In this document: positions 1-64,000 of the stretch, one piece after another | How positions within the stretch are numbered: position 1 is the stretch's first letter | Layout of the letters: every line of letters starts with the position of its first letter | Assembly (NCBI GenBank): GCA_963813715.1 | Contig: CAWFAK010000009.1 | Location: forward strand, 224,001 to 288,000 | DNA: 64,000 nucleotides | Origin: an uncultured Planctomycetaceae bacterium | GTDB lineage: Bacteria > Planctomycetota > Planctomycetia > Planctomycetales > Planctomycetaceae | Direction: 5' to 3' | Notes under the pieces: generated by a model | Database searches by the model: none | Seen by the model: the letters and a program-made list of their open reading frames with translations, nothing else | What the model was told of the DNA's origin: nothing | Position numbers and translations under genes: made by a program

Positions 1-804
1 CTCTTCATCGCGTTCGTAATCCTGGTGACTGTGCTGCGTCCGCGGACTGCGCCCGTCGATCCGGAGGCCGCCCGGGCGCGCAATTTGGCCGGCTGGTTAT
101 TGGCCGCCTGGTTCCTGGGACTACTCGTCGCCGTGCCGCTCTACAAGCCGTATCCGCGACTGGTCATGCCCTGGCTGGTCTGCGCCTGGATGGTGGCCGG
201 CGCGTGCATCGACACGGTCATGAATCGGGCGGCCGCCCGCTGGACCGAACGCGATGCCGCCCGGACCGACGCCTACTGCGCTTGGGCTGGACGACCGTGG
301 TGTTTTTGGTCGGAGCGATCGGCGTCTTCGCTCTCGGTGCCTTTTCGCGGATGAGTCTGGCACGCGGACGCGACATCCCGGCCTGGCAGGATCGCACGGT
401 CCGCGCGAACGCCGTGAAACGGGCCGTTCAATACGCGCCTCAAGCGGGCACCCGGCAAGCCCCTATTTCTCGTCTACGGAGAGCCGTGCCTGTTCTTCGA
501 TCTGGCCGTGGAGGGCTACAATCCGCAGCCGCCGCTGGGGGGCGATTTCTCGTTCCTCGCCCCCGGACAAAAGCCCCTGCCGCAGCCGGCCTTCTTGCTG
601 GCCTACGAGGGGACGGCCGACTTCGACAAGCTGATCGAGCCCTACAAGAAGGCTCTGAGCGTCGAGGCCATCTTCCACGACACCCCCAGCGATCTTGTGC
701 TGCTGGACACCTACAGCCCCGCCGACGTCGCGCCGGGCAAGCCGCACCCGCCCCCGGAGGCCCTGGTCCTCTACCGGATCAATTCACGGATCAACCCGCA
801 ATGA
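1..804 (+). CDS. 3' part of a polytopic membrane protein (possibly ArnT/PMT-like glycosyltransferase), frameshifted
   Basis: Hydrophobic segments in ORFs 25..354 and 204..881 (LYKPYPRLVMPWLV), followed by a soluble C-terminal ORF 508..804; truncated by the window edge. Confidence 0.4.
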
Positions 805-1056
805 GGCTGTTCCACGCGGAACAAATGCGTTGGTGTGTTGCTGTTAATTTGGGCGAGCCCAGAGATTACCGCCGCCTTTGAGCATTACTCACGCGGTGCC
901 CTTTACCAATTTCACGTGGAATCCCGCATTATTAGTAAAGCCCCCATTTTCCGCAGGGGGAATAACAGACGCTCGCCTGAATCGGACCTTGAAGCCAGAC
1001 CGATCGATTCCATGCGGTTGGCGATTCCAGGGATGCGAATCACGAGGTGCGCGGTC

Positions 1057-2057
1057 ATGGATGAACAGGCACGTGGGGCGGTGGACGGCACGTTAAATTT
1101 CGAGGCGCAGGGGCCGAGCTCGGTCCGGCGGCGATTGGGTCGCGGGCTGAGCGCGCTCTTGGGCTCGAACGGGAACGAAGGCGGGCTGACTGTTCCCGCC
1201 GGCTCGGCTCCCACCGAATCGCGGGCCGCAGTTGCCGATTCCAGCCACGTGCACGTCGAACTGATCGAGCGGAATCCCTTCCAGCCCCGCAAAGACTTCG
1301 AGAGCGAGGCGCTCGACGAACTGGTCGAGAGCGTCCGCCAGCACGGCGTGCTCCAGCCGTTGCTCGTGCGGCCCTGCGGCGGACAGTACCAACTGATCGC
1401 CGGCGAGCGCCGCCTGATGGCCGCGAAGAAAGCCGGCCTCGAGACCGTCCCTTGCCGCGTGCTGGAACTTGAAGACCAGGCGATGTGCGAGGCGGCCCTC
1501 GAAGAGAACCTCAAGCGCCGGGACCTCAACGTCCTGGAAAAAGCGCAAGCCTTCAAAGAGTACATGCACCGCTTCTCGGCCAGCGTCGACGACGTGGCCA
1601 AACACCTCAGCATGAGCCGCTCGTCGGTCTGCAATTTTCTGCGGCTCTTGGAACTGACCGACTTCGTCAAGGATGCCCTGTTGGCCGAGCGGGTGAGCTT
1701 TGGCCACGCGCGGGCCATCCTCTCGCTGAATCACGACGACCAGATCGCGCTGTGCGGCCGGATCGAGAGCGAATCGCTCTCGGTCCGCGAAACCGAGGCA
1801 GCCGTGCGGGAGATCCTCAAGAACCAGCAAGAGCCGCAGGCTGAGACGATCCTGTTCACCGGCGCGGGCGCCCGCCGAAACCGGCACCGAGCACCGCGAG
1901 CGCCCACGTCCGCTCCCTGGAAGAGACCCTCGGCCAGCTCTTCGCGGTCGCGGTCCAAATCAAGGTGAGCGGCAAGGACAAGGGCAAGATTGTGATTCCG
2001 TTCGCCAACAACGACGAGTTCGAACGGATCCTGCGGCACCTCCGTCGCGCGGCTTGA
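1057..2057 (+). CDS. parB: ParB/RepB/Spo0J family partition protein (frameshift near 1870)
   Basis: RRLGRGLSALL N-terminus, NPFQPRK, GVLQPLLVR, LIAGERR arginine patch, ENLKR, HTH region; C-terminal KGKIVIPFANNDEFERIL continues in another frame to TGA at 2057. Confidence 0.92.
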
Positions 2058-2090
2058 CGTCAGCCGGCTCGCATCGCCGGATCTCGATGC

Positions 2091-2730
2091 GAGTCGTCCG
2101 GTCCCGAGTCGTCCGGGCCCCCGGGTCCCGTTCCGCTGAGAAGTGTCCGGACCGGATATTTGCCGGCCTGCGCTCGGCAAAGCAACGTGTCCCGACCCCA
2201 ACAGACGTCCCGTCTCTGCGGTTCTTGTCCGTAGACCTCGGGGCCGTCGCCCCATTCCAATCCCGTCCCGACCCTGGCTGGACGGTCCGAGTCCGGTCCC
2301 GAATGCCGCCCCCCTTTCAATCGAAAGTGTCCGGACCGGACTTTTGTCCGACGTAAGTCGCTGCCGGGTAAAGACTACGGCCGGACTCATTTTGGCGGAC
2401 CGGGGAGTCTGGGATCGGGACCGGACCGACTCCGAGTCCGACCGCTCCGGCAGCCGTCTCCCATCAAGACCTTGGATTGGGGACCCCTGGACTCATCTGG
2501 CGGTCCCGTCCCGTCCCAATGTGCCGGTCCGGAATGCGATCGAGAACTCTCCCCCGGTTCACACCGGGGCTCGGGCAAGTTTGTGTCCCGTCCCGCGGTT
2601 CCGGTCCCGAAGTCCGGTCTCATAGAAAGTGTCCGGACCGGACCTCGCGACACGAGCGCGGAGCCAGGGCGAAAGGGGCTTTTCTTTCCATCGTGCCACA
2701 CTCCGCCGATTCGCCCAAGATCAGTTTTCT
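2091..2730. repeat. Intergenic array rich in GTCC(C/G)G with 3 exact copies of AAGTGTCCGGACCGGA
   Basis: 16-mer at 2141-2156, 2325-2340 and 2627-2642, each preceded by CCGGTCCCGA (2098, 2293, 2601). Confidence 0.75.
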
Positions 2731-2748
2731 ACGCCCGACTCCGGTTTT

Positions 2749-3850
2749 CTACTGCTGCCTCAATTGTCGCCCTGGTGGCACCGGTTCGGCCTGATCGATC
2801 GCGACATGCGGTTCCGCGGATTCCGGGGAGCGCATTTGCTCGGCGACGAGCCGCGTGTAAGCCGGGTTGCGAAAACGCAACTTGATGACATTCCGAGTTG
2901 TGTCTCCGCGGGCAATCGTCACGGGAGTCGTTGACCGAAAAGCAACGATGGCGGCGACCAGCATCGACGCTCCGAGCGCGACGGCCGTGGCGATCCAGAA
3001 ATCGTCGCCCGCGAAGTTGAGGGGCAGGACGATCGCTGCCGACAGGCAGGTGCAAACCAAGGCGGCCGTCAAGAAGATTCGCCAATAGGCGCGCTGCTGA
3101 ATGCCGGCGCATTCCGCGCAGCGCGGGACGAACATCTGCGCGGCCGGATGAAATGCTCGGTGCTGCGTGCCCTTCGCTCGCCTCGTTTAAACAGACGCAA
3201 CAGACTGGCGGCAGTTGATGGCGTCCCAGTTGGAAATCGCACCATTCGCCGACCGGCGCGACGCCGATACGGCCATTTGACGCGGCTTTGATCTCTCCCG
3301 AAATGGGATCCTGGAGCAGCGCCGGCGGCGTTCCGGGCAGTAATTCTGGAGCATCGGGATAGTTGCGATTGGGATTGATCCGACCCCGCAGCCACATCTG
3401 AATGCCCAGCGTGCCGCCGGACAACAGCACGATTCCGAGCAAAATCAGGGCAACGATCGGCAGCGCGTCCGGGTCACCGAAGGCCAGCAGCGGGACGAGC
3501 GTCAGCGCGAGAAGAATCGCGGTGCCTAAGATGTAGAACGCCACCCTGCCCCACAGCCGGTAGCGGGTCCGGCGATAGCCCTGGACCAGGTCCTCATTGA
3601 TCCACGAGCACTTGGGGCAAGGAACGAGTTCTCTCCCACGATCGAGCGCGCGCTCGAGCTCCTTGGCGGCCCGCTGCTCAGCCAGCCGCGCCGCCCGGGC
3701 CTGCCCGAGACAGTAGGGCGCGACGCCGACTCCCGTGCCGACACGACTCAACTGATAGCAGTAGCCGGTGCCGCACCGGTCGCACTCCACGCGCGCTAAC
3801 CGTTGCCCGGCGGCCGATTGCGTGAAATGTTTGCCAAAATAAAGGAACAT
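2749..3850 (-). CDS. Hypothetical membrane protein with several CxxC pairs (frameshift near 3140)
   Basis: ORF 2729..3850 (CDRC, CPKC, two TM helices, CCVC) continues in ORF 2749..3135 (CAEC, two TM helices). Confidence 0.65.
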
Positions 3851-4089
3851 CGCGAACCACGCTCGGAAAAGGACACGCCTCGCTTCGCACTCTTGAAATG
3901 AGGCGACTCGTTAATGCCGAAGTGCGATTGTACCGCCATTCGGACCGCGTCCTAGAGACGGATTCGCAGCAAATCCTTGCCGTCGTGCTGGCTTGCTGCC
4001 GCCGCGATGGTTGAATGCCGGTGCGCCGGCTATTCTTCTTCCGTTCGACAGTGTTCGGGCACGTTCGCTTGAGACCGGTGCCGCTCCCA

Positions 4090-4689
4090 ATGGGTAAAGG
4101 CCGACTCGAAGCCTTCAGCGACGGCGTGATCGCCATCATCATTACCGTGATGGTGCTGGAGATGAAGGTGCCGCTGCCCCACCAAGGGGCGACACTCGCC
4201 GATCTCAAGCCGGTGGTGCCGTCCTTGTTGAGCTATGCGTTGAGCTTCGTCTTCATCGGCATCTACTGGAACAATCACCATCACCTGTTCCAGGCGACGC
4301 GGCGCGTGACGGGCGGCATTCTCTGGGCCAATTTGCATCTGCTCTTTTGGCTCTCGCTCATTCCCTTCACGACCGCCTGGATGGGCGAGAACACGTTCGC
4401 CCCGACGCCGACCGCGGTGTACGGTGTCGTGCTGCTGCTTGCGGCGCTGGCCTATTACGTGCTGCAGCTCACGATCCTGCGGGCGCCCGGCGGAAACCCG
4501 ATGTTGGAAGAGGCCCTTGGCGGCGATTGGAAAGGCAAAATCTCACCGGTCCTCTATGTGCTGGCAATTGCGGCGTGCTTGATCAGCCAGTGGCTCGCCT
4601 GCGCGTTTTACGTGCTGGTCGCCCTGATCTGGCTCATTCCCGATCGGCGGATCGAACGGATGTTTGCCAATCGCGAGTCCGACGACTGA
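4090..4689 (+). CDS. TMEM175 family K+ channel (DUF1211)
   Basis: RLEAFSDGVIAIIITVMVLE signature, YWNNHHHLF, six hydrophobic helices. Confidence 0.93.
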   Translation: MGKGRLEAFSDGVIAIIITVMVLEMKVPLPHQGATLADLKPVVPSLLSYALSFVFIGIYWNNHHHLFQATRRVTGGILWANLHLLFWLSLIPFTTAWMGENTFAPTPTAVYGVVLLLAALAYYVLQLTILRAPGGNPMLEEALGGDWKGKISPVLYVLAIAACLISQWLACAFYVLVALIWLIPDRRIERMFANRESDD

Positions 4690-4721
4690 CCGGCGAGAGC
4701 CGCGGCGGTATAACGAATCGT

Positions 4722-5631
4722 ATGCCTACTCCGCACTGGCACGGCGTGTTTCCCGCGGTCACGACGCAGTTTCGCGAGGATCAATCGCTCGACCTCGACG
4801 CCACCGCGCGGCATTGGGAGGTAATGATCGCGAGCGGCATCCAGGGCCTGATCGTCGCCGGGTCGCTCGGTGAGAACCAAACGCTCGAGCCCGCCGAAAA
4901 GCGGGCCCTCGTCGCCGAGGCGGTGAAGTGTGCGGCCGGCCGTATCCCCGTGCTCAGCGGCGTGGCCGAGATGAGCACGGCGGCCGCCTGCAAGTACGTC
5001 CGCGATTGCGAACGCCTGGGGGCCAGCGGATTCATGGTGATGCCCGCGATGGTCTACAAGGCCGACGCCCGCGAAGCCGCGCATCACTTTCGCCAGGTGG
5101 CCGCCGCCACGAGCCTGCCCTGGATGCTCTACAACAATCCGGTTGGCTATCCGGTCGACATCACGCCGGCGCAGTTCGTCGAGCTGGCCGACATCCCGAC
5201 TCTGGTGGCGATCAAGGAAAGCTCGGCCAACACGCGGCGGATCACCGAGCTGCGAATCGCTGTCGGCGACCGCTACGCCCTCTTCGTGGGGGTCGACGAC
5301 CTGATCCTGGAGTCGGCGGTGCTGGAAATCGACGGCTGGGTGGCCGGCTCGGGCATTGCCGTTCCTCGCGAGAACCAGCACTTTTGGGAGCTGACGCGGC
5401 GCGGCCGCTGGGACGAGGCGCGGGCCCTGCTATCGCTGGTTTTACCCGCTGCTCAAGCTGGACACGCAGATCAAGTTCGTGCAGCTGATCAAGCTCGCGG
5501 TGCAAGAGGCGGGCCTCGGCCGCGAGTGGGTCCGCAGTCCGCGCTTACCGCTGGCCGGCGCCGAGCGGGAGCAAGCTCTTGCCGTCATCCTCGACGCCTT
5601 GGACAATCGGCCGCGGCTTTCCGCGCTTTGA
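4722..5631 (+). CDS. DapA-family enzyme, probable delta1-pyrroline-4-hydroxy-2-carboxylate deaminase (frameshift near 5430)
   Basis: GVFPAVTT, GSLGEN, MLYNNP, AIKESS (Schiff-base Lys); adjacent to a Hyp epimerase. Confidence 0.85.
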
Positions 5632-5645
5632 ATCGGAGTGACGGC

Positions 5646-6592
5646 GTGAGCCTGCAGCGCATCCAAGTGATCGATTCCCACACCGGCGGCGAGCCGACGC
5701 GCGTGATCGTCGCGGGCGGGCCCGACCTGGGGGGTGGCTCGCTGGCCGAGCAGCGCGAGCGTTTTCGATCGCAACACGACCGCTTCCGCCGGGCTGTGAT
5801 CTGCGAACCGCGCGGGTCCGACGTCATTGTCGGCGCCCTGCTCTGCCCGCCCAGCGATCGCCAGTGCGCGACCGGAGTGATCTTCTTCGAGAGCGTCGGC
5901 TATCTGGGGATGTGCGGGCACGGGACGATCGGCGTAGCGGTCACGCTCGGCCATCTGGGGCGGATCAAGGCGGGCCGCTCGTGCTTCGAGACGCCGGTCG
6001 GCCGCATCTCGATCGAGTACGACGGGGCGAACACGGTCGCCCTCGAAAATGTTCCGAGCTATCGCCTCGCCAAGGACGTGACCGTCGAGGTGCCGGGCCT
6101 CGGCAAGGTGACCGGCGACGTCGCCTGGGGCGGCAACTGGTTCTTTCTCGTCCGCGATCCGATCGAGCCGCTCGAATTGAGCCGAGTCGATCGGCTCCTC
6201 GACATCACGCGGCGAATTCGGGCGGCGTTGCGACGACAACGGCATCACGGGCGCCGACGGGGCGGAGATCGATCACGTGGAATTGTTTGGTCCTCCCGCC
6301 GACCCGCGCAATCAGAGCCGCAATTTCATGCTCTGTCCGGGCGGAGCCTACGATCGTTCACCGTGCGGCACGGGAACGAGCGCCAAGCTCGCCTGCCTGG
6401 CGGCCGACGGACGGCTCGCGCCCGGCGAACCGTGGCGGCAAGAAAGCATTTTGGGGAGCGTCTTCACCGGCCTCGTACCGGATCGACGGCGGGCGGACGA
6501 TCCCCAAAATCTCCGGCCAGGCCTTCGTCACGGCCGAGACGACCTTGCTGCTCGACGAGTCCGATCCGTTCGCCTGGGGCTGCCCCGCGTGA
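5646..6592 (+). CDS. 4-hydroxyproline 2-epimerase / proline racemase family (frameshifts near 6240 and 6475)
   Basis: [40 protein letters not shown]; both catalytic Cys present. Confidence 0.9.
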
Positions 6593-7872
6593 CCGCGACC
6601 CCATTCCCCCCGGCCGGTGCGGGTTCCGATCGCGTGGTCGTGGTCGGCGGAGGCGTGATCGGGGCGGCCTGCGCGTACTTTCTGCGGCAGGCCGGGCGAC
6701 GCGTGACGATCGTCGACGCCGGCGCGTTCGGCCGCGGCTGCTCGCACGGCAACTGCGGCTACATCTCACCGAGCCACGTGTTGCCGCTGGCTGGGCCGGG
6801 CGCGCTGCAGCTCGGCGCTCAAAACGCTGTTTCAGAAGAATTCGCCCCTCAAGGTGCGCTGGCGGCTCGATCCGGCGCTCTGGAGCTGGTTCTGGAAGTT
6901 CGCCCGTCGCTGCAACGAGCGCGACTGCGCTGGCCGCCGGGCACGCGATCCAGAATCTTCTCGGCTCGTCCCGCGCGCTGTACGACGAACTCGTTTGCTC
7001 GACGCTCAGCGACGTCGAGTGGGAGCCCTCGGGCGTGCTCTTCGTCTTCCGCACTCCCGCCGCGATGGACCACTACGCCCACACCGACGCGCTCCTGCGA
7101 AACGAGTACGGCCTGGACGCGACGCGCTTCGACGGAAATTCGCTCTTGGAGTTCGAGCCGTCGCTCAAGCCGGGCAGCGCCGGGGCCTGGTTCTATCCGT
7201 CGGACGGTTTGCTGCGCCCCGACAAGCTGATGGCCGCCTGGAGGCGCGTGCTCGAACAGTCGGGCGTCGAAATCCGCGAACACTGCGCGCTCCGCGATTT
7301 GGCCGTCGACGGCCGCGTCGTCGGCGGAGTCATCACCGACGCGGGCAAGATCGAGGCCGACCAGACGCTGATTGCGACGGGAGCGTGGACGCCCCAGTTG
7401 AGCCGGATGTTGCGCTGCCCCGTTCCGATTCAGCCGGGTAAGGGCTATTCGATCACGATGCCCCGCCCTGCACTCTGCCCGCGGCGGCCGATGATCTTCG
7501 AGGAGCATCGCGTCGCCATCTCGCCCATGCAGAGCGGTTATCGCATCGGCTCGACGATGGAATTTGCCGGCTATGATTCGCGACTGAATCCCGATCGCTT
7601 GATGCTCTTGCGCGAAAGTGCAGCCCTATACTTGAAAGAGCCGCTCGCGGAGTCCGACGCTCGAGGAATGGTGGGGCTGGCGGCCGATGACGCCCGACGG
7701 CCTCCCTTTCATCGGGCGGCTGCCCGCGTTCGACAACGTCTTCCTGGCGGCCGGGCATTGTATGCTGGGCGTTTCGATGGCGCCGGCCACCGGCAAACTC
7801 GTCGCGGAACTGATGACCGGCCAACCACCGCACATCGACCCGACACCCTACGCCGTCACGCGTAGTATTTGA
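6589..7872 (+). CDS. FAD-dependent D-amino-acid dehydrogenase (DadA-like; probable D-hydroxyproline dehydrogenase), several frameshifts
   Basis: [11 protein letters not shown]ossmann motif, [39 protein letters not shown]. Confidence 0.85.
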
Positions 7873-7894
7873 TAGGTTCTCCTCGTCTCTGTCT

Positions 7895-7932
7895 CCCTCT
7901 CCCATTCCGATGGGAGAGGGCCGGGGTGAGGG
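7895..7932. repeat. REP-like palindrome CCCTCTCCC..GGGAGAGGGCCGGGGTGAGGG
   Basis: Hairpin ccctctcccat/atgggagaggg followed by ccggggtgaggg, in intergenic DNA. Confidence 0.6.
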
Positions 7933-8106
7933 CAAGTTTTGGCAGTTTCTTTGAGCCCGAGGTGGCCGGCACCAATCGATCGTGGAATGATTTGAAGCGT
8001 CCACCTTTGCCTTGATCTCTGTTGCCTCTGTTACCTCCTGTTCAAGATCCTCTTCTTTGTGCCTTCGTGCCTTCGTGGTGAAACGAGCTTTTCCGATTCC
8101 CATTCG

Positions 8107-8145
8107 AGAACCGGCGGGCTGATCCGCCGCGGCGGACCGCTCGCC
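8107..8145 (+). repeat. REP family variant (AGAACCGGCGGGCTGA...CCGCTCGCC)
   Basis: Shares both ends with the 31-bp REP and has an internal tccgccgcggcgga palindrome; the same variant recurs at 40340-40368. Confidence 0.7.
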
Positions 8146-8195
8146 TCAGGCCCATTAGTCAGCAAGTCGACGAAACCCAGACGAAGGAGCGCTTC

Positions 8196-9287
8196 ATGGA
8201 CAGGTCGTTAAGCGAGCATGCCTTTCTGCCCGATGCCGACCCGTTAACTGCCTTTCCGCCCGATAGCCCGATGGCCGTGCTGGACGAGATCGGCCGCGAT
8301 CTGCCGAGCCTGCTGCGGGACTCCGGCTTTCGCTCGCGGGCCCGGCGTCTCGAAATTCCCGCCTGGAAGGAGCCTGCCGATCCCGCTGCCGTCCTGCCCC
8401 AGCTGCGGCTGCGCTACGTGCGGCTGGGCTTCCTCGCATCGGCTTACATCAACCAAGTCGGCGAACCGCTGGCCGGCGTGCTGCCGCGGAACCTGGCCGT
8501 GCCGCTTGCGGACGCGTGCCGGCGGCTGTCGCGGCCGCCGATCCTGAGCTACGACGGCTATGCCCTTTACAACTGGAAGCGGTTCGATCCCGCGCGGCCG
8601 ATCGCGCTGGGGAACATTGACACGATCCAGAATTTCGTTCACCTCTACGACGAGCACTGGTTCATCCTGGTGCACGTCGAGATCGAGCAGATCGCGGCTC
8701 ACATGATGGCGGGCGTGGACCTGGCGACCCGGGGCATCGCCGCCGGCGATCGGGGACTCGTCAATCGCGGGCTGCAGAAGGTCGGCGAAAGTGTCAGCCG
8801 GCAGATCGCCGTCCTCCGCCGCATCCCCGAGCACATGGACCCGGCCCTGTATTACAAGACGTTTCGGCCGTACATTCGCTTCTTCGAGCACGTCGTCTTC
8901 GAGGGGGTCGACTCCACGCCGATGAATTTCCGCGGCGAAACCGGCGCCCAGAGCAGCATCATGCCGACGCTCGTCGCGCTGATGAAGATTCCGCACCGGC
9001 CGTCACTGCTCACCAATCACCTGGACGACATGCAGAATTTCATGCCGCGCGAGCACCGGCAACTGATCGCCGACGTGCAAGCCCTGGGCGACCCACGGCC
9101 GCTCGCCGACAAGGAACCCTACAATGAAGTGCTCGAAGCGATGGCCACTTTTCGCGAAGTCCACTACGGCTGGGCCGACGAGTACATCAACAAGCGAGTC
9201 AGCGACCCCCGCGGCACCGGCGGCACTCCCTATATGCAGTGGCTGGGCCAACTGATCGCCGAAACGCGGGCCCACAAAATTCCGTGA
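8196..9287 (+). CDS. Indoleamine 2,3-dioxygenase / PrnB-like heme dioxygenase
   Basis: EHWFILVHVEIE, RGETGAQSS, FREVH (proximal His), RGTGGTPY loop. Confidence 0.88.
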   Translation: MDRSLSEHAFLPDADPLTAFPPDSPMAVLDEIGRDLPSLLRDSGFRSRARRLEIPAWKEPADPAAVLPQLRLRYVRLGFLASAYINQVGEPLAGVLPRNLAVPLADACRRLSRPPILSYDGYALYNWKRFDPARPIALGNIDTIQNFVHLYDEHWFILVHVEIEQIAAHMMAGVDLATRGIAAGDRGLVNRGLQKVGESVSRQIAVLRRIPEHMDPALYYKTFRPYIRFFEHVVFEGVDSTPMNFRGETGAQSSIMPTLVALMKIPHRPSLLTNHLDDMQNFMPREHRQLIADVQALGDPRPLADKEPYNEVLEAMATFREVHYGWADEYINKRVSDPRGTGGTPYMQWLGQLIAETRAHKIP

Positions 9288-9473
9288 GGATGGTCGAGGT
9301 GTGGGGATGGTTCGTGTCCCGTCCCGTGTCCCGTCCCAACTGTTCCCCCCTCGCCCGTCGCGCTCCTTCAGCCACGAAACCGCGATTCGTCCAAGATCAG
9401 TTTCTTGGACTCCGGGATTGACGAACGTTCACCGCGGTCGCAAGCTCTGAGCTTGGCACCGAGGGAAATCAAC

Positions 9474-10034
9474 ATGAACAATCTCGACCACATGTTAGAA
9501 CGCAACAAAGACTTTGCTGCTCAACAGTCTGCCGCGGGCACACTGATGCCTTCGCTTCCGCGGGCGCTGCCGAATGTAAAAGCAGTCATCATCGGTTGCG
9601 CTGATATGCGCGTGGATCCGGCAGATATACTCGGAATTAAACCGGGTGAGGCCGTCATCATGCGCAACATCGGCGGTCGAATCACCCCTGGGCTGTTGGA
9701 GCAACTGGGGCTGCTCGGACGAATCGGCGAGGTTGCCGCGGAGATTCCAGGGGGTGGTGGAGAGTTTCATATCATCGTGCTGCATCACACCGATTGCGGC
9801 ATCACTCGTCTTGCGGGCGACCCCGCCATGCTGGCGCACTATTTTCAAGTCGAGGAAGGCGACCTCAAAGCAAAAGCGGTCACCGATCCCCGCGCCGCGG
9901 TTGCCGTCGACGTTGCTTTGCTCCGGGCGATTCCCGCATTGCCGGGCGCGTGGTTAGTCTCCGGCCTCGTCTATGACGTAGCGAACGGACTTGTTGAGAT
10001 CGTAGTACCGCCGGCGCCGATTCGTACTGCGTAA
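9474..10034 (+). CDS. Beta-class carbonic anhydrase
   Basis: CADMR (CxDxR), RNIGG, HHTDCG (HxxC) zinc ligands, GLVYDV. Confidence 0.9.
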   Translation: MNNLDHMLERNKDFAAQQSAAGTLMPSLPRALPNVKAVIIGCADMRVDPADILGIKPGEAVIMRNIGGRITPGLLEQLGLLGRIGEVAAEIPGGGGEFHIIVLHHTDCGITRLAGDPAMLAHYFQVEEGDLKAKAVTDPRAAVAVDVALLRAIPALPGAWLVSGLVYDVANGLVEIVVPPAPIRTA

Positions 10035-10349
10035 AATGATCCGGCGTAAAATGATCCGGCCCGACACCCGCCTCTGGCGTTGCGACCTAACCTGGGGTTG
10101 CTCCCTCGGTTGGATGTGCCGGCCCCCGGTGTTGCGCATCGATCCGCCGATGCGTGGCGAAGTGCTGCTCTCGATCAGGCCGTACCTCTACGGCGACGAC
10201 GCGACTGCCGTAGTTGCCCGCGACGAGCCTGTGTGCCGCTCGTGGCTGGACAAAGCTGGGCTGAGCGACCCCCCGCGTTTTTCTGGTGTGACCCCCGGTC
10301 CAGGGCGAAGGGATCGCACCGGCCAGGGTCGCGGGGCTGCACACGCGAC

Positions 10350-10403
10350 ATGCGGTGGCTTAGCCAACTGATCGCTGAGACACGGGCTCACACGATCTCG
10401 TGA
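10350..10403 (+). pseudogene. Diverged copy of the last 18 codons of the IDO-like gene
   Basis: MRWLSQLIAETRAHTIS* versus MQWLGQLIAETRAHKIP* (9234-9287); 43/54 nt identical by manual alignment. Confidence 0.8.
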
Positions 10404-10725
10404 GCAGACTCGCGCAAAGCGGTGAAACTGTCAGCGCATTCGATGCGATCGAGCGGCCCTCGCTCGCACTTCGGGTTGGTGCGGCGCATGCATGAACCCG
10501 ACGCGTCAAGCGAGGGCAGTGCGGCAATACGTCCGCTTCAGGCCGGACTATCGCCGAAGCCGCCGTTTCTTGGCGACACGTGCTCAAGCGCAGTCACTCG
10601 ACAGCCGGATGCCAAGGGAGCGTTTGGTGGGCGCTGCAGAAGCGCCAACAACTCTACCTTAGCATCGGGGCCGTCGAAGGTGACCGTCACCGAAAGCTTG
10701 AAGAAGGCGTCGGACGTGCGAGAGA

Positions 10726-11097
10726 CTAGTAGCGTCCCCCGCCGTAACCGCCGCGGCCACCGCCGCCGCCGCCAGAGCGACCGCCGCCGCCACCGCCGCC
10801 AGAACGACCCCCGCCGCCGCCGTAGCCACCGCGCCCGCCGCCTCGGTCTTCACGAGGGCGAGCCTCATTGACCGTTAACGAGCGGCCGCCTGCCTCTTTG
10901 CCGTTCAGGCCATTGATCGCAGCCTGAGCTTCTTGATCGCTGCTCATCTCCACAAATCCAAAGCCCTTCGAACGGCCGGTATCGCGATCCATCACGATTT
11001 GCGCCGACTGCACGCTTCCGAAGGCCGCAAACATCTCCTCGAGAGATTCATTGCTCACGTCATAGGAGAGATTGCCGACGTACAACTTCTTGCCCAT
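10726..11097 (-). CDS. RRM (RNP-1) RNA-binding protein with Gly-rich tail
   Basis: KLYVGNL (RNP2), KGFGFVEM (RNP1), TVNEARPRE, GGGGR-rich C-terminus. Confidence 0.95.
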   Translation of the reverse strand: MGKKLYVGNLSYDVSNESLEEMFAAFGSVQSAQIVMDRDTGRSKGFGFVEMSSDQEAQAAINGLNGKEAGGRSLTVNEARPREDRGGGRGGYGGGGGRSGGGGGGGRSGGGGGGRGGYGGGRY

Positions 11098-11233
11098 TAC
11101 AACTTCCTTACCACTGAGAACGAACAGAATTGGTTTCAAGACAGGACGAAATTCACCGGGTTCATCAAATCGATGCCATCGTTCCGCCGTCGATGTCCCG
11201 GACCTAACAACTGCAGACGATGATTTTGACGAG

Positions 11234-12538
<1,305 letters not shown>

Positions 12539-12949
12539 TCAAGGTCCCAGTAGAGGAGGCGTCCAGGACCGAAATAGCGAGAAACGCACGTTGCGTCATC
12601 AGAGAACCAATGGACCTGGCAGTGATCCATTGGGCAACGGCCGCGTGGAGAGCACCGACAGGACTATAGCATTTCCGGCCGCAAGTTCAATGGAAGACAC
12701 GGGCCGACCTCGTTTTTCGGAGCCGAAATCCACTCGAAGGATCGCTCAAACATTCGGATCAGGTCGAGATTAACGCCCAACCTCTCTTCCACAACCGGCG
12801 ATTTCACCGATAATGCAGGATTCTCAGCCGATTCCCAAAGTCGCCGGGAGCTCAGCTTGGTCTCCGCAATACCTCTCGCGCCCGCGTCGACAAAGCATCT
12901 CGTAGCAAGTCCGTCGAAACCTGCCGCGACTTCGGTCGGCTTTCGTGGG

Positions 12950-13909
12950 ATGACGACTCCGTTCCGTGAGCCCAAGCTCCGGCGGAGCCTGTTCCAGCTG
13001 GCTGTGTCGATCGTTCCATTCTGCCTGTTGTGGACGTTGATGTGGTTCAGCCTCCGTTATTCTTACGCGATCACCCTGGTCTTGGCGGTTCCGGCGGCGG
13101 GGCTTCTGGTGCGACTCTTCATCCTTCAGCATGACTGTGGTCACGGCTCATTTTTCCGATCCAAAGCCGCCAACGATGCGCTGGGCCGCATGTTGTCCCT
13201 GTTCACTTTCACGCCGTATGACCGCTGGCGGAAGAATCATGCGATTCACCATGCCACCTCGGGCGATCTCGATCGTCGCGGGTGCGGCGACGTGCACTTG
13301 CTGACTGTCGGCGAGTATCGAAATCGCTCTGCCATTCGACGGCTGATGTATCGAATCCACCGGCACCCCTTGATTTTGTTCGGAATCGGCCCGTTCATCT
13401 ATTTTGTCGTCTTCCAACGCTTCACGTTTCACGACCCGCATCTCTCGAAGAAGGAGCGGGCCAGTGTCTATTGGACGAATCTCGCGCTCTTCGCGGCCAT
13501 CGCGTTCCTCTCGTGGCTCGTCGGATTCAAGGAATTCCTGCTGATTCATTTGCCGCCAATGGCGATCGCCGCGTCGGTCGGAGCATGGCTCTTCTACGTG
13601 CAGCACCACTTCGAATCGACGTATTGGAAGCGAAACGACCGCTGGGACTATTTCCAGGCCGGATTGGCCGGCAGTTCCCTTTACGACTTGCCCGCCGTGC
13701 TCCGCTGGTTCACTGCCAACATCGGGCTGCATCACGTCCACCATCTCGACAGCCAGATCCCCAACTACCGTCTGCAAGAATGCATGGATGCCAATCCCGA
13801 ATTGCAGCACGTCGCCCGACTGACACTTTGGGGCAGCCTGTCGTGCGCGTCTCTGAGGCTGTGGGACGAAGAAAAGTCCGAGATGGTCGGCCTTAGGGAC
13901 CGCGACTGA
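12950..13909 (+). CDS. Membrane fatty-acid desaturase (Des-like)
   Basis: His boxes HDCGH, HAIHH and HHVHH; IPNYRL. Confidence 0.93.
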   Translation: MTTPFREPKLRRSLFQLAVSIVPFCLLWTLMWFSLRYSYAITLVLAVPAAGLLVRLFILQHDCGHGSFFRSKAANDALGRMLSLFTFTPYDRWRKNHAIHHATSGDLDRRGCGDVHLLTVGEYRNRSAIRRLMYRIHRHPLILFGIGPFIYFVVFQRFTFHDPHLSKKERASVYWTNLALFAAIAFLSWLVGFKEFLLIHLPPMAIAASVGAWLFYVQHHFESTYWKRNDRWDYFQAGLAGSSLYDLPAVLRWFTANIGLHHVHHLDSQIPNYRLQECMDANPELQHVARLTLWGSLSCASLRLWDEEKSEMVGLRDRD

Positions 13910-13992
13910 GATGTCCGCCCAGCCCGCGCACGCACCCACCGCTTCGATTCGACGCCTCGCGTTCGCTGCCGGCGCAAATCTGGCCCTGAAAT

Positions 13993-14027
13993 AAAAAAGC
14001 CCTTCGACGCATCGCCGAAGGGCTTTT
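13993..14027. terminator. Bidirectional intrinsic terminator between the desaturase and tRNA-Pro
   Basis: aaaaaagcccttcg-N9-cgaagggctttt. Confidence 0.85.
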
Positions 14028-14037
14028 AGTCACCGCG

Positions 14038-14350
14038 AGTCGGGGCGACAGGATTCGAACCTGCGACATCCAGCTCCCAAAGCTGGCGCTCTAGCCAGGC
14101 TGAGCTACGCCCCGCGTCTGTTCTGTGCCGACACCCGGTCGAGGCGATGGGATCGCGCCGACCATTTTGTTGCGGCGTGATTGTACCGCGGCTCAAAGGG
14201 GCGTGCCACGGGCGTTAATTGGGTGGAACCGCTCCGGCATCGCGGTTTGGCGCCACCGGGGTCGCGATGAATTGGGAGTGCCGGCCGCCGGTTGCGACCT
14301 TCCGGCGGCCAGCGGTCCGGACGGGCGCGGGTCGACGCTTCGGTACGCGC
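14038..14350. repeat. ~310-bp direct repeat, left copy (tRNA-Pro plus upstream region)
   Basis: Aligns with 22007-22319; identical across the tRNA and increasingly diverged further upstream. Confidence 0.95.
14040..14114 (-). tRNA. tRNA-Pro (TGG), copy 1
   Basis: Reverse complement CGGGGCGTAGCTCAGCCTGGCTAGAGCGCCAGCTTTGGGAGCTGGATGTCGCAGGTTCGAATCCTGTCGCCCCGA; cloverleaf, TTC T-loop, CCA not encoded. Confidence 0.96.
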
Positions 14351-14400
14351 AAAAAGCATCGGCATCTTCTTCGCACTGCCAGATCTACTGAGCAGGCTCT

Positions 14401-16308
14401 TCATCGCTTAATGTACTCCCCGGGACTTTTGATTTTTTCAGGAGACTCTCGCGCGAGTTTCATAAATTCGTCGATGCAGGGAGGGCAGCAGAAACGGTAT
14501 GTCTTTCCGCCCACGATCCATGTGCATTGTGCATTGGCTTTGGTGAGCGTGATCGGACAAATCGGGTCTCCTGGCTTGGGCTTGAAGTCGTGGGCGGAAT
14601 GAAAGCCGCGGTATTTTTCGGCCGCCGTGGTCGAACCGTTGGCCGCGACGTCGGCCGCGGTGTAGAGGCCCTTGGGCGTCAGATATAAATCCCGCGCCGC
14701 ATCGGCTGTCACCGTTTGCGGCATCGGTGTGTTCTCCGCTTCGAACGCGAAACGAAAACGCTCCTTGGAACTGAAGCTCGCCCGCATCCGCCGCTCAGCA
14801 CGGCCGATTTCCGCGACCAAACCGTGAACTGCGTCCTTGTCATCGTTGGCCAACTCATGCTCCAGGAGTTCCAATTGGTCCTCGACGGCTTTTGCCGTCG
14901 ACCGCTGGTAATCGCTTAAGTGCCACGTCCGCAGATAGACTCCGACTTGCAGCTTGCGGACCCAGTCGGCGTAAATCGGGATCCAATGCTCGGCGTGCTT
15001 GCGGTCGCCCGAGAGCGCCGCCGCGAGCGTTTCGGTTTGTGCGTTCGAGATCTGCTCGAAGGCCTCGCTCGATTGAGGGTAGTAGGTGTAACAGCCGACG
15101 ACGCTAACGCCGATCAACACGAGCAGCGCCGCGATTCCGAGGGTCAACGCCGATAGCGATTTGTTGTACCAGGCCGGAGTTGCGGCGGCCGCAGGAAGTG
15201 GCCGCTCGAGCCAGTCCTCGATGCGAATGCGGCGATCGAGCAGGCGCAGGGCAACGCCGACGAGCAATGCCGCTCCGAGGAACAGGGCGCCGTAGAGCTC
15301 ATGCACCTGAGTGTCCTGGCGAAGCTTATTCCAAACGACTTGCCCGAGACCGGTCATGCCGAAGGGGAATGGCCGGCAGTAAATGTCGAATGCATGCGTG
15401 TGATCGGCGGGTTCGATTTCCGACGGATAAAGCGGTCTTTCGACGCCGTACGAAAGCAGGAGAACGATACTCAACAACAGGCCCAGCCAGGCGGCCGCCT
15501 TTTTCCATCCGTAGGTCCGTTGCATCCAGAGTACGAGACCCAGGTTCGTGCCCGCGCCTAGCGTCAGCAGGGTGAAGGCTGCGCCGACGGAGTTGCCGTG
15601 CTGAAACATGGACCCCAACTGCGACATGGCCATCATCGGAGTCGCGTAGGCGGGGACGGCGATCGCCGCCATTAGGAGCGGCGCCCAGGGATTTTGGTGG
15701 CTCATCGTGCTTTGCAGCGAATTGTGCGGCAGCACGCAGCTCAACGCGACAACTCCCATGACTCCGACAACAATGAACAACAGGCTGGGACCGGCAATTT
15801 CCCGGGTGCCGACGACGGCGACGGCCAGCATGCGGCGGAGGCCTCGCGGAACTGGTTGCGGCGGAGTTTCGGCCGTGCCGGAATCTGGAAAGAGTCGATC
15901 CCAAATCAGCCCGACAACCGTGACGACGAGCAGTGTGCATAGCCCAAACGCGAGAATTGTTATGGGTTCCGATAAAGTCAGCCCGTAGAGCAGCGACAAG
16001 GGGTTAAACAGCGGAGCCGCCAAGGCGAATGCCAGAATCGTTCCCCCGCTCAAGCCGGCGCGTCGCATCTCTCGAGCGACGGGAATCACGCCCAGCGAAC
16101 AGATTGGAAGCACCATTCCGATCGCCCACGCGCGAGGGATTGCGGCACGCGTCCCATGGCCGAATAGCGTGCGAATCGCATCGGGTCCGAGCAAACGCCG
16201 AAAGACGCCGGCAATCACCAGGCCGGTCAATATGAACGGCGAAGCTTGAAGCAGACACTGCGCTCCCCGCAGCATTCCGCCCCAAAAAAATGTGTCGAAA
16301 ATCGCCAT
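14401..16308 (-). CDS. Predicted permease (DUF318/ArsP-like) fused to a C-terminal Cys-rich YHS/TRASH-like domain
   Basis: GMVLPICSLGVIP and FALAAPLFNP motifs, many TM helices, DHTHAFD, C-terminal ICPIT...TYRFCCPPCIDEF. Confidence 0.8.
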   Translation of the reverse strand: MAIFDTFFWGGMLRGAQCLLQASPFILTGLVIAGVFRRLLGPDAIRTLFGHGTRAAIPRAWAIGMVLPICSLGVIPVAREMRRAGLSGGTILAFALAAPLFNPLSLLYGLTLSEPITILAFGLCTLLVVTVVGLIWDRLFPDSGTAETPPQPVPRGLRRMLAVAVVGTREIAGPSLLFIVVGVMGVVALSCVLPHNSLQSTMSHQNPWAPLLMAAIAVPAYATPMMAMSQLGSMFQHGNSVGAAFTLLTLGAGTNLGLVLWMQRTYGWKKAAAWLGLLLSIVLLLSYGVERPLYPSEIEPADHTHAFDIYCRPFPFGMTGLGQVVWNKLRQDTQVHELYGALFLGAALLVGVALRLLDRRIRIEDWLERPLPAAAATPAWYNKSLSALTLGIAALLVLIGVSVVGCYTYYPQSSEAFEQISNAQTETLAAALSGDRKHAEHWIPIYADWVRKLQVGVYLRTWHLSDYQRSTAKAVEDQLELLEHELANDDKDAVHGLVAEIGRAERRMRASFSSKERFRFAFEAENTPMPQTVTADAARDLYLTPKGLYTAADVAANGSTTAAEKYRGFHSAHDFKPKPGDPICPITLTKANAQCTWIVGGKTYRFCCPPCIDEFMKLARESPEKIKSPGEYIKR

Positions 16309-16324
16309 GTCAGCACCTTCAGAC

Positions 16325-17320
16325 TCAGCGTTTGGTCGGAGTGACGGGAACCGCAACGGCTGCAATGATTTCCGCGACGAATCGCTCGGCCGATTCAAAA
16401 TCGCCCACCAGGCGCACCGATAAAACGGGGACTGCAACGTCTTGGATGTCATCAGGTGTGACGAACTCGCGTCCTTGAAGCAGCGCGCGGGCTTGCGCCA
16501 CGCGCTGCCAGGTCAGGAGCCCGCGGGGACTCAGTCCCAATCGCACGGCTCGGTGTTCGCGAGTCGCCCGCCCCAGGTCGACCAGGTATTCGAGCAGGCT
16601 TTCGGTGACGGCAACGCGACTGACCTGGTCCTGAAGTTCAGCCAACGCCAACCGATCCACGGATTGGAGGTCGGCCGAGTGGGCATCCCGGCCGATCCTT
16701 GAAGCCAAGAGGCTCAACTCACTGGATCGGTCGGGATATCCGATCCGCACTTTCATTGCGAATCGATCGAGCTGAGCCTCGGGAAGCGGGTACGCCCCGT
16801 GACTCTCGACCGGGTTTTGCGTGGCAATGACGAAGAATGAGCCGGAAAGAGCTCGGCTGGCCCCGTCGATCGTCACCTGCCGCTCGGCCATCGCTTCAAA
16901 CAGGGCGCTTTGAGTTCGGGGTGTCGCGCGATTGATCTCGTCGGCCAAGAGCACGTCGGAAAACACCGGGCCTGGGAGAAACTCGAACTCGCGCGTCTTC
17001 TGATTGAAGATGTTGAAACCGGTAATGTCGCCCGGGAGGAGATCGGGTGTGCATTGCACGCGCGCGAATCGCCCGCCGACTGCGTGCGCCAGAGCCTTCG
17101 CCAGCGTGGTTTTCCCCAGTCCCGGCAGGTCGTCGAACAACAGATGGCCGCGCGCCAACAAACACGCGAGCACGAGCTCCGTGACTTCCTCTTTACCCAT
17201 AAGCGCGGAATTGAGTGCGCGGCGGAGTTCGCCAACGACGGGTCTACCCTCGCCGGGAGAATGCGCCGTCTGCGATTTGTGGCGGTGTCCGTCGTGCTTC
17301 GATTCCAAGCTTGTCGGCAT
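16325..17320 (-). CDS. MoxR-family AAA+ ATPase
   Basis: GHLLFDDLPGLGKT (Walker A), RVQCTPDLLPGD, LLADEINRA, ATQNP, LPEAQLDRF. Confidence 0.95.
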   Translation of the reverse strand: MPTSLESKHDGHRHKSQTAHSPGEGRPVVGELRRALNSALMGKEEVTELVLACLLARGHLLFDDLPGLGKTTLAKALAHAVGGRFARVQCTPDLLPGDITGFNIFNQKTREFEFLPGPVFSDVLLADEINRATPRTQSALFEAMAERQVTIDGASRALSGSFFVIATQNPVESHGAYPLPEAQLDRFAMKVRIGYPDRSSELSLLASRIGRDAHSADLQSVDRLALAELQDQVSRVAVTESLLEYLVDLGRATREHRAVRLGLSPRGLLTWQRVAQARALLQGREFVTPDDIQDVAVPVLSVRLVGDFESAERFVAEIIAAVAVPVTPTKR

Positions 17321-17342
17321 TCGAACCTCGTTTCTCTGTCAC

Positions 17343-19671
17343 TCAGAACACGCTTTGGCCCTGCATCGCAGCCAGCGAGGCCGCGCGGATTGCTTTGCGA
17401 CACACCTTGTGCACCTCAGTCTCTGGGACCGGGCATGCACTGACTTGCTGGGGGGCGTAAAGAACCCAGTCAAACAAATCGATCAGTCGTGAGTCGGACT
17501 CTGCACAGTTGGCGCTGAGAGCGCGAATCCGGGGACCGTGCCATTGGGCGAGTGTTCGATCGCGGGGCCGACCGAATCCGGCAAGGCGAGCACGCTGTTC
17601 CAATAGCCACATCGTCGCCAGCACTGCGTGACGGGGGCCGCCGAGCAATCGTCCGCGCCAAACCAGGCCGGCAACTTGATCGAGCAGGCGTCGTCGTCGC
17701 CAGGCTGCCGCAAACAACAAGGCCACGCCGAAGCCTGCGACCAGCCAATGCGCGCGAAGGGTTTTCTGCACGTGTGTGAGGAAGGCCGCAGGCCATCTCG
17801 CCATAAGTGCGGGCCATTCGTGGAGGTTCATAACCGGGTGTGGGTTCAATCGGATACCAGACTCCACTGGAGATCTCGACCTCCATCCAAAAGTGACCAT
17901 CCTCGCCCGAGACGGACGTCTGCCCCGCACGTCGGTCGTAACGCTTCGGGTCCGCGTAAAATCCGCTGACGGCGCGGGTCGGATAGCCGAGCGATCGAAG
18001 GATCAATCCAGCCGCGCTGACAAACAGGTAGTCGGGGCCTCGCCGCTCGCGAAAAAAGTGTCCGACGACGTCACGGCGATTGGGCGCCGCCAAAGCGTCA
18101 TCATCGAGAGTGAACTCATTTCGCAAGTGCTCAACCACCGCCTCGATCTGGGGCCAGCCGCGCGGCACGCCTTCGGTCCACTGAGTTCCCAGAGCCTTGG
18201 CTTCACTGACCGATGAGACATCGGGAAGCCGCGTCCAGAGAGCATTTTGGTCTCGAGGCAAATAGGGTGGGCGATGACGCACGGCGTCCGCGGCGATCAC
18301 GACGTTGACGAGGTCGATCGCCGTAAACTGGGGGATCCAGTCGCGGCCATGCATTTCCAGAACGCCGTCTGGTGTCCACTTGAAGAAACTGAGGCGATTG
18401 ACCCGATCGATGTGAAGGGAGCTCAAGAGCGGCGGCGAGGGAAATCGCGGCGATTTAAGGTTAATGATCTTGACGGAGTGGCGTTCCGCATCGACGACCC
18501 AGTTCTTGGGCACGGCGGTGAATTCAAGCCAGGGATTATCATCCGCCTCGTCCAGGGAGAGCGATGGCAGTGATTTGACTTCGGCTTCCTGGAACCAGGT
18601 GGCTCCGTCGAAGGCGTCATATCTTTCCATCGCCAAGTGCAGCGGCACCGGGCCTTTCAGGTAGAACAAGGCGTCGGACTCGGTGCCGTGAGGGCGGCTT
18701 TTCGCCTGAGCCGTGCGGCGGCGCACTGTCGAAAACTCACGGCCGGATCGCTTCGAATCGCTCGCTTTTTGATTCGGATCAGAGCTGACTTTGCCGCTTA
18801 ACGCGACCGCCCGCCCGACGCGCTGGGCCTTGGTAAGCGGCTCGCCATAACGGTCGTCGAGCATGTCGTAAAGGCTGGGCATCTGCGACTCGAGAAACGT
18901 CCCCGACTCGACCGGGCCGAACGACATCGGGTTTTGCTTTGCGGCGACCAGCATGTCGCCGTCGCCAACCCCCTGTCGCGCGTACGGGTCGGATTGGTGC
19001 TGCCCGCCCGAAGTCGGCATAAACCCGGGCATGGCCACCAACTCGCTGCGCACACCAGCAACGAGAGCGGCGGAGAGAATCATCAACACGCAAACGCCAA
19101 CCAACACTCCAGCGCGAACCGGCGTGTGGCGATGACATTCGACAGCGACGTGTCCTTGCAGTCGTTCCCAGTACGCGGCCATCAAGACCCAAAGGCCGAC
19201 GACCGCATAGATCGACGCGGGCACGAAGGCCGCGAGATGGTCTTCAATCGCGATGCAAAACAGCGTGAGAAAGCCGCTGAAGAGATACGAGGCGTGCCCA
19301 AAACCCCGCCGGCGGGAAAATACGGCCGTTCCGAGGGCCGCATTGCGCATGACCGCTAGCAGCACCAGCTCGAATGCCTCGCCGTCGCCGGTCAAGGTTC
19401 GCAGCGCTGTTTCGATCACTGGCGGCAGTGTCAGAAAGGCCGCTAATGCGATCGCTAGCGTGGCCCGAGGGCGCGGCCGGTCGAGACCGTCGCGCCGGCA
19501 CTCCCAGTAGAGACCTGCAAAAGCGATCGCGGTCGCGCTTAACTCAATCGCGACGTTCCACCATCGTTCACGTGAAGCACGGCGCACGACCTGAAAGGTC
19601 CCGGCGGCAAGTGCCGCCAGGATCAAACACGATGCACGCCGATCCGGCTTAGTTGTGCGACCAACCGTCAT
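17343..19671 (-). CDS. Membrane-anchored transglutaminase-like (TgpA-type) protein (frameshift near 17780)
   Basis: N-terminal TM helices; RRGPDYLFVSAAGLILRSLGYPTRAVSGFY...HFWMEV...EPTPGY core; C-terminal TM in ORF 17343..17930. Confidence 0.8.
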
Positions 19672-20936
19672 GACAAAGTTGCTCCCACCGCCGCGTCAGG
19701 CTCATCAGTGGATCTTCCCGCCCGTCGATGACCAGGCACGCTCTCCGAAGCGACGAGCAATCGTCCGGCTGCTGCCTCGCGACCGCTGCCTTAGGTCCCT
19801 CTCCGTACGCGTCGAGGACGACAAATTGCGTGTCGCGATCGCGTTGGAACTTGCACCTCCATTCGGCAACCCTTGCCGGAGTGGTCACGACGAAGGCGAG
19901 CGCGCGATCAGCACCGTCGTGCCGGCAGGTTTCGCACTCACATTTGCCATCCGGCGACCAGACCGCCAAAGCATCCATCATCCGCTTCAGTCCCCGTTCT
20001 CCCGGGTTCGCGAGAACAAAGCGGTCGCCAAGGCAAAGTTGCGTATCGGCATGATGCGAGTGGAATTGCCGGCCGATCGAGGCGACGACGCGAATCAGAT
20101 TCTCGCAAGCTTCGCTTGACCTGCCCTGTTGACGCTCGGCGCCGGTATCGAAGATCAACTGGACACGTCGCCTCGCGCTGGCTTGCCGCTCGCAGACCAC
20201 GAGGCGATCATGCCGGGCCGTCTGGGACCAGTGCACGTGTCGTAGGGAATCGCCGTGCCGAAACGGGCGCAGGCCGGTTACATCGCCCTCGTCTCCGACG
20301 TGCCGGCTGTGTGCCGCGGCAATCGACAGCGACTCGCCGAGAATCGGAGGAATCGACTGCAGGCATGCCGTACGGGGCCACACCAGCAGTTCGTCTTCGA
20401 CGTCGATTTCGGCCTGAGCCTGCCACAGACCGAATGGGAATCCCGTTGCCAGCCGCGGTGTCTCGAGCGGATAACGTCCGCGCCGCGGAGGACAAAACTC
20501 CCACTCAAAGACGGTCCGTGACCAACCCGCGACCCGCGCCAAGCTAGCGGCGGGCTTCGAGTCCTCGCCATCCGCCGGCAAAAAGAAGCCGCGCTCGACC
20601 ATGAGGCCCCAAAGAGGCCACGGGCCAGCGATTGGAGACCGCAATCCGCACACGGACGACCGAGCCCTCGGTCGCCCGTGGCCGATCGAACGACAGTGAG
20701 CACGAGACTGCTCGCATCGCGATCCGCGGCCAGGCGATTCCAATCAGCGCCACTGCAATCAATGCGGCGCAAACGATCAGGGCTTGAGGCGCCACGCTGA
20801 TGCCAATCACCAGAGCTGCCGCGGCTCCCAGCGCAAACCAACCAACCGGCTGCTTGAGCCAGTAGACATAGCGGTTGGCCCACGGACAGAAATCGTGATT
20901 CAAGAAGCTGGCTAAGCGCTCGACGCAATGGACCAT
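19649..20936 (-). CDS. DUF58 domain protein (frameshift near 20620)
   Basis: RRGRYPL..TGFPFGL, LLVWP, GLRPFRHGDSLRHVHWSQTAR; GGAGAGG SD before the ATG at 20936. Confidence 0.85.
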
Positions 20937-21221
20937 GACCTCTCCCTGCACGGATTCGACCGCTGGGGACATGCCGCGCAGCCGCGTTGCGATGAACGCA
21001 GGCGCCGCAACGCACGATGCGGAACAAGTCCACGATCCTGGACTAGGTGCTGCAGTTTTTCGCGCCCAGTGCCTGAAGCGAAACCAGCCGTCAGCCAGTG
21101 CCCGTGGTGTGAGTCGAGGTCCAAGACCGATTCGAGAAACGGATCGACGACCGTTCGAACACCACGGCCAAGGCGCAGACCGATGACGCTACGTCGCGCG
21201 AAATTGAGGGACCTCGATCAG

Positions 21222-21629
21222 CTAAGCGGGAGGTCCGCGAGAGAGGGGCAGAGAGGGCCGCGGCGGCGCGCAAAAAGCGGGCACTCGCCGCTCGATGAGG
21301 TAGACCACACCGACGTTTTCAACGACCGTGAAGGTCGCCGGAGCGACGCCTTTAACCGCCAACAGGCGACAGGCAAAGCACGAGTCCTCGCACCGCGTTG
21401 GGCCGTGCGGACGGTGATGTGAATCTCCGTCTTCCCCGGCATGACCGCCTTCCGCGCAGCAGTCATTGCAATCCGCATTGGCCGCTACATCGCGAGCTTC
21501 GCGGGTGCATCCCGAACAATGATGCGCAGAATGGTCGTGCAGAGCCTGGACACCCACCGTCGCCAGCAGGTAGCCGACAAGCGAAAGGACAACCTTTACC
21601 CGCTTGGAGCGCATCATGACACGAGCCAT
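21222..21629 (-). CDS. Small His/Cys-rich protein with signal/TM segment, CxxC and C-terminal RGPP (DUF2946/CruR/CutF-like leader)
   Basis: Hydrophobic N-terminus, HDHSAHHCSGC, CNDCC, CFAC, ends ...PLSRGPPA*. Confidence 0.75.
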   Translation of the reverse strand: MARVMMRSKRVKVVLSLVGYLLATVGVQALHDHSAHHCSGCTREARDVAANADCNDCCAEGGHAGEDGDSHHRPHGPTRCEDSCFACRLLAVKGVAPATFTVVENVGVVYLIERRVPAFCAPPRPSLPLSRGPPA

Positions 21630-21673
21630 TGGCTCCCATTAGATCGCCGACCACAACGAAAGTGAAGTGCAAG

Positions 21674-21688
21674 TGCAACTGAGTTGCA
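21674..21688. promoter_or_regulatory. Perfect 7-1-7 palindrome, Fur/Zur-family-like operator
   Basis: TGCAACT-G-AGTTGCA in an AT-rich stretch about 45 bp upstream of the cassette's first gene. Confidence 0.65.
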
Positions 21689-22006
21689 TTATTTAGCTCA
21701 AAAAGAATTCCTCAGTTTCGAGCCCCGGACGGGAGCAACAGACAACACTCGTCATTAAGTCAATGGAGACGGCACTCGAATCCGAGCCCGAGTAGGGAGC
21801 CGTTTGGGTGTGTGGGGGCATTTCGCAAGTACGTGTTGCGCGATGCCGAAAGCCAGCGACAAGTCGCGCTGGACGCGGGCGAGGTGCTCGAGCGTTTCCA
21901 GGCGTACCGCGCGAGCCATCAGCCCACAGGGCCGGATGAGCATCGTTTGCTCAACCAATCGGATCGAGAAGAATCCGGATCGGAGGGCACGTCGTTAAGA
22001 AATGTA

Positions 22007-22319
22007 AGTCGGGGCGACAGGATTCGAACCTGCGACATCCAGCTCCCAAAGCTGGCGCTCTAGCCAGGCTGAGCTACGCCCCGCGTCTGTTTCTGTGCCG
22101 ACACCCGGTCGAGGCGATGGGATCGCGCCGACCATTTTGTCGCGGCGTGATTGTACCGCGGCTCAAACGCGCCTGCCACGGGGGTTATTCCGGTGGGGCC
22201 ACTCCGGCACCGCGGTTTGGCGCCACCGAGATGCGATGAATTGGGAGTGTCAGCTGCGGGTTGCGACCTTCCGGCGGCCAGCGGACCGGAGTGGCGGGGG
22301 GCGACGCTTCGGTACGCGC
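22007..22319. repeat. ~310-bp direct repeat, right copy
   Basis: Aligns with 14038-14350. Confidence 0.95.
22009..22083 (-). tRNA. tRNA-Pro (TGG), copy 2
   Basis: Identical to copy 1. Confidence 0.96.
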
Positions 22320-22513
22320 GGTCAGCCCATTACGCTGGCACCCGGCGTTCGATCGGCCAAAGTTGCCGAAATGTAATCGGATCTCCGGCCCCCAGGAGCT
22401 TTGGACGGGGTTTGTTGATTTAGGGGCCCGTTCAGCGAAAATGAAGTGAGAGCACTTCGTCCCAATCTCGATGTCGCAGTCTCGATGTCCCAGTCTCGAT
22501 CGAGGTCGTCATA

Positions 22514-22987
22514 ATGCAGCCAGCGCGCGTTGCCGTTGCCGCCACCGTTTTGCTCACTGTCGCCGTCGCGTTCCCCTCCCCTTCCCAGGCCCAAAACCCG
22601 TATCGCCAAAACCGCCGCAACGCCCTCAGGGCCAGTCGGCCCTATATGCCCGCGGGAGCCTACGGGGCTCGGCCGGCCAACCCGGCCGACGTGCAGGCGG
22701 TGACCCAGGCGTATCGACTGCTGGAGCAAGCCGACCACGACTATCAGGGGCATCGCGCCAAGGCGATGAAGCACCTCCACCAGGCGGGCAAGGTCCTCGG
22801 AGTGATGTTGAAGGGGGACGGCAAGACCAAGGAACAGCAGGGAACGTCGGACGAGCTGCTCAAACAGGCCCAGACCGTTCTGCAGAAGTTCAACGCGAGC
22901 GGAGCGTCCGGCGTGCGTCACAACAAGGCCATGACCCACATCCAAAACGCCCTCGGCGAGCTCAATACGGCCCTGACGATTAAGTGA
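22514..22987 (+). CDS. Secreted helical hypothetical protein
   Basis: Signal peptide (..SQAQ); two similar His-containing helical units (HRAKAMKHLHQA and HNKAMTHIQNA). Confidence 0.75.
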   Translation: MQPARVAVAATVLLTVAVAFPSPSQAQNPYRQNRRNALRASRPYMPAGAYGARPANPADVQAVTQAYRLLEQADHDYQGHRAKAMKHLHQAGKVLGVMLKGDGKTKEQQGTSDELLKQAQTVLQKFNASGASGVRHNKAMTHIQNALGELNTALTIK

Positions 22988-23130
22988 AGTCTGGTGCGGC
23001 TTGGCGGCGGCAACGTCGACCTTTCGCCCGTACTCCGCCAGTTTTTGGGGCGGGCTCACCGAAGCCTGCCCCGTTTTTTTGCGCCTGGGGGAACTTGCCC
23101 GCGAGGTGCTCGATTCATCGGCGAGACCGT

Positions 23131-23871
23131 TCAGGTGCTCTCGGCTCGTTCCGGAAGACCGTCGAACAGGCTTGTGCCGACGCGGATCATGGTGGCTCCC
23201 TCTTCGATCGCCACCGGAAAATCGCCACTCATGCCCATCGACAGCTCGCCGAGCGGAGGCGAGCCGGGGCGGGCCGCCAGCTCATCGCGGAGCATTCGCA
23301 GTCGGCGAAAGGTGGGCCGTGCCGTTTCGGCGTCGTCCCCGAGCGGAGCCATCGTCATCAGCCCGGCCAGCTCGACTTGGGCCAACGCGCAGAGCTCGAC
23401 CCAGTTGGTACGCACCTGATCGGGCGAAAAGCCATCTTTCGATCCTTCGCCCGAGACGTTGACCTCGAGCAGCAGTCGCGGCCGCAAACCCAGCTCGGCC
23501 GACATAGCGTCGATCCGGGCGGCGAGCGGCAGACTGTCGATCGAGTGCAGGCACCCGGCCACCGTGAGCACTTTGCGGACTTTATTCCGCTGCAAATGGC
23601 CGATCAGGTGCCAGCGAATCGGCTCAGCTGCCGCGCGGCCTCCCTCAAGTGCGGAGGCCCGTTCCAGCAGCTGTTGCGGCCGGCTCTCGCCCAGGTCGCG
23701 CACGCCCAGAGCGACGAGCGACTCGATCCATTCGATCTTGGCCGATTTGGTCACGCCGACCAGCAGCACGTCGTCGGCCGAACGGCCGGAGCGGCGACAG
23801 GCGGCCTCGATCTCCTCACGAATCCGGGCCAGATTCTCCGCGATCCGAGCCTCGATGGTGGTCATGGCCAT
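23131..23871 (-). CDS. yggS: YggS family PLP homeostasis protein
   Basis: VGVTK, LGESRPQ, WHLIGHLQRNKV, GLMTMAP, LSMGMSGDF, IRVGT. Confidence 0.95.
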   Translation of the reverse strand: MAMTTIEARIAENLARIREEIEAACRRSGRSADDVLLVGVTKSAKIEWIESLVALGVRDLGESRPQQLLERASALEGGRAAAEPIRWHLIGHLQRNKVRKVLTVAGCLHSIDSLPLAARIDAMSAELGLRPRLLLEVNVSGEGSKDGFSPDQVRTNWVELCALAQVELAGLMTMAPLGDDAETARPTFRRLRMLRDELAARPGSPPLGELSMGMSGDFPVAIEEGATMIRVGTSLFDGLPERAEST

Positions 23872-24001
23872 CAGCTTCCCGGCGTGCGAAGTCGCGGAGC
23901 GACCGAGCTGATTGCATCAATCTCACACGCGCTGCGGCCCACCCCCCACCGAGCGGGGGCAAGCGAGTTTCGTCTTCCGACCGGTGTTGCTCGTGCCCGA
24001 C

Positions 24002-25371
24002 TCAGTCGTTCCGCAGCCGCAGGCCCATCTCGGTCAACTTGGCCCGCACTTCGTTGAGCGACGTCACGCCGAAGTTGCGAACCGACAGCAGCTCGTCGGC
24101 CGTCTTGGAAACGAGTTCGCCGATGGAGACCAGGCCCAATCGCGACAGGCATTTTCTGGCCCGGACCGACAGGTTGAGGTCACCGACCGGCGCTTCGAGC
24201 ACCGCCTGCTCCTGCGGGGAAACGGTTTCCGGCGCGAAAATCGGCGCGGCCAGCGGCGAACGCGACGCGAACTGCCCGATCGACAACCCGCGGGTCTTGA
24301 GGATGTCGCGGATTTCCCGTAAGGACGTCTCGCCGAAATTCTTGCTGGAGAGCAGATCGTGCTCGCTGATGGCGGTCAGATCGCCCAGCGTCTCGATGCC
24401 GGCTCGTTCGAGGCAGTTGCGGCTGCGGGCTGAAAGCTCGAAGTCGCCAATCGGGATCCGCATCACCTGCTCCAGCTCGCGCTGGTGGCGCACGGCATCC
24501 TCGTCGTAGTACATATTGCCCGCCGCCTGAATGTCCTTCAGGTACAACTGGGCCCGTTCGTGGTTCGGATAAAACTGCAGCACGCGGCTGAAGCAGAACG
24601 CGGCCGCCGGGTAACGCTCCTTGTCTTCATAGAGCAGTCCCAGGTTGATCAGCGCCCCGATGTAGAACGGCGGGCGTGACAGCGCCTGTTCGTACAGCCG
24701 GATGGCGTCGTCATCGTTGCCGAGGAGGTTCATCTCGTTGGCCAGGCGGAACAGGGCCGCCGTGTGATGCGGATCCATGTCGACGGTCCGCTCGAAATAC
24801 TCGATGGCGCCGAAGATGTCTCCGTGGTCGGCGCGGATGCAGCCCATCTGGTACGAGTATTCGGCGCGAGTGGCCGCCTCGCGGGCCGACTCCCGCAACA
24901 GTCGTTCAGCTTCCTCGATCTTGCCCGAAAGCCGGATGGCGCCGGCCTTGGAGAGCTTGGACTGAATCGGGTCGTAGCCCTGCTTGGCCGCTTCCTCGAA
25001 GGCCTCGGCCGCTTCGGCATAGTCCTGCTGTCCCAACAGCACCATACCGCGGTAATAGTCGGCGATGCCGACTCCGGAGATATTGCTCAAGTATTTGAGA
25101 GCCAGGTGATGCTGCCCGAGCAGGTAGGCGACGATCCCGGCGACAATCAGCGTCCGCTGCGGCGGATTGGGATCGTCGGCCTGATCGCGCAGCTCGGCAA
25201 AGCTTTGCCGCACGGCCGACAGGCCGTCGCCCCCCATCGCGTGCCGCAAATTGGCGACTTCCTGCGCACCGAATTCCGGCGCGTTGAAGATCTGCGCCGG
25301 ACGTCGACGGGCTCAGTGGGTGCCAGGGGTGCGATTCCACGAATCGGAGCGGCAACTCCTGGACGAATCAT
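24002..25371 (-). CDS. TPR protein with two C-terminal RNA polymerase alpha-CTD-like domains (start uncertain, N-terminal frameshift)
   Basis: TPR-like repeats, then ELSARSRNCL..KNFGETSLREI and NLSVRARKCL..RNFGVTSLNEV. Confidence 0.88.
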
Positions 25372-25619
25372 GCGAATTCTCCTCGCGAACGGAAGAAAGT
25401 TTGGACGTGCGGGGCCCCGCGAACGGTTCCCGAGGGAATTATCGCGGGGCTGTCAAACGAACCGGTCGCAAGGCCGGTGCAGGGGTCGCACGGAATTCGG
25501 GGGGAGACGCCGGCGACCAGGGCGACTCTTGGGGTCCGGGCGGCCGGTTCGCTCGGTCCGGCTAGTTCGATCACGCCGGACCGGCTCAGCCACCACGGAC
25601 GACTATTCTTCAAAGACGG

Positions 25620-25904
25620 CTATTCTTCAGAGACGTACGGCAACAGCCCCATGAACCGGGCCATCAGCACTGCACGGCGGACCGCCCGCTGATACTTCGC
25701 GCAGTTTCCCGTGCGGCGGCGCGACTGAATGTGCCCCTCGCGATCGATCATCAGCCGCAGGGTCTTCAGATCCTTGAAATCGACGTAAATCGGTCGAGGC
25801 GAGTGATTGCACCCGTCCGGACAGAAGCGGCAACGCAGTTTCTTCTTGAGGCGGGCGCGCTTTTTCCGGCGCTTCCTGATCTCGATACGATTCAATGTCG
25901 CCAT
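25620..25904 (-). CDS. rpsR: 30S ribosomal protein bS18
   Basis: [39 protein letters not shown]. Confidence 0.93.
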
Positions 25905-26204
25905 GTTCGGTCGATACCTTCTCCGCAAATACGCACAAGCCCGGGTCGAAACCGGAATTATGGAGGCCCGGCCGACATCTTGCAAGCCTGGAAAAGAGCG
26001 GCCCGTCGGTCGAGAATGCCCGGTAGCCCCATTCCCAGTCGAGCGTCGCCGGCTAGAGCTTTGGCTCCGACGGAATTGTAGCGGGTAGGGAAAGTGTTCG
26101 GGGGCCGCGGTGGACCGACGGGACACTATTCTCCCGGCGGCTGGTGCCATCAGCTGTGTTCGTGACGATTTGGACGGAACACTGTTGGGAACGAGGGAAA
26201 CCTG

Positions 26205-26907
26205 TTGACCGCTAACGATTCTAAGGCCGTGATTTTTGATATGGATGGCGTGCTCATCGACTCGTATCGGGCACACTTCGAGAGTTGGCAGGCGGTGGCG
26301 GCCGAGCACGAGCGCGTCTATACCGAAGAGCAGTTCGCCGCGGGGTTTGGCCGGACGAGCCGCGAAGTCATCGCTGAGCAGTGGCAGGGCGAGCCCCTCT
26401 CGGACGAGCGGATCGCGGAGATCGACCGTCGCAAGGAATGGCTCTTTCGCGAAATCATCAGTGCTGACTTCCCCGCGATGGCGGGAGCGGTCGAGTTGAT
26501 CGCAATCGCTGGTGAGCGCCGGATTTCGAGTGGCCGTCGGCTCGTCCGGGCCCGCGGAGAACGTACAGCTAGCGATCGAGCGGCTCGGGGTCGGCCGGCT
26601 GCTTTCGGCCACGGTCACCGGCAACGATGTGAAACGCGGCAAGCCCGACCCGCAGGTGTTTCTAACCGCAGCCGCCCGCATGCAGGTGCCACCCGCGCGC
26701 TGCGTCGTCGTGGAGGATGCGCCGGTCGGGGTGGAGGCCGCCCATCGCGGCGGCATGCGCGCTGTCGCGCTTGCCAGCACCGGGCGCACGGTCGAACAAC
26801 TGCGCGCGGCCGAGCTGGTGGTGAAGTCGCTGTGCGAACTGTCGCCGCAGCGATTCGAAGAACTGCTGCGGGGAAGCGTCGGAGAATCCAGCGTTCTGAC
26901 GAAGTGA
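26205..26907 (+). CDS. HAD family phosphatase (beta-PGM-like), frameshift near 26510
   Basis: [28 protein letters not shown]. Confidence 0.9.
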
Positions 26908-26924
26908 ACCGAAGCGGAAGAGAA

Positions 26925-26955
26925 AGAACCGGCGGCCTGACACCCGCCGCTCGCC
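26925..26955 (+). repeat. 31-bp REP element, single copy
   Basis: AGAACCGGCGGCCTGACACCCGCCGCTCGCC. Confidence 0.85.
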
Positions 26956-27020
26956 TTTCGGCTGGCAAACTGCACGCGTTGAACCGATGATGTGAGCCAA
27001 CATCTTCAGGGAGACCGACC

Positions 27021-28607
<1,587 letters not shown>

Positions 28608-28903
28608 CGGCCCGACGGACGATTTTGTTCGTCGCATTCCCCTTCGAGGCGAGCGGCCGGTGCGGGCACCCGTGGCAAGCCACGGGTGCGGCCGGTTCTT
28701 GCGCTTTCTTGCTGTTTGATGTGTGAAGAATTCAATTCCGAAGACTCGGGGGGCTGACGCCCCCCGCTCGGAGCTAGTGCGCGATTTCGCGTTCGGTGGG
28801 CAACGTTGAGATCCGTCCGCGGCCGGTTTAGGCTGAACGTCCGCCCCGCACGCCCCCGCCGGACTTTCGATCCTGCCCGTCTCGCCCGGAGTCTTTGCCA
28901 CCC

Positions 28904-31900
28904 ATGCTCACACGCAGGCTGCTTTCGGCCGTGCTGACTGCCGTGGTCCTTGCGGTCGCGACCAACGCGCACGCTACCGATCCCGCGAAACCGGCATCGG
29001 TGGACTCGCACGCGTCAGATCTGAGCGAGAACGAGGTCCGCGCACTCCAAGGCCCGAAAGCTCTCACGCCGGCCGAGGCGATCAAGCGATTCAGCATCGC
29101 CGACGGGCTCGAAGTGCGGCTGGTGGCCAGCGAGCCGCTGGTGAAGCAACCGGTGTCGATCACCTTCGACGACCGCGGCCGCTTGTGGGTGCTGCAGTAT
29201 CTGCAGTATCCCGTGCCCGAGGGTCTCAAGCCGGTGGCCGTCGACGAGTACCTCCGCACCAAGTACGACCGCCGACCCGATCCGCCGCCCAAAGGGCCGA
29301 AAGGACGCGACCGTCTCACGATTCTCGAAGACACGAACGGCGACGGCGTGATGGACCACGCCAAGGACTTTATCGGCGGGCTCAACCTGGCTTCGGGATT
29401 CGCGATCGGCTACGGCGGCGTGTTCATCGCGCAGCCCCCTTACCTGCTCTTCTATCCCGACGCCAACGGCGACGACGTGCCCGACCGCGACCCCGAAGTG
29501 CTGCTGACCGGCTTCGGCATGGAGGACGCCCACGCGTTTGCCAACTCGCTCACCTGGGGTCCCGATGGCTGGCTGTACGGCGCGCAAGGGAGCACGGTCA
29601 GCGCCAACATTCGCGGCATCGAATTTCAGCAAGGCATCTGGCGCTATCACCCCAAGACGAAACAGTTCGAACTCTTCGCCGAGGGGGGCGGCAATACCTG
29701 GGGCATCGATTTCGATCGCTTCGGCAACTTGTTCGCCGGCGGCAACACGCTCGAGCCGCTGTGCCATCACGTGCAGGGGGCCTATTACGTCAAAGGATTC
29801 GGCAAGCACGGCCCGCTGCACAATCCCTACTCGTTCGGCTATTTCCCGCCGGTCGAACACAAGGGGCCCTTCGGCGGCGGACTGACGGGCGGCAACGTGA
29901 TCTATCAGGGAACCGCCCTTCCCGAGCGATTCACCAACGTCTGCATCTGCCCGAACATCCGGCAGAATGCCGTCCGCTGGTATCCGTTCGAGACCAAGGG
30001 CAGCACATTTGCCACGCTCCAAGGAGGTCACGGCGGACACGAGGGCGATTTTCTCACGTCGAGCGACCCCTGGTTCCGCCCGGTCGACATGACGGTGGGA
30101 CCGGACGGCGCGGTTTACATTGCCGACTGGTACGACATCCACCTGAGCCACGCCAGCCCGGTCAATCGCAGCCAGTGGTACATGCCCAGCCGTGACGACG
30201 GTCGCATTTGGCGAGTCGCCGCCAAGGGGGCCCGGACGCTACAACAGGCGCGAGAGACCAGCACCGCGCAGGCGGCGCCGCCGGGCAAGCCACTGTCAAA
30301 ACTGTCGCCGCACGAAATCGTCGCCCTGCTCGACCAGCCGAACTCGTGGCAGCGCCGCGAGCTTTGGCCCTTTCTTGGCGAGCGGGCCGATCCTGGGCTG
30401 GTCTCCGCGTTTCGGCAGCGATTTGAATCGACTCAGGACGAAGTGAAGGCAGTCGAAGCCCTCTGGGCGGTCTTCTTGTGCGGCGGCCTCGACGACGCGT
30501 TCGCCGCGCGGCGCTGGAGCATCCGGCGCAATCAGTCCGCGCCTGGACCGTCCGCCTGTTGGCCGACAAACAAGCTGTCTCCCAGGATCTGGCCGCTGAT
30601 TTTGTGCGATTGGCGAAGTCCGATCCGAGCTGCGTCGTCCGCAGCCAGTTGGCCTGCAGCGCCAAGCGTCTCTCAGGCAAGCAGGGATTGCCAATCGTCG
30701 CGGAGCTGATGCGGCGCGACGAAGACGCCCATGACCCGCACATTCCGCTGCTCATCTGGTGGGCCATCGAGAGCAAAGCTCTCTCAGACCGCGACGCCGT
30801 ACTCGCCCTGCTCGACACACCGAAGACGTGGCACCGGCCGATCGTCCGCGATGTATTAGTCGAACGCTTAGCCCGGCGTTATCTGGCTGCGGGCGACGAC
30901 GGAGGCTACGCCGCCTGTGCGTGGCTGCTGAATCACGCCCCAACGCCCGCCGACACCGAGCGGATCGTCGCCGGGATGGAAATCCAGCTTGCAGGCCGAC
31001 GCTTCGACCACGTTCCCGCCGAGCTGGCGGCTCCGCTGCGAAAAATCGCGGAAAGCCCGTCGCCCTCGCCGGCCGCCTTGTGCCTGGCCCTGCGCTTGGG
31101 AAGCAACGAGGCGTGGCCCAAGCTGACAGCACTCGCGAAGAATCATTCCGCGCCGCTGGTCGACCGTTTGAAAACGATCCGCGCGTTATCCGAGGCGGGT
31201 CCTTCCAAGACGGCCGACGAACTCCTGCCGCTCGTGGAAAAAGGTCAACCCGACGCGATCGCCGACGCCGTGCTGACGGCCCTCGGGCACTTCAGTGACG
31301 AGTCGATCGGCCAGCGACTGCTCGAACGCTGGCAGGATCTGCCCGGCTCGCGCCGCGAAAAGGTCGTCGATGCGCTCGTGAGCCGCCGGGCGTGGACGCA
31401 TCAGCTGCTGGCCGCGGTGGCCGCCGGCCGCGTCGATCCGAAGATCGTCTCCGTCGACCAGGTCCGCCACATGCTGTTGCACAAAGACCCCGACATTTCC
31501 CGCGACGTCGCGGCCCGCTGGGGCAGCGTCCGCGGCACCACGCCGCGCGAGAAGCAAGGGCGGATCAACGCGATTTCGATCATGCTCTCCAAAGGCCCCG
31601 GACATCCGAAAGAGGGGCACGGCCTCTTCACCAAGCACTGTGCGATCTGCCATCGCCTCTACGGGGAGGGGAACCAGGTCGGCCCCGATCTGACGGCGGC
31701 CGACCGCAAGAACCTGAGCGTGCTCTTGCCGAACGTGGTCGATCCGAGCGCCGTGATTCGACCGGAGTTCCGCGCTTATAACGTGGTGCTGCACGACGGG
31801 CGGATTCTGGCCGGACTCTTGGCCGACTCCAATGCAGAAACGATCACGGTGCTCGACGCGAAGAATCAGCGGACAGTGATCAAGCGCGTCGACGTCGAGG

Positions 31901-32001
31901 AGCTGCGGGCCTCGGACCTGTCACTCATGCCCGAGAACGTCCTGACGCCGCTCAACAACCAGGAAATTCGCGACCTGTTCGCGTACCTGCGATTGAAGTA
32001 A
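28904..32001 (+). CDS. PVC-type heme-binding CxxCH protein (membrane-bound dehydrogenase-like propeller, HEAT repeats, cytochrome c), frameshift near 30510
   Basis: Signal peptide, LVASEPLV.QPV, WGPDGWLY, FRPVD..GPDGAVYIADWY, CAICH, GPDL, SLMPE. Confidence 0.9.
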
Positions 32002-32016
32002 TTGCGCGCAGTCTGT

Positions 32017-32171
32017 GGCGAGCGGTGGGTGTCAGCCCGCCGGTTCTTCGTTTTCTGTCCTTCCTTGTCTTTCGCATCGTGCGCCCGACGCAGAATTGCG
32101 AGTGACACAGAACAACTCAGAAAACAAGAAGCAAGCGCAAAGAACCGGCGGGCTGACACCCGCCGCTCGCC
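32017..32171. repeat. Inverted REP pair (REPIN-like)
   Basis: REP on - at 32017-32047 and on + at 32141-32171. Confidence 0.9.
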
Positions 32172-32180
32172 AGTGCGAGC

Positions 32181-33105
32181 TCAGTGCTCGGCGCGGGCCC
32201 GCTTCGGTCGACCTTTTGCCGAGTGGCCGTTGGACGCGAAATCGCGCAGCGCGCCGATGAACCGCTCGACCGCCGGGCTGTGGTAGCGGTTCTTCCGCCA
32301 GATCATGGCGATCGTCCGAGTCGGCTTCTCGCCGCTGAGCGAGCGATACTTCGTCTGCTGCGACCGATCGGCACTGACGGCCATCTGCGGAATCAAGGAG
32401 ACGCCGTGCCCCAGCGCGACCAGCTCCTGCACGGTCAGCAGCTGTGCGCTGCGGCAACTGACCGCCGGATGACACGACTGGTCTTTGCAGAAGCTCAGAA
32501 CCTGCTGCCCCAGGCAATGCGTCTCGCTCAAGAGCACAAAACGCTCTTTCGAGACGTCCTGCATCGTGACCGTTCGCTTGCGCAACGAGCGGGTGTCCGA
32601 CCGTTGTCGCCAACAGCAGTTCCTCGGTGAGCAGCGGCTCGACCGCCAGTTGTTCCTCGGAAACCGGCAGCGCCAACACGCCGACGTCCACATCCCCTTC
32701 CAGGCAGGCTTGGATCGTGTATTCGGTCAGGTTCTCGGAGACGGTGACCTCCGTCTTCGGATGATCGCGGAGAAATCGCTTGAGCAGCGGCGGCAAAAGA
32801 TAGGGGGCGATGGTCGGGATCGCCCCCACGGTGATCTGGCCAGCGTCCGCGTCCTCAGTCATCGCCCGCTTGGTGCCGTCGACGGCCGCCAGGATCTCGA
32901 TCGCCCGGTCGAAGAGCACGCGGCCGCGATCGGTCAGGCGGACCTTGCGGCTCGTGCGATCGAAGAGCGGCCCGCCGAACTCCCGCTCGAGCTTGATGAT
33001 CTGCTGGCTCAGGGAGGGCTGCGCCACAAAACACTTTTGCGCGGCCCGCGTGAAGTTGGCCAGCTGGGCCACTGCGACGAAATAACGGAGCTGTTGCAGC
33101 TCCAT
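32181..33105 (-). CDS. oxyR: OxyR-type LysR regulator (frameshift near 32590)
   Basis: LysR HTH (NFTRAAQKCFVAQPSLSQQI), GAIPTIAPYLLP, redox motif HCLGQQVLSFC (C-X8-C). Confidence 0.8.
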
Positions 33106-33140
33106 AGCCGGATCCTATTGCTTGGATAGAAACAAGAGAT
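33104..33140. promoter_or_regulatory. OxyR-binding site
   Basis: ATAG-N7-CTAT-N7-ATAG-N7-AGAT, overlapping the oxyR start codon. Confidence 0.8.
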
Positions 33141-33274
33141 TTCACATATAGCCCGCCGCTCGCTACCCTGCAACTTCCCGGCGGCCGCAGGCGGCGAGCG
33201 GGGTGTTCTTCCGCAACGATGCCTGCGTGTCGTCCGGATCTGGCAACGAAGAATCTGCAACGGAGGATCGAACC

Positions 33275-34690
33275 ATGAAAAAGCGCTTTATCGACAAACA
33301 GGGGCGAGCGGCCGCCGCCGTACTGGCGGCCGCTGTCGCTTCGGGAATCGTCTGGTCGACCAGCGTCGGCGCTTACGACGACCCGCCCAGCTCCTACAGC
33401 CCGGTGGTGATCAAGGAGACGTTCCCGCAGATCGAGCAGCGGATGAAGGCCGAGAAGGCGGCCGTGATGCAGCGGCAAAAGGATCTGTTGGCCCAGCGCT
33501 ACGACCTGTCCGACCACCCGTCTGGCGACACCAAAATGGGCCGGCAAAAGCCGGTTCAAGAGGGCGTCCGCGCGAAGTTGCCGACCGGCGTCACGTGGGA
33601 CGAACTGGGCGGAATGACGCCCGATCAGATCAAGGGGAAGGACGCGTTCCCGCCCGGCTTCATGCCCCTGCCCCACCCGCATCATGCTGAAGGCGGCATG
33701 GTCTTCCCCGAGGCCCACATCAAGGAAGTGCTCAAACAAGAGGGGCGCGATCTCAATCGCTTCGACCTCGAGTTCGATCTACCCGAACACTTTCTCCCCG
33801 AGTTCCCGCCGGCCATTTATCTCACAACGCGGCCCGACCTGGGCGACGTGTCCCAGGGCAAGCTGGTCACCATCGAGAACTTTTACGAGCTGTTTAACGG
33901 CATCTTGAATCCCAAGCAGCTGGAAGGTCTGCGGCTGCTGCTGACTCCGTTCGCCCAGCAGCAATTCAACATCACCGAAGATCGGCGTTCGGAGAAGCCG
34001 AGCCGGGGCGTGACCTGCTTCGACTGTCACGCCAACGGCCACACCAACGGCGCATCGCACCTGGTCGGCGATATCCGGCCGCAGCAATTCCGCCATCGCA
34101 TCGAGACCCCCAGCCTCCGCGGAGTCAACATCGAGCGACTGTTTGGCTCGCAGCGGGCACTCAAAACGGTCGAGGACTTCACCGAGTTCGAGCAACGAGC
34201 GGCTTATTTCGACGGCGACCCGGTGATCGCGACCAAGAAGGGCGTCAACATTCTCGATCGTGGCAGCCAGGTCCATTTCATGGCCGAGTTCGAGGAAATT
34301 ATGGACTTCCCGCCCGCGCCCAAGCTCGATTTGTTCGGCAAGCTCGATCCGTCGAAAGCCTCGCAGGCCGAGCTGCGGGGACAGGACGTCTTCTTCGGCA
34401 AAGGGAAGTGCGCGGTCTGCCACGTGGCGCCGTACTACACCGACAACTTGATGCATAACCTCAAAGTTGAGCGGTTCTACAAGCCGCACGACATCAACGG
34501 CGAATACGCGTCGGCGGACGGCCCGATCAAGACGTTCCCGCTGCGGGGCATCAAGGAATCGCCCCCCTACCTGCACGACGGGCGGCTGTTGACGCTCGAC
34601 GACACGGTCGAGTTCTTCAACCTCGTGCTCGGCACCAAGCTGACGGCCGAAGAGAAGACCGACCTGGTGGCGTTCATGAAGTGTCTCTAG
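33275..34690 (+). CDS. Secreted di-heme cytochrome c, cytochrome c peroxidase/MauG-like
   Basis: Signal peptide, CFDCH and CAVCH, TPSLRG, KTFPLRG..PPYLHDG, DLVAFM. Confidence 0.85.
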   Translation: MKKRFIDKQGRAAAAVLAAAVASGIVWSTSVGAYDDPPSSYSPVVIKETFPQIEQRMKAEKAAVMQRQKDLLAQRYDLSDHPSGDTKMGRQKPVQEGVRAKLPTGVTWDELGGMTPDQIKGKDAFPPGFMPLPHPHHAEGGMVFPEAHIKEVLKQEGRDLNRFDLEFDLPEHFLPEFPPAIYLTTRPDLGDVSQGKLVTIENFYELFNGILNPKQLEGLRLLLTPFAQQQFNITEDRRSEKPSRGVTCFDCHANGHTNGASHLVGDIRPQQFRHRIETPSLRGVNIERLFGSQRALKTVEDFTEFEQRAAYFDGDPVIATKKGVNILDRGSQVHFMAEFEEIMDFPPAPKLDLFGKLDPSKASQAELRGQDVFFGKGKCAVCHVAPYYTDNLMHNLKVERFYKPHDINGEYASADGPIKTFPLRGIKESPPYLHDGRLLTLDDTVEFFNLVLGTKLTAEEKTDLVAFMKCL

Positions 34691-34764
34691 TCCGAGACGA
34701 TTTTCCGAAACGAAACCGCGCTTCACAACGCGATCCCTGACGGGTGGCCCTGCGACAGTGGGTT

Positions 34765-34819
34765 GGGGTCCTCATTCCTCCTTGTCCATCTCCAAGGCGG
34801 GGATGGGGACCCCTTTTTT
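34765..34819 (+). terminator. Intrinsic terminator after the cytochrome gene
   Basis: Long hairpin ggggtcc...ggggacccc followed by tttttt. Confidence 0.7.
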
Positions 34820-35060
34820 GCCTGCCCGGTGGTCGTCGCAGCGCCCGTTGGGCCAGTCGACGATTGCTCAGCGGGCGATGGCCAAGAGACGTCCCAGTCG
34901 GCAGCAAAAAAATGGGCCGATTGGGCAAATTCCCCTTGTCAGAAGGGGCCGAATTGTCAACCATACATTTATCGGATCGTGCAAACGTAGCACGAGGGAC
35001 GATAAGCCGCGAAGGGGTCGGACTTGGCGAGCCGATCGAAGCGGATGGCCTTAACAGAGA

Positions 35061-35237
35061 GGAGGTGGTCTTGTGAGTTCTGAGTGTAATAGTAGCCAAA
35101 AAGGTGGTAACGCCTAAAGGCAGTCGACGGGCTGTCGACTTGGGCAGCCACCGTCTCGTAAGGATCACCTCCAAAAAATCCTACGAGAACAAAAGAAGGC
35201 TCGGTTCCCCCAGTGGGAGCCGAGCCTTCGTTCTTTT
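35061..35237 (+). ncRNA. Candidate structured small RNA / small-ORF mRNA with SD and anti-SD elements
   Basis: Stems found by eye (see finding) and a terminator hairpin at the 3' end. Confidence 0.45.
35191..35237. terminator. Bidirectional intrinsic terminator
   Basis: aaaagaaggctcggttccc-ccagt-gggagccgagccttcgttctttt. Confidence 0.85.
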
Positions 35238-35264
35238 CCGGACGGCGGTTTTCCGATTCGCGGA

Positions 35265-36749
35265 TCAGATCTCGAGTGGCGCTTCGACGCCGCCGGTGAA
35301 CTCTTCGCCGTCCATCGGCTTGCCGTGCAGGATCTCGACCTTGTAGCCGCCCTTCGCCCGGAAGTAGACGATCAGGATGAGATAGCCGAAGGCCATAAGC
35401 ACGGGGACGATGGCCGTATAGCGCAGGGCCATGCGTCCGCCATAGAGGCGCGCGTCTTCCACAACCGGCGCGTCGGCTTGCTGCTGTGCGTCGAGAGTCT
35501 GATTCGCGTCCACCTTGTCGACCAGCTCGCCGACCTTCTTGCCGTCCAGGCCGGAGATCGGTTCAAAGAAGAGGAAGTGGCTCTTTTCCCCGGCGACATA
35601 CCGCTCGAACGTCGAGGGGGACTTTTCCCGCAGCTCCTTGGCCGCGAAATAGTCCTGCTGGTAGCCGATGCCAGGCCCGCCCAGAAGTCCGGCTGACAGC
35701 ATGCCGATGCCGCCCATCGTGCCCATCGTCAGTGCGCCGCCTTTGGGGAACCGCTCACCGACCACGCCCAGCATCGTCGGCCAGAAGAACGTTTTGCCGA
35801 GCGCGTAGGTTGTTCCCGCGACGAACACCAGGGCCGCCGCACCGGCATAGCTCAAAGCCGACAGGCCGATGGCCGCCAGGCAGGAACCGCAGAAAAGCAG
35901 GCCGATGGGGTTGATCCTCTCGACGATGGGTCCGGCGAAAAATCGCAGCACGAACATCAAAGTCGACATGTAGACGAAGAGCAAAAACGCCTTCCCCTTG
36001 ATCACGTTGTTCATGATGTTCGTGATCCAGCTGTCGGTCCCCAGTTCGACGTAACCGACCATCGCCATCAGCACGACGAGAAACAACAAAATCGGCGAGG
36101 CAAATTCCAGGAGCATCGTGGAAAACCCGACGCCGGCGGCGCGGGCTTCCGAGAGCGGGAATTTCTGGAAGAGGATGATGGAACCGTAAATGGCCGTCGG
36201 AACCAGGAACAGGGCCATCAGGATCTCCCAACGCACCTGTTGGATGGCCGAATTCGCTCCGCAGAAGCAGTACGCGAGCACCCCGCCCAGAACCAGGCCG
36301 CCCGGCCAACCCGCGTGCAGAATGTTGAGGTAATGCGTCTTCTGCCGCGGGTACAACGTCGCCACGAGCGGATTGATCGCCGTTTCGCACAGCCCGTTGG
36401 CGAACGAGAACATGAACATGCCCCAATAGAGGCAGTTGTACGTGGCGGTCTGGCCGAAGGCGGCGTAGATCGGCGTCGCCGCCAGCGTCACCACGGCCGA
36501 CAGCACGTGGAGCAAGAAGGCCAGCATCAAAATGGCCTTATAGCCCAGGCGATCGGTGACGGTGCTGAACAGAATGATGGTGATACCGCCGCCGACGAGT
36601 CCTCCGCCCGTGATTGTGCCGAGCACCTGCTTCGTGAAGCCGAATTGCGACTCCCAGTCGGCCAAGATGGCGCCGCGCAGGGCGAAGCCCAGGCCGGCGG
36701 CGATCAGCGTCATGAAGCTGGCGAAGAAGAGTGGGCGGTTGTTGTTCAT
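35265..36749 (-). CDS. MFS transporter
   Basis: About 12 TM helices, TDRLGYK motif A, ETAINPLVATLYP, LHAGWPGG. Confidence 0.9.
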   Translation of the reverse strand: MNNNRPLFFASFMTLIAAGLGFALRGAILADWESQFGFTKQVLGTITGGGLVGGGITIILFSTVTDRLGYKAILMLAFLLHVLSAVVTLAATPIYAAFGQTATYNCLYWGMFMFSFANGLCETAINPLVATLYPRQKTHYLNILHAGWPGGLVLGGVLAYCFCGANSAIQQVRWEILMALFLVPTAIYGSIILFQKFPLSEARAAGVGFSTMLLEFASPILLFLVVLMAMVGYVELGTDSWITNIMNNVIKGKAFLLFVYMSTLMFVLRFFAGPIVERINPIGLLFCGSCLAAIGLSALSYAGAAALVFVAGTTYALGKTFFWPTMLGVVGERFPKGGALTMGTMGGIGMLSAGLLGGPGIGYQQDYFAAKELREKSPSTFERYVAGEKSHFLFFEPISGLDGKKVGELVDKVDANQTLDAQQQADAPVVEDARLYGGRMALRYTAIVPVLMAFGYLILIVYFRAKGGYKVEILHGKPMDGEEFTGGVEAPLEI

Positions 36750-36966
36750 CGAGAGGAGACCTCAGCGCGGGAGGGGTCGGAAGCGGCGATAAGACCTCGC
36801 ATCGTACAACGGCCCGAAGGCGTTTTCCACGACCGAAAGCCAGTTTCGGCCGAAGAAACGAGCTTGCCCCGCGCGTCGCGCGGGCTGGACTCCGAGCGTC
36901 CGCAGAGGCTGACGCGAGCGAACTGTCTCAGGGCCGATTTTCCGTCTCGGCGGCAGGCCAAAACGG

Positions 36967-38091
36967 TCAGGAGCGGCGGCGAACGACGATCAGTTTGCCG
37001 CGCCGCGTCGCCTCGATGTGGCCGGGCAGCGTCACCGTCCCGCCCTCTTGGATTAACCGCCAAAGTCGGTCCCAGCCCTCGAAGCCGACGGCTTGTCGCG
37101 GCCAGTTCTGCCGCTTCCACAAGAGGACGAAGGCTTCCCGGACGATGTGCCTGCGCTCGCCGGCCAGCACGTCCGCGTTCAATCGCACCAGATCGGGCGA
37201 TTGATCTTCGAGGGACTTTTCGAGCGTTTCAGCGGCCAGCTCTTCGATGGTCGTTTGCACGTCGCGGATCCGCTCGGCCGTTTGTCGGACCGCGTCGAGG
37301 ATTTGCGGGCCGAGAATGCGGACCAGGTCAGGCAGGGCCTCGTTTCGAATGCGGCTCCGCGTCCGAGCTTGGTCGAAGTTGGTTTCGTCGGTCCGAAATT
37401 CCGCGCCGATCGACTCGAGAAAAGCGAGCAACTGTGACCGGTAGAAGGAGCTGAGGGGCCGCGAGAGGATAACGCCTTTGGCCAAGGGACGAGTGGCCGG
37501 CATGCCTTGCAGGCCGGCAAGGCCCGTGCCTCGGAAGAGATGATGCAGCACTGTCTCGACCTGGTCGTCGGCCGTGTGGGCAACGGCCACGTGCGAGCAA
37601 TTTGCGGCGCCGGCGGCGCGCTCGAAAAACCGGTAGCGCACGTCGCGGGCGGCCTCTTCGAGATTCAAGCCCCGCTCGCGCGCATAGGCCGGCACGTCCG
37701 CCGATTCGAGTGCCAGCGGAATGTCCAGGCGCTGGCACAGGTCGGCCGTCCAAGCGGCATCGTCCGCGGCAGCGGCGCCGCGGATTCCGTGATCGAGGTG
37801 CGCCGCGACGAGCTGCAATCGCTCCTGCTCGGCGAGGGCATGCAGGCCATACAACAGGGCCACGCTGTCGCCTCCCCCGGAGACACCGACCAGAATTCGC
37901 CGGCCGCCTAAACCGAGCGACTGGATTGATTTCGCCAGCGCGGCGAGAAACGGCGGGGCAGCCTGCGGCGGTGCACACGTTGCCTCTCGGTGATCATTGA
38001 GCGCAGAGATTGCCTGCTGACCTCGATCGGAATCTGTAACGTCGGAATCGGCGACGTCAGAATCTGCGAAGCCGGAATCTGTGACGTCCAT
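36967..38091 (-). CDS. tilS: tRNA(Ile)-lysidine synthetase (start uncertain)
   Basis: VSGGGDSVALL PP-loop, HLDHGIR, EEAARDVRY, AHTADDQVET, RSRIR. Confidence 0.95.
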   Translation of the reverse strand: MDVTDSGFADSDVADSDVTDSDRGQQAISALNDHREATCAPPQAAPPFLAALAKSIQSLGLGGRRILVGVSGGGDSVALLYGLHALAEQERLQLVAAHLDHGIRGAAAADDAAWTADLCQRLDIPLALESADVPAYARERGLNLEEAARDVRYRFFERAAGAANCSHVAVAHTADDQVETVLHHLFRGTGLAGLQGMPATRPLAKGVILSRPLSSFYRSQLLAFLESIGAEFRTDETNFDQARTRSRIRNEALPDLVRILGPQILDAVRQTAERIRDVQTTIEELAAETLEKSLEDQSPDLVRLNADVLAGERRHIVREAFVLLWKRQNWPRQAVGFEGWDRLWRLIQEGGTVTLPGHIEATRRGKLIVVRRRS

Positions 38092-38136
38092 CGGTCACCA
38101 GTCGCCGAAGATGGCGCGGTCAACAAATCGCGTAAG

Positions 38137-38164
38137 TTGACGTCTCGACTCGCCCTGATAGGAT
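38137..38164 (+). promoter_or_regulatory. Putative sigma-70 promoter facing rny
   Basis: TTGACG-N16-TAGGAT with an extended -10 TG. Confidence 0.5.
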
Positions 38165-38762
38165 AAAGGACTATTGATCACTGCGCGGAATTATTCGTTT
38201 TCCGCGAAACCGAAAGATGACGTAAGCTTAATGTTGGTCGGGAGCTTTGACGTTTCCCGGAACCTCCGAGGATCACCGCGGGGGACAGCGAAGGCCGCGG
38301 GAATTTCCACTCGGCTTTCCTGAGTTGTAACACGATCAGACCCGTTGGAAAACCAAGAATGGTTAGCCGTTTCAGCAGGGCGCTCTCATTCGTCGTGCAG
38401 TTCATGCTTGGACTGAGCGGCGTGGTTCGGTCTCTCCGCTCCGTCGTCTCCCGTGTCGCGCGGGGCCGGCAACGGAGCATGGCGAGGCAGTCGAGGGTGG
38501 TCCCCGTTCCGTTGTGGCTCGCACCGCTCGGCTTGCTGGGGCTCAAGCCCGCACTTGCGCCGGCCGCTGCGCCCGCCCGACACCGCGAGTCGCGCTTTGG
38601 CCCGGGTGATTGTGCCCGGCGCTTCGATTGCGCCCGGCACCATCGATGATTGGCCGTTTCAACTCGATGCCGTCCCTCCGTTGATTGCTCGTTTGCCGGT
38701 CGCCCTCGCCTGTGGGGCCGGCCCGGGTTTCGTCGCCGTTCCGATCGGAAAGCGGCGATGGC

Positions 38763-40309
38763 ATGGGCGTAATCGATTTGGTGGTTGGGCTGATCTGTTC
38801 GGCGCGGGTGTCGGGGCCGGCTTGCTGCTCGAGCGGGTCCGCCAGGGGGCGGGTTACCGCACTCGGGACGAAATCATCAAGCAAGCCGAGGTCGAGGCGG
38901 GCAACCTGCTCAGGTCGCATGAGCTGGCGGCCAAGGAAGACCTGCTCAAGCGCCGCGAGTCGATGGAGCGCGAGATCCAGAACACGCGCGAAGAGCTCCG
39001 CGAAGTCGAACGCAAGCTCGACCGCCGCGAAATCGTGCTCAACGAGCAGGTCGACGACATTCAGAAAAAGGAACGGATGCTCGAGCTGACGCAGCACAAG
39101 CTGGCCGACCGCGGCAAGGCGCTCGAAGTCCGCGAACGCGAGCTCGAGCGCATCCTCGAGGAGGAGCAGGAACAGCTCTACAAGATTAGCGGACTCGACA
39201 AGAAGGCCGGCACCGAAATGCTGCTCGAACGGCTCGAGCGGCAGCTCAAGAACGAAACCGGCGCGGTGATTCTCAGATTCCAGAACGAACTCAAGGCGCA
39301 GTGCGATCGCCAGTCGCGCGAAGTGCTGGCCATGGCGATCCAGCGCTACGCCGCCCCGCACACCTCCGAAACCACTGTTTCGACCGTCGACATCCCCAAC
39401 GACGAGATGAAGGGCCGCATCATCGGCCGCGAAGGTCGCAACATCCGCGCCTTCGAGAAGGAGACGGGCGTCGACGTGATCGTCGACGACACGCCGGGCG
39501 TGGTGATCGTCTCGGCCTTCGACAACGTCCGTCGCGAAATCGCCAAGCTGGCGATGATCAAATTGATTCAGGACGGGCGGATCCATCCGAGCCGCATCGA
39601 AGAGGTCGTCCGCGAAACGCAGAAGGAAATGAACGACCGCATCCGCCACCTCGGGCTCGAGGCGGCGCAGGAAGCCGGCGCCGCAGGTCTGCACGAAAAA
39701 CTGGTCGAGTTGATGGGACGGCTCAACTTCCGCGTGAGCTATAGCCAGAACGTGCGGCGGCACTCGATCGAAGTCGCCCACCTCACCGGCATGCTGGCCG
39801 AACAGCTGGGGCTCGACGGGGCGCTCGCTCGCCGTTGCGGCTTCTTGCACGACATCGGCAAGGCCGCCGACCACGAAATGGAAGGCGGACACCCGGCCGT
39901 CGGTGCCGAGTTGCTCAAACGCTATGGAGAGCCGCCCGAGGTCGTGCACGCGGCGTTGGGCCATCACGACGACATCCGCGTCGATCATATTTACACAGTG
40001 CTGGTCGCCGCGGCCGACGCCATCTCCGCCGCTCGTCCCGGTGCGCGGCGCGAGACGCTGGAAAAATACGTCAGGCGGCTCGAAGAGCTGGAGTCACTGG
40101 CTTGCGGGTTCCCGGGGGTCGAGCAGGCGTACGCCGTGCAGGCCGGTCGCGAGATCCGCGTGATCGTCGACGCCAAGCAGATCAACGACCGCGAGGCGGC
40201 CAAGATGTGCCGCGACCTGGCCAAGTCGATCGAAGAAACGCTCACGTATCCAGGCGAGATCAAGGTGCAGGTGCTGCGCGAGTTTCGCACGGTCGAGTTT
40301 GCGAAGTAA
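38763..40309 (+). CDS. rny: Ribonuclease Y (frameshift near 38795 in the N-terminal TM)
   Basis: N-terminal TM, coiled coil, KH ([13 protein letters not shown]), HD (LHDIGK), [11 protein letters not shown]. Confidence 0.96.
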
Positions 40310-40369
40310 GAGGCGGGTCGCCCAACCTTCGAATCGACAGGCTGATCCGCCGCGGCGGACCGCTCGCCT

Positions 40370-41865
40370 TTAGGGCGCGGGCACGTGTGACGAGAGGACG
40401 CGCTCGGCTGCGGCCTCGCCACTTTGCACGCAGTCGGGGACGCCCACGCCGTCGAACGCGTTCCCCGCGAGAGCCAATCGCGGGTGGCCCGCAAGCAAGC
40501 TCCGGATGTGGGCCACCCGATCGCGATGGCCGACGTAATATTGTGGCATCGACCGCTCGTGACGCGAGACCCGCGCGAAGAGCGGCTCGCCCCGCACTCC
40601 CAGGATCTCGCCCAGCTCCGACCGCACCAAGCGGACCAGTTCCTCGTCGTCCCCCTGGAGAAACTCCGGCTGCAGGGCCCCGCCGACGAATGTCCGCAGC
40701 ACAACTTGGCCGGCCGGCGCGGCCCGCGAACTTGCGGCTGGCAAACGAGACCGACAAAATCCGCCGCCGCTCGACGGCCGGAATCACCAGGCCCGACGCG
40801 GCGAGCGGATGATCCACGTCGCGCTCGCGATGTCCGGTCACCACAATCGCGCTCGACGCGTATTCGATTGCGCCCAGGGCCGCGCTCAGGTTCGCGTCGG
40901 CCGTCGTCAAGAGTGCGGCCGCTCGGTGGGCCGGCAGCGCACGAACGACCGCGTCGAACGGCAGGCTGCGTCCGTCTGCCGTTTCGAGCGTCCAGCCCTC
41001 GCCCGTGTCAGCAGAACGCCGCAGGCCGCGGATGGGCGTGTCGCGCCGAATCGATCCGGCCGCTTCGATGCGGCGCACGAGCGCGTCGACCAGTTCCGAC
41101 ATCCCATTTTGAAAAGAAGCAAACATGCCGTAGCGGGCGCCGCTTTCAGGCGACGCGCCCGCCGACTGAGGTCTCTTCCGGCCGCCGCTGGCCGCGCGCG
41201 GCGCGGATCAGGCTGCCGTGCCGCCGCTCCATCTCGATGAACCGTGGCAACGTGGCTTCGAGGCTGAGTTTTTCCGGATCGGACGTGTAGATGCCGGCCA
41301 CCAGTGGCTGAACGAGCCGATCGAGCGCCTCGGCTCCGAGGCGGCGCCGCACGAACGACGCGACGCTTTCGTCGCCGGTTTCGGTCCGCCGCGGCACGAG
41401 GCATTCCAGTCCGAGCCGCAGTTTTCCCAGCGGACTGAAGATCGGCGAGGTGAGCACCGGCCAGATGCGGGACGGTGCCATCAGCATGAATCCGTCCGGG
41501 ATGGGGACCGGTTTGCCTCGCCGCAGCACGAGCGCCTGGCGATGGGCGGCGTCGGTGGGGATCAGCCGCTCGTCGAGATGCAGACGGTGGCACAACTCGA
41601 TTCCCGCCGGCTTGTTGGTGATGAACGAGTCGGCCCCCATTTCGACGACGCAGTCGGCGATCCGCTCGGTCCAGATCACGCCTCCCAAGCGGGGGCCGGT
41701 CTCGAACAGCTCGACCTCGACACGTTGCCGCGATTTTTCGGCCAGCTCGAGGGCGTGGTGCGCGGCCGCCAGTCCGCTGATACCGCCGCCGATCACCGCG
41801 AGCCGAAAGGCGCGATCGGCTCGCGCTGCGGGTTGTTCGCGGAGAGTGTGACCTTCTGGACTCAT
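40370..41865 (-). CDS. hemY: Protoporphyrinogen/coproporphyrinogen oxidase, HemY type (frameshifts near 41150 and 40720)
   Basis: VIGGGISGLAAA, EMGADSF, QPLVAGIY, MPQYYVGH, GVGVPDCV. Confidence 0.9.
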
Positions 41866-41880
41866 GCAACACGACGAATT

Positions 41881-42936
41881 CTAAAAGCCGTCGTTCGAGC
41901 GGGACGCCCCCATCTCGTGCACCATCGCCACCAGGGCTTTGACATTCGCTGGATCGGTCTCGGGCAGCACGCCGTGGCCCAGGTTGAAGATATGCCCCGG
42001 CCGCCCCCCTGCTCCCGCGAGCACGGCCTGGGTCTGCGCCTTGAGCGTCGCCAGGTCGGCCTGGAGCACCAGCGGATCGAGATTTCCCTGCATCGCCATG
42101 TCGTGCCCCACGGCGCTGCCAGGCGTCGGCGAGATCCATCCGCCAATCAAGGCCGATGATCGAACCGCCGGCCTCGCGCTGAAGCTGGAGGAGCGCCGGA
42201 TTGCCAGTCAGAAAATGAATCGTCGGCACGTGCGTCGGCAAACGCGCAAACACTCGCTGGGAATATGGCAGAGCGTATCGTCGATAGTCGGCCGGCGACA
42301 AACAGCCGACCCAACTGTCAAAAATTTGTACGGCCTGGCAACCGGCCTCGATCTGTCGCTCGAGATAGCCCACGATCGAGTCGGCCAATCGCCCGAGCAG
42401 CGCAGCCCACAGCTCGGGGCAGGCGTACATGATCCGCTTCGTGCGAGCGAAGTCGCGCGAGCCGCCCCCTTCAATCGCGTACGACGCCAACGTGAACGGG
42501 GCCCCGGCAAAACCCAAGAGCGGAATGTCGCCCGGCAGCTGTTTGCGGACGAGCCGCACCGTGTCGTAGACAAAGCCCAGCTCGTCTAGGTCGCAAGCCC
42601 GCACCCGCTGCAGGTCGTCGAGCATGCGGACCGGGTTAGAATCTTCGGGCCGCCGCCGGCCGTGTACTCGAGCTGAAAACCCATCGGCTCGAGGATCGGC
42701 AGCAAATCGGCAAACAAGATCGCCGCGTCGACGCCGAGCGCCTGCTGGGCGGTGAGCGTGACCTCCGCCGCCAGCTCGGGCCGCTTGCACAGCTCGAGAA
42801 ACGTGACCCGATCGCGGACGCGGCGATACTCGGGCAAGTACCGGCCCGCCTGGCGCATGATCCAGACGGGCGTGGTATCAACGGGTTCGCGCCGGGCGGC
42901 ACGCAGAAAGCGACTGTTATGAAGCTCGGGCGTCAT
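41881..42936 (-). CDS. hemE: Uroporphyrinogen decarboxylase (frameshifts near 42640 and 42120)
   Basis: [49 protein letters not shown]. Confidence 0.95.
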
Positions 42937-42955
42937 CAATCCAATCTTAGCAGTT

Positions 42956-43071
42956 GGCGAGCGGCCGGTGTCAGCCGGCCGGTTCTTGGCGTGTTCGGTC
43001 GAACGCGCAATCACGTTTTGATCGCGGGATTGGGGTTCAAAGAACCGGCGGGCTTACACCCGCCGCTCGCC
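42956..43071. repeat. Inverted REP pair (REPIN-like)
   Basis: REP on - at 42956-42986 and on + at 43041-43071. Confidence 0.9.
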
Positions 43072-43911
43072 CGTGCGATCGCGCTTACCTGGTAAGATCG
43101 TCGGCGCGGCTTCCAGCGTTTGGACGACCAGCTGGCCCATCCGGGTCGGAACCGCTTCGACGTCGACCGGCAAGCCCTGTTCGCGGATCGTCTCGCTCGC
43201 AGTCGGACCGATTGAGCCGATCACGCATCGCCGGGCGGCGGCAATCCACGCGACGCTCTGGCTGGCCGACTCGGCCACCTCCAATACGCAATTGAGCTGG
43301 TGGGCGCTCGTGAAAAGCAGCACGTCAAACTGGTCGGTGATCGTCGCCGCCACGGCCCGACGCAGCGGTTCGACGTCCTCGGGCAGCGCCCAGCGATAGA
43401 CGGGAATTTGCTCCACCGTCGCACCGCGCGACGCGAGCGCTTCCGCCAGCTCGTCGTTTGGTCGGCCGTATTCCTGCACGGCGATCCGTTTCGATGCGAC
43501 GACTCCCGCCGCCTCGAGTGCCGTGAGCAGTTCGCGCCACGTGTTGGGCTCGGCCGCACGAACAGTGATCGGCACTTGCCACTCGCGGAGCACGGCCGCC
43601 GGTTTCGGTCCGCGGACGGCGACCGTAGTGCGGCGAAGCGCGGCAAGAAGCTGTTCGCGGTCAAAACGCGTTTCGACTGCCTCCAACAGGGTCCGCGCTC
43701 CGACGCCGGTGAGAAATACCATTACGTCGAACTCGCCGGCCAGGAGTGCTTCAGCAAAGGCGAAAGCACGCGTATTCGACTCGAGCGGCACCTCGCGCAT
43801 CGACGGCACAACCGTCGCGGAGGCTCCCTGACGCTCGATCAGCGAGTCGCATTTCGTCGGCGCGGCGGCTCTCGAAGCTGCAAACTCGCAGAGAGTTCCC
43901 TGGCTGATCAA
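43054..43911 (-). CDS. hemD: Uroporphyrinogen-III synthase
   Basis: VFLTGVG, AVRGPKP, PVYRW, LLFTSA, SIGPTAS; directly upstream of hemE. Confidence 0.88.
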   Translation of the reverse strand: MISQGTLCEFAASRAAAPTKCDSLIERQGASATVVPSMREVPLESNTRAFAFAEALLAGEFDVMVFLTGVGARTLLEAVETRFDREQLLAALRRTTVAVRGPKPAAVLREWQVPITVRAAEPNTWRELLTALEAAGVVASKRIAVQEYGRPNDELAEALASRGATVEQIPVYRWALPEDVEPLRRAVAATITDQFDVLLFTSAHQLNCVLEVAESASQSVAWIAAARRCVIGSIGPTASETIREQGLPVDVEAVPTRMGQLVVQTLEAAPTILPGKRDRTGERRV

Positions 43912-44165
43912 CCACCGTCACCACATTCCCATCATGTAACCGACCCAGAACATCGGGTTCGCGGCGGCCAGCCAGGCGATCGTCACGAGGACGAAGATGG
44001 CGGCGACCAGAACGCCGCCGATGCAGCCCAGCACGAAAAGCGCACGGCGGACCTGTCGAGTTCAACCCGACGGATGGAGCCGGAGTCAATTATAAAGAAC
44101 CGGTCGGCGAAGACTGTGGCGGGCCCCCGAAGAATTTGGCGAGCGTGCGATTCGCTCAGCGCATT

Positions 44166-44343
44166 AAAAAAACGCCGCGAGTAACGGTTCTGAAACGGCC
44201 GACCGGATGAGCGGAGGCGCTTTCCCGGAATCATGCCGAAGCACGTCCGGCTCCACTCCCGGCCGGCCGTTCCAGTGCCGTCGGGCGAAGGTCTGGGTGA
44301 CGAAGAACCCAGGCTGTGAAGGGCGAGCAGCATTGCTCGCGAT
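44166..44343 (-). ncRNA. Candidate ~175-nt structured RNA (sRNA or leader) transcribed from a sigma-54 promoter
   Basis: 5'/3' closing stem, internal hairpin, long irregular helix, U7 tract at the 3' end. Confidence 0.55.
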
Positions 44344-44354
44344 TTATCTCTTTG

Positions 44355-44369
44355 GCAAACGCTGTGCCA
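44355..44369 (-). promoter_or_regulatory. Sigma-54 (-24/-12) promoter
   Basis: Minus strand TGGCAC-AGCGT-TTGC, matching the TGGCAC-N5-TTGC consensus. Confidence 0.75.
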
Positions 44370-44688
44370 GCGAAACACAGAGTGTAAATATGTCGTTTTT
44401 CCCGGGGAATTTTGCAATTCTCGCTCGCGCGACGTTTTTCGCGGCGCGGCAGAGTGCCTTGACCTTATTCAACTGCTGTCGAAGAATCGGGCGAGTGCCT
44501 CGATCGCGGGCGGCGGACGTGCCGCGACGAGTTACAGAGGCTTGACCGGGCGGCGGACCGAGCCGTATTCTGCCAGTGAAGTCGGGCGCTCGATCGGTTG
44601 GATTCTGGAAGCGTATGAGCCGTCCGGAGTTCCTCGTCTGAACTCGCCGTCCCAGGGCAGGCTGATCGGCGTCGATGGGGACGATCGC

Positions 44689-45249
44689 ATGAGCAAAAAC
44701 GAATCTGTGACCGACGAAACTAGCTCGTCTCCCGGCACCCAAGCTTCCCCAGCTCCCGGCTCACGGATTGAAGTCGCCGGCGACGAGGACTGGAAGTCGC
44801 GGGTCAAAGCCGAGGCCGCTGCTCTCGATCAGCAATTCCGCTCGCAGCCGCCAGACAATCCGTCGGAGGCATCGAAGCCGGCAGGACAGGCAAACGCGGA
44901 AACCCCGTCAGCCGCCACAAGCGAGGCGACCGCCGCCAGCGACACCCCCGACTCGGCAAGTCGCGCAGTCCCGGATCGGGAACCGGCACGGGAAATGCCC
45001 GAGCCAACCTTCGCGGATCTCGTCGCCTTGCTTTCCACGCAGGCGATGATGTTCCTCGGACTCATTCCTAACCCGGCAACTCAAAAGACGGTAACGCAGC
45101 TGCCGACGGCTCGATATTTCATCGACCTGATTAGTATCCTGGAGGAAAAGACAGCGGGCCGAATCACGAAAGAAGAATCCACTATCCTCGCCGAAACGTT
45201 ACACTCATTGCGCATGACTTTTATGCAGTGTTCCAAGCAAACCGGTTGA
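44689..45249 (+). CDS. DUF1844 domain protein
   Basis: DEDWKSRVKAE; FADLVALLSTQAMMFLG..ARYFIDLISILEEKTAG. Confidence 0.85.
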   Translation: MSKNESVTDETSSSPGTQASPAPGSRIEVAGDEDWKSRVKAEAAALDQQFRSQPPDNPSEASKPAGQANAETPSAATSEATAASDTPDSASRAVPDREPAREMPEPTFADLVALLSTQAMMFLGLIPNPATQKTVTQLPTARYFIDLISILEEKTAGRITKEESTILAETLHSLRMTFMQCSKQTG

Positions 45250-45346
45250 GAAGACGTTCGCTTTTCCCGCTTTGAAGTCCCGCGGGCGCTGGCCCGCTTT
45301 TGCTCGAAGAGATCGTTGCCGCCGTTCCTTCGAGTCGGCCCGCATT

Positions 45347-46629
45347 ATGAAGACGTCTCATCCCGCACATTGGCGGTCTTACGTCGACCCGTCGCGCTGG
45401 TTCCGGGTGTGGCATCCGCCGGGATGGACGCTCGTCGAATCGGGAGGCGAGGCGCAGCTCGTCGGGCCGGGGTCGGGCGGACTGTTGCGGATCGTCGGCC
45501 GCTGGCGCTCGAACTGGAACAAAGTCGACTTCGACACGATCGTCGATCCCGAACAGGTCTTCTCCGACAGCCGCCACATCCGCCGCACGCGCCGCTCGAA
45601 GGTCCGTACCCCTCGATGTGCACCGAGGGCGAATCGAACGACCTGGCGAAGCTCTCGTGGTGGAAGCGGTGGCTGCGGCCGCCAGAGTGGCGTCCCTGGA
45701 AGCTGTGGACCGCCCGCTATAAGTCCGTCTGCGTGGTCGCCACGTTTCAGACGACGGGCCGCCGCGATCCGGAGCTGGAGACGCTGGCGACGATGATCAT
45801 GAACTCGCTCGAGTTCGCGGACGAGCCGCCCGATCCGCCGCACATTTTCGCGGACCGCGTGGTGCGGATCGCCCGCGACCGGTTTCCGTCGCTCAAATGC
45901 CATCGCAGCGACGAATTTCGCGTGCAGCTCGGCGAATCGAACATCAATCTCTTCAACTTTTACCGCAACTACGTGCAGGAGCCCGAGCGTTTCGAAGACA
46001 TCATTCTTCCCGCGCTCGCCACCGTCGCGCAGGTGCAAAAGTGGGACTCGGCCCAGTCGGAACCGAGCCTGGCGTCCGTCCGCGGCCGCATTCTGCCGAT
46101 GCTCTATCCCGAGGAAGTCTGGCGGCGGAGTTTCCCCAACTTCGTCGGCACTCCCTGGGTGGGCGACCTGATGGTGCTCTACGTCGTCGATGAGCAGCAC
46201 GCCTATTGGTACATCCGGGACGACATGCTCAGCCGCTGGCACATCGACCGCGAAACGCTGCACGAGTTGGCCCTGGCGAATCTCGACCGCTACTTCGAGC
46301 GGCAACAGATGGAATACGTGATGGGCCGCGAGGACGGCGGCTCGATGCTGTTGATGCCCAAACGGCCCGATGCCTACAACTCGTCGCGGATTCTCAGTCG
46401 CCAGTTCTGTTCGGCCCTGCGGACGGAATTGGGGGCCGAACTGGCCGTCGGTGTTCCCAGCCGCGATTTCATCGTCGCCGTCAGCATGGGGCAGGCCGAG
46501 GCATTGAGCGAAATTCGCCGCAAGGTCGAAGACGACTTCAATCGCATGGATCACCCGCTCTCCCCGCGGCTATTGCTCGTCAGCGCCGACGGCGTGAGCG
46601 AGTTCCCGGAGCGCCCGCTTGAGGCGTGA
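45347..46629 (+). CDS. DUF1444-like protein (frameshift near 45600)
   Basis: NLFNFYRNY, ILPML, VLYVVD, LHELALANL, DAYNSSRIL, VGVPSRD. Confidence 0.75.
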
Positions 46630-47395
46630 ACTGATCCTGCTCGGCACGGGGACCAGCGTCGGCGTTCCGGTGATTGGCTGCCGGTGTCCGATCTGCACCT
46701 CGACGAATCCCCGCAACCAGCGCACCCGCACGGGCGTGTTCGTCCCGGCTCCAGAAGGAAATTTCCTGATCGACACCTCGCCCGAGCTGCGGCTGCAGCT
46801 CCTGCGCGAGAAGGTCGAGCTAGTGCACGCGGCCATCTTCACGCACAGCCACGCCGACCACATCTTCGGGCTCGACGATCTGCGAATCTTCGGTTACCGG
46901 CTCGACCGGGACATCGGCCTTTACTGCGAGCCGATTGTCGAGCAGCAAATTCGCGCGGCCTTCAGCTACGCGTTCGCCCCGGCCGATCCCGACGCCCACC
47001 ATTTTGCCGTCCCCAAGTTCGCCATCAAGCCGATGTCGACGGAGCCCTTCAACCTCCTGGGGCAAACCGTCCGGCCGATCCGCCTGATGCATGGCAAGCT
47101 GCCGATCTTGGGATTTCGGCTCAACGACGTGGCCTACTGCACGGACGTGAGCGCCATCCCCGACGAGAGCTGGCCGCTTCTGGAAGGCTTGGAGACGCTG
47201 GTGATCGACGCGCTTCGCGATCATCCGCATCCGACGCACTTCAGCGTTGGCCAGGCGCTCGAAGCCATCGAGCGGGTCAAGCCGCGCCGGGCGTACTTCA
47301 CGCACGTCTCCCACTCGCTCGAATACGAAGCGACCAACGCCCGGCTGCCCGACGGCGTCGAACTCTCCTACGACGGCCAGCGCATCGAATTCTGA
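46619..47395 (+). CDS. MBL-fold metallo-hydrolase (PhnP-like)
   Basis: LGTGTSVGVPVIGCRCPIC, THSHADHIFGLDD, AYCTD, THVSH. Confidence 0.93.
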   Translation: MRRELILLGTGTSVGVPVIGCRCPICTSTNPRNQRTRTGVFVPAPEGNFLIDTSPELRLQLLREKVELVHAAIFTHSHADHIFGLDDLRIFGYRLDRDIGLYCEPIVEQQIRAAFSYAFAPADPDAHHFAVPKFAIKPMSTEPFNLLGQTVRPIRLMHGKLPILGFRLNDVAYCTDVSAIPDESWPLLEGLETLVIDALRDHPHPTHFSVGQALEAIERVKPRRAYFTHVSHSLEYEATNARLPDGVELSYDGQRIEF

Positions 47396-47465
47396 CTACC
47401 ACGGCGACGAACCGGCGAGCCCTGCGACGAACGCTTACAGGATCTGGCGACGGTTTGGCATCGCG

Positions 47466-48342
47466 TCACTCCTCGCCGCCGGACACGGACAGCCTGGCGG
47501 CCTTCAACGTGTTGGCGAGCAGCATGGCAATGGTCATCTTGCCGACGCCGCCGGGCACCGGCGTGATAGCCGACGCGACCTCGCATACGGGCTCGAAATC
47601 AACGTCGCCCACCAGCTTGTCCGCCACGCGGTTGATGCCCACGTCGATCACCACGGCCCCCGGCTTGACCATGTCGGCCGTCACGAACCGGGGAGATCCG
47701 ATGGCGGCGATCAGGATGTCCGCCCGCCGAGTGACGTCCGCCAGGTTCTTCGTGCGGCTGTGGCAGATCGTGACCGTCGCGTCCGCCGCGGTTCCCTTTT
47801 GGATCAGCATCAACGCCATGGGCTTACCCACGATCTCGCTGCGACCCAGCACCACGACTTCGGCTCCCGCGATGGTCGTCTGCGATTCGAGCAACAATCG
47901 CTGAATGCCGTGCGGCGTGCAGGGCAAGAAGCGGGGACGCCCCTGCACTATCCGGCCGACGTTCTCGGGATGAAACGCGTCGACGTCCTTGAGCGGCGAG
48001 ACGGCATCGAGCACTCGCTGCGGGCGGATTTGCTTGGGAAGCGGCAGCTGCACGAGGATGCCGTGCACGTCCGGATCGGCATTACAGCGGGCGACGAGCT
48101 CCAGTAGCTCGGCCTCGGCTCGTCGTCGCCGCGAGCCGATGCAGCGTGCTCTTGAGTCCCGCTTGCTCGCAAGCCTTTTGTTTGCCGCGGACGTAAGTGG
48201 CGCTGGCCGGATCTTCGCCGACCAGGATGGCGACCAGGTGCGGCACGACGCCTGTTCGCTCGCGCAGCTCGGCCACCTGGGCGGCAACTTCGGCTTGCAC
48301 CTTCGCGGCAATGGCCTTGCCGTCAATAATTCGGGCGGTCAC
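47466..48342 (-). CDS. folD: Methylenetetrahydrofolate dehydrogenase/cyclohydrolase (frameshift near 48125)
   Basis: [50 protein letters not shown]. Confidence 0.96.
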
Positions 48343-48355
48343 GGTGAGGTCTCTT

Positions 48356-48901
48356 TCATTCGGCCGGCAGACTCCACGGCAGTGCGTGCCAGACCTTGAG
48401 CGTCAGCCACAGGGCCAGCCCCGCGTAGATCGCCGCCATCACGTCGTCGATCATGATGCCGAGCCCCCCAGGAAACCGCTCGAGACGGCGAACCGGCCAC
48501 GGCTTGGCGATGTCAAAGATTCGGAACCAGATAAACCCCAGGATTGCCGTTGAGAACGTCATCCGTTCCAGCAAGAATACAATAGGGACGGCCGCAATCT
48601 CATCGAAGACGACCGAGCCGGGATCCTTCTTATCGAAGAGGCGAGCGGCACGGTCGCAGAGGGGAATTCCGGCCAGAAAAATCGCCACGATTGCGGCAAT
48701 TTGGACTGCCAGCGGCCAGCCGGAGCGGTCCAGTCCCCACGCCAGGGGCAACCCCAGCAACGTACCGAAAGTTCCCGGCATGACCGGCACGAAACCGATG
48801 CCCAGTCCGGTCGCCAGAATGAGAACCGTTTGATCCCAAAGACTGTGAGAGCGCAACTGCAAATCTGTCGCCCGCCTCAGCCGTGACCACCTATCGTCCA
48901 A
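48356..48901 (-). CDS. pgpA: Phosphatidylglycerophosphatase A (start uncertain)
   Basis: PGTFGT, DPGSVVFDE, FRIFDIAKPWP, GIMIDD. Confidence 0.93.
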   Translation of the reverse strand: MDDRWSRLRRATDLQLRSHSLWDQTVLILATGLGIGFVPVMPGTFGTLLGLPLAWGLDRSGWPLAVQIAAIVAIFLAGIPLCDRAARLFDKKDPGSVVFDEIAAVPIVFLLERMTFSTAILGFIWFRIFDIAKPWPVRRLERFPGGLGIMIDDVMAAIYAGLALWLTLKVWHALPWSLPAE

Positions 48902-49006
48902 CGGCCCGCCTAACTATACTCGGTCCCGCGCGGAGCGGCCACACGCCGCTCACTCTTACGCTGTGCTGCGACAGCTCCGCGCGACCGTTCCCCGTCGGAG
49001 CGATTC

Positions 49007-50794
49007 ATGTCCGCGTCTGATGTTCCCACCTCCGCCTCTGCCCCCGTCCCAGCCCCTGCTTCTGGCGCCGCGCACGAGCCCAAGTTCACCAAAGAGGAGT
49101 TCCTCAAAGAGGGGAGCTGCCAGCTTCGTGGCACCATCGCCCAAGAACTGCGGGACGACTGCGACAACTTCATCGAAGACAACGCCAAGCTGCTCAAGCA
49201 TCACGGCACTTATCAGCAGGATGACAAGGACCACCGCAAAGAGAAGAACGCCGACGGCACCCGCAAGGGCAAGGCGTACATGTTCATGGTCCGCACCCGC
49301 ATCCCCGGCGGAAAAGTGACTGCCGACCAGCTCCTCGCCGAGCTGGACCTGTGCGAGCGCTACGGTAACGGCACGCTGCGGATCACATCGCGGCAGGGGC
49401 TGCAGCTGCACGGCGTTGTGAAAGAGCACCTGCGGGAGACGATTCGCGGCATCAACCACACGATGCTCACCACGTTGGCCGCCTGCGGCGACGTCGAGCG
49501 GAACGTGATGTGTTGCCCGGCTCCGTACGCGAACAATCCCGTGCGCCGCGAAATGCAGGAAATGGCCGACCGCGTGGCCGAACACCTCAAACCGCGGACA
49601 ACCGCATATTACGACATCTGGCTGAAGGACGACGCCGGCAACGAGATCGACGCCACCGAATTCAAGCCGGTGGACGAGCCCATCTACGGTGCCCGTTACC
49701 TGCCGCGGAAATTCAAAACGGCCTTCGCCCTGCCCGAGGACAATTGCGTCGAGATCTACTCCAACGATCTGGGCTTTTTGGCAATCGTCGAGAAGGAAAA
49801 AATCGTCGGCTACAACGTATTGGTCGGCGGCGGCATGGGCGTGACGCCCAGCGCCCACAAGACGTTTCCCGCAGTGGCTCAGCGGCTGGCCTTCGTACCG
49901 CCGGAGCAAGTCGTCGGGGTGGCCGAAGCCATCGTTAAAGTGCAGCGCGACTTTGGCAACCGCGAGGACCGCAAGGTCGCCCGCCTCAAGTACCTGATTC
50001 ACAACTGGGGCGTTCCCGCCTTCAAGGAGAAGGTCGAAGAATACTTCGGCCACGTCCTCGCCGATCCGCATCCCACCAACGTCACAGACGTTGACGATCA
50101 CCTGGGCTGGCACGAACAGGGAGACGGCCGGCTGTTTTTGGGAGTGAACGTCGAATGCGGCCGCCTCAAAGACGAAGGCGATCTCCGCGTCAAATCGGCC
50201 GTGCGGCTCCTGCTGGAGAAGTACCAGGTCCGCTGCCGGCTCACGCCGATGCAATCGCTGATCTTCTGCGATCTCGCGCCGAGCGAGCGGTCGAACATCG
50301 AACGCATTCTCATCGATCATGGCGTCAAGCCGGCGCCGGAGTTGTCGCCCCTGCGACGGCTGGCCATCGCTTGCCCGGCCTTTCCGACCTGCGGGCTGTC
50401 GATCACCGAATCGGAACGGGTGATGCCTGAACTCGTCACCCTGATCGAGGCGGAGCTGGCCCGCCTAGGGATGCCGCAGGAGCGGATCGCCACGCACATG
50501 ACCGGCTGCCCCAACGGCTGTGCGCGGCCCTATACACCGGACATCGGCTTCGTCGGCAAGACGCTGGGCAAGTACACGATCTACGTGGGCGGCAATCTCA
50601 CCGGCTCGCGACTGGCGTTCATTTACAAGGACCTGGTGCCCTTCGACGACCTCGTCCCGTCACTCGTTCCGCTGTTGACCCAATTCAAGAACGGGCGGCA
50701 GAACGGCGAATCGTTCGGCGACTTCTGCCAGCGGCTGGGAAAAGAGGCGGTCGGCGACCTGGGCGAGAGCGCGGCTGCCCCCGCGAACGCATGA
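49007..50794 (+). CDS. Siroheme sulfite reductase hemoprotein (CysI/Sir-like)
   Basis: KHHGTYQQD, RITSRQ, ACGDVERNV, YLPRKFK, ACPAFPTCG, MTGCPNGCAR. Confidence 0.93.
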   Translation: MSASDVPTSASAPVPAPASGAAHEPKFTKEEFLKEGSCQLRGTIAQELRDDCDNFIEDNAKLLKHHGTYQQDDKDHRKEKNADGTRKGKAYMFMVRTRIPGGKVTADQLLAELDLCERYGNGTLRITSRQGLQLHGVVKEHLRETIRGINHTMLTTLAACGDVERNVMCCPAPYANNPVRREMQEMADRVAEHLKPRTTAYYDIWLKDDAGNEIDATEFKPVDEPIYGARYLPRKFKTAFALPEDNCVEIYSNDLGFLAIVEKEKIVGYNVLVGGGMGVTPSAHKTFPAVAQRLAFVPPEQVVGVAEAIVKVQRDFGNREDRKVARLKYLIHNWGVPAFKEKVEEYFGHVLADPHPTNVTDVDDHLGWHEQGDGRLFLGVNVECGRLKDEGDLRVKSAVRLLLEKYQVRCRLTPMQSLIFCDLAPSERSNIERILIDHGVKPAPELSPLRRLAIACPAFPTCGLSITESERVMPELVTLIEAELARLGMPQERIATHMTGCPNGCARPYTPDIGFVGKTLGKYTIYVGGNLTGSRLAFIYKDLVPFDDLVPSLVPLLTQFKNGRQNGESFGDFCQRLGKEAVGDLGESAAAPANA

Positions 50795-52439
50795 CCTCAC
50801 AAGTCTCCACGGCTAAACCGGGCTCGTCGCGGCAGGGTCGCACCTGGGAGTCGCTGCTCGAGTCGCTGCGCCATGACCGGGCGCAGATCGCGACCGGCGG
50901 CGGCCCCAAAGCCATCGAACGCCAGCACGAGAAGAAACGCCTCACGGCCCGCGAACGCGTCGCCCGTCTGATCGATGCCGACAGCACGTTCTTCGAGTTC
51001 GGCCGCTTCTCCGCGTGGGGCATGTACGGCGACTGGGGACCGGCGCCGGCGGCCAGCGTGCTCTGCGGCATCGGCATCGTCGCCGGTCGGCGGTTTATGC
51101 TCGTCGTCAACGACGCAACGGTGAAGGCCGGTTCGTTCTTCCCGATGACGGTGAAGAAGGTGCTCCGGCGCAGCGGATCGCGCTCACCAACCGGCTGCCG
51201 CTGATTTACCTCGTCGATTCGGCCGGTGTGATGCTGCCTCTGCAAGAAGACGTCTTTCCCGACGAAGACGACTTCGGCCGCATCTTTCGCAACAACGCCG
51301 TTTTGTCGGCCCTGGGAGTGCCGCAGATCTCGGCCATCATGGGCAACTGCGTGGCTGGCGGCGGCTATCTCCCGGTGCTCTGCGACAAGCTGATCATGAC
51401 CGAGGGTTCGGGGCTTTATCTCGCCGGGCCGGCGCTGGTCAAAAGCGCCATCGGGCAGGACGTCGGCCACGAAGAGCTGGGCGGCGCCAAGATGCATGCG
51501 GCAATCAGCGGCACCATCGACTTCCGCGAGCCGGATGACGACGCGGCCATCACGCGGGTGCGCGCCCTGGCCGCGATGCTGCCCATCGATCCGCGAGCGT
51601 CGCAGTTTCGCCGCGAAACGCCAATCGCGCCGGCCCGCCCGGGCGAGGACATCTATCAGATCGTCTCACCCGAACGGCAGCAGTCGCACGAAGTCCGCGA
51701 CCTGCTCACTTGTCTGGTCGATGCGGGGACGTTTCAGGAGTACAAGGCCGACTATGGCCGCACGGTTGTCTGCGGCTACGCGCGGATCGGCGGCTTTGAC
51801 GTCGGCATCCTGGCCAACCAGCATCATCCCGAAAAGACCCCTCGCGAGGGGCTGCAATACGGCGGCGTGATCTACCACGACAGCGCCGACAAGATGGCCC
51901 GCTTCATCATGGACTGCAACCAGACCTGGACGCCGCTGGTTTTTCTGCAGGACGTCTCCGGCTTTATGGTCGGCCGGGACTCGGAGCAGTCGGGCATCAT
52001 TCGCGCGGGGGCGAAGGTGGTCAACGCCATCTCCAACAGCCGCGTCCCCAAGCTGACCGTAGTTTTGGGCGGCAGCTACGGGGCGGGAAACTACGCGATG
52101 TGCGGCAAGGCCTTCGATCCGCGTTTCATCTTCGCCTGGCCCACGGCCGAGTACGCCGTCATGGGCTCGGCTCAGGCCGCGTCGACGCTCTTGGACGTGA
52201 ACATTGCCGCGATGAAGCGGCGAGGCCATGCCGTCGACGCCGCCGAGCTGGAAGAAATCCGCCGCAAGGTGACCGAGGCGTACGACGCCTGTCTCGATCC
52301 GCGTTATTCAGCGGCCCGCGGCTGGGTCGACGAAATCATCGAGCCGGCCAAGACCCGGGACACGCTGATCGAAGCCCTCGAAGTCGCCACCCGCCACGCT
52401 GACGACGAGCCCTTCCGCACCGGCGTGCTGCAGGTTTAG
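50791..52439 (+). CDS. Acyl-CoA carboxylase carboxyltransferase (beta) subunit (frameshift near 51168)
   Basis: LTARER, NDATVKAG, GNCVAGGGY, EELGG, DVSGFMVG, SYGAGNYAMCG. Confidence 0.92.
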
Positions 52440-52465
52440 ACCGGTTCACCGCCGTTCTAAAGCGG

Positions 52466-53056
52466 TCAGTCCTGCGCGAGCGGACGGTCCTTTTCGCTCT
52501 TCGTGTCGGCTGCAAAGCTCGTGCGGAACGCGTCGAGGTTGGCGGCAACCGTCTTTTCGGGGCCGGTCAGCCGGATGAAGTAGTTGCCTTCCTTCGTGGT
52601 GAGAATCACGCTCAGCGCGCGGGCCTTGGGCATCTCCTGCGTCCGCTGCTGGACCATCGGACCGATCGGCTTGTTCCACGTTCCCTGCAGATCCAGGAAG
52701 ACGTATTCCCCCTGCGGCGATTTCCCCGAGGTGGCCTTGGCTTTGCGGCCCGGCGGCTGGAACGATTTCACCCAGCGCTGAATGTTGGGATCGACGCCGC
52801 CCCCTCCTCCGTCGAAGTAGTAAACGACGAAATCGGCGTCCTCTGAATCGCCCTCGACCTTCGGCACCTTCATCTGGGCCTTGCGGAAGCGGCTGCTCAC
52901 TTCCTCTTTGTGCCAGCTTTCCGGCACGGTCAGGCTCAGGTCGCCGGCTTTGATTGTCTTGGTGTTGTCGGCAGCCCGCGCCGGCACTCCGTAAGCCAGG
53001 AGCAAACCGGCGAAGGCAAACGCGGCCACAGATGCAAATCGGGGTCGAACGGGCAT
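52466..53056 (-). CDS. Secreted hypothetical protein
   Basis: Signal peptide (..PARAA); GGGVDPNIQRW and YFIRLTGP motifs. Confidence 0.75.
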   Translation of the reverse strand: MPVRPRFASVAAFAFAGLLLAYGVPARAADNTKTIKAGDLSLTVPESWHKEEVSSRFRKAQMKVPKVEGDSEDADFVVYYFDGGGGGVDPNIQRWVKSFQPPGRKAKATSGKSPQGEYVFLDLQGTWNKPIGPMVQQRTQEMPKARALSVILTTKEGNYFIRLTGPEKTVAANLDAFRTSFAADTKSEKDRPLAQD

Positions 53057-53194
53057 CGAGAAGCTCCTCGGCGGAGGGATCAGTCGGAACGGGCGGCGGC
53101 CAACGTCTGCATTTTCAAAGATCGAACCGCCGAATGCAAACGCCAGCGCCAAAGAGCCGCTAGAGCCGACGAGGGGCGACAAACGGCCGGACGC

Positions 53195-54913
53195 TTACTT
53201 CCGCGTCAGCAGCTTCTTGAATTCCTTGAACGGCCGCGTGTTGGCCACGTCTTTCTTTTCCAGGCCGGCCCGGCGGGCCTGGTAGACGCCGTATTGCATC
53301 AGGTCGAACCCCGTGACGCTGTGGCTGTCGGTGCTGATGACGATGGGAATGCCCAGGTCGCGGGCCGCCGCCGCATGCACGTCGTCGAGGTCGAGGCGGT
53401 TGGGGTGGGCATTGATCTCCATCATCGTGCCGTGATCGGCGGCCGCCTTCAGGATCTCGTCGAAGGCAACGTCGGCTCCGGGCCGCTTGCCGACGAGGCG
53501 TCCCGTCGGGTGGCCGATGCAATCGACATGCGGGTTGGTAATCGCTGTCAGCAGCCGCTTGGTGATCTGCTGTCGCGGCTGCTTGAGGCCGTAATGCAAC
53601 ACGGCCAGCACCCAGTCGGCTTCTGCGAGCACTTCGTCGTCGAGATCGAGCGTGGCGTCCTCGAGGATGTCGCACTCGATGCCGCAGAGCACCTCGATCC
53701 CCGAGACTTTCGCTCGAATTTTGGCGATCTCTTTCCAGTGCGCCCGCAGGCGAGTCGCATCGAGACCGTTGGCCATCGAGACCCGCTTGGAGTGATCGGT
53801 GATGGCAATGTATTCGAGGCCGCGCGCCTTGGCCGCGTCGATCATTTCCCGGATCGTCGCCGTCCCGTCGGTGACGGTCGTGTGCATGTGCAGATCGCCG
53901 CGGAGGTCGGACAGTTCGAGCAGATGCGGCAGGTCGCCGGCGGCCGCCCGCTCGATTTCGCCCCGGTTCTCCCGCAGCTCGGGCGGAATCCAGGGGAGAT
54001 CGACGGTCCGATAGACTTCTTCCTCCGTGCGGCCGGCTACCAGCGTATCGTCGCGAAAGACGCCGTATTCGTTCAGCTTGAGCCCGCGGTCGAGGGCCCG
54101 CCGCCGGATCACGATATTGTGCTCTTTCGACCCGGTGAAATACTGCATCGCCGCGCCGTACGACTCGTCCGGCACCACCCGCAGGTCCATTTCGATCCCC
54201 GAGCGCAGCCGCACCCGCTGCTTGGTCTCGCCGCGCGCCAGAACGCGCTCGACGAGCGGGTGGGCGGCCAGCTGGTCCATCGCCTCGGCCGAGTTCTTCG
54301 CCGTGGCTAGCACGTCGAGGTCGCCGACCGATTCCTTGAGACGGCGGCCGCTCCCCGCCAGGGTCGCCTGCGTCACCGACTTGAGTTTGAGCAGGTCCGC
54401 GACGATCGCGTCCGCCTCCGGCTTCACTTCGCCCAGCAAAAACCGCTTGCCCGCCGCGGACGCCTGTTCAATTCCGGCCAGGATCGTCTCTTCGGTCTTC
54501 TTGCCGAATCCCTTGAGCTTGGCGATCTGGCCCGATTGGGCGGCCTGCCGCAGATCGTCCAGCGATTGGATCGAGAGTTCTTTGAACAGTGTGGCAACCT
54601 TCTTCGGCCCCAAGCCGCCGATCCGCAGCATCGCGACGACGCCGGCCGGCACTTCTCGGCGAGCCTCTTCGAGCTGCGGCAACTGCCCGGTCTTGAGGAT
54701 GACGTCGATCTTGATCGCCAGGTCTTTGCCGATCCCCTGCAACTCTTCGAGCTTGCGCTCGGGGTCAGCAGCGATGTCGGCCAGAGATTCGGCCAGGTCG
54801 CCCAGCACGCGGGCCGCGTTGCGATAAGCCCGCACCCGGAACGGATTGGCCGCCTGAATTTCGAGGATGTCGGCGTAATCGTCGAACATCCGCGCGACTT
54901 CGGAGTTCTGCAT
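53195..54913 (-). CDS. polX: DNA polymerase X with PHP domain
   Basis: [43 protein letters not shown]. Confidence 0.96.
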
Positions 54914-54952
54914 GATCCGGATCCGGAATCGAACAGCCCAATGCGATCCGCA

Positions 54953-55113
54953 GGCGAGCGGCGGGTGTCAGCCCGCCGGTTCTCATTTGCCGGTGCTTGT
55001 TTTAGACGAAAACGGGGCGCGCTGCACGCCCGGAGCACCGCAGGTTCGTAAATGTCCGACGCAACTCGCGAAGGCGCAAATCAGAACCGGTGGGCTTACA
55101 CCCGCCGCTCGCC
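54953..55113. repeat. Inverted REP pair (REPIN-like)
   Basis: REP on - at 54953-54983 and on + at 55083-55113. Confidence 0.9.
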
Positions 55114-56295
55114 ACGGAGTGCGCCGAGGATGCCGTCGGTGGCGACCTCGTCGAGTCCCAGCGACTGTTTCAACTGGCGATACGCTTCCAGCGCCGCCCC
55201 TGCGCTTGGTCCGTCGGTCGCGGGACGTCGCACGGCACGCAGCAGCAGGTTTTTGGCCGTGTGCTCGAGCTCGATGAATTCGACCACCTGCGTTTTGTAA
55301 CCACAGGCTTCGAGGGCCTGGGCACGCAGGGCGTCAGTCGCCAGGCTGGCGAATTGCGCATGCAAAATTCCCTGATGATGCAGGGGGTCCAGTTGGGGCA
55401 TGTGAATCTTGGGAGCCAGCTCGTGCTGGCAGCAGGGGACGGCCAGGATGACGGCCGCCCGCCAGGCAACGGCCCGGGCTAGCGCGTCGTCGGTGGCCGT
55501 GTCGCAGGCGTGCAGGGAGACGGCCAGATCGACCGTCCCCTCCTCGGGCTCGTCGCCGATCTCGCCCACGCGAAACTCGAGCCCCGGGCAGCCGAGCTTC
55601 GCGGCGATCCGCCGGCAATCAGCAATCACGTCGGCTCGGCGATCGAGCCCCAAAATGTGCACCGACCGACCGTGCACGCGAGTGAGCAGGTGATAGAGCG
55701 CGAACGTGAGATAACTTTTCCCGCTGCCGAAGTCGACGACGCGGAGCGTCCCGTCGGCGGGCAAATCCGGGATCACGTCGTTCACCAATTCGAGGAAGCG
55801 GTTGATCTGGCGGAACTTGGATTGCTTCGCGGCTTTCACCTTGCCGGCCGGAGTCATCACGCCGATTTCGACGAGAAAAGGCGTCGGCTCGTGCTCGGGC
55901 AAGAGGTGCGCCTTTGCGCGGTTGTGCTCGAGCGGAACGGGCGTCCGCGTGGGACGGCCGCTACGAACGCGCAGCCGACCATCGGCCACCACGGAAACTT
56001 CCCAGTCGGCGTCGAGGGTGAAAACGTGGGCGCGACCGTACGAAGAGCCCAGCAACTCGCGGATTCGCCCGCCGGTGGCTGCCGGTGCCAGGTTCTCGTG
56101 CGTCTCGCGTCCGTCGGTCCGCGCGGCCCACTGATAAACGAGGGTCCCCTTCACCGTCGTCGGCCGCACCGTGAACCGCTCGGGACCGTCGCCCGCCCGT
56201 CGCTGACTGAGCGTCGTTCCCAGGCACGAGCCGTCGGTCAGCGCGGCGTCAAGCCGCTCCCAAAACTCGGATTCGCTGGAGCCGTTGGCGGTCAT
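55096..56295 (-). CDS. Class I SAM-dependent methyltransferase (Methyltransf_32-like)
   Basis: KFRQINRF, VVDFGSGKSYL, SLHACDTATD, PCCQHE, EHTAKN. Confidence 0.9.
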   Translation of the reverse strand: MTANGSSESEFWERLDAALTDGSCLGTTLSQRRAGDGPERFTVRPTTVKGTLVYQWAARTDGRETHENLAPAATGGRIRELLGSSYGRAHVFTLDADWEVSVVADGRLRVRSGRPTRTPVPLEHNRAKAHLLPEHEPTPFLVEIGVMTPAGKVKAAKQSKFRQINRFLELVNDVIPDLPADGTLRVVDFGSGKSYLTFALYHLLTRVHGRSVHILGLDRRADVIADCRRIAAKLGCPGLEFRVGEIGDEPEEGTVDLAVSLHACDTATDDALARAVAWRAAVILAVPCCQHELAPKIHMPQLDPLHHQGILHAQFASLATDALRAQALEACGYKTQVVEFIELEHTAKNLLLRAVRRPATDGPSAGAALEAYRQLKQSLGLDEVATDGILGALRGERRV

Positions 56296-56918
56296 CGGCA
56301 AACCGCCTCGACGATCTCGTTCGCGAGGGCCGACATCTGCTTGTTGAACGCGGCGCGGTCGCCCAGCGGCTTGATCCGCAGCATGAGGTTGTTGGGGCGC
56401 CCCACAGCCCACCCCGCAAATGTCTGGCGAATCGTGCGGATCGACCGCCGCCCGAAGAAGAACGATCCGGGATGATCCATCAACAAGAGCGGCAGGCGAT
56501 GGCCGTCATCCGGGCCGAGCACGGGCAGCTCGTGCCGGGAAACTTCGACCCGCATCGGCGAGCGGTACGCGCCCAGCGCCACGCCGCCGCGAAGCAGTTG
56601 CAGCGGCGCCCGCAGCAAGGCCCGCGTCGTCGAACGCGAGCGCGGCGAACTGTCGGCGGAGACCATGCGAATCTGCTCGGCGAACTGCGGTAGGAAGAAC
56701 AGCCCCCCTCCCGTCGCGTAAAGCTGGCCTCGATCGGGCAACGTCGCCCGCGAGAGCCGGACCGGGCCGAGGACCGCAATCAACGGGCCGATCGCCGCGG
56801 CGAGTTCCTCGATCGTCGGGTCGCCGGTGCGCAAGTCGATCGGGTAATCGCACTGCGGGCATTGCTCGGCGATCGGTTCGACCCAAGACAAGCATTGCTG
56901 GCACAAGACGAGCGCCAT
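56292..56918 (-). CDS. Hypothetical protein with N-terminal zinc ribbon
   Basis: CQQC..CPQC; stop overlaps the methyltransferase start. Confidence 0.7.
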   Translation of the reverse strand: MALVLCQQCLSWVEPIAEQCPQCDYPIDLRTGDPTIEELAAAIGPLIAVLGPVRLSRATLPDRGQLYATGGGLFFLPQFAEQIRMVSADSSPRSRSTTRALLRAPLQLLRGGVALGAYRSPMRVEVSRHELPVLGPDDGHRLPLLLMDHPGSFFFGRRSIRTIRQTFAGWAVGRPNNLMLRIKPLGDRAAFNKQMSALANEIVEAVCR

Positions 56919-56979
56919 AGCATTGTCTCTTCTAACCACCCTTCTTGAGCATGGCAACGCCGAGTTTTCAGGGGACGCT

Positions 56980-57150
56980 CATGGACAAAAAACAAAAGAA
57001 ACAGCTCGACGCCGCCAAGACGCGGATGCAGAAATTGCGCCAACTGCTGGCCGGCGCCGCGATCAGCCGGACGATCCGCAAGAGATCACCCGTCTCAAGC
57101 AAGAAATTGCCGAGGTGGAGGCCCAGATTCATAAGCTGCACGCAAACTGA
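56980..57150 (+). CDS. Small coiled-coil hypothetical protein (frameshift near 57060)
   Basis: [10 protein letters not shown]...LLAGA joins [17 protein letters not shown]... in another frame. Confidence 0.55.
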
Positions 57151-57254
57151 AGGTTTCGTCACCGGCTCCTTGCTTCGCCCGACCAGCGCCCGCCGGACAG
57201 CCTCGGCGCACCCGAAATCGTGTTGTCACCGGCGCCTTTAAGGGAATCGGCTCC

Positions 57255-57722
57255 GTGGCCGGCTCGTTTCCGCCGACGATCATCATCGTTCACCCTCGCG
57301 AGAAGCGCTCGAAATGCACGGTCGAGTCGCTTCGGGGCCGCGACGGCTTTGCCTTTTGGACTTTTCCTGACCGCGGGCCCGAGCCGCTCGACGGCTATGT
57401 ACGGCTGGCCATGGAGGGCCCGGTGATTTCTGCTGCCGATGCCGACCGGGGCTTGCTCTTGCTCGACGGCACCTGGCGACTGGCTCAGCGGATGGAAAAA
57501 TTCTTTCGCGAGCTGCCGACCCGCAGCCTGCCGCCGATCCAGACCGCCTATCCCCGGATGTCGCGAATCAAACCCGATCCGGCAGGGGGCCTGGCGACCG
57601 TCGAGGCACTGTACGCGGCCTACCGACGATTGGGCCGAGCGTGCGACGGCCTGCTCGACGATTACCACTGGGCCGATCAATTCGTCGCCACGAACGAATG
57701 GGCGTGGTCCGCGACGACGTGA
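57255..57722 (+). CDS. DTW/Tsr3(DUF367)-like aminocarboxypropyl-transferase domain protein
   Basis: [32 protein letters not shown]. Confidence 0.7.
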
Positions 57723-57936
57723 AGGCGAAGGCCTTCCCAGGGGCGATGTGGGAGATTCACCCACAGTAATTTCAGAATGCTGCGTGCAGACTCTCGGGCA
57801 CGGGGCGCGTACAGATGATTGTTCGCTCGCGCGGTCGCGCCGGACACTGTCGAATTGCTCGGCAAAGGGCATGAGGCGGCCGTGCGCGACGCGTGTCGCA
57901 TCGGTGCGAGCAGGAGAAGGAAAGAGATCGGAGCTC

Positions 57937-58173
57937 ATGAGTACGGACATCTCGCCCCAGGCTGAACGACATTGGGAAACCCTCGTTCGAGCCGATCTGC
58001 GGCTAGCCCCCTACACGGAGCTGGCGCGCGTGACTTGCACACTGCGAGACGGCGTGCTGACTCTCAACGGGTGTGTTTCCTCGTATTACCTCAAGCAGAT
58101 CGCCCAGCGGATCGTTCTTGACCGGCTCGAGAGAAGGGCAACCGTCGTCAACGAGCTGGAGGTCGAATCCTAA
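57937..58173 (+). CDS. Small BON-domain-like protein
   Basis: DGVLTLNGCVSSYYLKQIAQ...VVNELEV. Confidence 0.75.
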   Translation: MSTDISPQAERHWETLVRADLRLAPYTELARVTCTLRDGVLTLNGCVSSYYLKQIAQRIVLDRLERRATVVNELEVES

Positions 58174-58239
58174 CACGCCGGAGTGTGGCCGCAGTCGACG
58201 CGAACGAAGCGGCGGACGGCCAAAATCAGGAAACCTGCG

Positions 58240-58455
58240 ATGCTGATCTTACGACGAAAAATCGGTGAAAGAATTGTCATCGACGGGCAAATCGAAGTGA
58301 CCGTGCTGCATGTCCAAGGCGGAAAAGTGCGATTAGGTTTTACCGCGCCGCGCCATGTGCGCGTGCTGCGGCAAGAGGTGCTGCGGGCGTCGACAGACAG
58401 CGCGATCTCCGATCCGACCGCTGCGGCTGTTGAAGTGGAAGCGTCGGTCACGTAA
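58240..58455 (+). CDS. csrA: Carbon storage regulator CsrA family
   Basis: MLILRRKIGERIVI..IEVTVL..KVRLGFTAP..VLRQEV. Confidence 0.92.
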   Translation: MLILRRKIGERIVIDGQIEVTVLHVQGGKVRLGFTAPRHVRVLRQEVLRASTDSAISDPTAAAVEVEASVT

Positions 58456-58694
58456 AGCCCGCCGGCCCGGACGCGTGGCGGAAGGAGGATGCTTCAGTCC
58501 CGGATTTCCCTGCGCCATTGCCCGGCACCATTTCCCGTTGCGAGTTTCCATTTCTGATTTCTCATCGCACGCTTTCGTCCCCCTGCTCTGCGGTTAAAAT
58601 GCGAGATGCATCGACCCGGATGAGCGACTGCGAGTCTCAGGCCGCGAACAGGCGGAACGCTCACGAACTGCCGGAAGCGGAAGAGGTAGTTGCC

Positions 58695-59408
58695 ATGAGT
58701 ACCACGGCCACACGCAAGCAGCCCACCGTTCGCCGCCAAAAACATGTCGAGCCCGCCCAGGACCGGGCCAAGGTGCTGTTGGTCGATGACCACGAGATGC
58801 TCCGGCAGGGCATGCGGCTGCTCATCGAGCAGCAGAAAGATCTGCAAGTCTGTGGAGAAGCCACGGACGAGATCTCGGCCGTCAAGCAGTTTCGCGCCGC
58901 GGAACCCGACTTGGTAATTGTCGATCTGAGCCTCAAGGAGGGGGACGGGATCGAGCTCATCAAGCGGATCAAGCTGCTCGACCCTGAGGCCCGCATGCTC
59001 GTCTATTCGATGCATGACGAGCGCGTTTACGGAGAGCGGGCTCTCCGCGCCGGTGCGAAGGGTTACGTCAGCAAGCAGCAGCCCGCGCGAGCCGTGCTGC
59101 AGGCGATTCGCCGGGTGCTGGCCGGCTCGATGCACTTCAGCGGCGAGATGACGCAGCGACTGCTCGAGCGGGCGGCCGCCAGCGAGCCAATGAGTCCCGC
59201 ATCGCCGGTGGAAAGTCTCTCCGACCGGGAACTGGAAGTTTTCGAGATGATCGGCCGCGGTTTGACGACCCGTTCGATCGCGGCCAGTTTGCACTTGAGC
59301 CCGCGCACGGTCGACACATATCGGGAACGTCTCAAGATCAAACTGGCGCTGGCCAACTCGGCCGAATTGCATTACCGGGCCGTCCAATGGGTGCTCAAGG
59401 GGACTTGA
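58695..59408 (+). CDS. NarL/LuxR family response regulator
   Basis: LLVDDH, IVDLSL, GAKGYVSK, LSDRELEV HTH. Confidence 0.95.
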   Translation: MSTTATRKQPTVRRQKHVEPAQDRAKVLLVDDHEMLRQGMRLLIEQQKDLQVCGEATDEISAVKQFRAAEPDLVIVDLSLKEGDGIELIKRIKLLDPEARMLVYSMHDERVYGERALRAGAKGYVSKQQPARAVLQAIRRVLAGSMHFSGEMTQRLLERAAASEPMSPASPVESLSDRELEVFEMIGRGLTTRSIAASLHLSPRTVDTYRERLKIKLALANSAELHYRAVQWVLKGT

Positions 59409-59414
59409 AGCCGG

Positions 59415-60104
59415 ATGTCGAAAGAGCAGTGGACGGCGGTTGATCAATACCTGAGCGAAACTCTCGTGGCACCAGACGCCGCGCTCGACGCGGCGCTCGC
59501 GGACAGCAACGCGGCCGGTTTGCCCGCCATCAACGTCACGCCCCACCTGGGGAAATTCCTGTACCTCTTGGCCCGGATGCAAGGGGCGAAGAACATTCTC
59601 GAGATCGGCACGCTCGGCGGCTACAGCACGATCTGGCTGGCGCGGGCCCTGACCCCCGGCGGACGGCTGATCACCCTCGAAGTCGATCCGAAGCATGCTC
59701 AGGTGGCGCGGAAGAACGTCGCGCGGGCCGGCGTAGCTGATGTCGTCGATTTGCGGCTCGGCCGGGCCATCGATCTGTTGCCCGGCGTGGCCGCCGACAT
59801 GCGAGCCCCGTTCGACTTGATCTTCATCGACGCCGATAAGCCGAGCAATCCGGACTACTTCTCCCAGTCGCTGGAGCTGTCGCGGGTCGGGACGATCATC
59901 ATCATCGACAACGTCATTCGCAACGGCGCCGTCATCGATGAGCACAGCACCGACACCAGCGTGCAGGGAGTCCGCCGGATGAACAAAATGCTGGCCGCCG
60001 ACCCGCGGGTGACGGCGACGGCGTTGCAAACGGTCGGCAGCAAAGGCTACGACGGTTTCGCGATGGTGCTAGTGACCTCGGACCCGAAGCAGCCGGCCCG
60101 ATGA
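59415..60104 (+). CDS. O-methyltransferase (caffeoyl-CoA/COMT-like)
   Basis: ILEIGTLGGYS, FDLIFIDADK, IIDNV, KGYDG. Confidence 0.93.
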   Translation: MSKEQWTAVDQYLSETLVAPDAALDAALADSNAAGLPAINVTPHLGKFLYLLARMQGAKNILEIGTLGGYSTIWLARALTPGGRLITLEVDPKHAQVARKNVARAGVADVVDLRLGRAIDLLPGVAADMRAPFDLIFIDADKPSNPDYFSQSLELSRVGTIIIIDNVIRNGAVIDEHSTDTSVQGVRRMNKMLAADPRVTATALQTVGSKGYDGFAMVLVTSDPKQPAR

Positions 60105-60586
60105 CTGGTCAACCAGTGTTGAGTCAGCTGCGCGACTGGCTGACGTCTCAAAGTGTGACGTTTCGCGAAGTCCACCATGAGCCGACGACGACCTCCGAAC
60201 AGTCGGCTCGCGCCCGCGGCGAAGAGCTGCGCGTCGGCGGCAAGGCCCTCTTGATGAAGGGGGACGACGACCAGTTTCGCCTCTTCGTCCTGCCGGCCGA
60301 CCGCAAAGTCGATTCGAGCACCCTCCGGCAGAAGTTCGGCTTCAAGAAACTGCGGTTCGCCACGCCGGAAGAATTGAAGGCGGCGACCGGCCTGGTCCCC
60401 GGTTCGGTCCCGCCGTTCGGCCGTCCGATCCTGCCCTTCGACCTCTACGTCGATGCGGCCATTCGCGCGAACGATCGCATCGCGTTCAACGCCGGGTCGC
60501 TCACTGACTCGATGATCGTGCCGATGGCCGATTATTTGCGCGTGGCGGCGCCGACCGAGTGTTTCGCGTTCTCCGTCGAGCCCTGA
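60101..60586 (+). CDS. YbaK/ProX aminoacyl-tRNA editing domain protein
   Basis: HEPTTTSE, GKALLMK, TGLVPGSVPPFG, FNAGS. Confidence 0.9.
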   Translation: MTGQPVLSQLRDWLTSQSVTFREVHHEPTTTSEQSARARGEELRVGGKALLMKGDDDQFRLFVLPADRKVDSSTLRQKFGFKKLRFATPEELKAATGLVPGSVPPFGRPILPFDLYVDAAIRANDRIAFNAGSLTDSMIVPMADYLRVAAPTECFAFSVEP

Positions 60587-60670
60587 CCCGTCGTCAGCCT
60601 CATCGGTTGCGGAGCAGTCGATCTTGTTGGCCGGGTCGGCGGGGTCTATCCTTTGGAGAGGAGGAGCAAG

Positions 60671-61726
60671 ATGGGAATCGACCGAAGACAGTTTCTTGCG
60701 GAGGCAGCGGGACTGTTGGCGTTGTCGGCCGTTGACCCGGCCGGCGTTGCCCTGGGGGGGCCCGTTTCCCTTAAGGATCCCAAGGTCAACGACGCGGTCA
60801 AGCGCGGCCTCGACTTTCTCGCCCGCGAACAGCGCCGCCAGGGTTATTGGGAAGCGACGGGCGGCCAATATCGCGTGGCCATGACCGCGCTGGCCGCCAA
60901 TGCCCTGGCCTGCGAAGGGTCGACCACCACGCGCGGCAAGTATGCCGAGAACATTAAACTCGCCGTCGACTATCTCATCGAGCTGTCCAATCCCGAAACG
61001 GGGCTCATCGGCTACAGCCGCGATTACCACTACACCTACGGCCACGGCTTCGCGATGCTCTTCCTCTCGCAAATCTTCGGCGAGGAGGAGGATCTCCAGC
61101 GGCGACAGGACTTGCGGCGGGTGCTGACCAAGGCGGTCGATTTCAGCGTCGGAGCGCAGACGCCGGCCGGCGGTTGGGGCTACGTCTCCCACAAGGACCA
61201 GCCCGATTTCGACGAAGGCTCAACCTGCATCACGCAGGTGCAGGGGCTCCGCGGCTGTCGCAACGCGGGCATCCCGGTGCCGCAGCAATCGATCAAGGCG
61301 GCCGTCGAATACATCAAACGCTGCACGGCTTCCGACGGCGGCGTGCAGTACAGCATCCGCGGCGGGGGCACGCGACCCGCGATTACCGCGGCCGCCATCG
61401 CCTGCCTGTTCAACGCGGGCGAGTACGACAACGAATACGTGAAGAAGCTGCTCGACTACTGCGACAAAAACGTCTGGCCCGGCAGCTCGGCCACCCGTTA
61501 CTTCGGCCACTGGCACTACTCCCACTACTATTTCTCGCAGGTCATGTATCGCCTGGGTGACGAGAAGTGGAAGAAGTACTTCGACTGGGTGAGCAAAGAG
61601 ATCGTGCTCAAACAATCGGCGTCCGGCGCGTGGAAGGAAGGCCCCTACGGCCCCGTCTACCCGACGTCGATCAACCTCACGATCCTGCAGATGGACAACG
61701 GCTTCCTGCCGATCTACCAGCGCTGA
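60671..61726 (+). CDS. Prenyltransferase/squalene-cyclase repeat protein with Tat-like signal
   Basis: RRQFL; repeats GLDFLAREQ..GYW, AQTPAGGWGY, KQSASGAW. Confidence 0.85.
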   Translation: MGIDRRQFLAEAAGLLALSAVDPAGVALGGPVSLKDPKVNDAVKRGLDFLAREQRRQGYWEATGGQYRVAMTALAANALACEGSTTTRGKYAENIKLAVDYLIELSNPETGLIGYSRDYHYTYGHGFAMLFLSQIFGEEEDLQRRQDLRRVLTKAVDFSVGAQTPAGGWGYVSHKDQPDFDEGSTCITQVQGLRGCRNAGIPVPQQSIKAAVEYIKRCTASDGGVQYSIRGGGTRPAITAAAIACLFNAGEYDNEYVKKLLDYCDKNVWPGSSATRYFGHWHYSHYYFSQVMYRLGDEKWKKYFDWVSKEIVLKQSASGAWKEGPYGPVYPTSINLTILQMDNGFLPIYQR

Positions 61727-61766
61727 ACTGAACCGTTAAGCGCGCAGCGGCATTGTGCTTCCTTCG

Positions 61767-63214
61767 TCATGCGTGCTTCGTGCTTTTCGCAGCATGCAGC
61801 CAGTCGGTGTGAAACGTTCCTGGCTTGTCGACGCGCTGGTACGTGTGCGCGCCGAAGTAGTCTCGCTGGGCCTGCAACAAGTTGGCCGGCAGGCGATCGC
61901 GGCGATACGCGTCGTAATAGCTCAGCGCGGCGGAGAATCCGGGCACGGGCAGCCCCAGCTCGACGGCCGTGGTCACCACCCGTCGCCAGCTCGGCTGGGC
62001 CGCCGTGGTCGCCTTGCGGAAGAAGTCGTCCAGCAGCAGGTTCTCGAGGCCCGGCGTTTTGTCGAACGCCGTCTTGATGTCTTCCAGGAAGCGAGCGCGA
62101 ATGATGCAGCCGCCCCGCCACAAGAGGGCGATCTGCCCGTTGTTGAGCTTCCAGCCCAACTCCTTCGCGGCCGCGTCCAGCTGCACAAAGCCCTGCGCGT
62201 AGCTGGAAATCTTGGAGACATAGAGCGCCTGCCGCACGTCTTCGATGAACGCCTGCTTGTCGCCGCGAAATGAACTCTGCGGGCCGGTGAGCACCTTCGA
62301 CGCCCGGACGCGGGCCTCTTTCTGAGCGGACAGGCAGCGGGCGAAGACCGCCTCGGTGACCAGCGTGGTCGGCACGCCCAGGTCGAGGGCGTGCTGGCTC
62401 ATCCATTTGCCGGTCCCTTTCTGCTGGGCCGTATCGAGAATTTTGTCGACGAGCGAATCCCCTCCATTCGCCGTCCTTGACGCTGAAGATGTCGCGGGTG
62501 ATCTCGATCAAGTAGCTTTCCAGCTCCGTCCGGTTCCACGCATCGAAGACGTCGTACAGCTCGTCGTTGCCGAGGCCCAGCGCGTGCTTGAGCAGAAAGT
62601 AGGCCTCGCAGATCAGCTGCATGTCGCCGTATTCGATGCCGTTGTGGATCATTTTGACGTAGTGGCCCGAGCCCCCCTCGCCGATCCACTCGCAGCAGGG
62701 CATATCCGCCTTGGGCCCGACCTTGGCGGCGATCGCCTGAAAAATGGTCTTGATGTGCGGCCATGCGGCGCTCGTGCCGCCCGGCATGATGCTCGGCCCC
62801 TTGAGCGCCCCCTCTTCGCCGCCGGAGACGCCGGTGCCGACGTAGAGCAGGCCCTTGGCTTCCGCCTGCTTCGACGCGCCGCTCGGTGTCGGGAAAGTGC
62901 GTGTTGCCGCCGTCGATCAGGATGTCGCCGCGGCTCAAGTGCGGCTCGAGCTCGCCCAACAACTCGTCGACGGCCGGACCCGCTTTGACCATCATCATGA
63001 TCTTGCGCGGCGACTTGAGGCTGGCGATCAACTCCGGCAGCGAGTGATAGCCGTGGATCGACTTGCCCTTGGCGGGACCGGCGAGAAACTCGTCGACCTT
63101 GCTGGTCGTGCGATTGAACACGCCGACCGAGAAGCCGCGGTTGGCCATGTTGAGGACAAGATTCTGCCCCATCACGGCCAGGCCGATCAGGCCGATGTCA
63201 TTTTGCTCTGCCAT
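61767..63214 (-). CDS. gnd: 6-phosphogluconate dehydrogenase, decarboxylating (frameshifts near 62870 and 62465)
   Basis: [45 protein letters not shown]. Confidence 0.96.
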
Positions 63215-63238
63215 CCCGCGCTCCCTTGTTTGCGTCCC

Positions 63239-63352
63239 GGCGAGCGGCGGGTGTCAGCCCGCCGGTTCTTGAGAATCTAATATCGAGACCGCTTTCGACG
63301 TCTTTCAAATTCAAAAATTCAGGAACCGGCGGGCTGACACCCGCCGCTCGCC
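63239..63352. repeat. Inverted REP pair (REPIN-like)
   Basis: REP on - at 63239-63269 and on + at 63322-63352. Confidence 0.9.
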
Positions 63353-63355
63353 AAA

Positions 63356-64000
63356 TCATTTTGCCGGCTTAGCGGCGTGCCAGGGCGGTTGATCCGGCAG
63401 GTAGGACTCGAACTCCGCGACGAGCGCCTGCTCGTACTCGCCGCCGTAGTTGCTCGCGAGAAACCGGTCGCAGGCCTCGCGGAAAAATCGCTCCCAGCTG
63501 GCGTCCTCGTTGCCCGGGTTAGTCGGATAAAAGTGGGCGCCGACCGCTTTGGCCGCCGCCAGGTCGCCGGGGGCGTCGCCGATCATCAGCACGTTTTGCG
63601 GCCTGTAGCCGGCTTTCGACGCCTGGGCCAGAATTTCTTTCTTGCTGCCGACTTCCTGGCCGCAGATCGCCGCCACGGAGGCCGCGATGCCGTGTTCTTC
63701 CCACTCTTTCTTGAGCGCGGCCCCCGGCGTCGCCGAGCAGACGATCACGTCGGCCACGCTCGACAGCTTGTCGAGCGACTCGCGCACGAACGGGAACGGC
63801 GGCACGCCACGGACCATCGCGTCGATCGACTCGTTGACGGCGTGCGACCAGGCGTACGCCAGCGCCAGGTCCGGGTCTTTAGTTTTCTCGACCTCGGCCT
63901 TGAGTGCGGGCATTCCCAGCTTGCTTTCGCGCTGGAGCCAGCCGACGAGCCCGGCGAGCTTGGCGACGTGCACGTGGCGACGCGTGACCTCGGGCCGATC
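63356..64000 (-). CDS. HAD family hydrolase (5' part outside the window)
   Basis: VCSAT, GQEVGSK, LMIGDAPGD. Confidence 0.85.
   Translation of the reverse strand, partial: DRPEVTRRHVHVAKLAGLVGWLQRESKLGMPALKAEVEKTKDPDLALAYAWSHAVNESIDAMVRGVPPFPFVRESLDKLSSVADVIVCSATPGAALKKEWEEHGIAASVAAICGQEVGSKKEILAQASKAGYRPQNVLMIGDAPGDLAAAKAVGAHFYPTNPGNEDASWERFFREACDRFLASNYGGEYEQALVAEFESYLPDQPPWHAAKPAK

Follow-up and report, generated by a model that had tools for sequence, protein, structure and literature searches.

The window, a stretch of 64,000 nucleotides from an uncultured Planctomycetaceae bacterium (GCA_963813715.1 CAWFAK010000009.1:224001-288000), carries a cassette of five co-oriented genes behind a palindrome. 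All five genes named in the initial annotation are present, and every named feature (palindrome, leader, DUF58 gene, transglutaminase-fold gene, MoxR gene and permease gene) lies on the minus strand. The leader is the first gene of the operon. The features are as follows.

14038..14350, minus strand: second tRNA-Pro(TGG) gene (14039-14114) and upstream region, left direct-repeat copy
14401..14763, minus strand: fused YHS/TRASH-like Cys-rich tail with CCPPC (PF04945, below cut-off)
14764..16308, minus strand: ArsP_1/UPF0718 permease, residues 1-515 (PF03773, 89.3 vs. 32.3 bits)
16325..17320, minus strand: MoxR AAA+ ATPase of a cassette-specific branch (AAA_3, 200 bits)
17343..19671, minus strand: TgpA/YebA-type membrane protein with a transglutaminase fold, about 775 aa (Transglut_core, 49.8 bits)
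19649..20936, minus strand: DUF58 gene, about 428 aa, start at 20936 or 20972 (PF01882, 33.9 bits)
21222..21629, minus strand: CruR-like leader, 135 aa (reading frame and motif geometry)
21638..21666, minus strand: inferred candidate promoter, with -35-like TTCACT (21666-21661), a 17-nt spacer and -10-like TCTAAT (21643-21638)
21674..21688, no strand assigned: predicted Fur-family (Zur_D-type) operator TGCAAC-N3-GTTGCA (matrix and Zur_D match)
22007..22319, minus strand: tRNA-Pro(TGG) gene (22008-22083) and upstream region, right direct-repeat copy bounding the cassette

The DUF58, Transglut_core, AAA_3 and ArsP_1 scores each pass the cut-off of their own profile; among the other families proposed for the locus, DUF2946 gave no match and YHS stayed under its cut-off. 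The permease most likely starts at 16308, giving a protein of 635 aa, and not at 16452. One extra base splits the DUF58 gene (20622) and another the transglutaminase gene (17789). Both frameshifts are assembly errors, since the extra bases are missing from short-read contigs in four of four runs and in all three covering runs, respectively; these contigs, together with the intact DUF58 and transglutaminase-fold genes found in relatives, rule out a pseudogene reading.

Conservation of the Cassette

A neighborhood comparison bore out the expectation that the gene set is co-conserved: the order DUF58, transglutaminase-fold protein, MoxR and ArsP_1 permease is kept at 21 of 28 related loci and at 10 of 11 held-out loci. 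From this comparison, 10 of 22 further genome-contig loci were excluded as duplicated DNA or short. In a phylum sample, the cassette matches are confined to one planctomycete class, and the permease is present in all 14 genomes with the pseudo-transglutaminase. The MoxR-DUF58-transglutaminase trio and the permease are nearly always adjacent, including after rearrangement (L090 and L240). An AAA+ module may or may not serve a metal permease here: the 14 genomes would fit such a role, but 5 of the 28 loci have the permease without the trio. Species of Gimesia, Thalassoglobus and Lignipirellula are given as sources of homologues, and named strains are therefore usable for tests. A literature search of titles and abstract openings found no paper describing this cassette. 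The observation is real, and the cassette is a new combination of known parts.

A Transglutaminase Fold without the Catalytic Cysteine

MoxR-DUF58-transglutaminase trios are common and their function is unexplained; the cassette would tie the trio to metal handling. Its MoxR protein combines an AAA_3 domain and a lid and has the Walker A and B motifs and an arginine finger, and all 46 MoxR rows from cassette loci fall on one side of a branch separating them from 10 of their own paralogues (SH-aLRT 99, quick tree). Among 66 sequences of the transglutaminase subfamily, the position of the catalytic Cys is occupied by Asp in 58 and by Cys in none, and the other triad positions hold His in 63 and Glu in 62. 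The window protein has Asp, His and Glu at the triad positions and a multi-pass membrane anchor, and its best structural match is TgpA (6g4h/6g49, E 7e-13 and 2.5e-12). Judged by these residues it is a predicted pseudo-enzyme, as the initial annotation had suspected; a whole subfamily without the catalytic Cys, with the other two positions kept, would then be wired to a permease and metal regulation.

These families also make up the MoxR-DUF58/vWA-YebA/TgpA triad PA2875-PA2873 of P. aeruginosa (PMC3507681, PMC3495828), in which TgpA is active and essential, whereas the cassette protein has Asp for the catalytic Cys, Glu for Asp and a conserved extra segment at about residues 213-275. The cassette further differs from this triad in its order, DUF58-TG-MoxR, and by the permease, the lipoprotein and the probable metal regulation with which the trio is coupled. 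A complex prediction for permease residues 1-515 and pseudo-transglutaminase residues 205-622 scored 0.00, which speaks neither for nor against contact.

The Permease, Its Tail and an Accessory Lipoprotein

The permease conserves C70, H237, H303, H305 and D308, the last three forming an H-x-HAFD loop, and has a C-terminal four-helix bundle. It shares PF03773 above cut-off with ArsP, SO_0444 and SaoE but is unlike them in the loop, the bundle and the YHS-like tail of its lineage. Against the SO_0444 and SaoE NCBIfam equivalogs it scores far below the cut-offs (71 vs. 300 and 75 vs. 325 bits). These nearest named families are exporters (SO_0444 Cu/Zn efflux, SaoE), and a DUF318-related Shewanella gene is labelled a heavy-metal efflux gene. 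Foldseek returned no match at E <= 0.001 and VIA-align a generic four-helix bundle only (best Z 13.7); in these searches no solved structure matched the membrane part.

The claim of a permease-YHS fusion holds for the ArsP_1 part and for a Cys-rich CCPPC tail, but the tail reaches only 19.7 of the 30.3 bits demanded by PF04945 (E 9e-4) and the fusion is lineage-limited, with 9 of 120 homologues fused among the matches listed. These homologues and a 635-aa cluster at 98% identity with 22 members rule out the fusion as an artefact. Elsewhere, the YHS-like tail terminates a lipoprotein of its own, whose gene often belongs to an RND efflux operon (four of the six loci examined); an Atlas search with it gave nothing usable. 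Most relatives have an extra His-rich lipoprotein as the usual sixth cassette gene, which gave high Atlas scores only for planctomycete clusters; no gene for it was found in the window cassette.

Geometry of the Leader Peptide

The leader has 8 His and 9 Cys, with a His/Cys-rich middle, a hydrophobic segment at residues 11-27 (hydropathy 2.04) after a basic start, CxxC at residues 84-87 and RGPP at 131-134. The gap between the two motifs is 43 residues, compared with 43-46 in related leaders, and the distance from CxxC to the C-terminal R[AG]PP of DUF2946 leaders is 45 plus or minus 1-2 residues (PMC9426467). No leader of such geometry was found in 415 kb strand-bases of control loci. The first peptide is thus His/Cys-rich and RGPP-bearing as first described, with the geometry of metal-sensing arrest peptides, and by analogy we consider it a putative arrest peptide of the CruR type.

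With CruR of Bordetella pertussis and CutF of Rhodobacter capsulatus (PMC9426467; 10.1101/2025.02.05.636593) the leader shares its operon-first position, the N-terminal hydrophobic segment, a CxxC about 43-45 residues before the C-terminal R[AG]PP and a long spacer to the next gene, here 250-285 nt to DUF58 and 92-622 nt in most relatives. Unlike them, it is rich in His, follows a Fur-family box, precedes DUF58, MoxR and permease genes instead of copper genes, and has no DUF2946 match: searches found nothing in the Pfam and NCBIfam profiles and no hit to PF11162 at E <= 0.1. Among five related cassette leaders, one passes PF11162 (27 > 23.7 bits), one is weak and three have no match. Rho is present in the genome; the last 75 nt of the leader have a C-G of +16 (z 0.8 vs. 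codon expectation), and across 26 leaders no C-rich rut excess beyond codon expectation was found (z -1.0 to 1.7). RNA structure in the leader-DUF58 spacer was rejected as an element (z -0.74, poorly conserved).

Many classes of genes, sec genes among them, lie behind RGPP/RAPP arrest peptides (PMC12992588), and a MoxR-vWA-YebA system has been proposed to degrade membrane proteins (PMC3495828). The leader could accordingly monitor secretion or membrane insertion in the manner of SecM or ApdP, and not metal, with the trio acting in ordinary membrane protein quality control. We regard this as highly improbable: the constant distance of 43-46 residues behind CxxC and a middle region rich in His and Cys argue against a secretion monitor, and degradation by the transglutaminase-fold domain is unlikely because none of the 66 sequences retains the catalytic Cys.

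A Recurrent Box and Its Probable Fur-Family Regulator

The palindrome at 21674-21688 reads TGCAACT-N-AGTTGCA. The initial annotation took this perfect 7-1-7 repeat for a Fur-type box; its perfection is weak evidence because the window holds 14 such palindromes, and the case against chance rests on recurrence of the box upstream of the cassette. The cassette copy is the only TGCAA-N5-TTGCA in the 7.49-Mb genome and has the top matrix score there (29.8 bits, the next being 19.3), whereas 568 kb of permease/YHS loci contain 13 exact copies, 11 of which fall in upstream zones. The held-out loci, 219 kb in all, have 20 positions with matrix scores of at least 17 vs. 0 in 206 kb of znuA-like and feoA loci, and the box lies less than 1 kb from DUF58 in 6 of 11 held-out cassettes. 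The bare pattern showed modest enrichment only over a reversed control in five genomes (7/3, 5/6, 2/0, 6/1 and 10/3). The candidate -35 is located downstream of the box, 7 nt from its end, and the offsets between candidate promoter and box are the same in four other same-genus loci. Contig cover in RNA run X8 was flat, a kind of cover that cannot show transcription.

A Fur-family profile search of the genome found only one gene above cut-off, at C7:366.6 kb. It has an upstream site, CGCAAC-N3-GTTGCG, that ranks fifth in the genome, and upstream scores of at least 17 recur in 9 of 27 orthologue loci. The proposed Fur/Zur-like box is linked to this orthologue, being present in 8 of 10 genomes with it and 1 of 9 without (kin that are not independent); the link is weaker at held-out loci, with 5 of 9 and 1 of 2. 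Left out of the first of these counts were permease-only loci and L035, L038, L039, L045 and L060, which have a truncated cassette or less than 1.2 kb upstream. In the closest relative, which is without the orthologue, the box has decayed. Two-tier control by box and leader fared less evenly: both elements recur, but they are no obligate pair, since the 18 first-set loci with 1.2 kb upstream have the box in 8, the leader in 10, both in 5 and neither in 5.

The cassette box matches the predicted Zur_D consensus and shares 16 of 17 bases with the Zur site predicted in D. desulfuricans (PMC545781 Table 5); the box of this predicted Desulfovibrio regulon is ATGCAACnnnGTTGCAT. A Fur-family regulator is found in both systems, the Zur_D box itself being only computational; the Desulfovibrio box precedes znuABC-zur, whereas the box here is found before the cassette, the regulator gene, ZigA and genes for prepilins. 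Upstream of COG0523 genes, scores of at least 14 were found in 6 of 8 orthologue-bearing genomes (at least 20 in 4), two of these six sites having belonged to the matrix training set, and in 0 of 9 scored genomes without the orthologue. One of these genes passes the ZigA cut-off (605 > 600); the available text of the S. aureus ZigA paper does not cover the FeoB-like/oxidoreductase neighbors. COG0523 with CobW_C adjoins the cassette in L038, L044, L051, L055 and L058, in the last four co-oriented upstream, and L090 has a COG0523 match. Choice-of-anchor M neighbors were found by profile. No box precedes the 30 best PF01297 (znuA-like) loci, which may be manganese systems, and 11 of 11 genomes searched in the window's genus gave no ZnuA or CobW_C match. 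An iron regulon was rejected: feoA carries a different palindrome, and even the best scores among 30 feoA loci, 14.4 and 14.3, stay below 17. Because the box resembles the Zur_D site, tracks the Fur orthologue and precedes ZigA but not feoA or znuA-like genes, zinc appears the likeliest signal, which gives a probable name to the metal that the initial annotation had left open.

We give a slim chance to a different thiophilic metal, Cu, Ni or Co, as the signal for the regulator and leader. Both tested DUF2946 leaders, CruR and CutF, sense copper (PMC9426467; 10.1101/2025.02.05.636593), and the Fur orthologue is no Zur by profile: it scores 17.5 bits against the NF008646 cut-off of 167, stays under every Fur-family equivalog cut-off and scores higher with the Fur and PerR models. 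A Cys that follows the first CxxC in all 25 orthologues, and gives way to Asp or Glu in two paralogues, would suit several soft metals, and none of the 30 znuA-like loci has the box. The near-match to the site predicted before znuABC-zur and the ZigA and choice-of-anchor M neighbors nevertheless point to zinc.

The direction could also be the opposite, with a metal-loaded regulator that activates, a CutF-like leader in which metal induces stalling and a permease that exports excess Zn or Cu. The exporter kin of the permease and the RND efflux operons harboring the YHS-tail donor would fit, as would the box upstream of the candidate -35, an arrangement seen in the Zur-activated Caulobacter crescentus operon CC2720-26 (czrCBA-zntA), where the available part of PMC4176598 describes a Zur site before a DUF2946 gene heading the operon. 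That operon resembles ours in combining a Zur-type operator and a DUF2946-like first gene in one metal operon; it is unlike ours in its Zur box, its cargo and the activation of efflux by Zur, and that part of the paper has no test of a leader role for the first gene. We consider export unlikely, since the same box precedes the starvation genes ZigA/COG0523 (for CC0321, the same part of PMC4176598), and COG0523 lies co-oriented upstream of the cassette at the four loci named above.

A second leader and a Flp/Tad operon lie behind the second box site of the genome, a third leader precedes a prepilin-type gene, and boxes or leaders precede DUF1559 genes at eight loci (L037, L048, L069, L076, L077, L237, L242 and L246). 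The clients of the trio might thus be surface structures belonging to this regulon, namely Flp/Tad pili, prepilins of the DUF1559 type and PEP-CTERM proteins, the permease being a co-regulated passenger, as its occurrence alone at 5 of 28 loci would allow; archaeal type IV pili have been linked to MoxR and transglutaminase genes (PMC4858521). The DUF1559 adjacencies are raw counts, however. DUF1559 genes are very numerous in planctomycetes. With the permease in 14 of 14 pseudo-transglutaminase genomes and nearly always adjacent, also after rearrangement, this reading seems distinctly unlikely.

A Possible Zinc-Limitation Module

Taking the gene set, its co-conservation, the recurrence of the box, the loss of the catalytic Cys and the leader geometry as demonstrated, we tentatively favor, at a little less than even confidence, a planctomycete envelope module that works under zinc limitation and has two brakes. 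The metal, the direction, the arrest and every protein contact in it are what we infer. When zinc is sufficient, the Fur-family protein would bind TGCAAC-N3-GTTGCA beside the promoter and repress. Where the operon is transcribed, ribosomes would stall at RGPP with CxxC at the tunnel exit, and metal binding to the nascent His/Cys region would relieve the stall and turn the downstream genes off, by analogy with CruR. Under limitation, the ArsP_1-family permease would act as a metal conduit via Cys70, His237 and His303-x-His305-x-x-Asp308, with the His-rich lipoprotein of most relatives as its metal collector. The dedicated MoxR, its DUF58 partner and the membrane pseudo-transglutaminase, which would bind and not cleave, may form a non-proteolytic assembly or remodelling machine for the permease unit. 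Counting against this module are the miss of the Zur profile, the 0 of 30 znuA-like loci with a box, the lack of ZnuA and CobW_C matches in the window's genus, the exporter kin, the RND efflux setting of the YHS-tail donor, the position of the box, the copper-sensing DUF2946 leaders, the weaker held-out link and the lack of rut excess.

A bolder version, which we hold to be improbable, is an ATP-driven metal-acquisition machine of new build, in which MoxR/DUF58 and an Asp-His-Glu protein load an ArsP-family channel. The transglutaminase Cys-His-Asp triad would have been turned into an Asp-His-Glu metal or peptide site, and MoxR would act via DUF58 to remodel the pseudo-transglutaminase or permease across the inner membrane, so as to load zinc for the channel or release it. 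The lipoprotein or the fused YHS-like tail would collect metal, and a zinc-sensing arrest peptide and a Zur_D-type repressor would gate expression. If true, the machine would take the place of ZnuABC, which searches of the genus did not find.

Under the zinc-limitation module, the trio gains a testable condition, zinc limitation, and a phenotype. The leader becomes a candidate zinc-type sensor in a family so far tested only with copper, the permease, from a family in which exporters are known, a candidate importer, and the box an operator motif for a putative Fur-family regulon in planctomycetes.

Flanking tRNA Genes

Two identical tRNA-Pro(TGG) genes, which the initial annotation had not remarked on, flank the cassette, and about 230 nt of DNA upstream of them is 90-91% identical between the copies. 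Empty-site forms of the locus exist.

Organization and conservation of the cassette

The initial annotation had described co-oriented genes behind a palindrome, and we found the whole set on the minus strand: the palindrome (TGCAAC-N3-GTTGCA, hereafter the box), a leader peptide, DUF58, a membrane protein of transglutaminase (TG) fold, MoxR and an ArsP_1 permease, whose YHS-like tail gave a weak match. The cassette begins with:

21688-21674, palindrome (box), upstream end of the minus-strand cassette
21629-21222, minus strand, leader peptide, 135 aa, His/Cys-rich, C-terminus RGPPA

The DUF58 and TG genes carry one frame break each. In public data from soil and rhizosphere, the extra base at 20622 is missing from the contigs of all four runs (four of four), and that at 17789 from those of all runs that cover it (three of three); both genes are thus intact in nature. 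A gene for a HAD-like phosphatase likewise shows an apparent frameshift split (26205-26990 and 26512-26907), consistent with indel errors in the assembly.

The co-conservation of the gene set, posed as a check on the initial annotation, held: the order DUF58-TG-MoxR-permease is kept in 21 of the 28 first-set permease loci from relatives (partial in 2, permease without the trio in 5) and in 10 of 11 separate held-out cassette loci, the remaining one being rearranged. Across 301 genomes of the phylum, the TG subfamily was found in 14 and the permease in 15, all 14 having both, and the matches were confined to one class. In a quick tree, 46 of 46 MoxR rows from cassette loci separated from the 10 further MoxR genes of the window's genome. 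Thirteen of the 21 ordered loci have a lipoprotein gene inserted between MoxR and permease, with a His-rich start and a WLPELAA motif; it matched no named family, and a search of the window's genome did not find it. At three loci (L055, L056 and L058), two Band 7/SPFH genes lie downstream of a divergent permease subtype.

The box and its candidate regulator

With a matrix built from 16 related sites, the window box ranked first in the genome (29.8 bits); the fifth-ranked site lies between the genome's one Fur gene over the cut-off and the divergent second leader of a Flp/Tad operon. Matches of at least 17 bits occurred at 20 positions in 219 kb of held-out loci versus 0 in 206 kb of control loci. 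The expected recurrence of the palindrome was borne out in part: a site lies within 1 kb of DUF58 in 6 of 11 held-out cassettes, and the box is no longer intact in G003, the genome with the closest cassette, which also lacks the Fur orthologue (the counterpart of the window genome's own Fur-family gene). Of 10 genomes that have the orthologue, 8 show the box, against 1 of 9 that lack it; in the held-out set, the figures are 5 of 9 and 1 of 2. The box thus tracks the orthologue, the link being weaker in the held-out set. The regulator does not qualify as Zur by profile; the window box is identical at 16 of 17 bases to a predicted D. desulfuricans Zur site (PMC545781). Fur orthologues have Cys in 25 of 25 aligned sequences where two paralogues have Asp or Glu, a position that may form a soft-metal site.

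Signal metal and direction

The box was found before feoA genes in 0 of 30 loci and before znuA-like genes in 0 of the 30 best loci. Where the genome has the Fur orthologue, COG0523 genes carried a box of at least 14 bits in 6 of 8 cases; none did in the nine scored genomes that lack it. One box-preceded COG0523 gene passes the NCBIfam ZigA cut-off, and another neighbour is a choice-of-anchor M protein; related anchored-repeat genes of C. diphtheriae are repressed by zinc (PMC6711530). Given the COG0523/ZigA and choice-of-anchor M neighbours and the absence of the box before feoA, zinc is the most likely signal metal, and a metal other than zinc, with which the znuA count would be compatible, is improbable. 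The feoA genes carry a palindrome of their own, of TGAGA-N5-TCTCA type, about 60-580 nt upstream in about 20 of 30 loci (L176-L205; e.g., L177, L181 and L204), a candidate planctomycete iron-regulator site different from the box.

In five same-genus loci, the box ends 7 nt upstream of a conserved -35-like hexamer. In Caulobacter, a precedent for a Zur site ahead of a DUF2946 gene, a position before the -35 accompanies Zur activation of the efflux operon that this gene heads (PMC4176598). Among named permease families, those closest to the window permease are exporters (bioRxiv 072470), and it scores far below their cut-offs. Metal export by the permease would fit the Caulobacter arrangement and these relatives, and we consider it unlikely; the ZigA link argues for a role in starvation.

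None of 11 genomes of the window's genus (65-98% complete) had a ZnuA (PF01297) or CobW_C match, ZnuA being present in 23 of 26 other genomes of the family; the window's own genome has ZIP-family matches at two places. In G041 (L134/L055), a relative's genome without the Fur orthologue, a different palindrome, GTAATAC...GTATTAC, lies upstream of an operon in which the cassette is joined by COG0523, a flavoprotein and a FeoB-like gene.

The leader peptide

The N-terminus of the leader is hydrophobic, its CxxC stands 43 residues ahead of RGPP (43-46 in related leaders), and a spacer of 250-285 nt precedes the next gene. The leader shares this geometry with CruR, where the CxxC spacing is 45 (PMC9426467), and differs in lacking the DUF2946 profile, for which reason we do not class it as a DUF2946 member; by analogy, it may at best work like CruR. 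Small RGPP/RAPP proteins upstream of metal genes form a catalogued class (PMC12992588), and CutF acts in the reverse sense to CruR (bioRxiv 2025.02.05.636593). That the leader monitors secretion is highly improbable beside the CxxC/RGPP geometry.

The two elements of the two-tier control proposed initially occur together in a subset: among the 18 first-set cassettes with 1.2 kb of upstream sequence, the box was present in 8 and the leader in 10, with 5 having both, and two of the 5 that lack both sit downstream of a co-oriented COG0523 gene. Three of the 10 ordered held-out cassettes had the leader, two of them with the box. A paralogue of the leader (G000:C8 49576-49974), with CxxC-43-RGPP and 44% identity, lies ahead of a prepilin-type gene and has no strong box.

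Proteins and a possible mechanism

The TG subfamily comprises 66 proteins at E < 1e-74 (next match 1e-10), with a fold resembling TgpA. The pseudo-transglutaminase assignment was supported, the catalytic Cys being absent from all 66 and replaced by Asp in 58; the other triad positions hold His (63/66) and Glu (62/66). In contrast, TgpA, co-transcribed with PA2875 and PA2874, requires Cys-His-Asp (PMC3507681). Membrane-protein degradation has been proposed for the MoxR/DUF58/TG trio (PMC3495828), but because the catalytic Cys is missing, degradation by a thiol mechanism is unlikely for this subfamily.

The permease model is confident (pLDDT 87); of 95 rows, 90-94 keep C70, H237, H303, H305 and D308. 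Among 120 listed homologues, 9 carry the YHS-like tail as a fusion to the permease; elsewhere, the tail terminates a separate lipoprotein, which precedes RND efflux genes in four of six loci. At L062-L065, lipoproteins of about 300 aa end in the same tail and are followed by CusB-like and RND efflux genes; for three of them, a small ORF that begins Cys-rich lies upstream, or there is a box-like site.

We tentatively favor a zinc-limitation envelope module, a reading with somewhat less than an even chance of being right. A Zur_D-like regulator would repress the cassette, an arrest peptide relieved by metal would tune its expression, the permease would serve as a conduit, and the trio might be a machine for assembly or remodelling that works without proteolysis. 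Each part belongs to a known kind. Literature searches listed no paper on the cassette by title or opening of the abstract, and the supplements of PMC9426467 and PMC12992588 may list such leaders; the present analysis adds the operator with its candidate regulator, a probable link to zinc, the subfamily with Asp in place of Cys, and the island.

Genomic island and pilus operons

The cassette is flanked by two identical tRNA-Pro(TGG) genes, the genome's only ones, spaced 7969 nt apart and with upstream DNA 90-91% identical; the whole gene and its upstream region are duplicated around the cassette (14038-14350 and 22007-22319). A contig of public RNA run X8 (n=1) fuses 14260 to 22261 without the cassette, a path through the repeat being also possible. 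In the sister genome G002 (87% complete), both flanks share 91-92% DNA identity with the window, the site has a single tRNA and an O-methyltransferase gene as cargo, and the permease had no match. In G003, the cassette adjoins a pilus operon instead. From the tRNA repeats, the cassette-skipping contig, the other cargo in G002 and the other place in G003, we conclude that the cassette is accessory and has moved. That the trio serves pili or prepilins is a quite unlikely reading.

A second leader, CxxC...RPPP, lies divergently to the Fur orthologue and heads a Flp/Tad pilus operon (L068 13211-15016; G000:C7 ~365-367 kb). A metal-gated Tad pilus would deserve separate study, and Flp with a leader also occurs in L034, L058 and L104.

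Follow-up and report, generated by a model that had tools for sequence, protein, structure and literature searches.

The question raised by this locus is what, if anything, is transcribed from a sigma-54 promoter motif situated in the 777-nt spacer between hemD and the DUF1844 gene of an uncultured Planctomycetaceae bacterium. In the preliminary description, the motif was taken to drive an undescribed structured RNA that might serve as a protein sponge or as an attenuating leader of the heme operon. Analysis of the window (the whole stretch of 64,000 nt), of the rest of the genome, and of related genomes leads us to regard this intergenic region, with a probability of roughly 0.75 for the explanation as a whole, as the gene of a stand-alone non-coding sigma-54 sRNA that acts in trans, probably by binding a protein. 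On comparative sequence grounds, the RNA belongs to an RNA family that, within the genomes searched, occurs in one planctomycete family only. Both neighboring genes had been named correctly, hemD downstream and the DUF1844 gene upstream, as Pfam matches place them there. The features of the locus are collected in Table 1.

Table 1. Features of the RNA locus and its surroundings, in coordinates of the window.
Feature	Position	Strand	Basis or remark
hemD (uroporphyrinogen-III synthase)	43054..43911	-	PF02602, E = 2e-36
Predicted transcript, about 178 nt	44166..44343	-	Ends inferred from promoter and terminator
Terminator tail: AACCGUUACUCGCGGCG pairs with CGCCCGACGG (44287-44278), then U7	44166..44189	-	Sequence, predicted fold
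Long hairpin, family-conserved	44190..44275	-	Covariance models R1, R2
8-nt asymmetric bulge GAAAGCGC, 3' strand of long hairpin	44217..44224	-	Consensus GCGAGCGC
Linker ACCUUCGCCCGACGGCA	44276..44292	-	Invariant within genus
Hairpin 2, CUGGGU...ACCCAG, pyrimidine-rich loop UCUUCGUC	44293..44312	-	Predicted fold
5' hairpin 1, GCGAGCA-AUGC-UGCUCGC	44323..44340	-	Minimum-energy fold; lineage-specific
Predicted sigma-54 promoter, -24 GG and -12 GC elements	44355..44369	-	Exact consensus; conserved
Second upstream block TGAATAAGGTCAAGGCA (TGnn-N9-GGCA)	44455..44471	-	Conserved within genus; 6 of 8
Candidate activator site tCGCC-CGATTCTTC-GACA	44477..44494	-	Degenerate dyad, 6 of 8
DUF1844 gene	44689..45249	+	PF08899, E = 2e-21; divergent from RNA

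The motif TGGCAC-N5-TTGC is indeed present on the minus strand at 44369-44355, where TGGCACAGCGTTTGC agrees with all ten specified positions of TGGCAC-N5-TTGCW and is followed by C instead of W. Such a motif alone proves nothing because it occurs at chance frequency: there are 16 exact sites in the genome versus 17 expected from base composition, the control spacers N4, N6, and N7 give 14, 9, and 20 sites, respectively, and the genome counts amount by simple arithmetic to about 0.14 sites per 64-kb window. It is the conservation of the site that is informative. The site is unchanged in all 11 same-genus sequences, its flanks being variable, and at least nine of the ten promoter positions are found just upstream of the RNA in 43 of 51 examined family loci (the best-scoring matches, not a random sample, five of them having also trained covariance model R2) versus none of 203 control windows. 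When at least eight positions are demanded, the counts are 49/51 and 15/203, and the family logo reads (T/C)GG(C/T)A(C/T)-N5-TTGC. Moreover, the promoter keeps adjoining the 5' end of the RNA where hairpin 1 is absent, the distance from the -12 element to hairpin 2 being 42 nt with this hairpin and 19 nt without it. The genome has a single rpoN (one Sigma54_DBD match, in a 496-aa frame) and 35 matches to the Sigma54_activat domain, some of which are split pieces of one gene. These data support an undescribed structured small RNA whose sigma-54 dependence is predicted. An enhancer-binding activator sitting at an upstream dyad would let sigma-54 RNA polymerase start about 12 nt past the -12 GC, near 44343, and the transcript would end within the U7 tract, which lies at 44172-44166 as previously noted.

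The RNA is predicted to be highly structured: the fold of 182 nt has an energy of -94.7 kcal/mol, with z = -6.5 relative to dinucleotide shuffles, and none of 200 shuffles folds as well. The architecture suggested earlier needs several corrections. The proposed pairing of the transcript ends (44341-44331 with 44186-44176) could form in principle, as 10 of 11 positions can pair; in the minimum-energy fold, a local 5' hairpin (44340-44323) is made instead, and the 5' segment is missing in 4 of the 11 same-genus sequences and lies outside the family consensus, so that this model is not supported. Hairpin 1 is accordingly present in seven of these sequences and missing from the other four. The hairpin placed at 44291-44314 does exist, its extent by the fold being 44312-44293; it is kept in 11/11 same-genus sequences, while the 5' region as a whole is variable across the family. 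As to the long irregular helix, its lower part (44275-44259 with 44206-44190) is confirmed, and its upper half (44258-44207), which contains the most conserved element, the 8-nt bulge, had been missed. In full, the long hairpin comprises a lower stem, a CGGCCGG/CCGGUCG helix, an GAGUGGAG/CUCCGCUC helix, a CCGGA/UCCGG helix, and an apical stem capped by a UUCG loop (44240-44237). According to the predicted fold, part of the linker preceding this hairpin can lengthen the terminator stem; the linker is unchanged even in the four same-genus sequences that have a different 3' partner. A U-tract, defined as at least five T in 7 nt, comes after the hairpin in 42 of the 51 best-scoring family loci, as compared with 113 of 974 random windows. 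No second copy of the hairpin-bulge module in a comparable context was found in this genome.

A blastn search revealed no homologs beyond the genus, and the first covariance model, R1, alone recognized the RNA in 8 of 151 same-family genomes (records labelled Planctomycetaceae or Schlesneria); only the second model, R2, reached the family scale, finding it in 111 of the 151 genomes and in 70 of 92 genera. All genomes with a match have one each, except two, and tandem or sibling copies of the RNA occur in some genomes. In a sample of the class, the RNA was detected in 28 of 35 family genomes and in none of 115 genomes from 16 sister families. The covariation test proposed in the preliminary description came out positive: 35 of 41 base pairs show double (compensatory) changes and 95.0% of cells pair in a 68-sequence alignment, which was fitted to the model and thus favors the structure of the model. 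The covariation score is 0.655 versus 0.214 in shuffles (0/500 reach it), and it is at most 0.12 with the partners slid. G-U pairs are numerous in the family alignment and strand-specific, and the reverse strand is matched with 25-32 bits versus 125-155. The most conserved unpaired element is the 8-nt bulge, whose consensus GCGAGCGC is at least 95% conserved at each position in 56 non-redundant sequences, and the CCGG/CCGG helix flanking it has kept its sequence almost unchanged, not just its pairing. There is only one bulge module per RNA, with two in one relative, which counts against a protein-binding role. The 5' region varies in length from 4 to 217 nt, being no longer than 13 nt in 8 of 36 RNAs.

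With these data in hand, it is highly improbable that there is no functional RNA at the locus and that a promoter-like motif arose by chance beside GC-rich palindromic DNA or a plain terminator. The chance frequency of the exact motif in the genome would fit such a view, as would the fact that GC-rich genomes fold well in silico. It is contradicted by the joint conservation of promoter, dyad, hairpin, and U-tract across 70 genera, by the strand-specific G-U pairs along with the compensatory changes, and by the single copy per genome and the z-score of -6.5 relative to dinucleotide shuffles.

The earlier supposition that the RNA had not been described before withstood the suggested Rfam scan, as neither the window nor 13 homologous loci gave a match to a known regulatory RNA in Rfam 15. 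At the gathering threshold, the whole window contains two tRNAs and nothing else. When hits to the region with E up to 10 are considered, nothing appears but microRNA models at 19-22 bits (gathering score 60) and, on the plus strand, AaHKsRNA54 at 16 bits (gathering score 37), and with E limited to 0.1, a single tRNA is all that the 13 homologous loci yield. The identity with 6S RNA or SRP RNA was rejected since both are encoded elsewhere in this genome, 6S at positions 57869-58062 of contig C16 (47.6 bits) and SRP RNA at 324774-324870 of contig C8 (39.5 bits). The RNA resembles them in being single-copy and lineage-wide, in its similar size, and in having a long irregular hairpin with a conserved internal loop, but it lacks a central bubble closed by the 5' and 3' ends, has a predicted sigma-54 promoter, and is found in one family only. 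The literature search returned no described regulatory RNA in Planctomycetes and no account of this RNA. Weinberg (2010, PMC2864571) includes a 'Rhodopirellula-1' motif, assigned to Proteobacteria and Planctomycetes and bearing no Rfam number. By comparison with Rfam 15 and the literature searched, the RNA appears to be previously undescribed.

The region has the attributes of an sRNA gene: its own predicted promoter, a stem with a U7 terminator, no coding function, and an intergenic position. The view that no convincing ORF covers it is upheld, as none of the three overlapping ORFs has a Pfam match, and the same-genus comparison shows reading frames broken by 1-2-nt indels inside the conserved core. 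On the upstream side, the DUF1844 ORF is open from 44542, with an ATG at 44689, and a DUF1844 gene is the divergent upstream neighbor in 8 of the 51 loci. On the downstream side, 24 of the 51 examined (best-scoring) loci have hemD on the same strand. Of the remaining 27 loci, 15 have a convergent gene as the next one identified by Pfam, 3 have another co-oriented gene, and 9 are unassigned. Since hemD is there in only 24 loci and a convergent gene follows in 15, the RNA is better understood as a stand-alone sRNA than as a leader of the heme operon, and the proposal of an attenuating leader is largely not borne out. hemD is a syntenic neighbor, and its membership in the transcription unit of the RNA is only putative; the adjacency of hemD-hemE may reflect inherited gene order, with read-through possible where the genes abut.

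A cis-acting leader or attenuator of hemD-hemE-hemY, possibly a riboswitch, nevertheless deserves a hearing, improbable as it is. According to this proposal, transcription would be initiated from the sigma-54 promoter and mostly terminated by the long hairpin and its U-tract, and a ligand or protein at the bulge would set the level of read-through. The arrangement in the 24 loci with co-oriented hemD often leaves little room for another promoter. In several genomes, the distance from the terminator to hemD is no more than about 60-130 nt, leaving space for a role in cis: in locus L046 the HemD alignment starts 79 nt past the end of the model, and in L045 an in-frame ATG occurs 2 nt past the U-tract. 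The conserved bulge is, moreover, located inside the terminator stem. Terminator-embedded riboswitches, e.g., thiS/HMP-PP, may have a similar architecture. The putative likeness lies in a conserved internal loop in a terminator stem that precedes hemD in about half of the loci, but the RNA differs from such riboswitches in persisting unchanged without a gene in cis and in having no competing structure identified. The 27 loci without hemD downstream speak against the leader, above all the 15 with a convergent next gene, where there is nothing to regulate in cis. Furthermore, the same invariant module is present in loci with and without hemD, the U7 tract and the same-strand hemD are 255 nt apart in this window, and no alternative antiterminator structure was found. 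The requirement for sigma-54 and an activator would also be odd for a housekeeping heme gene.

A related idea, which we hold with still less conviction, is that the helix-bulge within the terminator stem serves as a sensor of a tetrapyrrole-pathway metabolite or of a dedicated protein and, together with a GAF-domain activator, couples a signal such as oxygen, nitric oxide, or heme status to the synthesis of uroporphyrinogen and heme. If this were true, the RNA would represent a new class of riboswitch or RNA-protein switch that has survived in a trans-acting form where hemD moved away.

For the stand-alone sRNA, candidate regulatory sites and a candidate regulator have been found. A TGCC-N9-GGCA dyad upstream of the promoter is perfect in 16 of 49 loci and matches 7 of 8 positions in 18 more (34/49 together), while 196 controls contain no perfect and five 7-of-8 matches, and other spacers perform poorly. 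In the 16 perfect cases, the dyad starts 104-138 nt, mostly 112-128 nt, upstream of TGGCAC, and such a location, about 105-130 nt from the promoter, is what is expected for a site of a bacterial enhancer-binding protein. When the composite of dyad and promoter was searched for in five complete relatives, the RNA locus was the sole match in two, the one match in a third genome (G016) is located within an ORF and not at the RNA, and the other two gave none. In the genus considered here, the dyad is degenerate: the tCGCC-CGATTCTTC-GACA block lies about 125 nt upstream of TGGCAC and is conserved in 11/11 same-genus sequences, and its position, fitting that of the family dyad, suggests that it is the activator site of this genus. 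The block overlaps a plus-strand sigma-70-like -10 element and could instead belong to the divergent DUF1844 promoter, for which there is a promoter-like match TTGACC-17-AAGAAT at 44459-44487 on the plus strand. The second block, TGAATAAGGTCAAGGCA, in which GTCAAGGCA is unchanged in all 11 same-genus sequences, is a candidate for either an alternative activator site or the -35 element (TTGACC, plus strand) of that divergent promoter.

As for the protein acting at the dyad, a sigma-54 activator gene of the GAF type occurs immediately upstream of the RNA and on the same strand in 4 of the 51 loci, belonging to three genera. Based on this linkage, its product, with the domain order GAF-AAA+-HTH, is the best candidate for the activator of the RNA. 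A full-length ortholog is encoded in this genome (contig C12, 331381-333345; 52.8% identity, 648 bits versus 268 for the next best), unlinked to the RNA as in most genomes. In a genus without the activator (0/5 genomes), the RNA is mostly missing too, with one weak match among the five; homologs of the activator also occur in families that yielded no match to the RNA.

Small RNAs under sigma-54 control are known from other bacteria. In Enterobacteria, GlmY, which is associated with GlrK/GlrR and RapZ, has a sigma-54 promoter, an enhancer-binding activator, and upstream sites. The planctomycete RNA is like GlmY in being a small RNA with a sigma-54 promoter and upstream activator sites, which are here predicted from sequence, but there is no sequence or Rfam similarity and the phylum is different. 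Unlike for GlmY, no RapZ-type partner has been identified and no homologous GlmZ-like twin RNA was found in the genome, and the candidate activator has a GAF domain in place of a receiver domain. In Pseudomonas, the CrcZ gene lies downstream of cbrB and the NrsZ gene downstream of ntrC; like Qrr with LuxO in Vibrio, these are sigma-54 sRNAs encoded beside their own activator genes. The activator gene directly upstream in 4/51 loci and the tandem or sibling copies in some genomes are reminiscent of these systems, from which the RNA differs in that the activator gene is unlinked in most genomes, including the present one. CrcZ works via repeated A-rich motifs, and Qrr via Hfq-dependent seeds; by contrast, the RNA described here has one hairpin with an 8-nt GC-rich bulge, and a conserved seed was not found.

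The most likely mode of action of the stand-alone sRNA would involve a protein. The RNA may act in trans via the nearly invariant CCGG/CCGG helix and the adjoining bulge GCGAGCGC (GAAAGCGC here), which together would form a specific protein-binding site, making the RNA a decoy or a component of an RNA-protein particle, comparable to GlmY with RapZ. This reading is preferred on two grounds: the 5' region lacks conservation, with lengths down to 6-13 nt, and the helix adjoining the bulge has kept its sequence and not just its pairing. According to PMC7073468, GlmY acts through a structured stem-loop recognized by a protein and is a decoy for RapZ.

Alternatively, though this is rather unlikely, the RNA might be a base-pairing sRNA, whose pyrimidine-rich CCCUUCAC, UUCUUCGUC, and ACCUUCGCC or whose bulge would pair with mRNAs, for example, at ribosome-binding sites. 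It is in line with such a role that 9 of 36 RNAs have UCUUC in their 5' region versus 1.4 expected, that CUUCAC or CUCCACC-like runs are often seen before the long hairpin, and that the linker is invariant in the genus even where its 3' partner differs. Still, no 5' motif that could serve as a conserved seed is universal among the 36 RNAs, eight of which have a 5' region of at most 13 nt, and a pairing seed would not need the helix beside the bulge to be conserved in sequence. Particular targets were tried as well. Pairing of the 5' region with the start region of the candidate activator gene was rejected, since 32% of random windows do as well, and so was pairing of the bulge with hemD mRNA, as the apparent match at codons 19-22 falls on the conserved HemD motif EMRSLIER, the synonymous sites of which vary. 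The bulge complement GCGCUCGC is present downstream in 4/51 loci and CGCUCGC in 10/51, a mild excess over words of the same composition.

Returning to protein partners, the idea of a sponge that titrates a CsrA protein through GGA motifs has very little left to recommend it. The five GGA triplets counted previously are all there within the 178 nt (44273, 44259, 44254, 44248, and 44225), and of the 12 CsrA-domain matches in the genome (11 above the Pfam cut-off), one lies within the window, as had been pointed out, at about 58240-58389. Five triplets are, nonetheless, reached by 6% of shuffles, with 2.3 expected, and four of the five are buried in stems. Among 63 family members, the median number of fully unpaired GGA is 0 and the maximum is 3, some members having no GGA at all, and the invariant bulge GCGAGCGC has none. 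A sponge based on GGA motifs is thus not supported. An 8-nt bulge that hardly varies, next to a helix of invariant sequence, suggests that the RNA has a specific partner.

The RNA is present in three quarters of the sampled family genomes as a single copy and has a readable control circuit, consisting of the predicted sigma-54 promoter, the conserved dyad, and the candidate GAF-sensor activator, so it is directly testable in cultured, genetically tractable members of the family. Its frequent place before hemD-hemE suggests a possible link of sigma-54 signaling with heme synthesis, and the covariance model can be used for annotating genomes of Planctomycetaceae. As for expression, 20 RNA runs contain part of the stretch, and contigs from four metatranscriptome runs, at a depth of only 2-8, extend across 43700-44900, spanning the promoter, the RNA, and both neighbors alike.

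The predicted minus-strand RNA of about 178 nt at 44343–44166 is shown by comparison with its relatives to be a conserved single-copy structured-RNA gene with a sigma-54 promoter, enhancer dyad, and terminator. At the home locus, the predicted RNA segment starts about 12 nt past the sigma-54 site, and a 182-nt stretch (44345-44164) has a minimum free energy of −94.7 kcal/mol, against a mean of −66.5 for dinucleotide shuffles (z = −6.5), with 0 of 200 shuffles folding as well. Sequence and fold bear out the preliminary description as to the promoter, the U-tract, the inner hairpin, the lower helix, and the five GGA triplets. The pairing it proposed between the outermost 5′ and 3′ segments does not form in the minimum-energy structure and lacks conservation. 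Owing to apparent indel errors in the assembly, the length of a homopolymer such as U7 could be wrong by one base. No Pfam match is found in any of the three ORFs overlapping the RNA region.

Positions of the features discussed (window coordinates unless a contig of the source genome, C + number, or a locus extracted from a relative's genome, L and G + number, is named)
Feature	Location	Strand	Basis or remark
Sigma-54 promoter TGGCACAGCGTTTGC	44369-44355	minus	read in sequence
5′ hairpin	44340-44323	minus	predicted fold
Second hairpin	44312-44293	minus	predicted fold
Hairpin of ~110 nt, UUCG-loop cap, then U-tract	44287-44173	minus	predicted fold
Bulge variant GAAAGCGC	44224-44217		this genus alone
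U7 tract, 3′ end of RNA segment	44172-44166	minus	read in sequence
hemD	255 nt downstream of RNA	minus	same strand as RNA
DUF1844 gene	divergent neighbour	plus
Genus-conserved blocks	44494-44477; 44471-44455		candidate activator sites
TTGACC boxes	44459-44464; 44542-44547	plus	GGTCAAG on minus
Split hemE and amine-oxidase region	40260-43014	minus
URO-D profile positions 2-95	ORF 42586-43014	minus
URO-D profile positions 84-279	ORF 40907-42790	minus
Split activator AAA+ domains	C17:414088-414584; C9:83198-83697; C9:299689-300187; C7:851771-852272
Activator ortholog, full length	C12:331381-333345
rsmE-like gene	L179 3601-4407 (G174); L180 2592-3419 (G130)
rpoN	C8:320178-320651	minus
SRP RNA	C8:324774-324870	minus	39.5 bits
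tRNA genes	14040-14114; 22009-22083	minus	67 bits each
CsrA-like gene	about 58240-58389	plus
Tandem hairpin units	L191 809-661; 502-376 (G178:C336:6300-7600)	minus

By itself, the sigma-54 motif is no more than chance: exact TGGCAC-N5-TTGC occurs at 16 sites genome-wide versus 17 expected from base composition (7.49 Mb, 63% G+C), and the wrong-spacer controls N4, N6, and N7 give 14, 9, and 20 sites. The organism can nevertheless use such promoters: the source genome has one rpoN and 35 matches to the sigma-54 activator AAA+ domain, some of them pieces of split genes.

By blastn, the region was recovered from 10 of the genus's 11 other genomes; the one lacking it is 65% complete, and no match was obtained outside the genus. 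Alignment of 11 same-genus sequences reveals an invariant promoter amid variable flanks. The 5′ hairpin is present in seven sequences and absent in four, and in these four 19 nt, instead of 42 nt, separate the −12 element from hairpin 2; the promoter therefore tracks the RNA 5′ end. Coding is excluded because 1- and 2-nt indels occur in the core, and compensatory changes in two stems are already seen within the genus.

A covariance model built from the genus sequences (R1) gave weak matches in five other genera, each with an upstream GG-N10-GC and the common core, and a second model including these (R2) detected the RNA in 111 of the 151 Planctomycetaceae genomes sampled (70 of 92 genera), with one match per genome in all but two. 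In a sample of the class, R2 had hits in 28 of the 35 Planctomycetaceae genomes but in 0 of 115 that represent 16 other families. Both surveys are genome samples run under stricter Infernal filters; no match does not mean absence, and the E-values of these home-made models are rough. Scanning public genomes for an exact pattern yielded at least 80 stretches, and among the matches listed 26 fit R2, all labelled Planctomycetaceae, Schlesneria, or Planctomycetota. One relative's locus, L191, bears a two-unit tandem form of the RNA, in which one TGGCAC-N5-TTGC promoter precedes two hairpin units separated by about 160 nt, with a U7 terminator after the second unit only; two adjacent matches also occur in a second genome (L192, G181:C87).

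The homolog collection and covariation analysis proposed in the preliminary description bore out a conserved structure. In 68 aligned matches (63 distinct), standard pairs occupy 95.0% of cells versus 70.2% in shuffles, and in 35 of 41 base pairs both partners have changed. Covariation scores 0.655, versus 0.214 when shuffled (0 of 500 shuffles reach the observed value) and at most 0.12 with partners slid. Fitting the alignment to the model biases these figures towards the structure, yet they exceed the controls by a wide margin. Frequent G-U pairs and far lower opposite-strand scores fix the RNA strand. The family consensus is cGnCnGG-nn-GuguaG-CCGG-[variable apical hairpin]-CCGG-GCGAGCGC-Cuang-Cu-nCCnGuCg, where the outer and apical stems vary freely across the family and the CCGG/CCGG helix with the 8-nt bulge on its 3′ strand is at least 95% conserved at every position.

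The regulatory signals were assessed at 51 loci, one per genome, comprising the best-scoring matches of the family survey and class sample. A sigma-54 site with at least 9 of 10 consensus positions, on the correct strand and between −200 and +40 of the model start, is found at 43/51 loci versus 0/203 equal-size control windows (at least 8 of 10: 49/51 versus 15/203), and a U-tract follows the hairpin at 42/51 loci versus 113/974 random windows. Within a 90-nt interval (−175 to −85, counted from TGGCAC), the dyad TGCC-N9-GGCA is perfect in 16/49 loci (controls 0/196) and matches at 7 of 8 positions in 18/49 (controls 5/196); spacers of 7, 8, 10, or 11 perform poorly. Perfect dyads start 104–138 nt, mostly 112–128 nt, upstream of TGGCAC, and in two complete genomes that have them the dyad-promoter composite occurs only at the RNA gene. 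Promoters that depend on an enhancer are expected to be arranged in this way. The home-window dyad is degenerate, and the candidate sites are two genus-conserved blocks, which the divergent DUF1844 promoter may also use. Two genus-wide conserved TTGACC boxes, each part of a sigma-70-like promoter match directed to DUF1844, overlap the region expected for the RNA's activator site.

It had been proposed that the RNA is an attenuating leader of the heme operon, but hemD follows it on the same strand at only 24/51 loci. At 15 of the other 27 the next Pfam-identified gene is convergent (amine oxidase, PCMT, citrate synthase, ChaN, multihaem cytochrome, PQQ-repeat protein, GH16 enzyme, ParA-like ATPase, LeuA, and, in six genomes of one genus, an alpha-amylase-family gene); at three it is co-oriented and unrelated (Fic, redoxin, class I tRNA synthetase), and nine have no Pfam-identified neighbour. 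The invariant helix-bulge module is kept whatever follows, which makes the RNA an independent gene; inherited gene order, shared with the MBL-fold gene and DUF1844 on the upstream side, best explains its location before hemD. Read-through into hemD is possible where hemD begins 60–130 nt past the terminator. In the source genome, hemE is spread across two or more reading frames, the HemY-like amine-oxidase gene is in fragments, and several activator AAA+ domains are likewise split. Given this shared pattern and an assembly of 82.6% completeness in 18 contigs, the split hemE and activator genes look like assembly indel errors rather than real pseudogenes.

At 4/51 loci, in three genera, the RNA is immediately preceded by a co-oriented sigma-54 activator gene, which lies between it and an rsmE-like methyltransferase gene. 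The activator comprises an N-terminal region of about 170–200 aa, then GAF, Sigma54_activat, and HTH_8 domains; the rsmE-like gene (16S rRNA methyltransferase, PF04452 plus PUA domain) lies directly upstream of it on the same strand. The source genome encodes a full-length ortholog with 52.8% identity over residues 6–639 (648 bits versus 268 for the next activator). The N-terminal half is matched in 30/35 family genomes; all five that lack a match are from a single genus, where the RNA is found, weakly, in 1/5, and this coincidence is one evolutionary event, not a statistic. Activator homologs also occur in families where no RNA was detected. The GAF-type protein is a lead as the RNA's putative activator.

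Bound at the dyad, the activator would induce the RNA upon a signal that its GAF domain may sense, and the RNA would act via the invariant module. We favour recognition of this module by a protein, with the RNA serving as decoy or as part of a particle, because the helix beside the bulge is conserved in sequence and not in pairing alone, because the 5′ region is not conserved, and because one relative carries two hairpin units behind one sigma-54 promoter. The 5′ region ranges from 4 to 217 nt, with at most 13 nt in 8/36 RNAs. Base pairing through pyrimidine stretches is possible in particular lineages, UCUUC being found in 9/36 RNAs versus 1.4 expected. Pairing of the RNA with the start region of the candidate activator and of the bulge with hemD was tested and found no support. 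The suggested CsrA sponge fails on both the position and the conservation of the GGA triplets.

The closest known systems are the sigma-54-dependent sRNAs CrcZ, NrsZ, Qrr, and GlmY; the planctomycete RNA appears to have a common logic with each of the four, but sequence, structure, and lineage are all different. GlmY acts as a protein decoy (PMC7073468). Full-text literature searches turned up no report of an RNA of this type from Planctomycetes, and an Rfam 15 scan gave no family match for it in the window or 13 homologous loci. It is thus new relative to Rfam 15; the 'Rhodopirellula-1' motif, named without an Rfam number in PMC2864571, lies outside that comparison. Identity with 6S or SRP RNA, for which a check had been advised, is ruled out, both being found at other places in the source genome. 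The SRP RNA, about 4 kb from rpoN, scores just below the Rfam gathering score of 40 and would thus be missed by default annotation. Two tRNA genes in the window, 8 kb apart and with the same Rfam score and length, may be duplicates. The CsrA-domain gene noted earlier in the window was recovered; the genome has an unusually large set of 12 CsrA-domain matches, 11 over the Pfam cut-off, with CsrA-like genes at this and 10 further places.
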